This document shows, one piece after another, positions 1-14,150 of a stretch of DNA of 14,150 nucleotides. How positions within the stretch are numbered: position 1 is the first letter of the stretch; every line of letters starts with the position of its first letter. The position numbers were made by a program, and so were the translations under genes. The DNA is from a virus, in UHGV virus genome UHGV-0126890. One strand, given 5' to 3'. The notes beneath the pieces were generated by a model, which saw only the letters and a list, made by a program, of their open reading frames with translations, searched no databases and was not told where the DNA came from.

Positions 1-49
1 ATTAGTTAAATTACTCATATCGCTTCAATTGGCTCTAGTTAACTCTGGT

Positions 50-1045
50 TTATGGACGCATTATGGACATTCCTGACACCGGGTTAAGAGTCACAGCATC
101 TTGTAAGAAATCCGGTGCAAAGTGTGCGTAGGTCATAGTTTGCTGAATGTTAGAATGACCCAGGATGCGCTGCAATGTGATTATGTTACCTCCATTCATT
201 ATAAAATGTGTGGCAAATGTATGCCTCAAAACATGTACTGCTTGTCCGTCAGGTAAATCGGGTTTTACTTCCCTGAGAGCGTTACGCACTTTGTAGTAAC
301 TGGCATTAAAAAGCCTGCCTGAATTTTTGGTCTTGATCCGTTTAATCAGGTCCTGCGAAACGGGAATTGTCCTGCGTTTTCCGTTTTTAGTTTTCATAAA
401 CGTAACCATCTGGTTAATGATGTGTTCAGCTTTTAAATTAGACACTTCACTCCAGCGTCCACCAGTAGAAAGGCAGACCAGAGTTGCATTTAATTCATCA
501 CCATCAAGCATGGATAACAGCCGCGTAATCTCTTCACTGGACAAAAAAGCCATTTCCGTAACAGCTTCACGTAACCGTTTAATATCACGGAACGGGTTGT
601 GGGAGTGGTATTCACCGGCGTCAATTAACTTGGTGAACATCCCGCTCATTATTGCCAGATGTCGATTTACGCTGGCTGGTTTTAGACCATCGTTCATCAT
701 TACAACGCGATAATCAGTTATCGTTTTCTTTGTTAGCTGGTCAGCTCTGGACACTCCCATTTCTGCAAATTTGGCGATTATTGTCGTTAAACGCCCCCGT
801 TCAATATCTCCACGCTCATGTGATTTTCCGTGATATATCCACCATCTACCTAACAACTCTGTAAGAGTTCGGCGGTCGGCTGGTTTCTCCAACCACTCTT
901 TGTTGTGGTAGTTAACCAGTACATGACGTTCGAATGCCTGAGCTTCACCTTTAGTTTTAAATTTCCGCCTGATACGTTTTCCATCTGCACCCTGCGGTCT
1001 GACGTCCACTTCATAACGACCATCATCGAGCTTTTTAATAGACAT
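50..1045 (-). CDS. int: Tyrosine recombinase / phage integrase, P2-family
   Basis: 331-aa ORF. N-terminus MSIKKLDDGRYEVDVRP resembles P2 Int as I recall it. C-terminal catalytic region HVLRHTFATH ... LGHSNIQQTMTYAHF fits the H-x-x-R and tyrosine nucleophile pattern of tyrosine recombinases. ATG at 1043-1045 is preceded by GGAGGG. Sits at the prophage edge next to the repressor, as in P2. Confidence 0.9.
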   Translation of the reverse strand: MSIKKLDDGRYEVDVRPQGADGKRIRRKFKTKGEAQAFERHVLVNYHNKEWLEKPADRRTLTELLGRWWIYHGKSHERGDIERGRLTTIIAKFAEMGVSRADQLTKKTITDYRVVMMNDGLKPASVNRHLAIMSGMFTKLIDAGEYHSHNPFRDIKRLREAVTEMAFLSSEEITRLLSMLDGDELNATLVCLSTGGRWSEVSNLKAEHIINQMVTFMKTKNGKRRTIPVSQDLIKRIKTKNSGRLFNASYYKVRNALREVKPDLPDGQAVHVLRHTFATHFIMNGGNIITLQRILGHSNIQQTMTYAHFAPDFLQDAVTLNPVSGMSIMRP

Positions 1046-1138
1046 AAAGCCCTCCGATGACGCTGTTTACTTCTACTACTTGAAAATTAATGCAATTTTC
1101 TTTCGTACATTTACTACACACATATGCTGAATAAATCG

Positions 1139-1438
1139 TCAGCCAGTCTTCTGGTCTGAGTGGTGCAAGGTTGTTGAGTCTTGCCCAATGTGTGCGAGAG
1201 CCGGGGCTATTTGTCCAGCTGCTGGATCTGTTTCATCAAACATGAACCAGTCACGATACTTGCGAAAGCGTGGATGCTTAAACAGCTTCATACCTGCTTC
1301 CATAGGCATTTTTGATTTTCCTGATTCATATCCATGATATGTGTAGTAATTAATTCCAATTAATTCAGCAAGTTCCTTAGTTTTAAGGCGTTCGGATTCA
1401 CGGATGAGCTTTAGTTTCTCACTTTGTTCACTTGACAT
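1139..1438 (-). CDS. C: Immunity repressor, P2 C-like helix-turn-helix protein
   Basis: 99 aa from the first ATG (1436-1438); the ORF-track start at 1456 is a TTG. HTH-like segment TKELAELIGINYYTYHGYESGKS; C-terminus GQIAPALAHIGQ resembles P2 C as recalled. Divergent from cox across a short intergenic region. Confidence 0.75.
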   Translation of the reverse strand: MSSEQSEKLKLIRESERLKTKELAELIGINYYTYHGYESGKSKMPMEAGMKLFKHPRFRKYRDWFMFDETDPAAGQIAPALAHIGQDSTTLHHSDQKTG

Positions 1439-1531
1439 AATTTTGCTAATCTCCAATTATATTTCTACTTGGCAATTTGTGATTCACTCAAAAAGGCTCT
1501 AGATGGCTCCAGTTGGTGAATCGCAAATCTT
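1439..1531. promoter_or_regulatory. Immunity switch region between C and cox with candidate face-to-face promoters and operator-like repeats
   Basis: Imperfect inverted repeat ATTTGTGATTCAC (1475-1487) / GTGAATCGCAAAT (1516-1528), 12 of 13 complementary. Between them, direct repeats GGCTCTAG (1495-1502) and GGCTCCAG (1505-1512), one helical turn apart. TTGACA at 1432-1437 followed after about 17-19 nt by an AT-rich -10-like hexamer (1455-1462) on the plus strand; TATAAT on the minus strand at 1456-1461. Exact promoter assignment is uncertain. Confidence 0.4.
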
Positions 1532-1546
1532 ATGGAGGATAGCAAA

Positions 1547-1903
1547 GTGACGACAAATGTAGAAATTTCTTGTCCAACTAGCGATGAGGCAAGTTTCGAA
1601 AATGAAGCCAAACGTAAAAGCATTCAGATTTCAGAGCGCCCATCTGATTTGCTGTCGAAAGAAGGTTTTGCTCTTTACATCGGTAAGACACCACGCGCGG
1701 TGGCTGAAATGGCTAAAGCAGGAAAGCTGCCAGCCTTCTACATGACAGACCCATTAAAACCAAGAGGGAAAGCTGAATTATGGATTAATCGCCGTGAGTG
1801 GGACAAGTACGCAGCCCAACTGGTTGATGAAGCTCCGACAGAATGGCATGACTGGAAAAATCGCATTAGTTACAGCAAATCAAGACATGGCCGTGCGGCT
1901 TAA
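1547..1903 (+). CDS. cox: Cox/Apl-like excisionase and transcriptional regulator
   Basis: Open frame 1532-1903. GTG at 1547 has a GGAGGA Shine-Dalgarno 7 nt upstream (1534-1539); the ATG at 1532 lacks one, so the start is ambiguous (1532 or 1547). HTH-like segment FALYIGKTPRAVAEMAKAGKLP and ...MTDP... resemble P2 Cox as recalled. First gene of the rightward early operon, divergent from C. Confidence 0.65.
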   Translation: MTTNVEISCPTSDEASFENEAKRKSIQISERPSDLLSKEGFALYIGKTPRAVAEMAKAGKLPAFYMTDPLKPRGKAELWINRREWDKYAAQLVDEAPTEWHDWKNRISYSKSRHGRAA

Positions 1904-1913
1904 GGTGGAAAGG

Positions 1914-2084
1914 ATGAACGAGCCTCGTTGTATTGCTCAGTTATTGCGTAACGAAAGCCCCAGGGCGATTGACTTTACCATCACCCACGGGAAGGGACGC
2001 AAGGGAATCATTATCCGCACCAAAAAACAGAGTCCGTTAAAAAAGGCTCTGACCTTTCTGAAAAGCCGGAGGATATGGAAATGA
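1914..2084 (+). CDS. Small basic hypothetical protein (position of P2 orf78)
   Basis: ATG at 1914 preceded by AAGGTGGAAAGG just after the cox stop (1901-1903). 56 aa, lysine/arginine-rich. Its stop overlaps the B start in an ATGA arrangement (2081-2084). The longer ORF-track version (from 1794) overlaps cox and is less likely. Confidence 0.45.
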   Translation: MNEPRCIAQLLRNESPRAIDFTITHGKGRKGIIIRTKKQSPLKKALTFLKSRRIWK

Positions 2085-2581
2085 CAGTGATGACGCTCAA
2101 TCTCGTCGAAAAACAGCCAGCAGCTATGCGCCGGATAATTGGTAAGCATCTTGCCGTCCCTCGCTGGCAGGATACATGTGATTATTATAATCAGATGATG
2201 GAGCGCGAACGGCTAACAGTTTGCTTTCATGCGCAGTTAAAACAACGTCACGCAACGATGCGTTTTGAAGAAATGAACGACGTCGAACGTGAACGACTGG
2301 TATGTGCAATTGATGAATTGCGTGGGGCATTCTCAAAACGCCGTCAGGTTGGCGCAAGTGAGTATGCATATATTAGTTTTTTAACAGTCAGTCAGCGTCG
2401 CACTTTATTTATGCACGCACGACTGACAGAAAAAGAATTTAACCAGCCATACTGGCGAATTAATGAAGAATCATGTTACTGGCGTGATGCTTTATTCCGT
2501 GCATTACGTGAATTATTCAGTCTGTTTGAGTATGCACCGACAATTCTGACGTCGGTAAAACCAGAGCAATATCTGCATTAA
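2081..2581 (+). CDS. B: Replication protein B-like (P2 gpB, helicase-loader-like)
   Basis: 166 aa from the ATG at 2081, which has GGAGG 8 nt upstream (2068-2072); the ATG at 2075 has too short a spacer. Length matches P2 B as recalled. Translationally coupled to the upstream ORF. Confidence 0.7.
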   Translation: MTVMTLNLVEKQPAAMRRIIGKHLAVPRWQDTCDYYNQMMERERLTVCFHAQLKQRHATMRFEEMNDVERERLVCAIDELRGAFSKRRQVGASEYAYISFLTVSQRRTLFMHARLTEKEFNQPYWRINEESCYWRDALFRALRELFSLFEYAPTILTSVKPEQYLH

Positions 2582-2644
2582 GTAATTAACCAGAGTTTTT
2601 AACGCACTTAATTGTGCGGGGCTTCTTTTTGCCTGGAGAAAGTC

Positions 2645-2869
2645 ATGCATACAGTTTCTGAAAATCAGTGCGGTATATACGCATTACTGCTGCAACAGGC
2701 CAGAACCGAAGCACAGGCCGACGCTGCGACGCGCTTTTCTTCTCATCTTGACGCCATGATTCGCCACATCACAAAGGCGGAGTTATCCCGCGTGGAGATA
2801 GTCGAGCTGCTCAGTCAGGAGTCGGAAAAATTTCACAATATCGGATTGTCTCGCGGGGAGGTGCTTTGA
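2645..2869 (+). CDS. Small hypothetical early protein (position of P2 orf80)
   Basis: ATG at 2645 preceded by GGAGAAAG; the ORF-track start at 2612 is a TTG. 74 aa. Its stop TGA (2867-2869) overlaps the next ATG (2869-2871). Confidence 0.5.
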
Positions 2870-3171
2870 TGTCCTGTTCTCGTTCAGTTGTATTACTGAA
2901 TAACGCCTTAAAAATCGCCGTTATGGAAAATGGCGATTTGTCTCTTATTCAACTTGGTCTTGATAAAGAAAAGCGCGACATAACTGAATCTGTTATCGCG
3001 ATTTATCAGAGCGAATTAAACCTCCTGTCTGATGTGGTCAATTTACTTGTTAAACGCGCTGTATTTCACAAGCAAATTTCCTCAGTGGATGAACTGACAA
3101 AATTAACGACAGAACTCGCCAGCTATTGCGCTGATGAATTTAAGAAACTGAACGACAAAAGGAACTGGTAA
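2869..3171 (+). CDS. Small hypothetical early protein (position of P2 orf81)
   Basis: ATG at 2869 with GGGGAGGTG upstream; 100 aa. Its stop TAA (3169-3171) overlaps the next ATG (3171-3173). Confidence 0.5.
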   Translation: MSCSRSVVLLNNALKIAVMENGDLSLIQLGLDKEKRDITESVIAIYQSELNLLSDVVNLLVKRAVFHKQISSVDELTKLTTELASYCADEFKKLNDKRNW

Positions 3172-3395
3172 TGCCGGACAACGTAGATTTCATTCAGGAA
3201 CAACAGGCTGAATTACTGGAGCGCCAGATTAACGCGGCAAGGGTAAAACATTGCGGTGCTTCTGCGCTGGTTTGCGAAGAGTGTGACGCGCCAATACCTG
3301 CTGCCCGTCGTGCGGCTTATCCGTCAGCCACGCGTTGTGTTTCCTGTCAGTCAGTCTTTGAAGCAAAAAACAAACATTACCGGAGAACGGCATGA
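3171..3395 (+). CDS. TraR/DksA-family C4 zinc-finger protein (position of P2 orf82)
   Basis: 74 aa with C-x2-C-x17-C-x2-C (CEECDAPIPAARRAAYPSATRCVSCQ), the spacing typical of DksA/TraR-type zinc fingers. ATGA overlap with the next gene at 3392-3395. Confidence 0.65.
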   Translation: MPDNVDFIQEQQAELLERQINAARVKHCGASALVCEECDAPIPAARRAAYPSATRCVSCQSVFEAKNKHYRRTA

Positions 3396-3667
3396 GTATT
3401 CGTATCGAAATTGGCGAACGTTATGTTGTTACCAGTGACAGCTTTCAGTTTATTCTCCACGAGAAAAAGAGAGCGGAAAGCGTTAAAAACGCCGGTCAGG
3501 AATGGCTGGCGGTGGTTGGTTATTACCCGAAATTAAGCCAGCTCGTTTCCGGCCTGATGCATCACGATATTCTGACCGGAAGCGCAAAATCTTTTGCCGA
3601 TTTAAACGCGCAGGTTGAGCAACTCAGCAGGCGTTGTTCAGAGGCTTTTGGCTCATATGGACGTTAA
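3392..3667 (+). CDS. Small hypothetical early protein (position of P2 orf83)
   Basis: ATG at 3392 preceded by GGAGAA; 91 aa; immediately upstream of and overlapping the A gene start. Confidence 0.5.
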   Translation: MSIRIEIGERYVVTSDSFQFILHEKKRAESVKNAGQEWLAVVGYYPKLSQLVSGLMHHDILTGSAKSFADLNAQVEQLSRRCSEAFGSYGR

Positions 3668-5936
3668 AGCCTCCGGGCGTTTTGTCCCTCCGTCAGCATT
3701 TGCCGCAGGCACCGGTAAGGCGTTTACCGGTGCTTATGCATGGAACGCGCCACGCGAGGCTGTCGGGCGCGAAAGACCCCTTACACGTGACGAGATGCGT
3801 CAGGTGCAAGGTGTTTTATCCACGATTAACCGCCTGCCTTACTTTTTGCGCTCGCTGTTTACTTCACGCTATGACTACATCCTGCACAATAAAAGCCCGG
3901 TGCACGGGTTTTATTTCCTCACATCCACTTTTCAGCGTCGTTTATGGCCGCGCATTGAGCGTGTGAATCAGCGCCATGAAATGAACACCGACGCGTCGTT
4001 GCTGTTTCTGGCAGAGCGTGACCACTATGCGCGCCTGCCGGGAATGAATGACAAGGAGCTGAAAAAGTTTGCCGCCCGTATCTCATCGCAGCTTTTCATG
4101 ATGTATGAGGAACTCAGCGATGCATGGGTGGATGCACATGGCGAAAAAGAATCGCTGTTTACGGATGAGGTGCAGGCTCACCTCTATGGTCATGTTGCTG
4201 GCGCTGCACGTGCTTTCAATATTTCCCCGCTTTACTGGAAAAAATACCGTAAAGGACAGATGACCACGAGGCAGGCATATTCTGCCATTGCCCGTCTGTT
4301 TAACGATGAGTGGTGGACTCATCAGCTCAAAGGCCAGCGTATGCGCTGGCATGAGGCGTTACTGATTGCTGTCGGGGAGGTCAATAAAGACCGTTCTCCT
4401 TATGCCAGTAAACATGCCATTCGTGATGTGCGTGCACGCCGCCAGGCAAATCTGGAATTTCTTAAATCGTGTGACCTCGAAAACAGGGAAACCGGCGAGC
4501 GCATCGACCTTATCAGTAAGGTGATGGGCAGTATTTCTAATCCTGAAATTCGCCGGATGGAGCTGATGAACACAATCGCCGGTATTGAGCGTTACGCCGC
4601 CGCAGAGGGTGATGTGGGGATGTTTATCACGCTGACCACGCCGTCAAAGTATCACCCGACACGTCAGGTCGGAAAAGGAGAAAGTAAAACCGTCCAGCTT
4701 AATCACGGCTGGAACGATGAGGCATTTAATCCAAAGGATGCGCAGCGTTATCTCTGCCGTATCTGGAGCCTGATGCGCACGGCATTCAAGGATAATGATT
4801 TACAGGTCTACGGTTTGCGAGTCGTCGAGCCACACCACGACGGAACGCCGCACTGGCATATGATGCTTTTTTGTAATCCACGCCAGCGTAACCAGATTAT
4901 TGAAATCATGCGTCGCTACGCGCTCAAAGAGGATAGCGACGAAAGAGGAGCTGCGCGAAACCGTTTTCAGGCAAAACACCTTAACCGGGGCGGTGCTGCG
5001 GGATATATCGCGAAATACATTTCAAAAAACATCGACGGCTATGCACTGGATGGTCAGCTCGATAACGATACCGGCAGGCCGCTGAAAGACACTGCCGCGG
5101 CTGTTACCGCATGGGCGTCAACGTGGCGCATTCCGCAATTTAAAACTGTTGGCCTGCCGACAATGGGGGCTTACCGTGAACTACGCAAATTACCTCGCGG
5201 CGTCAGCATTGCTGATGAGTTTGACGAACGTGTCGAGGCTGCACGCGCTGCCGCAGACAGTGGCGATTTTGCGCTGTATATCAGCGCGCAGGGTGGGGCA
5301 AATGTCCCGCGCGATTGTCAGACTGTCAGGGTCGCCCGTAGTCCGTCGGATGAAGTTAACGAGTACGAGGAAGAAGTCGAGAGAGTGGTCGGCATTTACG
5401 CGCCGCATCTCGGCGCGCGTCATATTCATATCACCAGAACGACGGACTGGCGCATTGTGCCGAAAGTTCCGGTCGTGGAGCCTTTGACTTTAAAAAGCGG
5501 CATCGCCGCGCCTCGGAGTCCTGTCAATAACTGTGGAACGCTCACCGGTGGTGATACTTCGTTACCGGCTCCCACACCTTCTGAGCACGCCGCAGCAGTG
5601 CTTAATCTGGTTGATGACGGTGTCATCGAATGGAGTGACCCGGAGGTCGTGAGGGCGCTCAGGGGTGCATTAAAACACGGACTGAGAAGACCAAACCGCC
5701 AGCAAAGAAACGGAAGCCCGTTAAAACCGCATGAAATAGCGCCATCGGCCAGACTGACCCGGTCGGAACGAATGCAAATTCCCCGTATCCGCGTTGACCT
5801 TGCTCAGAACGGTATCAGGCCGCAGCGATGGGAGCTTGAGGCGCTGGCGCGTGGCGCGACCGTAAATTATGACGGGAAAAAATTCGCTTATCCGGTCGCT
5901 GATGGATGGCCAGGGTTCACAACTGTAATAGATTGA
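3657..5936 (+). CDS. A: Rolling-circle replication initiator (P2 gpA-like HUH endonuclease)
   Basis: Long ORF; first ATG at 3657 gives 759 aa (the ORF-track start at 3615 is a TTG). HUH motif in GTPHWHMMLF. Paired-tyrosine motif YIAKYISKN typical of rolling-circle initiators. Strong resemblance to P2 A as recalled. Confidence 0.85.
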   Translation: MDVKASGRFVPPSAFAAGTGKAFTGAYAWNAPREAVGRERPLTRDEMRQVQGVLSTINRLPYFLRSLFTSRYDYILHNKSPVHGFYFLTSTFQRRLWPRIERVNQRHEMNTDASLLFLAERDHYARLPGMNDKELKKFAARISSQLFMMYEELSDAWVDAHGEKESLFTDEVQAHLYGHVAGAARAFNISPLYWKKYRKGQMTTRQAYSAIARLFNDEWWTHQLKGQRMRWHEALLIAVGEVNKDRSPYASKHAIRDVRARRQANLEFLKSCDLENRETGERIDLISKVMGSISNPEIRRMELMNTIAGIERYAAAEGDVGMFITLTTPSKYHPTRQVGKGESKTVQLNHGWNDEAFNPKDAQRYLCRIWSLMRTAFKDNDLQVYGLRVVEPHHDGTPHWHMMLFCNPRQRNQIIEIMRRYALKEDSDERGAARNRFQAKHLNRGGAAGYIAKYISKNIDGYALDGQLDNDTGRPLKDTAAAVTAWASTWRIPQFKTVGLPTMGAYRELRKLPRGVSIADEFDERVEAARAAADSGDFALYISAQGGANVPRDCQTVRVARSPSDEVNEYEEEVERVVGIYAPHLGARHIHITRTTDWRIVPKVPVVEPLTLKSGIAAPRSPVNNCGTLTGGDTSLPAPTPSEHAAAVLNLVDDGVIEWSDPEVVRALRGALKHGLRRPNRQQRNGSPLKPHEIAPSARLTRSERMQIPRIRVDLAQNGIRPQRWELEALARGATVNYDGKKFAYPVADGWPGFTTVID

Positions 5937-6042
5937 AATAGTGTGAATATCTAAGAGATAAAACTATATAAGGTGTGTATTAATACTGTGCTGGAGGAAA
6001 AGGTGAAAACCAGATGGCATGGCTACAATAATAAAACGATAA

Positions 6043-6071
6043 GCCTCATTTTTAATGAGGCCGTTTTTATT
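6043..6071. terminator. Hairpin terminator between the convergent A gene and the cargo operon, possibly bidirectional
   Basis: 8-bp stem GCCTCATT (6043-6050) / AATGAGGC (6054-6061) with a 3-nt loop, followed by CGTTTTTATT on the plus strand; the minus-strand side is followed by a moderately T-rich tract. Lies about 100 nt after the A stop and 30 nt after the stop of the 6102-6773 gene. Confidence 0.55.
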
Positions 6072-6101
6072 ACATCAAAAGAATTGAATTGTATTGTTAA
6101 C

Positions 6102-6773
6102 TTAAAGGGCAAACCTTTCTATGGTTCGATACACCTTGTCAAAAATTTGCTCTGAAAGTGAAATGGACCCATTTGTGTTAATTTCTAATGACTCATAACC
6201 GGTAACGTCCTTAACATTAAGTTTAACTTTATCAATTGTAAAATTTGCATTTTTGAAAATGTTTCTTATTTCCATAAGTGCGTCACTTGATGACTCAAGT
6301 TCCAGTATGCCGGATGTGTGTTTGCTAAACGTTAAGTCTTTTAATTTTGCCTTGTGCACTTGTATTTTTTCAAAGTGCGGGGTCAGGAAATAAATGAAGT
6401 CCTCAATTTTGATGTTGAGATTTGACACATTAAAATCAGAATGTGTTGATTTAATTATGTTTGATATGAAGTTCTTAATGCTTCTGGGAGGCGACTCAAT
6501 GATTAAGATGAAGTTTTTACCTTTTGTTGTGTAAAGCCAAAAGTTAAATTGAATATATTTTAGCTGTGTATATTGAGTCTCGTTTCCATATGGATCAACG
6601 ATTATCTCGTTGACCTCTACTTTCTCGATGTATCGAGATGATATTGCATTTTCTTCATATGAGTTGATACTAAATCCCCAGCCTTTATCACTATCAAAAG
6701 GAGTGTTAATGATAGACTGATATAAACTATCAAGTCCAGCAGGGAAGTTGGCAGTAAACCATTTTGTTTTCAT
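6102..6773 (-). CDS. Hypothetical protein, third gene of the AT-rich cargo operon; no family recognised
   Basis: 223-aa ORF in very AT-rich DNA, where long open frames are unlikely by chance. ATG at 6771-6773 with AAGGAG 6 nt upstream. Starts 11 nt after the stop of the upstream gene. No P-loop or other motif I can name. Confidence 0.75.
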   Translation of the reverse strand: MKTKWFTANFPAGLDSLYQSIINTPFDSDKGWGFSINSYEENAISSRYIEKVEVNEIIVDPYGNETQYTQLKYIQFNFWLYTTKGKNFILIIESPPRSIKNFISNIIKSTHSDFNVSNLNIKIEDFIYFLTPHFEKIQVHKAKLKDLTFSKHTSGILELESSSDALMEIRNIFKNANFTIDKVKLNVKDVTGYESLEINTNGSISLSEQIFDKVYRTIERFAL

Positions 6774-6784
6774 AACAACTCCTT

Positions 6785-7897
6785 TTATTTATCAGTAACA
6801 ACCTCAATTGTGTTGGAGGCGATAATACTGTTTGAAATTTCGCGAGCGGTTTTTTCAAGTGCTAATAATAGCAGTTTTTCCTTCTCTTTATCTACATTTT
6901 GACGATTTGCATATTCGTTTATATTTTTGTACTTATAAACACCGCGAACGATATACGAGAATAACTTGCAATTATCTGGGTCGACAAATTGAGCCTCGAA
7001 TTCATATTTGTCCGAGTCTTTATAAGTGTCAACAACAGAACTCCAAATGATTTTGGTAATATAAAATCCTTTTCCTAACAACTCCTTAAACTCGAGAGAG
7101 TCAAGAACGCTGCGCCCTTTTAGTGAAGCTTTGGAGATATGATATCCTGTGTCAATAATTGTATCGTCATCATCAGAATCATCTTCATTTTCGTTAGACT
7201 TATTTGACTCAAGAATTGGATGCGTAACGTATACATCCGATACGTCAATGCATTTGTAGTTAGGTATGCTTGAGATTAGTTGCTCAAAAAATTTGCTTCT
7301 TTCCGCTGGTGATTTAACAGTTTCGAGCGAAATCTCATCAAGACTGGCTGGATCCTCATTGTTGTCTTCTTTGATCTTCTCCACGAGGCGCTCGTTGAAT
7401 TCCCTTGCTTTAGCATTTTGAGGGAAACGGGTGATAAATTCACCGCTTTCATTCATTTCAACTTGTATTTTGGCTTCACGTGATGAGGATTGGCGAAACT
7501 CGCTCATTTTGAAATCTAGTTTCACATATTTTATTGATACTTCAAAACCATTCTCGGTGTAATTTATATTAGTTATATCGCCTTCTTTTTGAAGATCTTC
7601 ACAAATAGATTTAATAGTATTTTCCATACTATTTTTATCTATATTTGTATTAATAATGTTAATTGATACTTTTTCTCTCCGCCCAACAGAACCGAGTATG
7701 TTTGAAAGAAATTCAAAATCAGAATAGCCATGATAGTATCTGGAAAAATCCAAAGCCAATGTTTTTCGTTTAGTCTCTTTGGATATAATCATTCCTCTTT
7801 TAAAAAAGAGACTTTTCATATCTTCATGAGTGACTTTAGTTTGATTCAATGCGTCAAACATTGCCTTATCATTTACACTATATAATCCAATTTTCAT
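6785..7897 (-). CDS. Hypothetical protein, second gene of the AT-rich cargo operon; contains an acidic tract; no family recognised
   Basis: 370 aa from the first ATG (7895-7897), which overlaps the stop of the upstream gene in an ATGA arrangement; the ORF-track start at 7912 is a TTG. Acidic stretch NENEDDSDDDD. No Walker A motif. Confidence 0.75.
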   Translation of the reverse strand: MKIGLYSVNDKAMFDALNQTKVTHEDMKSLFFKRGMIISKETKRKTLALDFSRYYHGYSDFEFLSNILGSVGRREKVSINIINTNIDKNSMENTIKSICEDLQKEGDITNINYTENGFEVSIKYVKLDFKMSEFRQSSSREAKIQVEMNESGEFITRFPQNAKAREFNERLVEKIKEDNNEDPASLDEISLETVKSPAERSKFFEQLISSIPNYKCIDVSDVYVTHPILESNKSNENEDDSDDDDTIIDTGYHISKASLKGRSVLDSLEFKELLGKGFYITKIIWSSVVDTYKDSDKYEFEAQFVDPDNCKLFSYIVRGVYKYKNINEYANRQNVDKEKEKLLLLALEKTAREISNSIIASNTIEVVTDK

Positions 7898-8958
7898 GCC
7901 TGTCGCTCCCAACCAATCTCTACCGAACTAAAACGAGGCTTTGTAAATTCTACCTGTTGAAAATCAATAGCATCTATTATCGTTTTTTTATGTTCATCGA
8001 ACCCCCATTCTTGACAATAACTATCCTTCGCACGCATAAAAATACTGCGAACATCTTTATGTATGTTAGGGTTAACTATTCTAATTCTTATATTTTCATT
8101 GCCATCCAGTAATTGATATTTAGATAGTGTGTCCAGAATGTAAATAAACTCTAGCTCGTTTTTTCCTTCGCCATTGTAATAAATAATGTAACCATGTTTA
8201 AATGTGGTTTCCCATTGTGATGTTTCTTCATTGCAATGTCTGACGTCATTATGTTTTATAATAAGGAATGGGCCTGTCAATAATTCTACAGTTGCTGGAA
8301 GTTCTTCGGGCGAACCGCTTACTTTATGTAGTGAAAGGTCTGGGTAAAAGAATTGATATTTTTTACCGAGTGGAAACTCTCTTTTGTGGCTTAGTTGTGA
8401 TAAATCGCAGATTATTGACTGCAGGTAGTTTATAGTTCTTGGTTCAATAATGTGTATTTTTTGACCGACCCTTACCGGTATATTGTCAAGATTGATACCT
8501 CTTTTCTTCTTATCAGTTTCAGTATTGTGAGACTGATAGAATACATCATAAAAAGATTGGTCAAAGTCTCCGTCATGGTTGTATACAAAGAGCATGCCTC
8601 TGACTTCTGACGCACCACTTTTATAAGAATAACGCTCCTTCCATTCTTTACAACCTTGAGCACAGTCAATAGAATTAGCCAGCGATACTAAAGCATTGCG
8701 CATTTTAGTTGCTGTAATTGAGCCTTTAATATAGCTTTTTAAATCAGTATTTAAAAAAATGGTTCTATTCAAATAGGGATCTTTATAAGAAAATACAACA
8801 TCAGTTGGATGTGTTCCGGCTAGTGTTTTATGTTGATCTTTTTTCATGCATGGAAAGTTTTCATTGGTTGGACCAACGAGTTCCCACTTAAACCATTTGA
8901 ATAGGTCTGAAGATATTTTTTCTGCCATTGCTGAAATATTTTGAGTTTCACCTGACAT
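7894..8958 (-). CDS. Hypothetical protein, first gene of the AT-rich cargo operon; possible nuclease or nucleotidyltransferase-like motifs (speculative)
   Basis: 354-aa ORF. ATG at 8956-8958 with an AGGT-type Shine-Dalgarno about 7 nt upstream. No Walker A. HPTD followed 21 residues later by DLK is compatible with a PD-(D/E)xK pattern; KSGAS ... DGDFD is loosely compatible with a nucleotidyltransferase GS ... DxD pattern. Both are unverified pattern matches. Confidence 0.75.
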   Translation of the reverse strand: MSGETQNISAMAEKISSDLFKWFKWELVGPTNENFPCMKKDQHKTLAGTHPTDVVFSYKDPYLNRTIFLNTDLKSYIKGSITATKMRNALVSLANSIDCAQGCKEWKERYSYKSGASEVRGMLFVYNHDGDFDQSFYDVFYQSHNTETDKKKRGINLDNIPVRVGQKIHIIEPRTINYLQSIICDLSQLSHKREFPLGKKYQFFYPDLSLHKVSGSPEELPATVELLTGPFLIIKHNDVRHCNEETSQWETTFKHGYIIYYNGEGKNELEFIYILDTLSKYQLLDGNENIRIRIVNPNIHKDVRSIFMRAKDSYCQEWGFDEHKKTIIDAIDFQQVEFTKPRFSSVEIGWERQA

Positions 8959-9196
8959 GATAATTACCTATATATATTTTGTATAAATCCCTATGAGCCA
9001 TAACTCTTATGAACCACATGTAACAACGTGGGGCATATTATGGCTAATCGATCTGTACCATAATTTCATCATTCTTGCATCATCTTGAATGAATTCGCAT
9101 GCTTACGCCATATCCATATCAAAACATCAATGTCAACAATGGCGCGGATTCGGCTAAATCATGCAACTGCATTAAAATCGCCCCATGAAGCGGGCG

Positions 9197-9215
9197 GGCG
9201 AGGCGGGGAAAGCAC
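9197..9215. other. Candidate cos site (P2-type 19-nt cohesive end)
   Basis: GGCGAGGCGGGGAAAGCAC matches the P2 cohesive-end sequence as I recall it. It lies between the hotspot and the Q gene, the expected position in a P2 prophage. Flanked on the Q side by GC-rich DNA containing a direct repeat CGTGATGACG (9265-9274 and 9342-9351). Confidence 0.6.
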
Positions 9216-9357
9216 TGCGCGCTGGCGGTGGTGCTGATTTTATTTTTTCAGCGTCTGAGCGCGCCGTGATGACGTTTAGATTGTTAGCCGGGGCGTTGGT
9301 GTGTCTGCGGGATGTTTTGTGCGGTGGTGAGCGTGTGAGGGCGTGATGACGGGGGGT

Positions 9358-9380
9358 AAAAAAGCCGCCCGCAGGCGGCG
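9358..9380 (-). terminator. Rho-independent terminator downstream of Q
   Basis: On the minus strand: GCCGCC / GGCGGC 6-bp GC stem with a 4-nt loop, followed by a run of six U (plus-strand A-run 9358-9363), immediately after the Q stop codon (9385-9387). Confidence 0.6.
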
Positions 9381-9384
9381 ATGT

Positions 9385-10419
9385 TCAGTCGTTGTCAGTG
9401 TCCAGTGAGTAGTTTTTAAAGCGGATGACCTCCTGACCGAGCCAGCCGTTTATTTCCCGAATCCTGTCTTGTAGCGGGATAAGCTCATTGCGGACAAAGA
9501 CCTTTGCCACTTTCTCAATATCGCCCAGCGACCCGACGTTCTCCGGCTTGCCGCCCATCAACTGAAAGGGGATGCGGTGCGCATCCAGCAGGTCAGCGGC
9601 GCTGGCTTTTTTGATATTAAAAAAATCGTCCTTCGTTGCCACTTCACTGAGCGGAATAATTTTAATGCCGTCAGCTTTCCCCTGTGGGGCATAGAGAAAC
9701 AGGTTTTTAAAGTTGTTGCGGCCTTTCGACTTCACCATGTTTTCGCGGAGCATTTCGATATCGTTGCGATCCTGCACGGCATCGGTGACGTACATGATGT
9801 ATCCGGCATGTGCGCCGTTTTCGTAATACTTGCGGCGGAACAGCGTGGCCGACTCATTCAGCCAGGCAGAGTTAAGGGCGCTGAGATATTCCGGCAGACC
9901 GTACAGCTCCTGATTAATATCCGGCTCCAGCAGGTGAAACACGGAGCCGGGCGCGAAAGGTGTCGGCTCGTTGAAGGACGGCACCCACCAGTAAACATCC
10001 TCCTCCACGCCACGGCGGGTATATTTTGCCGGTGAGGTTTCCAGTCTGATGACCTTACCGGTGGTGCTGTATCGCTTTTCCAGAAACGCATTACCGAACA
10101 CCAGAAAATCCAGCACAAAGCGGCTGAAATCCTGCTGGGAAAGCCACGGATGCGGGATAAATGTCGACGCCAGAATATTGCGTTTGACGTAAATCGGCGA
10201 GCTGTGATGCACGGCAGCACGCAGGCTTTTTGCCAGACCGGTAAAGCTGACCGGTGGCTCATACCATCTGCCGTTACTGATGCACTCGACGTAATCCAGA
10301 ATGTCACGCCGGTCGAGTACCGGCACCGGCTCACCAAAGGTGAATGCCTCCATTTTCGGGGCGCTGGCGGTCATTTTTTTTGCCGCAGGTTGCGGTGTTT
10401 TCCCTTTTTTCTTGCTCAT
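9385..10419 (-). CDS. Q: Portal protein (P2 gpQ-like)
   Basis: 344 aa, the length of P2 Q, with N-terminus MSKKKGKTPQPAAK and overall resemblance to P2 Q as recalled. Its ATG (10417-10419) overlaps the stop of the upstream terminase gene by 1 nt, as in the P2 PQ operon. Confidence 0.9.
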   Translation of the reverse strand: MSKKKGKTPQPAAKKMTASAPKMEAFTFGEPVPVLDRRDILDYVECISNGRWYEPPVSFTGLAKSLRAAVHHSSPIYVKRNILASTFIPHPWLSQQDFSRFVLDFLVFGNAFLEKRYSTTGKVIRLETSPAKYTRRGVEEDVYWWVPSFNEPTPFAPGSVFHLLEPDINQELYGLPEYLSALNSAWLNESATLFRRKYYENGAHAGYIMYVTDAVQDRNDIEMLRENMVKSKGRNNFKNLFLYAPQGKADGIKIIPLSEVATKDDFFNIKKASAADLLDAHRIPFQLMGGKPENVGSLGDIEKVAKVFVRNELIPLQDRIREINGWLGQEVIRFKNYSLDTDND

Positions 10420-11360
10420 CAGTAAAACTCCAGAATGGTGGATGTCAGCGGGGTGCTGATACCGGCGGTGAGTGGCTCATTTAACAGGGCGTGCATGGTC
10501 GCCCAGGCGAGGTCGGCGTGGCTGGCTTCCTCGCTGCGGCTGGCCTCATAGGTGGCACTGCGTCCGCTGCTGGTCATGGTCTTGCGGATAGCCATAAACG
10601 AGCTGGTGATGTCGGTGGCGCTGACGTCATATTCCAGACAGCCACGGCGGATAACGTCTTTTGCCTTGAGCACCATTGCGGTTTTCATTTCCGGCGTGTA
10701 GCGGATATCGCGCGCGGCGGGATAGAACGAGCGCACGAGCTGGAACACGCCGACACCGAGGCCGGTGGCATCAATTCCGATGTATTCGACGTTGTATTTT
10801 TCGGTGAGTTTGCGGATGGATTCCGCCTGGGTGGCAAAGTCCATGCCTTTCCACTGGTGACGCTCAAGTATTCTGAATTTGCCACCGGCCACCACCGGCG
10901 GTGCCAGTACCACGCATCCGGCGCTGTCGCCACGGTGTGACGGGTCGTAACCAATCCATACCGGGCGGGAGCCGAACGGATTGGCGGCAAACGGCGCATA
11001 GTCTTCCCATTCTTCCAGCGTGTCGACCATGCAGCGTTGCAGCTCCTCGAACGGGAACACCGACGCCTTGTCGTCAACAAATTCACACATGAACAGGTTT
11101 TTAAAATCGTCGGCGCTGTTTTCACGTTTGAGCTGCTCAATGTCGAACAGTGTGCAGCCACCTTTCAGGGCGTCCTCAATGGTAACAATCTGCCGCCACT
11201 GGCCGTCCGCACAGAGAAGACCTCCGGCAAGGGCGTTATGACTGACGTCGATTTCCACGCGTTCGGCGGCGCTGGCGCGTCCCCGGTTGAACAGTTCACC
11301 CGACCAGAACGGGTAAGGTACTGCATACCCATAAACACCCCGGCGACAGCGGCGGCACAA
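10419..11360 (-). pseudogene. P: 5'-truncated terminase large subunit (P2 gpP-like), nuclease domain only
   Basis: Open frame of about 313 codons ending 1 nt into Q. Contains terminase nuclease-domain-like aspartate motifs (VWIGYDPSHRGDSAG, YIGIDATGLGVG) but no Walker A/B ATPase region. P2-family large terminases are about 590 aa. The frame runs open to 11384 with no ATG or RBS; the ORF-track start is a TTG. Upstream it abuts W instead of the divergent late promoter region and gene O. Confidence 0.7.
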
Positions 11361-11373
11361 CCGGGAGTCCTCT

Positions 11374-11721
11374 ATGACAGCGCGTTATCTCGGAATGAAT
11401 CGCAGTGATGGCCTGACTGTCACTGACCTTGAACATATCAGCCAGAGTATCGGCGATATCCTGCGCACACCGGTCGGCTCACGGGTGATGCGTCGTGATT
11501 ACGGCTCGTTGCTGGCGTCAATGATTGACCAGCCGCAGACCCCGGCGCTTGAGTTGCAGATTAAGGTCGCCTGTTACATGGCAGTGCTGAAATGGGAACC
11601 CCGCGTCACCCTGTCATCCGTCACCACTGAGCGCAGTTTTGACGGGCGAATGACGGTCACGTTAACCGGCCAGCACAACGACACCGGCCAGCCACTTTCG
11701 TTAACCATCCCTGTGAGTTGA
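11374..11721 (+). CDS. W: Baseplate wedge protein (P2 gpW-like, gp25-like)
   Basis: 115 aa, the length of P2 W; ATG at 11374 with GGGAG 6 nt upstream; followed 4 nt later by J, matching the P2 gene order W-J-I-H. Confidence 0.85.
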   Translation: MTARYLGMNRSDGLTVTDLEHISQSIGDILRTPVGSRVMRRDYGSLLASMIDQPQTPALELQIKVACYMAVLKWEPRVTLSSVTTERSFDGRMTVTLTGQHNDTGQPLSLTIPVS

Positions 11722-11725
11722 AATC

Positions 11726-12634
11726 ATGCCGATTATCGACCTGAACCAGCTACCCGCACCGGATGTGGTCGAGGAGCTGGACTTTGAAACCATTCTCGCC
11801 GAACGCAAGGCGACACTGATTTCCCTTTACCCGGAAGACCAGCAGGAGGCGGTCGCCCGTACCCTGACGCTGGAATCTGAGCCTCTCGTCAAGCTGCTGG
11901 AGGAAAATGCTTATCGTGAGCTTATCTGGCGTCAGCGTGTGAATGAGGCCGCACGGGCGGTGATGCTGGCCTGTGCTGCCGGTAATGACCTTGATGTGAT
12001 TGGTGCCAATTACAACACCACGCGCCTGACTATCACCCCGGCAGATGATTCGACCATCCCGCCGACACCGGCAGTGATGGAGTCTGACACCGATTATCGT
12101 CTGCGTATTCAGCAGGCGTTTGAGGGCTTAAGCGTCGCCGGGTCGGTGGGAGCCTATCAGTATCATGGTCGCAGTGCCGACGGGCGTGTCGCGGATATCT
12201 CTGTCACCAGTCCGTCTCCGGCCTGCGTCACCATCTCTGTGCTGTCACGTGAAAATAACGGTGTCGCATCCGAAGACCTGCTGGCGGTGGTGCGTAACGC
12301 CCTGAATGGCGAGGACGTCAGGCCGGTGGCCGACCGCGTGACCGTGCAGTCTGCCGCCATCGTTGAATACCAGATAAACGCCACGCTTTACCTTTACCCT
12401 GGTCCCGAAAGCGAACCCATCCGCGCTGCCGCCGTGAAAAAACTGGAAGCGTACATCACGGCACAGCACCGGCTGGGGCGTGACATCCGTCTGTCTGCCA
12501 TTTATGCCGCTTTGCATGTGGAAGGCGTGCAGCGTGTCGAACTGGCTGCACCGCTGGCCGACATCGTGCTCAACAATACGCAGGCGTCTTTCTGTACCGA
12601 ATACAGCGTCGTGACCGGAGGCTCGGATGAGTGA
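11726..12634 (+). CDS. J: Baseplate assembly protein J (P2 gpJ-like)
   Basis: 302 aa, the length of P2 J; positioned between W and I; overlaps the I start by 8 nt. Confidence 0.85.
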   Translation: MPIIDLNQLPAPDVVEELDFETILAERKATLISLYPEDQQEAVARTLTLESEPLVKLLEENAYRELIWRQRVNEAARAVMLACAAGNDLDVIGANYNTTRLTITPADDSTIPPTPAVMESDTDYRLRIQQAFEGLSVAGSVGAYQYHGRSADGRVADISVTSPSPACVTISVLSRENNGVASEDLLAVVRNALNGEDVRPVADRVTVQSAAIVEYQINATLYLYPGPESEPIRAAAVKKLEAYITAQHRLGRDIRLSAIYAALHVEGVQRVELAAPLADIVLNNTQASFCTEYSVVTGGSDE

Positions 12635-13238
12635 TTCGCGACTGCTGCCGACCGGCTCATCACCGCTTGAGGTCGCCGCCGCAAAAGCCTGTGCGGAAAT
12701 TGAAAAAACGCCGGTCTGTATTCGTGAGCTGTGGAACCCGAATACCTGTCCGGCAAATCTGCTGCCGTGGCTGGCGTGGGCGTTTTCTGTTGACCGCTGG
12801 GATGATAAGTGGCCGGAAGCGACAAAACGCGCTGTTATCCGCGATGCGTATTTCATTCACTGCCATAAGGGCACTATCGGTGCGATCCGGCGTGTGGTGG
12901 AGCCGCTCGGCTATCTGATTGAGGTGAGGGAGTGGTGGCAGCTCAACGAGGAGCCGGGGACGTTCTGTATCGTTGTTGGTGTGCTTGAGCAGGGTATTAC
13001 CGAAGAAATGTATCAGGAGCTGGAGCGTCTTGTTGCTGATGCAAAACCGGCGAGCCGCCATCTGACGGGACTGGCTATCAGTTTAAGTACAACCGGCAAC
13101 ATTTTTGCCGGTGCGGGATGCTATCACGGTGACGCCCTGACGGTTTATCCCTACACCCCGGAGGCCATTATTGTCGGAGGGGATTATTTCCCGGCCTCGG
13201 CCATTCATTTAATTGATAACCTGAGAGTAAACGCATGA
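12627..13238 (+). CDS. I: Baseplate/tail protein I (P2 gpI-like)
   Basis: 203-aa ORF starting MSDSRLLPTGSSPLEVAAAKA; resembles P2 I as recalled. Its stop (13236-13238) overlaps the next ATG (13235-13237). Confidence 0.8.
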   Translation: MSDSRLLPTGSSPLEVAAAKACAEIEKTPVCIRELWNPNTCPANLLPWLAWAFSVDRWDDKWPEATKRAVIRDAYFIHCHKGTIGAIRRVVEPLGYLIEVREWWQLNEEPGTFCIVVGVLEQGITEEMYQELERLVADAKPASRHLTGLAISLSTTGNIFAGAGCYHGDALTVYPYTPEAIIVGGDYFPASAIHLIDNLRVNA

Positions 13239-14150
13239 CAGTGAAATACTACGCCATTCTGACTAATCAGGGCGCAGCACGGCTGGTTAACGCGACGATG
13301 CTCGGCAGTAAGCTGAATCTGACGCAAATGGCCGTTGGTGATGCGAATGGTGTATTACCGACACCAGACCCGGCACAGACAAAACTGATTAACCAGAAAC
13401 GCATCGCGCCGCTTAATCTTCTGAGTGTTGACCCGAACAACCAGAGCCAGATTATTGCTGAGCAAATTATCCCTGAGAACGAGGGCGGATTCTGGATCCG
13501 TGAGATTGGGCTTTATGATGATGAAGGCGTACTCATTGCGGTGGCGAACTGCCCGGAAACGTACAAACCGCAGTTACAGGAAGGCAGTGGACGCACCCAG
13601 ACTATCCGCATGATTCTGGTTGTCACGAATACCGAAGCTATCACGCTGAAAATCGACCCGTCGGTGGTACTGGCGACCCGTAAATACGTGGATGATGAAG
13701 TCCTGGAAATAAAGCTGTATGTGGATGACCAGATGAAAAACCACATTGTCGCACAGGATCCTCATACCCAGTATGCACAGAAACATAATCCGACATTTAC
13801 CGGAGAACCAAAAGCGCCGACGCCTGCCGCAGGAAATAACACCACGCGGATTGCGACAACTGCGTTTGTACAGGCTGCTATTACCGCTCTGATTGACGGT
13901 GCGCCAGCCACGCTGGACACGCTGAAGGAAATTGCAGCAGCTATCAACAATGACCCGAAATTCAGCACCACCATAAACAATGCGCTGTCAGGTAAGCAAC
14001 CACTGGATGAGACGCTGACTCATTTGAGTGGAAAGGATGTTGCCGGTCTTCTCGCATACCTTGGTTTGGTGGATGATTCCGGTGTAGTAGGCCGCTTGCT
14101 TAATACTCAAGTGATTACCTCATCTGGTACTTACACCCCAACACCGGGTA
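13235..14150 (+). CDS. H: Tail fibre protein (P2 gpH-like), N-terminal part; continues beyond the window
   Basis: Frame open from the ATG at 13235 to the end of the window (305 codons, no stop), so absent from the ORF track. N-terminal segments MAVGDANGVLPTPDPAQT, GGFWIREIGLYDDEGVLIAVAN and KPQLQEGSGRTQTIRM parallel the conserved N-terminus of P2 H as recalled. Confidence 0.8.
   Translation, partial: MTVKYYAILTNQGAARLVNATMLGSKLNLTQMAVGDANGVLPTPDPAQTKLINQKRIAPLNLLSVDPNNQSQIIAEQIIPENEGGFWIREIGLYDDEGVLIAVANCPETYKPQLQEGSGRTQTIRMILVVTNTEAITLKIDPSVVLATRKYVDDEVLEIKLYVDDQMKNHIVAQDPHTQYAQKHNPTFTGEPKAPTPAAGNNTTRIATTAFVQAAITALIDGAPATLDTLKEIAAAINNDPKFSTTINNALSGKQPLDETLTHLSGKDVAGLLAYLGLVDDSGVVGRLLNTQVITSSGTYTPTPG

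Follow-up and report, generated by a model that had tools for sequence, protein, structure and literature searches.

What do three linked genes of no obvious family do between the replication endonuclease and the cos end of a P2-like prophage, and do they make up a new anti-phage system? An earlier note on this DNA (a window of 14,150 nt, the whole stretch analysed, from the virus genome UHGV-0126890) regarded them as a candidate novel system that could not be assigned to any known family. Using a combination of profile searches, structure models and comparison of loci, our work here leads to a different answer: judged by their sequences, the three genes form a divergent version of Rst_3HP (Hp1–Hp2–Hp3), an anti-phage system that is already known, and their relatives suggest how this system may work.

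The ORF calls confirm three tightly linked minus-strand genes between A and cos at the positions first given for them, namely Hp1 (7894..8958; 354 aa, 41.2 kDa), Hp2 (6785..7897; 370 aa from its ATG, 42.7 kDa) and Hp3 (6102..6773; 223 aa, 25.9 kDa). The ATGA overlap of the first two genes is real (7897-7894), and through it the start of Hp2 is translationally coupled to the stop of Hp1. The 11-nt gap between the second and third genes stands as well, but the AAGGAG Shine-Dalgarno sequence of Hp3 (6779..6784, minus strand), read from the sequence 5 nt before the ATG, lies in this spacer, after the TAA of Hp2 (6787-6785), and not within gene 2 as had been proposed. The Hp2 reading frame can be extended upstream to a TTG at 7912. 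A bidirectional hairpin terminator (6042..6062, minus strand), for which a terminator scan gave a 9-bp stem and a T-rich tail on both strands, lies directly past Hp3 and also downstream of gpA. At the other end, a non-coding leader upstream of Hp1 (8959..9170, minus strand), with no ORF of at least 60 aa, is presumed to be the seat of the native promoter, which we place there because Rousset et al. used native promoters for hotspot systems; a promoter scan upstream of Hp1 gave no convincing promoter, its sole match being a weak sigma-70-like one at 8985-8957.

The reading of this operon-like unit as cargo of the P2 A-to-cos hotspot is upheld by its flanks, which are the P2-type replication endonuclease A (3657-5936, plus strand) and the portal gene Q (9385-10419, minus strand). 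The triad sits in a low-GC island (5950..9150), the variable hotspot insert that runs from gpA to cos/gpQ, with a GC content of 34.3%, where gpA has 53.6% and the late genes have 55.5%. In a search of 5426 complete E. coli genomes, only 10 carry at least 80% of the island, whereas its cos-side edge has matches in more than 2000. The prophage that carries the triad is defective and has lost its head and lysis genes. An Rfam search of the window came back without any RNA family, which makes an RNA component, of retron type or otherwise, unlikely.

The assignment to Rst_3HP is carried by family models and pairwise comparisons alike. The PADLOC models match all three genes near full length (Hp1, PDLC03004, E 2e-63; Hp2, PDLC03005, E 3.6e-37; Hp3, PDLC03006, E 6e-8), the genes are adjacent and co-directional in the order Hp1, Hp2, Hp3, and they are carried in the P2-like gpA–gpQ hotspot. 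The reference system, "hp+hp+hp" on plasmid pFR109, was cloned from the P2 hotspot of E. coli E1114 (Rousset et al. 2022, PMC9122126), and the window copy agrees with it in gene order, in having proteins of similar size, and in its place in a P2-like prophage, between gpA and gpQ, all three proteins being homologous. Identity to the tested pFR109 proteins in BLASTP is 36% for Hp1 (E 5e-68), 31% for Hp2 (E 2e-39) and 19% for Hp3 (E 1e-10), so the window copy represents a distinct subtype; the pFR109 proteins measure 333/359/227 aa against 354/370/223 aa here and, unlike the reference, the window copy lies in a prophage without head and lysis genes. Moreover, the window proteins are identical to WP_024160514, WP_001398851 and WP_032238998, which appear in Table S5A of PMC9122126 as one P2-hotspot arrangement. 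Rst_3HP is also held in DefenseFinder, where it is found mostly in prophages, like other phage-borne defences (PMC9090908), and 3HP has been counted among the defence systems without an assignable domain (bioRxiv 10.1101/2024.10.26.620412).

The view that the proteins belong to no known family is thus contradicted by the PADLOC matches to all three, and the candidate is not novel, since PADLOC and DefenseFinder both include Rst_3HP and experiments on a homologue date from 2022. The earlier note had itself said that its proposal would fall if all three proteins were clearly homologous to an already characterised system, and as to identity this is what we find. Its suspicion of an anti-phage role fares better than its claim of novelty, as the family has experimentally shown activity: the three-gene system "with no clear predicted domain" defends against P1, the only one of eight phages against which it was active (PMC9122126). 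Phage resistance was measured for the E1114 copy only, from its native promoter (PMC9122126), and the anti-phage activity of the window variant is presumed from this homologue. No description of the mechanism of Rst_3HP was found in the searchable literature.

The exclusions made from motifs hold. By regex, none of the three proteins contains G....GK[ST], [AG]....GK[ST] or Y.DD, and with no PADLOC or Pfam match to such families either, P-loop ATPase systems (Old, PARIS AriA, Septu, Gabija) and retrons are rejected as candidates. A regex search for transmembrane segments turned up no extended hydrophobic stretch in Hp1, Hp2 or Hp3, their Pfam and NCBIfam scans returned sub-threshold noise only, and strong matches in PHROGs were all to families of unknown function.

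We further find that the triad is conserved as a unit. Gene by gene, it is homologous in six other independent loci, a recurrence which argues that the arrangement is not due to chance; it occurs in a Klebsiella P2-like phage, in the same hotspot, in a Vibrio temperate phage, where it is annotated Rst_3HP, in a Pseudomonas filamentous phage, and on Citrobacter and Vibrio plasmids. Every triad, that of the window included, has kept Hp3 (7/7).

Turning to how the system may act, Hp1 is the predicted nuclease effector, with an N-terminal PD-(D/E)XK domain (about residues 1-135) followed by a C-terminal domain. Its AF2 model (pLDDT 91) has a restriction-endonuclease-like alpha/beta core with the D...(D/E)xK motif on adjacent strands, D53 opening beta strand 49-60 and D72 and K74 lying on the following strand 65-76. 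Across 104 Hp1 homologues, H50, P51, D53, N70, D72, L73 and K74 never vary and E4 hardly does. The codons of this catalytic core, H50-P-T-D53 ... N70-T-D72-L-K74, placed from conservation and the model, span 8737..8811, and that of E4, placed from the homologue alignment, is at 8947-8949, both on the minus strand. Hp1 as modelled has the nuclease fold and the invariant motif, and metal-dependent cleavage is predicted. The Hp1 alignment profile had no match among PDB sequences.

The closest characterised relative is GAPS4 (GAPS4a + GAPS4b), described by Mahata et al. from GMT islands (bioRxiv 10.1101/2023.03.28.534373). Profiles of Hp1 and GAPS4a align over 214 columns that include the N-terminal nuclease motif (hhalign, 97.5%, E 5e-12), and at this level of comparison Hp1 is homologous to GAPS4a. 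The Hp1 motif aligns with the HGxD motif of GAPS4a, in which the Asp is required for defence by GAPS4 (bioRxiv 10.1101/2025.09.07.674715), although the motif reads HGxD-SxK in GAPS4a and HPxD ... DxK in Hp1 and its 104 homologues, and Hp1 is ~40 aa longer than GAPS4a, subunit sizes being otherwise similar. Searching with Hp1 by tblastn did not reach GAPS4a. PF26115, a precomputed match on a protein identical to Hp1, was not recovered for Hp1 by our own Pfam scan. Similarly, the Hp2 profile aligns collinearly with a GAPS4b profile that was built from genome loci (hhalign 83%, E 8.6e-6; controls E at least 0.14), making Hp2 a probable homologue of GAPS4b with moderate support; against a single GAPS4b sequence the Hp2 profile was not significant, and tblastn of GAPS4b against plasmids returned near-identical copies only. 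In GAPS4, as in Hp1/Hp2, the nuclease gene comes first and is followed by the overlapping start of the GAPS4b gene. In contrast, GAPS4 consists of two genes (or a fused single gene) with no conserved third gene in 11 loci, whereas 3HP always occurs with Hp3. GAPS4-RiKo is also found in a P2-like prophage, but in the tail-fibre/sheath hotspot. Our search for a paper mentioning both 3HP and GAPS4, or RdgC for either, found none in the searchable literature.

GAPS4 is a 2:2 complex for which AlphaFold3 predicts a GAPS4b ring, and its DNase is set off by DNA breaks or nalidixic acid with an abortive outcome, host DNA also being degraded and viability dropping at high multiplicity of infection; its phage range is broad, and no escape phages were obtained (bioRxiv 10.1101/2025.09.07.674715). 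Homing endonucleases (bas24_0090, T7 gp3.8) counteract GAPS4. Since the range of 3HP is narrow (P1, 1/8 phages) and that of GAPS4 broad, the triggers of the two may differ. Other PD-(D/E)XK-fold defence nucleases, Shedu (SduA) and Hachiman (HamA), respond to DNA ends or to damaged DNA and have no sequence homology to 3HP; Shedu consists of one protein and Hachiman works with a helicase, whereas 3HP is without an ATPase or helicase.

Hp2 is predicted to be the DNA clamp or sensor subunit, with a putative RdgC-like fold. RdgC forms a dimeric ring, and double-stranded DNA has been proposed to bind through its hole of ~30 Å (PMC1885664); we infer a ring and clamp function for Hp2. Any likeness would be one of fold: RdgC (PDB 2owl; PMC1885664, PMC2965237), which belongs to the wider RdgC/RexA/IML3/CHL4 fold, has only 10% identity to Hp2 and no sequence-level relation to it, the Pfam RdgC model matched none of 58 Hp2 family members at E ≤1, the Hp2 alignment profile had no match among PDB sequences, and a Pfam scan of every member of the Hp2 alignment turned up scattered noise but no family that recurred. 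Foldseek of the Hp2 model against the PDB returned no match at E ≤1e-3, with RdgC absent among the best 50 and only CHL4 and CENP-N appearing (E ~2e-3, TM ~0.2). Unlike RdgC, Hp2 has an extra N-terminal helical domain, a nuclease partner and an acidic disordered linker (residues 230-247, ESNKSNENEDDSDDDDTI; 7157..7210, minus strand; pLDDT <50), and similar acidic stretches are present in the Hp2 proteins of pFR109 and V. cidicii. With a pI of 5.1, Hp2 as a whole is acidic too, an unusual property in a DNA clamp.

The third subunit, Hp3, sets 3HP apart from the two-gene GAPS4. The third gene in each of the six other triads is its homologue (E ≤2.5e-13), and the Hp3 family comprises 727 cluster representatives, the best 150 of the 727 all being stand-alone proteins of ~183-240 aa. 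Hp3 is the fastest-evolving of the three (18-26% identity across triads versus 28-44% for Hp1) and is almost without conserved polar residues, only G33, P61, G63, P96 and S161 reaching 90%. Profiles of Hp3, including one from a deeper alignment of 115 sequences, had no match in Pfam or among PDB sequences, and a Pfam scan of every member of the Hp3 alignment gave scattered noise and no recurrent family. We also considered Hp3 as a piece split off from another subunit; neither the shallow nor the deep profile is related to GAPS4a, GAPS4b, Hp1 or Hp2, which argues that it was not split off from them. Hp3 thus appears to be a widespread stand-alone family without detectable relatives and absent from GAPS4, a view that is new here.

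From these relationships we posit that an Hp2 dimer would form an RdgC-like ring or clamp on double-stranded DNA, with Hp1, the PD-(D/E)XK nuclease, docked on it as GAPS4a is on GAPS4b. Free DNA ends or breaks arising from infection would load or open the clamp and so switch Hp1 on, and Hp1 would then degrade DNA without distinguishing self from non-self, so that the phage would be stopped and the infected cell lost. Hp3 would be a non-enzymatic third subunit that probably gates or narrows activation, or meets phage factors. Analogy with GAPS4 suggests that Hp1 and Hp2 form a complex, and the DNA-end trigger, the abortive outcome and any role of Hp3 are put forward in the same conditional sense. 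That the locus both belongs to Rst_3HP and works by such a DNA-end-sensing, clamp–nuclease, abortive mechanism is, taken jointly, the reading we consider rather probable.

The features of Hp3 could also be read in another way, in which the system is protein-triggered and abortive in the manner of a toxin–antitoxin pair: Hp1 (with Hp2) would be a latent toxic nuclease, Hp3 would neutralise it or act as the sensor, and a specific phage protein would release it. The fast evolution of Hp3 fits contact with phage factors, its scarcity of conserved polar residues suggests a binding rather than a catalytic role, and the tested 3HP is narrow (P1 only), unlike the broad DNA-break-sensing GAPS4. However, GAPS4 itself gave no escape phages and answers DNA breaks, and the putative RdgC-like fold of Hp2 would favour DNA as the ligand; we regard a phage-protein trigger as unlikely, though of the alternatives it fares best. 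Next to it we place a restriction-like, non-abortive action, likewise improbable, in which Hp1–Hp2(–Hp3) would thread onto linear phage DNA ends and spare the circular chromosome. Judging from the RdgC fold, free ends would be the easiest place for a ring clamp to load, and injected phage DNA has them where the intact chromosome does not, and the PD-(D/E)XK fold is common to restriction enzymes and to end-dependent nucleases such as Shedu. Yet GAPS4 degrades host DNA with a fall in viability at high multiplicity of infection, and nothing in 3HP suggests a marking of self and non-self, no methyltransferase being found in the gene content of the island. Finally, that the triad serves the prophage, for instance by modulating RecA or recombination so as to make lysogeny more stable, or by processing DNA, with the effect on P1 incidental, is in line with the facts that RdgC negatively regulates RecA (PMC1885664), that RexA, of the same fold, biases the lambda lysis–lysogeny switch and that the triad adjoins repressor or excisionase genes in Pseudomonas phage 99-2 and the Vibrio phage, but is very improbable given the resistance measured for the homologue from its native promoter, the copies on plasmids away from any phage, the enrichment of the hotspot in defence cargo and a distribution in DefenseFinder like that of other phage-borne defences.

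The end-sensing clamp–nuclease is the reading we carry forward. With the claim of discovery fallen, the remaining value of this locus is mechanistic, as it yields the first suggested working model for 3HP, in which a GAPS4a-type nuclease is combined with a GAPS4b/RdgC-like clamp; the model is concrete and cheap to test. More tentatively, and as a possibility that we hold to be less likely than not, Rst_3HP and GAPS4 may be two branches of one old superfamily that joins a PD-(D/E)XK nuclease to an RdgC-like toroidal clamp reading DNA ends, with Hp3 as a lineage-specific, fast-evolving clamp gate that narrows or retunes the nuclease trigger. If this link is true, two separately named systems would become one family, and their two- and three-gene forms would amount to a natural test of what an accessory subunit does to trigger specificity.

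Near-full-length PADLOC matches, homology to a tested locus and listing in a published catalogue place the three minus-strand genes of this P2-like prophage, from sequence and with near certainty, in the Rst_3HP family (3HP, 'hp + hp + hp'), a three-gene anti-phage system that is already known; the candidate novel system of the earlier note thus belongs, as a divergent and already catalogued member, to a family with a tested representative. The proteins, named Hp1, Hp2 and Hp3 after their PADLOC models (E 2e-63, 3.6e-37 and 6e-8), gave nothing over noise in Pfam and NCBIfam scans, and their PHROGs matches are families of unknown function only. Rousset et al. 2022 cloned the system on plasmid pFR109 from a P2-like prophage in E. 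coli E1114, where it occupies the gpA–gpQ hotspot (PMC9122126); named Rst_3HP in DefenseFinder, it is found mostly in prophages (PMC9090908). The pFR109 proteins share 36%, 31% and 19% identity with Hp1, Hp2 and Hp3 (E 5e-68, 2e-39 and 1e-10), with the same gene order, similar sizes and the gpA–gpQ hotspot in common. The RefSeq accessions of the window's triad (WP_024160514, WP_001398851 and WP_032238998) also occur twice among the P2-hotspot arrangements of Table S5A (PMC9122126).

The layout is largely as first read from the sequence: on the minus strand, Hp1 (8958..7894, 354 aa) and Hp2 (7897..6785, 370 aa counted from ATG) overlap in an ATGA at 7897–7894, Hp3 (6773..6102, 223 aa) follows after 11 nt, and a motif scan finds neither Walker A nor YxDD in any of the three. 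The AAGGAG before Hp3 is present, but it sits in the spacer (6784–6779), right after the gene 2 TAA, rather than inside gene 2 as the earlier note had it. No transmembrane-like run was found in a scan of all three proteins. The island has 34% GC against 54–56% in its flanks, which are indeed the P2-type replication endonuclease A (3657–5936, plus strand) and portal gene Q (9385–10419, minus strand), and it ends at a bidirectional hairpin terminator (6042–6062).

Among 5426 complete E. coli genomes, 10 carry at least 80% of the island, nine as nearly identical copies and one at 76% identity; Hp3 itself turns up on over 1000 Salmonella contigs. Homologous triads in the same order (~333–366, 359–415 and 215–229 aa) are found in a P2-like phage of Klebsiella at the same hotspot, a Vibrio temperate phage annotated by its depositors as Rst_3HP__Hp1/2/3, a Pseudomonas filamentous phage, a Citrobacter IncFIB plasmid and a Vibrio cidicii plasmid. 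Window-family profiles match every gene of each triad (E, for a nominal database of 1000, at most 9e-54, 5e-22 and 2.5e-13 for Hp1, Hp2 and Hp3), while identity to the window falls from Hp1 (28–44%) through Hp2 (25–34%) to Hp3 (18–26%). In Pseudomonas phage 99-2 (OR621024), a filamentous phage (Tubulavirales) of 13.5 kb, the complete triad (3992–6889) adjoins repressor and excisionase and is an unusually large cargo for such a size; an Hp1 homologue also occurs in a second filamentous Pseudomonas phage, 54-4.

Fold, motif and homology identify Hp1 as a predicted nuclease of the GAPS4a family, GAPS4 being a two-gene defence system of a nuclease (GAPS4a) and a partner (GAPS4b). Database relatives of Hp1, one of them 100% identical, carry a precomputed PF26115 match and the UniRef name "GAPS4 PD-(D/E)XK nuclease domain-containing protein", with PGAP now similar. 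H50, P51, D53, N70, D72, L73 and K74 never vary among 104 homologues and E4 hardly does, and a confident AlphaFold2 model (pLDDT 91.2, pTM 0.89) sets D53 and D72/K74 on consecutive strands. GAPS4a sequences were taken from supplementary data of Mahata et al. (bioRxiv 10.1101/2025.09.07.674715); against a seven-sequence GAPS4a profile, the Hp1 profile aligns over 214 columns from residue 1 (97.5% probability, E 5e-12), and a single sequence already gives 93.7%. HPxD in Hp1 lines up with HGxD in GAPS4a, a motif whose Asp GAPS4 needs for defence (bioRxiv 10.1101/2025.09.07.674715). PF26115 is precomputed for a protein identical to Hp1, yet our Pfam scan did not return it at E <= 1; RefSeq labels for near-identical copies vary from genome to genome between 'hypothetical protein' and 'PD-(D/E)XK nuclease domain-containing protein'. 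Both Hp1 cysteines, C37 (8848–8850) and C99 (8662–8664), are invariant in the 104 homologues, as is H43, and the GAPS4a alignment has invariant C36 and C97 at equivalent places, which suggests a common disulfide or metal site, one not noted in either paper.

Hp2 is probably the counterpart of GAPS4b. Scanning reference genomes with the GAPS4a alignment yielded ten loci, all with a 367–385 aa gene whose start overlaps the nuclease gene; no conserved third gene lies downstream in the GAPS4 loci examined. The Hp2 profile matches a nine-sequence GAPS4b profile over 228 columns from residue 1 (83% probability, E 8.6e-6; three negative-control pairings, E 0.14–0.42), collinear up to both C-termini at a relaxed threshold; one GAPS4b sequence was insufficient for a match. 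In the Hp2 model (pLDDT 83.5), an N-terminal domain of helices is accompanied by two alpha/beta domains and a long C-terminal helix, and residues 230–247 form a disordered acidic linker. The Hp2 fold appears to resemble that of the recombination-associated DNA-binding protein RdgC, a ring-shaped dimer whose hole of ~30 A is proposed to hold dsDNA (PMC1885664), and such a reading fits GAPS4 as a non-selective DNase turned on by DNA breaks (bioRxiv 10.1101/2025.09.07.674715). The overall acidity of Hp2 calls for caution here; Foldseek against the PDB gave nothing at E <= 1e-3, listing just CHL4 and CENP-N (~2e-3, low TM scores) and not RdgC, and no Hp2 family member matches the Pfam RdgC model. 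The linker (window 7157–7210) is strongly acidic (NENEDDSDDDD), with similar stretches in Hp2 of pFR109 and V. cidicii and apparently weaker ones in the collected GAPS4b sequences; one might speculate that it is a DNA-mimicking auto-inhibitory loop.

Hp3 separates 3HP from GAPS4. A profile search of 1.84 billion proteins returned 727 cluster representatives, 485 of them reaching E <= 1e-10. Of the 727, the best 150 are without exception stand-alone proteins of ~183–240 aa; each is matched along its whole length and none is a fusion. Only G33, P61, G63, P96 and S161 reach at least 90% conservation, with no apparent catalytic motif, and Hp3 profiles, whether shallow or deep, showed no relationship to GAPS4a, GAPS4b, Hp1 or Hp2, to Pfam families or to PDB sequences.

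Beyond the family identity, the conserved triad and the nuclease fold, motif and GAPS4a homology of Hp1, we posit that Hp2 would build an RdgC-like clamp on which Hp1 would ride, that DNA ends or breaks made by infection would activate Hp1, and that indiscriminate DNA destruction would abort infection, with Hp3 gating or retuning activation or serving as the phages' target. We moderately favor the whole package of 3HP identity and clamp–nuclease abortive mechanism; the full mechanism taken alone we regard as evenly balanced. The tested 3HP homologue has a narrow range compared with GAPS4, namely P1 only, and this is the main ground for doubting that the two share an identical trigger. A toxin–antitoxin-like, protein-triggered design with Hp3 as neutralizer is an unlikely competitor, and slightly less likely still is non-abortive restriction that depends on DNA ends and affects incoming DNA alone. 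A housekeeping role for the prophage seems highly improbable.

In the searchable literature we found no link between 3HP and GAPS4, or of either to RdgC, and no paper holding both names; 3HP, Rousset and RdgC all go unmentioned in the GAPS4 paper (bioRxiv 10.1101/2025.09.07.674715), and Rst_3HP still counts among the systems lacking an assignable domain in a 2024 survey (bioRxiv 10.1101/2024.10.26.620412). We treat the 3HP–GAPS4–RdgC link as a lead rather than a result.

The window matches E. coli AST46 (NZ_AP043639.1) at 100% identity, and there the prophage adjoins pflA. Its terminase large-subunit gene (window 10419–11374; AST46 locus 11968–12926), a RefSeq pseudogene, has lost its N-terminal half and abuts baseplate gene W (gpW) at ~11374; from this truncation and junction we conclude that the prophage has lost by deletion a set of genes that an intact relative still has, namely those for capsid, scaffold, small terminase, lysis and tail completion. 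The 3HP cargo thus persists in a defective prophage no longer able to make heads. Outside the window, the same prophage in AST46 has an acyltransferase-family gene and a helix-turn-helix gene fragment (AST46 locus 16853–18276) with tail-fibre genes on one side and the sheath gene on the other; this is the second P2 hotspot, whose cargo here may have to do with serotype conversion. GAPS4-RiKo, the pair that has been studied experimentally (locus 2085–4158), likewise lies in a P2-like prophage, but in this other variable site between tail-fibre genes and sheath gene FI; thus, two related putative nuclease–clamp systems would occupy two different P2-like hotspots.

Follow-up and report, generated by a model that had tools for sequence, protein, structure and literature searches.

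The 3HP operon and its prophage setting

The window, a 14,150-nucleotide stretch of DNA from the virus genome UHGV-0126890, carries a three-gene 3HP anti-phage operon, hp1-hp2-hp3, that runs on the minus strand from 8958 to 6102. The genes and the features that surround them are as follows.

7894..8958, minus strand (8958 to 7894): hp1, an ATG-to-stop open reading frame of 354 aa, 41.2 kDa
6785..7897, minus strand: hp2, 370 aa, 42.7 kDa, acidic (pI 5.1); RefSeq uses the same start
6102..6773, minus strand: hp3, the third gene, 223 aa, 25.9 kDa
6042..6062, minus strand: terminator-like hairpin, a 9-bp stem and then a T-rich tail (consensus scan, pattern match only)
8957..8985, minus strand: weak sigma-70-like promoter candidate, TATACA-17-TATCAT, 9 of 12 positions (consensus scan)
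9197..9215, plus strand: P2-type cos sequence GGCGAGGCGGGGAAAGCAC (exact match, 0 expected in shuffles)

The 354-residue open reading frame singled out by the original prediction is a genuine gene, hp1, and the first of the operon. It is read on the minus strand; the plus-strand translation of 7894..8958 is riddled with stops. The original prediction gave no strand for it. Hp1 matches the PADLOC model PDLC03004 (E 2e-63, residues 1-350 on positions 1-330 of a 333-position profile), Hp2 matches PDLC03005 (E 3.6e-37) and Hp3 matches PDLC03006 (E 6e-8), and it is because all three models are matched by adjacent genes in the proper order that the locus can be identified as 3HP. The framing of hp1 as cargo encoding a defence effector is correct: PADLOC identifies the cargo as a 3HP system and hp1 as its first gene.

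The hp2 start codon overlaps the hp1 stop codon (ATGA), and the terminator-like hairpin lies directly downstream of hp3. The promoter candidate lies directly upstream of hp1 and extends into its first two bases; it is of low confidence, and the sigma-70 scan of the region, with 23 sites against 14.2 expected, is non-discriminating. The linkage of the three genes is strict: in a survey of 159 metagenomic and viral loci, with Hp1 identity down to 31%, the open reading frame downstream of hp1 encodes an Hp2 homologue in all 143 loci with sufficient downstream sequence, and the next encodes an Hp3 homologue in 139 of 139 such loci. One Hp1-type locus, in Vibrio, is on a conjugative element, and others are on P2-like phages.

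The operon is placed in a defective E. coli P2-like prophage, flanked by integrase, GPA, cos, portal, terminase and baseplate genes, and it is low in GC (30-39%) compared with the neighbouring regions of the A and Q/P genes (50-60%). The 19-mer GGCGAGGCGGGGAAAGCAC, which we take to be the P2/P4 cohesive end, separates the cargo from the portal gene, and on the basis of this position the cargo is assigned to the P2 gpA-cos-portal (gpA-cos-Q) hotspot. Cloned P4 and P4-like (PARIS-2) sequences listed in Table S2A of Rousset et al. also contain this 19-mer (PMC9122126).

The locus has already been catalogued, and Hp1 itself is an ordinary member of a published defence system. 3HP (DefenseFinder "Rst_3HP") stands for three hypothetical proteins and was described from the P2 hotspot (Rousset et al. 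2022, PMC9122126); Table S5 of that study includes, among its P2 hotspot loci, a copy that is 99.7% identical to the present locus (WP_024160514, WP_001398851 and WP_032238998; PMC9122126). The validated 3HP, from E. coli E1114 and expressed from its native promoter, protects against P1 only in a panel of eight phages (PMC9122126). The published 3HP shares with the present operon its hotspot in a P2-like prophage, but the E1114 system is a distant subtype, with proteins of 333, 359 and 231 aa compared with 354, 370 and 223 aa here. Identity to the validated system is 36, 31 and 24% for Hp1 (E 5e-68), Hp2 and Hp3, where the Hp3 value (E 5e-21) was obtained against a representative system (row 32 of Table S5B) that has almost the same Hp1 and Hp2 sequences as E1114. 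By analogy with E1114, the present subtype is predicted to confer phage resistance. The 3HP proteins were described as having "no clear predicted domain" (Rousset et al. 2022, PMC9122126), and in a 2024 survey Rst_3HP was still unclassified.

Predicted fold and active site of Hp1

Hp1 is predicted to carry a GAPS4a-type PD-(D/E)xK nuclease domain at its N terminus, followed by a conserved C-terminal domain that probably serves in docking to partners. The elements that bear on its enzymatic function all lie in the N-terminal part.

8539..8958, minus strand: nuclease core, approximate, residues 1-140
8800..8811, minus strand: H50-P51-T52-D53, the "PD" half of the active-site signature
8737..8745, minus strand: D72-L73-K74, the "(D/E)xK" half of the signature
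8560..8622, minus strand: KSGASEVRGMLFVYNHDGDFD, residues 113-133, read earlier as nucleotidyltransferase-like

The original prediction had pointed to HPTD followed 21 residues later by DLK; these motifs are indeed present, at residues 50-53 and 72-74, with 21 residues from D53 to K74. It had also pointed to a second pattern that would suggest a nucleotidyltransferase, and it had warned that such short patterns often arise by chance. In 5000 shuffles of the Hp1 sequence, D-x(10-30)-[DE]xK was found in 95%, the more demanding PxD-x(10-30)-[DE]xK in 15%, and the loose G.S...[DE]x[DE] in 24%. Both bare patterns are at chance level, and it is conservation that tells them apart.

Among 142 representatives of Hp1 clusters at 50% identity (the family comprises 511 clusters at E <= 1e-3), H50, D53 and K74 are each conserved in every sequence, D72 and S75 in 141 and P51 in 139; E4, in helix 1, is invariant or nearly so. 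The motif residues are likewise invariant in a smaller set of 29 homologues, and the motif HPxD...NTDLKSY is common to the present Hp1 and the validated Hp1 of E1114. In the AlphaFold2 model (pLDDT 84.8) the core consists of helix 2-20, strands 55-60 and 65-76, helix 83-100 and strand 117-127, in the canonical order alpha-beta-beta-beta-alpha-beta, with D72-L73-K74 in strand 65-76, inside the invariant block N-T-D-L-K-S-Y. Two hallmarks of the PD-(D/E)xK superfamily are thus seen in Hp1: the core fold, and a conserved active-site signature in which an acidic residue precedes strand 2 and the (D/E)xK lies within strand 3. The structure prediction and fold search that had been proposed as a check were run and returned PD-(D/E)xK nucleases; Foldseek matched the model to an R2 restriction-like endonuclease domain with a probability of 0.87-0.97, with further matches to Cap4, MGME1 and NucS.

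Existing annotations are consistent with these results. RefSeq names Hp1 a PD-(D/E)XK nuclease, the Pfam and UniRef labels read likewise, and the Pfam family PF26115 ("PDDEXK_GAPS4") is borne by Hp1 homologues. This family apparently postdates the local Pfam copy and was for that reason seen solely in the homologues' precomputed annotations; local Pfam-A and NCBIfam scans of Hp1, Hp2 and Hp3 gave sub-threshold noise only. Hp1 matches phrog_7059, and it shares with Hp2 and Hp3 assignment to PHROGs families of unknown function. PDB sequence searches with Hp1 and Hp2 profiles returned nothing at E <= 1.

The nucleotidyltransferase reading fares differently. Were Hp1 a polymerase-beta-type enzyme, it would make a nucleotide signal with G115/S117 and D129/D131/D133, and in favor of this the peptide KSGASEVRGMLFVYNHDGDFD is present at residues 113-133 and its D129 is conserved (136/142). 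However, the peptide corresponds to the fourth core strand (117-127) and a variable loop, and what is conserved in this strand is L123-F124-x-Y126-N127-H128-D129, whereas positions 115-117 (G-A-S) and D131 vary freely among the 142 representatives and position 133 is aspartate in only 93. Furthermore, the strict pattern G[SG]-x(9-13)-[DE]x[DE] finds no match in the real Hp1 sequence, and two fold searches gave no pol-beta-type fold among the matches listed. We rejected Hp1 as a nucleotidyltransferase on these grounds: the variable G/S and acidic positions, the missing strict motif and the lack of a pol-beta fold among the matches listed. Conservation and fold already contradict it, and Hp1 is almost certainly not an enzyme of this type.

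The two-option reading of the original prediction is in this way reduced to its nuclease half, which stands on the invariant residues, the alpha-beta-beta-beta-alpha-beta core, PF26115 on homologues and profile homology to GAPS4a. Because the motif residues are invariant, the expected structural elements are in place and homology to GAPS4a is detected, Hp1 is predicted from sequence and model to be a metal-dependent PD-(D/E)xK phosphodiesterase, presumably acting as a nuclease with DNA as its substrate. Its predicted active site comprises E4, H50-P-x-D53 and D72-x-K74, all in the first ~140 residues. It is very hard to reconcile these observations with a coincidental motif in a protein that has a degenerate nuclease-like fold and acts as a scaffold without catalysis; H50, D53, D72 and K74 are absolutely or almost absolutely conserved in 142 diverged representatives, as is characteristic of a functional site, the homologous aspartate is essential in GAPS4, and we consider this explanation highly improbable.

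Kinship with GAPS4 and the predicted fold of Hp3

[quoted passage not shown] Its subunits form a stable a2b2 complex in which GAPS4b is an obligatory partner and a ring-like dimer; its defence is broad, neither subunit protects alone, and escape phages were reported not to be isolable (10.1101/2025.09.07.674715). A profile-profile comparison (hhalign) relates Hp1 to GAPS4a with a probability of 97.5% (E 7e-12, 242 columns). The ~240 homologous residues include the catalytic aspartate and an invariant cysteine pair, as well as a GE at the N terminus and the strand LF...N.D. The H50-P51-T52-D53 motif is the counterpart of HGxD in GAPS4a, and D53 falls opposite D49 of GAPS4a-RiKo, a residue whose replacement by alanine abolishes defence (10.1101/2025.09.07.674715); by analogy, this loss of function would lend indirect support to metal-dependent hydrolysis by Hp1. 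The DLK of Hp1 corresponds to the SxK of GAPS4a by motif position, with a probable one-residue register.

The relationship extends to the second gene. A deep profile built from 142 Hp2 sequences gathered from related loci aligns with GAPS4b at 94.2% (E 1.1e-7, 216 colinear columns; non-cognate controls gave E 0.06-0.35), and only at this depth does the link become significant; a shallower 27-sequence Hp2 profile reached only 39%, and a single GAPS4b sequence gave no signal against Hp2. By this profile evidence Hp2 is a remote homologue of GAPS4b. Likewise, gene order, overlap and gene sizes in GAPS4 are as in hp1-hp2, and PF26115 is common to both systems.

There are also clear differences. 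The motif is HGxD...SxK in GAPS4a and HPxD...DxK, with the canonical DxK, in Hp1, which is ~45 residues longer; in the GAPS4 authors' homologue set, among the sequences listed, "TDLKS" does not occur, compared with at least 689 occurrences of "THGID". Hp1-type loci invariably carry hp3, whereas 12 GAPS4 loci show no conserved third gene, GAPS4 working with two genes or a fusion of them; 3HP is therefore a sister system of GAPS4 and not a member of it.

Hp3 has no sequence match to Hp1, Hp2, GAPS4a or GAPS4b. Its structure model (pLDDT 90.8) shows two tandem alpha/beta domains superposable on the centre and base domains of RdgC, and on this model Hp3 is predicted to adopt the DNA-binding fold shared by RdgC, lambda RexA and IML3-CHL4 (CENP-L/N) (PMC11077077). 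As proteins of the RdgC fold bind DNA non-specifically (PMC11077077), the model leads to the further prediction that Hp3 binds DNA; its overall pI is 6.1, and conserved Lys/Arg residues were noted. The likeness is one of structure, with 10-14% identity in the structural alignments, no detectable sequence similarity and no Pfam match. The tip (finger) helices of RdgC appear to be absent from Hp3, judging by its 223-aa length and secondary structure, and whereas the partner of lambda RexA is the membrane protein RexB, that of Hp3 would be a nuclease complex.

It is also worth considering Shedu SduA, Hachiman HamA, Lamassu LmuA and Cap4, defence effectors that respond to DNA ends or aberrant DNA and belong to the nuclease superfamily of Hp1 by fold, without sequence homology. 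The sensor-gated nuclease logic of these systems was remarked on by the GAPS4 authors (10.1101/2025.09.07.674715), although the partners differ, and the searches of the present operon gave no sign of a helicase, SMC or SAVED domain. The literature searched contains no published 3HP mechanism and no link between 3HP and GAPS4, and neither the homology of Hp2 to GAPS4b, nor the predicted RdgC/RexA/IML3 fold of Hp3, nor the constancy of the three-gene module was found there.

A probable DNA-sensing nuclease complex and its alternatives

Taken by homology, 3HP is likely to be a DNA-sensing-gated nuclease complex, with Hp1 as its PD-(D/E)xK effector, that acts by abortive infection. Hp1 would be the DNase, in complex with Hp2 as its GAPS4b-like partner; the RdgC/RexA-like Hp3 would provide or gate the sensing of DNA that is aberrant, linear or broken and arises during infection; and Hp1, once triggered, would degrade DNA without discriminating self from non-self, aborting the infection as reported for GAPS4. 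The trigger and mechanism of GAPS4 are carried over to 3HP by remote homology only. More tentatively, and with less than even confidence, we suggest that 3HP is a three-component elaboration of GAPS4 in which Hp3 was recruited as an obligatory sensor or gate of a GAPS4a/GAPS4b-like DNase. Hp2 and Hp3 might then form a heterodimeric ring or horseshoe around DNA, like that of IML3-CHL4, that licenses cutting by Hp1.

It is rather unlikely, at perhaps one chance among several, that Hp1 is an active PD-(D/E)xK enzyme in a system that works unlike GAPS4, either because its trigger is a specific phage protein or a replication or recombination intermediate, as proposed for lambda Rex, or because its substrate is RNA, modified DNA or particular structures instead of all DNA. 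The restriction of validated 3HP to one phage of eight, compared with the broad defence of GAPS4, hints at a different or narrower trigger, and the motif differences (DxK for SxK, HPxD for HGxD), the extra, obligatorily linked subunit with a RexA/RdgC fold, and the absence of Hp1-type proteins from the authors' GAPS4 set, among the sequences listed, point the same way. Nonetheless, each of the two core subunits has its homologue in GAPS4, RdgC-fold proteins show no specificity in DNA binding, and the operon offers no hint of RNA targeting. The tight three-gene linkage, the translational coupling and the carriage on mobile elements (P2-like phages and the Vibrio conjugative element) could also fit a toxin-antitoxin-like module that serves mainly in prophage addiction, with a constitutively toxic Hp1 neutralised by Hp2 and/or Hp3. 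Yet the orthologous system, cloned with its native promoter, gives phage protection, the GAPS4 subunits are singly non-protective and assemble into a stable a2b2 complex, unlike a toxin and its antitoxin, and antitoxins are typically much smaller than the products of these genes, such that we find this quite improbable.

What is added here is a mechanistic frame for 3HP, a system still without assigned domains in the literature searched: a GAPS4a-type nuclease with D53, D72 and K74 as predicted catalytic residues, a GAPS4b homologue and a putative DNA binder of the RdgC/RexA fold. If 3HP is indeed a three-component elaboration of GAPS4, the sensor fold of lambda Rex exclusion would be joined to a PD-(D/E)xK effector, a hitherto unclassified system would gain a testable mechanism, and the rings of GAPS4b and of RdgC could be seen as two versions of a common DNA-encircling sensor. 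3HP can now be tested with the assays used for GAPS4, including point mutants, nalidixic-acid hypersensitivity, DNA degradation and homing-endonuclease inhibition, and the frame predicts that this prophage cargo may sensitise its host to DNA-damaging antibiotics and DNase toxins.

The three-gene cargo and its prophage setting

The gene under study, hp1, heads a block of three tightly packed minus-strand cargo genes encoding Hp1, Hp2 and Hp3, and the plus-strand reading of its interval (7894..8958) is interrupted by many stops. The relevant features of the window are as follows.

8958-7894, minus, hp1; by translation an ORF of 354 aa, ATG to stop
7897-6785, minus, hp2; start codon and hp1 stop overlap in ATGA
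6773-6102, minus, hp3; AAGGAG upstream
6062-6042, terminator-like hairpin after hp3
50-1045, integrase
3615-5936, replication protein GPA
9197-9215, plus, P2-type cos, GGCGAGGCGGGGAAAGCAC, exact match, between the cargo and the portal gene
9385-10419, portal
10419-11360, terminase large subunit, most of the N-terminal domain lost
directly after the terminase large subunit, baseplate genes gp25/W, J and I

The three-gene block has a GC content of 30-39%, lower than the 50-60% of the A and Q/P gene regions next to it, and its flanks are those of a P2-like prophage. The 19-mer at 9197-9215 is what we take to be the P2/P4 cohesive end; terminator-like hairpins at 9364-9381 and 9179-9196 flank the cos region. 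This prophage is defective. Specifically, the terminase large-subunit ORF retains only the last third of the N-terminal (ATPase) domain and the nuclease domain, and baseplate gene W (gp25) follows within 14 nt (10419-11374). Because the truncated terminase is joined to W, unlike in E. coli CFSAN061763 (locus L005) and on the P2 map, the intervening genes have been deleted: those for scaffold, capsid, small terminase, head completion and lysis, and presumably those for the tail. E. coli AST46 matches the window at 100% identity. Of 5426 complete E. coli genomes, just 10 have the entire cargo, whereas the portal-side flank is found in thousands. CFSAN061763 carries a 99.7%-identical cargo inside an intact prophage, with the first gene product named in RefSeq as 'PD-(D/E)XK nuclease domain-containing protein'. 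The flanking genes, the cos site and the CFSAN061763 copy thus place the cargo in the variable gpA-cos-Q hotspot that Rousset et al. 2022 reported for P2-like phages (PMC9122126).

Local Pfam and NCBIfam scans returned no match for the cargo proteins, and the PHROGs families that they match are of unknown function. The PADLOC models match at 2e-63 (Hp1), 3.6e-37 (Hp2) and 6e-8 (Hp3), and we take these models to be the definition of the anti-phage system '3HP' (DefenseFinder Rst_3HP). WP_024160514, WP_001398851 and WP_032238998, which make up a 99.7%-identical copy of the locus, appear in Table S5 of Rousset et al. as 'hypothetical + hypothetical + hypothetical' (PMC9122126). The experimentally validated 3HP, from E. 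coli E1114, guards against P1 only in an eight-phage panel (PMC9122126). The system in the window is a different subtype: Hp1 and Hp2 are 36% and 31% identical to their E1114 counterparts, and for Hp3 the identity is 24%, measured against the Table S5B system, which is near-identical to E1114's, although E1114 Hp1 has the same HPSD...NTDLKSY motif.

Metagenomes and viral contigs yielded 159 Hp1-type loci (31-100% identity in Hp1). Wherever downstream sequence sufficed, a second ORF of ~350-392 aa and a third of ~223-248 aa followed; the Hp2 HMM matched 143/143 second ORFs and the Hp3 HMM 139/139 third ORFs, which amounts to strict conservation of the three-gene module. A P2-type gpA or portal lies near 65 of the 79 viral loci but only 12 of the 80 metagenomic ones, 68 of which have no P2 gene within 4 kb. 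Since most metagenomic copies lack P2 genes within that distance and both cassette orientations relative to the P2 portal/gpA are found in viral contigs (L098-L113 versus L116-L139), the module travels as a unit between elements. Vibrio 3HP sites include a conjugative element and an integrase island. The former, from Vibrio parahaemolyticus (GCA_024744975.1, locus L001), the species of GAPS4 discovery, holds the triple between a YqaJ/RecT/SSB recombination module with an Endonuclease_1 gene on one side and the conjugation genes TraN/TraU on the other. One 137-kb contig (Ga0308161_1000200) carries the whole locus twice, ~9 kb apart (L043 and L045), 100% identical over 6.7 kb, the cause being tandem duplication or else an error of assembly.

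Conservation and predicted fold of Hp1

The original prediction had noted PD-(D/E)xK-like and nucleotidyltransferase-like patterns in the 354-aa protein, with the caution that both often occur by chance. Both are present, the former as HPTD (residues 50-53) and DLK (72-74) and the latter as KSGASEVRGMLFVYNHDGDFD (113-133). When the Hp1 sequence was shuffled 5000 times and the regular expressions rescanned, a loose PD-(D/E)xK expression appeared in 95% of shuffles, PxD...[DE]xK in 15% and a loose nucleotidyltransferase pattern in 24%. In the real Hp1 sequence, nothing matches the strict pol-beta pattern G[SG]-x(9-13)-[DE]x[DE]. Taken bare, these peptide patterns mean little.

Conservation tells the two apart. 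Residues that do not vary across 29 homologues (43-87% identical) include H50, P51, D53 and N70-T-D-L-K-S-Y76, as well as C37, C99, L123, F124, Y126, N127 and H128. When 1.84 billion cluster representatives were searched with a profile, 511 Hp1-related clusters emerged (256 at E <= 1e-30, almost all full length), from which a second count was made.

Conservation of Hp1 positions in 142 of the best among 511 related clusters
H50, D53, K74, C99: 142/142
D72, S75, C37: 141/142
P51: 139/142
E4: all with the N-terminus present
115-117 (G-A-S): unconserved
D131: D in 19/142
D133: D in 93/142

In the AlphaFold2 model (pLDDT 84.8, pTM 0.85), the predicted order of elements (helix 2-20, strands 55-60 and 65-76, helix 83-100, strand 117-127) is canonical for PD-(D/E)xK, with D53 where the second core strand begins and D72-x-K74 within the third; the nucleotidyltransferase-like stretch forms the fourth. 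The fold search that had been proposed returned PD-(D/E)xK nucleases: the sole high-probability local Foldseek matches (0.75-0.97) were the R2 retrotransposon restriction-like endonuclease domain, Cap4 and MGME1, and scores for the modelled fold are moderate, not strong. Conservation, model and fold matches together support the PD-(D/E)xK reading. We reject the nucleotidyltransferase reading, since 115-117 and D131 are unconserved, the strict pattern is absent and no pol-beta nucleotidyltransferase is among the matches listed in two fold searches.

The cysteine pair C37/C99, invariant (C99) or nearly so (C37), flanks the catalytic HPxD, together with conserved histidines (H43, H50), and its counterparts C36/C97 are invariant in seven GAPS4a sequences. 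These residues may mark a disulfide or a structural metal site within the nuclease domain.

Kinship with GAPS4 and the partner proteins

Homologues of Hp1 carry a precomputed Pfam assignment, PF26115 'PDDEXK_GAPS4', and the UniRef name 'GAPS4 PD-(D/E)XK nuclease domain-containing protein'; because the local Pfam-A copy probably predates PF26115, the lack of a local match for Hp1 does not speak against membership. The GAPS4 system comes from Vibrio GMT islands and has two genes. The motif of GAPS4a is a divergent HGxD-SxK version, and defence is abolished by D59A (Vibrio) or, in E. coli RiKo, by the equivalent D49A; the two proteins assemble into an a2b2 heterotetramer in which the GAPS4b dimer is ring-like. 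DNA breaks (nalidixic acid, a T6SS DNase) trigger the system, which then degrades DNA of both host and phage, and DNA-binding homing endonucleases attenuate it (10.1101/2025.09.07.674715). Neither GAPS4 paper (10.1101/2023.03.28.534373, 10.1101/2025.09.07.674715) mentions 3HP.

RiKo GAPS4a and GAPS4b were taken from the deposited AF3 model and other GAPS4a from the authors' File S1. In a profile-profile comparison, the Hp1 family matched seven GAPS4a sequences with 97.5% probability (E 7e-12, 242 columns), aligning Hp1 1-265 with GAPS4a 1-246 and H50/D53 with H46/D49. The families share an N-terminal GE, W25, the Cys pair and an LF...N.D strand, but differ in the (D/E)xK element (D-L-K-S-Y in Hp1, S-A-K-Y in GAPS4a). 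Aligners put the tyrosines in register; with a shift of one residue, Hp1 K74 would by its place in the motif correspond to GAPS4a K71. Among listed sequences of the authors' GAPS4 set, Hp1-type 'TDLKS' occurs 0 times and 'THGID' at least 689. Twelve GAPS4 loci recovered from genomes encode GAPS4a of ~305-316 aa and GAPS4b of ~365-385 aa, with no conserved third gene.

Hp2 gave no signal against a single GAPS4b sequence. A 27-sequence Hp2 profile reached 39% (E 3e-4) against eight GAPS4b sequences and a 142-sequence profile 94.2% (E 1.1e-7; 216 colinear columns, 1-224 versus 1-250). Because all non-cognate control pairs fell at E 0.06-0.35, this one controlled profile-profile comparison points to Hp2 as a remote GAPS4b homologue. 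Hp2 is acidic overall (pI 5.1), with an acidic low-complexity tract, KSNENEDDSDDDD, at residues 233-246 (window ~7159-7200) and an acidic counterpart, DASEDEDKEE, in E1114 Hp2; the tract might be a DNA mimic or an autoinhibitory element.

Structural matches of Hp3, with scores
Iml3: 11.4
E. coli RdgC: 11.1 (192/223 residues aligned)
CENP-L: 10.5
TBP: about 7
CHL4: 6.3
lambda RexA: 6.1
CENP-N: 6.0

The predicted Hp3 fold matches exactly those DNA-binding scaffolds, the RexA/RdgC/IML3/CHL4 set, that were presented alongside the crystal structure of RexA (PMC11077077), and several Lys/Arg are invariant (K2, R97, K100, K143, K145, K182).

A possible mechanism for 3HP

Carried on mobile elements at a defence hotspot, 3HP keeps together in a conserved operon a PD-(D/E)xK protein whose active-site signature is intact and invariant, a partner resembling GAPS4b and a protein of predicted RdgC/RexA fold. 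Hp1 is very probably a catalytically competent PD-(D/E)xK nuclease-type effector of this system. It would act as a DNase in complex with Hp2, like GAPS4a with GAPS4b, while Hp3 would bind DNA and supply or gate the signal; activation would lead to indiscriminate DNA degradation and abortive infection. That DNA breaks or ends trigger 3HP, as in GAPS4, is a possibility to which we give slightly less than even chances: the narrow range of the validated system (P1 only among eight phages), the canonical DxK of Hp1 and the extra subunit, Hp3, leave room for a different trigger.

The gene, the system and the nuclease label are already in public resources, and the finding as stated is already known. 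Neither 3HP as a sister of GAPS4 in both core subunits nor an RdgC/RexA fold of its third protein was found in the searchable literature. Both come from computation and are of moderate interest to defence-system specialists; they make the mechanism of 3HP testable.

Follow-up and report, generated by a model that had tools for sequence, protein, structure and literature searches.

The DNA analysed here, a stretch of 14,150 nucleotides that we refer to as the window, contains a P2-like prophage from which an internal block of 7.8 kb is absent between the terminase gene P and the baseplate spike gene V. The prophage is inserted at the start of pflA, within the first codons of that gene, in E. 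coli, and a single base, number 584, distinguishes the window from E. coli AST46 (NZ_AP043639.1), with an E154 to D difference in the integrase. The element is an ordinary defective P2-like prophage inherited by one bacterial clone, and as such another case of known prophage decay that involves neither a new mechanism nor a new gene family.

We are highly confident in an account made up of a single deletion at a short homology, vertical clonal descent and ordinary decay. One illegitimate, RecA-independent event would have taken the 7.8 kb out of a P2-like (Peduovirus) prophage, fusing codon 293 of the leftward gene P to the final 66 nt of the rightward gene V at a common GGTA. The product would be a 23.5-kb defective prophage with no heads, no tails, no packaging and no lysis, in which int, C, cox, the replication genes, cos, the tail genes of the F operon, ogr and the 3HP defence cassette were kept. 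It would then have been transmitted vertically within one E. coli clone, and further, independent damage inside that clone would represent an early stage of ordinary prophage decay. Evidence contradicting the deletion was not found in the analysis.

Breakpoints and the missing block

The breakpoints were read directly from megablast and blastn alignments of the window to P2 (NC_001895) and to the intact prophage that occupies the same site in strain 14EC001 (NZ_CP024127.1). Window positions 9197-11315 align to P2 1-2117, comprising Q and the 3' half of P, and positions 11312-13063 align to P2 10878-12629. Homology to P ends at 11315, in codon 293 of 590, and homology to V begins at 11312. The two alignments share the junction itself (11312-11315, no strand assigned), a 4-nt microhomology, GGTA, that is found at both parental breakpoints. 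It lies 59-62 nt upstream of the ATG of W. A preliminary description of this DNA had joined the truncated P directly to W. The two genes do stand back-to-back, with W starting at 11374, but the true partner of P is the end of V. The V remnant (11316-11377, plus strand) consists of the final 20 codons and the stop of the spike gene, its stop overlaps the start of W as ATGA, the entire V-matching stretch covers 66 nt (11312-11377), and its translation is the exact C-terminus of V, ending in KVLHTHKHPGDSGGTTGSPL before the stop codon.

Relative to the intact 14EC001 prophage the absent block measures 7,811 bp (14217-22027 of that locus, L003), and relative to P2 it measures 8,764 bp, the larger figure arising because P2 also has orf30. 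The large internal gap that had been described earlier is thus real, but its size is 7.8 kb (8.8 kb in P2 coordinates) and not about 7 kb. It spans codon 292 of P to codon 190 of V, and its content could be read directly from the annotations of the intact references, P2 and the 14EC001 prophage. Missing are the 5' half of P, which is the DNA-binding and ATPase half, the genes O, N, M and L for scaffold, capsid, small terminase and head completion, the lysis cassette Y, K, lysA, lysB and lysC, the genes X, R and S, and 90% of V. Also inside the interval are the divergent, Ogr-dependent P/O promoter region and the V promoter region, both of which had been proposed to be lost.

In the annotation of the P2 record X, R and S are essential tail genes, V acts in baseplate assembly, and Y and K are essential for lysis. 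The late genes that a functional phage needs, among them P, O, N, M, L, X, Y, K, R, S and V, are not all present, and the element is a defective derivative and not a functional member of the group. Judged by gene content it is unable to make heads, to package DNA or to lyse, in agreement with the earlier claim, as all capsid and lysis genes fall within the missing interval; with the loss of X, R, S and V tails should likewise be impossible, a point that the preliminary description did not make.

As for the route of the deletion, the 4-nt microhomology by itself suggests slippage or end-joining at that position. Among the complete genomes searched, no intact prophage was found that is identical to the presumed parent over the late region, the best matches reaching no more than about 98% identity over Q-P' and W-H (P' denotes the remnant of P). 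The closest candidate for the parent, locus L015, is 99.94% identical over window positions 1-9000, but only about 97% over Q-P'.

The terminase remnant and the retained genes

P' consists of the 3' 897 nt of the gene for the terminase large subunit (10419-11315, minus strand) and encodes residues 293-590 of 590. Its alignment with an intact gpP of 590 amino acids extends over 298 residues and is 100% identical to residues 293-590. The Terminase_6C nuclease domain is complete (E = 1.1e-47, profile positions 1-154 of 155), whereas of the Terminase_6N ATPase profile only positions 143-215 of 215 are left and positions 2-142 are absent. Terminase_5, the N-terminal helix-turn-helix, has no profile match in P', while the intact gpP shows all three domains. 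The Walker-A-like motif SRQIGAT (167-173) and the motif LYVDE (250-254) of gpP fall within the deleted half. P' thus has the nuclease domain of a gpP-type terminase but lacks the helix-turn-helix region and an ATPase with Walker A and B motifs, and the preliminary description was correct in assigning nuclease motifs without ATPase motifs to it. The public PGAP annotation already flags P as a pseudogene, 'incomplete; missing N-terminus'.

The open frame of P' does run on toward W, as had been noted, and reaches 11360, 14 nt short of the ATG. It does not lack a start codon, however. The junction creates an extension of 15 codons (11316-11360, minus strand), and these 45 nt are antisense V; the frame begins with a TTG that has GAGGA upstream. 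Together with P' they form an ORF of 313 amino acids that gene callers do call and that we used as a lineage marker.

The existence of this ORF, with its start codon and upstream GAGGA, and the presence of genes for sheath, tube, tape-measure and fibre might be taken to indicate that the locus is not a deletion product at all, and that it represents either a naturally short, nuclease-only terminase large subunit of about 310 residues or a headless, tailocin-like locus for a contractile tail. To this we assign a vanishingly small probability. The protein cluster of the junction ORF has 9,487 members, of which the representative and most of those listed are 590 amino acids long, P' equals residues 293-590 of such a protein, and the ORF opens with 15 codons of antisense V. 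The deleted interval contains the spike gene V, X, R, S and all of the lysis cassette. We rejected both versions in view of the gene content and the alignments; the normal length of the terminase in this lineage, 590 residues, also answers the objection from natural short terminases.

The deletion separates two groups of late genes from their promoter regions. On the minus strand the portal gene Q (9385-10419, 344 amino acids) is intact and is followed just 3' by a terminator-like hairpin (9364-9379, minus strand) at the position of the annotated tQ terminator of P2. On the plus strand the baseplate genes W (11374-11721), J (11726-12634) and I (12627-13238) are intact and cut off from the deleted promoter of the V operon, and the 5' part of the tail-fibre gene H (13235-14150) continues beyond the end of the window. 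A consensus scan, which models Ogr-dependent promoters poorly, found no sigma-70-like promoter in window positions 9000-12000, and the sole TGT-N12-ACA in the window falls within W. A new promoter created at the junction was considered and rejected on these two results. The earlier suggestion that P'-Q and W-J-I-H are promoter-less fits both the coordinates and the scan, and from the consensus scans P'-Q and W-G are predicted to be transcriptionally silent, with read-through from elsewhere being possible.

Upstream of the late region the window holds an intact integrase gene (50-1045, minus strand), the intact gene of a C-like helix-turn-helix immunity repressor of 99 amino acids (1139-1438, minus strand; annotated by PGAP in the AST46 record, L002 10040-10339) and that of an intact excisionase and regulator of the Cox family (1532-1903, plus strand). 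The early replication genes from B to A (2081-5936, plus strand) are all intact and 96.7% identical to P2, in the order B, DUF2732, DUF5405, zinc-finger protein, DUF5405 and replication endonuclease A. PGAP does not annotate orf78, yet it is intact at 1914-2084, and a disruption of orf78, which we had considered, was dropped on this ground. None of the retained genes contains a stop or a frameshift. Compared with relatives they differ mostly at synonymous positions, with 74 synonymous versus 13 nonsynonymous codon differences counted over Q, P', W, J and I.

Recurrence of the junction, clonal descent and the hotspot cargo

The same 40-nt junction was observed in nine fetched loci besides AST46 (NCBI, ENA and Logan assemblies), and an exact-protein look-up placed the 313-residue junction ORF on 23 public contigs. 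The junction loci show 0-2 mismatches and at most one gap relative to AST46 over 10-21 kb, and every one that reaches the left end adjoins pflA. Carriers are 99.97-100% identical to the window and to one another, and with such near-identity of all of them they therefore form one clonal lineage.

The junction was found in just one of 5,426 complete RefSeq E. coli genomes, 1,728 of which have a matching Q-P region, and the exact 40-nt sequence is absent from the collections genome_contigs (one genome per species), viral_contigs and JGI metagenome_contigs. Such rarity might point to an assembly artefact, that is, a mis-join or the collapse of a repeat, for which we see practically no chance: the nine fetched loci come from different pipelines and include isolates as well as gut metagenomes, only 4 nt are common to both breakpoints, and in AST46, where the Q-P' and W-H queries each match only once, there is no further P2-like copy of these regions to be collapsed. 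The single matches also make it unlikely that another locus there encodes the lost ATPase half of P together with capsid and lysis genes and so complements the element. The support for the junction is thus its recurrence in independent assemblies of isolates and gut metagenomes rather than read coverage, and this recurrence disposes of the objection that an assembly error had produced it. The idea of a private or artefactual junction, suggested by the three empty collections, was dropped after the ORF had been located on 23 contigs, and that of a very recent, strain-private deletion, suggested by the single complete genome, was replaced by the clonal lineage. Decay has continued within this lineage: in CP056263.1 an IS1 sits within the cargo gene Hp2, and SRR25872169 has lost a stretch of 3,239 bp that runs from FII to T.

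The cargo in the hotspot comprises three genes on the minus strand (6102-8958), Hp3 (6102-6773), Hp2 (6785-7897) and Hp1 (7894-8958), which lie side by side between A, ending at 5936, and cos, starting at 9197. They match the PADLOC profiles PDLC03004, PDLC03005 and PDLC03006 (E-values of 2e-63, 3.7e-37 and 6e-8 for the three profiles), and the cargo thus matches the known three-gene 3HP defence system; protection by the allele found here is a prediction. From the naming and a citing table, we take the Hp1-3 of PADLOC to be the Rousset three-gene system. A three-gene system from the P2 hotspot without clear predicted domains is reported to protect against P1 (Rousset et al. 2022, PMC9122126); the name 3HP does not occur in the main text of that paper, and it is this description that provides the connection.

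The preliminary description had read the element as a domesticated remnant that is maintained for its cargo. In this case selection for 3HP, for immunity or for other genes would keep the deleted element; in a variant of the idea the loss of lysis and capsid genes would itself be favored, removing the risk of prophage-induced death. We do not uphold this reading and consider it unlikely. Most carriers have an undamaged cargo, whose three proteins match the profiles of a system reported to be protective against P1, but Q, P', W, J and I, which are of no use any more, show no more damage than the cargo does, and in CP056263.1 it is the cargo that the IS1 has entered. The deletion did take out exactly the cell-killing functions. 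Nevertheless, carriers that are 99.97-100% identical require no selection for keeping anything, and therefore no time has elapsed over which selection might have left a readable trace. A published study describes P2-like elements that are defective yet conserve their defence genes, and poses their domestication as an open question (PMC13586616, NAR 2026), but the same cargo is also present in intact P2-like prophages (L004 and L012) and is not specific to remnants. For its host the element may be neutral or beneficial.

The 19-nt cohesive end of cos (9197-9215, no strand assigned; GGCGAGGCGGGGAAAGCAC) matches P2 in 19 of 19 positions, according to the annotation int, C, cox, B, A and ogr are intact, and the element lies between att-like repeats. 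With cos, int, cox, A, B and ogr kept, a superinfecting P2-like helper that supplies heads, terminase and the missing tail parts could therefore package the 23.5-kb genome, and the element would be a helper-dependent, mobilisable and satellite-like one. Heads of P2 size have room for P4 dimers of about 23 kb. If true, mobilisation by a heteroimmune P2-like helper would spread the 3HP cassette without the risk of self-induced lysis. The examined carriers, however, are near-identical and have the element at one chromosomal site, a pattern of vertical descent and not of transfer, and a helper of the same immunity would probably be blocked by the resident repressor. P4-like satellites have a small gene set of their own, with for instance a primase and genes for capsid-size determination, lack structural genes and are moved by a helper phage. 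In the element all annotated genes are of P2 type, many structural genes remain and all carriers share one site, which shows no sign of mobility. We consider mobilisation improbable, and vertical descent of a prophage damaged by one deletion is the reading that we retain.

Beyond bookkeeping the finding has little significance, and tools for prophage prediction and annotation should rate the element as defective. The exact junction is a handy clonal marker for one E. coli lineage in isolates and human-gut metagenomes. The lineage forms a small, datable decay series, with a large deletion followed by IS1 in the cargo of one member and by a tail-gene deletion in another, and could inform whether defence genes outlast their phage vehicles.

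Comparison with known systems

P2 and intact P2-like prophages have the same gene order as the element, int-C-cox-B-A-hotspot-cos-Q-P and V-W-J-I-H. A total of 155 phage records match the window, and both the synteny and identity with P2-like phages (Peduovirus) and the P2-type cos place it in this group. Shared segments are 95-97.7% identical at the nucleotide level, with an identical cos; blastn against NC_001895 gives 96.7% for B-A, 97.1% for cos-Q-P' and 94.8% for V'-W-J-I (V' denotes the remnant of V). The element and the 14EC001 prophage also agree in their integrase, repressor and Cox proteins and in the site at which they are integrated. What sets the element apart from P2 and from this prophage is the missing 7.8-kb block with heads, lysis, X, R, S, V and the two late promoter regions, and it carries 3HP in the hotspot where the known system has tin/old. 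The 3HP system of PMC9122126 resembles the cargo found here in its three co-oriented genes between A and cos.

The defective elements of PMC13586616 are similar in that core genes are inactivated while the defence cassette is nearly identical to that of intact elements. For those no fixed pattern of core-gene loss was reported, whereas the element described here has one mapped deletion with a junction that can be traced as a clonal marker, and the later damage includes the defence cassette itself. R-type tailocins are likewise headless and have genes for sheath, tube, tape-measure, baseplate and fibre. In contrast to the element, which has lost V, X, R, S and the lysis genes and in which the W-G operon is left without its promoter, they have all their tail genes and a lysis cassette, controlled by regulation of their own.

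The breakpoint between P and V

The portal gene (344 aa, 9385-10419, minus strand), an open frame of 313 aa (10419-11360, minus strand) and W (11374-11721, plus strand), which is followed by J and I in the same direction, were located by an ORF listing and a Pfam scan. On P2 (NC_001895) this region resolves into two blocks, with window 9197-11315 corresponding to P2 1-2117 and window 11312-13063 to P2 10878-12629. The same blocks lie at 12062-14216 and 22024-24405 in the locus of the intact prophage of strain 14EC001 (NZ_CP024127.1), which occupies the same insertion site and encodes identical integrase, repressor and Cox proteins. Viewed base by base, the left parent reads ...CCAGAACGGGTA|GGCG at the breakpoint, the right parent ...TCAAACGGTA|AGGTAC and the window CCAGAACGGGTAAGGTAC, so that the crossover lies within the shared GGTA at 11312-11315; an imperfect AACGG(G)TA surrounds this microhomology. 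The deleted block amounts to 7,811 bp with respect to 14EC001 and to 8,764 bp with respect to P2, where orf30 is extra. A single short-homology deletion would be the simplest origin of the junction; the four shared nucleotides are observed directly, and the molecular route would presumably have been slippage or end-joining.

In the 313-aa frame the Terminase_6C nuclease domain is complete, but the Terminase_6N ATPase profile is matched over its final third alone. Over 298 aligned residues the identity with residues 293-590 of an intact terminase of 590 aa is 100%; in that protein Terminase_5/HTH spans 12-69 and Terminase_6N 164-386. The sequences SRQIGAT (167-173) and LYVDE (250-254), which by analogy with T4-type terminases we take to be the Walker A-like and Walker B motifs, fall in the deleted half of P. 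The 62 nt from the junction to W code for the exact C-terminus of V, whose stop overlaps the W start in the same arrangement as in P2, and the P' frame remains open across antisense V to a TTG at 11360 that is preceded by GAGGA. The 313-aa frame is a by-product of the junction, yet it is usable as a unique marker. The preliminary description, an internal deletion joining a truncated P to the baseplate region, was right in structure and needs small corrections only: the joint is real, but the partner of P is the 3' end of V rather than W itself, the truncated frame does have a possible start codon, and the large block that is gone measures 7.8 kb rather than roughly 7 kb.

Recurrence of the junction and chromosomal setting

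The chromosome of E. coli AST46 (NZ_AP043639.1) matches the window except at position 584, an A in the window and a C in AST46 (Int E154D). The window variant recurs only in a gut-metagenome contig (L013, ERR2017459), and it is probably this sublineage, not AST46, to which the window belongs. The prophage sits between pflA and pflB and measures about 23.5 kb between att-like repeats, the window spanning its left 14 kb. In the PGAP annotation integrase, repressor, Cox and the replication genes come first, followed by three hypothetical genes and the portal. Next come a terminase pseudogene labelled 'incomplete; missing N-terminus' and an ORF of 18 aa; W, J and I precede the fibre genes, and the series continues with sheath, tube, tape measure, U, D and ogr. 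Queries with Q-P' and with W-H each returned one match in AST46, at the prophage locus, and there is therefore no second P2-like copy of those regions in this genome.

The junction occurs in one of 5,426 complete RefSeq E. coli genomes, 1,728 of which have a matching Q-P region, and its 40-nt sequence had no match in genome_contigs (one genome per species), viral_contigs or the JGI metagenome_contigs. An exact protein look-up placed the 313-aa ORF on 23 contigs, which derive from NCBI, ENA and Logan. Apart from AST46, nine fetched loci from distinct samples contain the 40-nt string (gut metagenome ROBE23-1, GCA_048338255.1, SRR413624, SRR35795892, SRR25872169, VATA22-2, ERR2017459, CP056263.1 and GCA_047852845.1). 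They differ from AST46 by 0-2 mismatches and at most one gap over 10-21 kb, and wherever the locus extends to the left end, pflA adjoins the integrase. Near-identity in independent samples at a common site establishes that the junction is real and marks one clonal lineage. An otherwise sibling prophage (L015, GCA_037523015.1), compared with window 1-11315, shows 5 mismatches over 1-9000 and about 64 over 9000-11000, placing a mosaic (recombination) boundary near cos, where the early/cargo half meets the late half.

The att-like sites lie at 8842-8863 and 32397-32419 of the AST46 locus, with attL just left of window position 1, and the insertion point is in the first codons of pflA. On the attR side, adjoining pflB, ATG TCA GTT ATT GG is still present, while attL has AAG in place of ATG, and the PflA annotated by PGAP, whose gene shares the strand of int and follows it directly, carries a phage-derived N-terminal extension of 20 residues. 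Because of this replacement and extension, pflA expression in lysogens may depend on phage sequence. An intact orf78-like gene of 56 codons (1914-2084, plus strand) between cox and B is annotated in 14EC001 but missing from the AST46 annotation. Beyond the window, at the Z/fun position in the gap between the fibre genes and FI (24205-25628 of the AST46 locus), the second P2 hotspot holds an acyltransferase-family gene along with a helix-turn-helix pseudogene that is truncated.

Functions lost and retained

The lost content was read from the P2 and 14EC001 annotations over the deleted interval. It comprises codons 1-292 of P; the transcription starts of P and O with their shared activator site; the genes O, N, M, L, X, Y, K, lysA, lysB, lysC, R and S; and, from V, the activator site, the transcription start and everything but the last 21 codons of the gene. 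Among the parts kept are the hairpin downstream of Q and the cos site, which agrees with P2 at 19/19 positions, and the F operon and ogr fall outside the deletion. The gene content predicts an element unable to assemble heads or tails, to package DNA or to lyse the cell. The Ogr-dependent promoters of P'-Q and W-J-I-H-G are gone, a consensus scan of 9000-12000 returned no sigma-70-like site, and TGT-N12-ACA occurs just once in the window, inside W, all of which makes transcriptional silence of both gene groups likely.

The cargo and the nature of the element

The three hotspot genes on the minus strand (6102-8958) match PADLOC Hp3 (6102-6773), Hp2 (6785-7897) and Hp1 (7894-8958). They correspond to a three-gene P2-hotspot system with reported protection against P1 (PMC9122126), for which the name 3HP is taken from a table in a citing work. 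The precomputed Pfam hits of the collection assign Hp1 a PDDEXK_GAPS4 nuclease domain (PF26115), a match that did not appear with the local copy of Pfam.

The preliminary description held that the element is maintained for this cargo, a reading that the comparisons argue against. The cassette is present at 99-100% identity in nine other complete genomes, in one of which (CFSAN061763) it lies within a P2-like prophage that is fully intact and occupies another att site, and the exact Hp1 protein is found in an intact pflA-site prophage (L012) as well as in GCA_037523015.1, whose sequence runs on through the P breakpoint. Relative to 14EC001, the Q, P', W, J and I of the window show 74 synonymous and 13 nonsynonymous codon differences and no stops; the dead genes are preserved as well as the cargo. 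Furthermore, CP056263.1 carries within Hp2, equivalent to window 7063-7071, a 768-bp IS1, recognised by its terminal repeats and by ORFs resembling InsA/InsB, with a 9-bp target duplication (AAAATCCTT), and the defence cassette is thereby inactivated in this carrier. A second deletion of 3,239 bp with a 2-nt microhomology, equivalent to 27091-30329 of the AST46 locus, runs from within the tube gene FII to the end of the tape-measure gene T in SRR25872169, a Logan assembly to be read with caution. The pattern is one of young, unselected decay, and selection for the cargo is neither required nor demonstrated. Defective P2-like elements in which defence genes are conserved have already been described in a recent survey, where their domestication is left as a question (PMC13586616).

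Compared with known systems, the element shows no sign of the mobility of a phage satellite, and it is not a tailocin, as it lacks spike, tail-completion and lysis genes. It also falls short of a functional phage, and its terminase remnant falls short of the gpP type in the ATPase. It belongs to the P2-like prophages as a defective member, an ordinary one inactivated by deletion, whose terminase pseudogene was already flagged in the public annotation.
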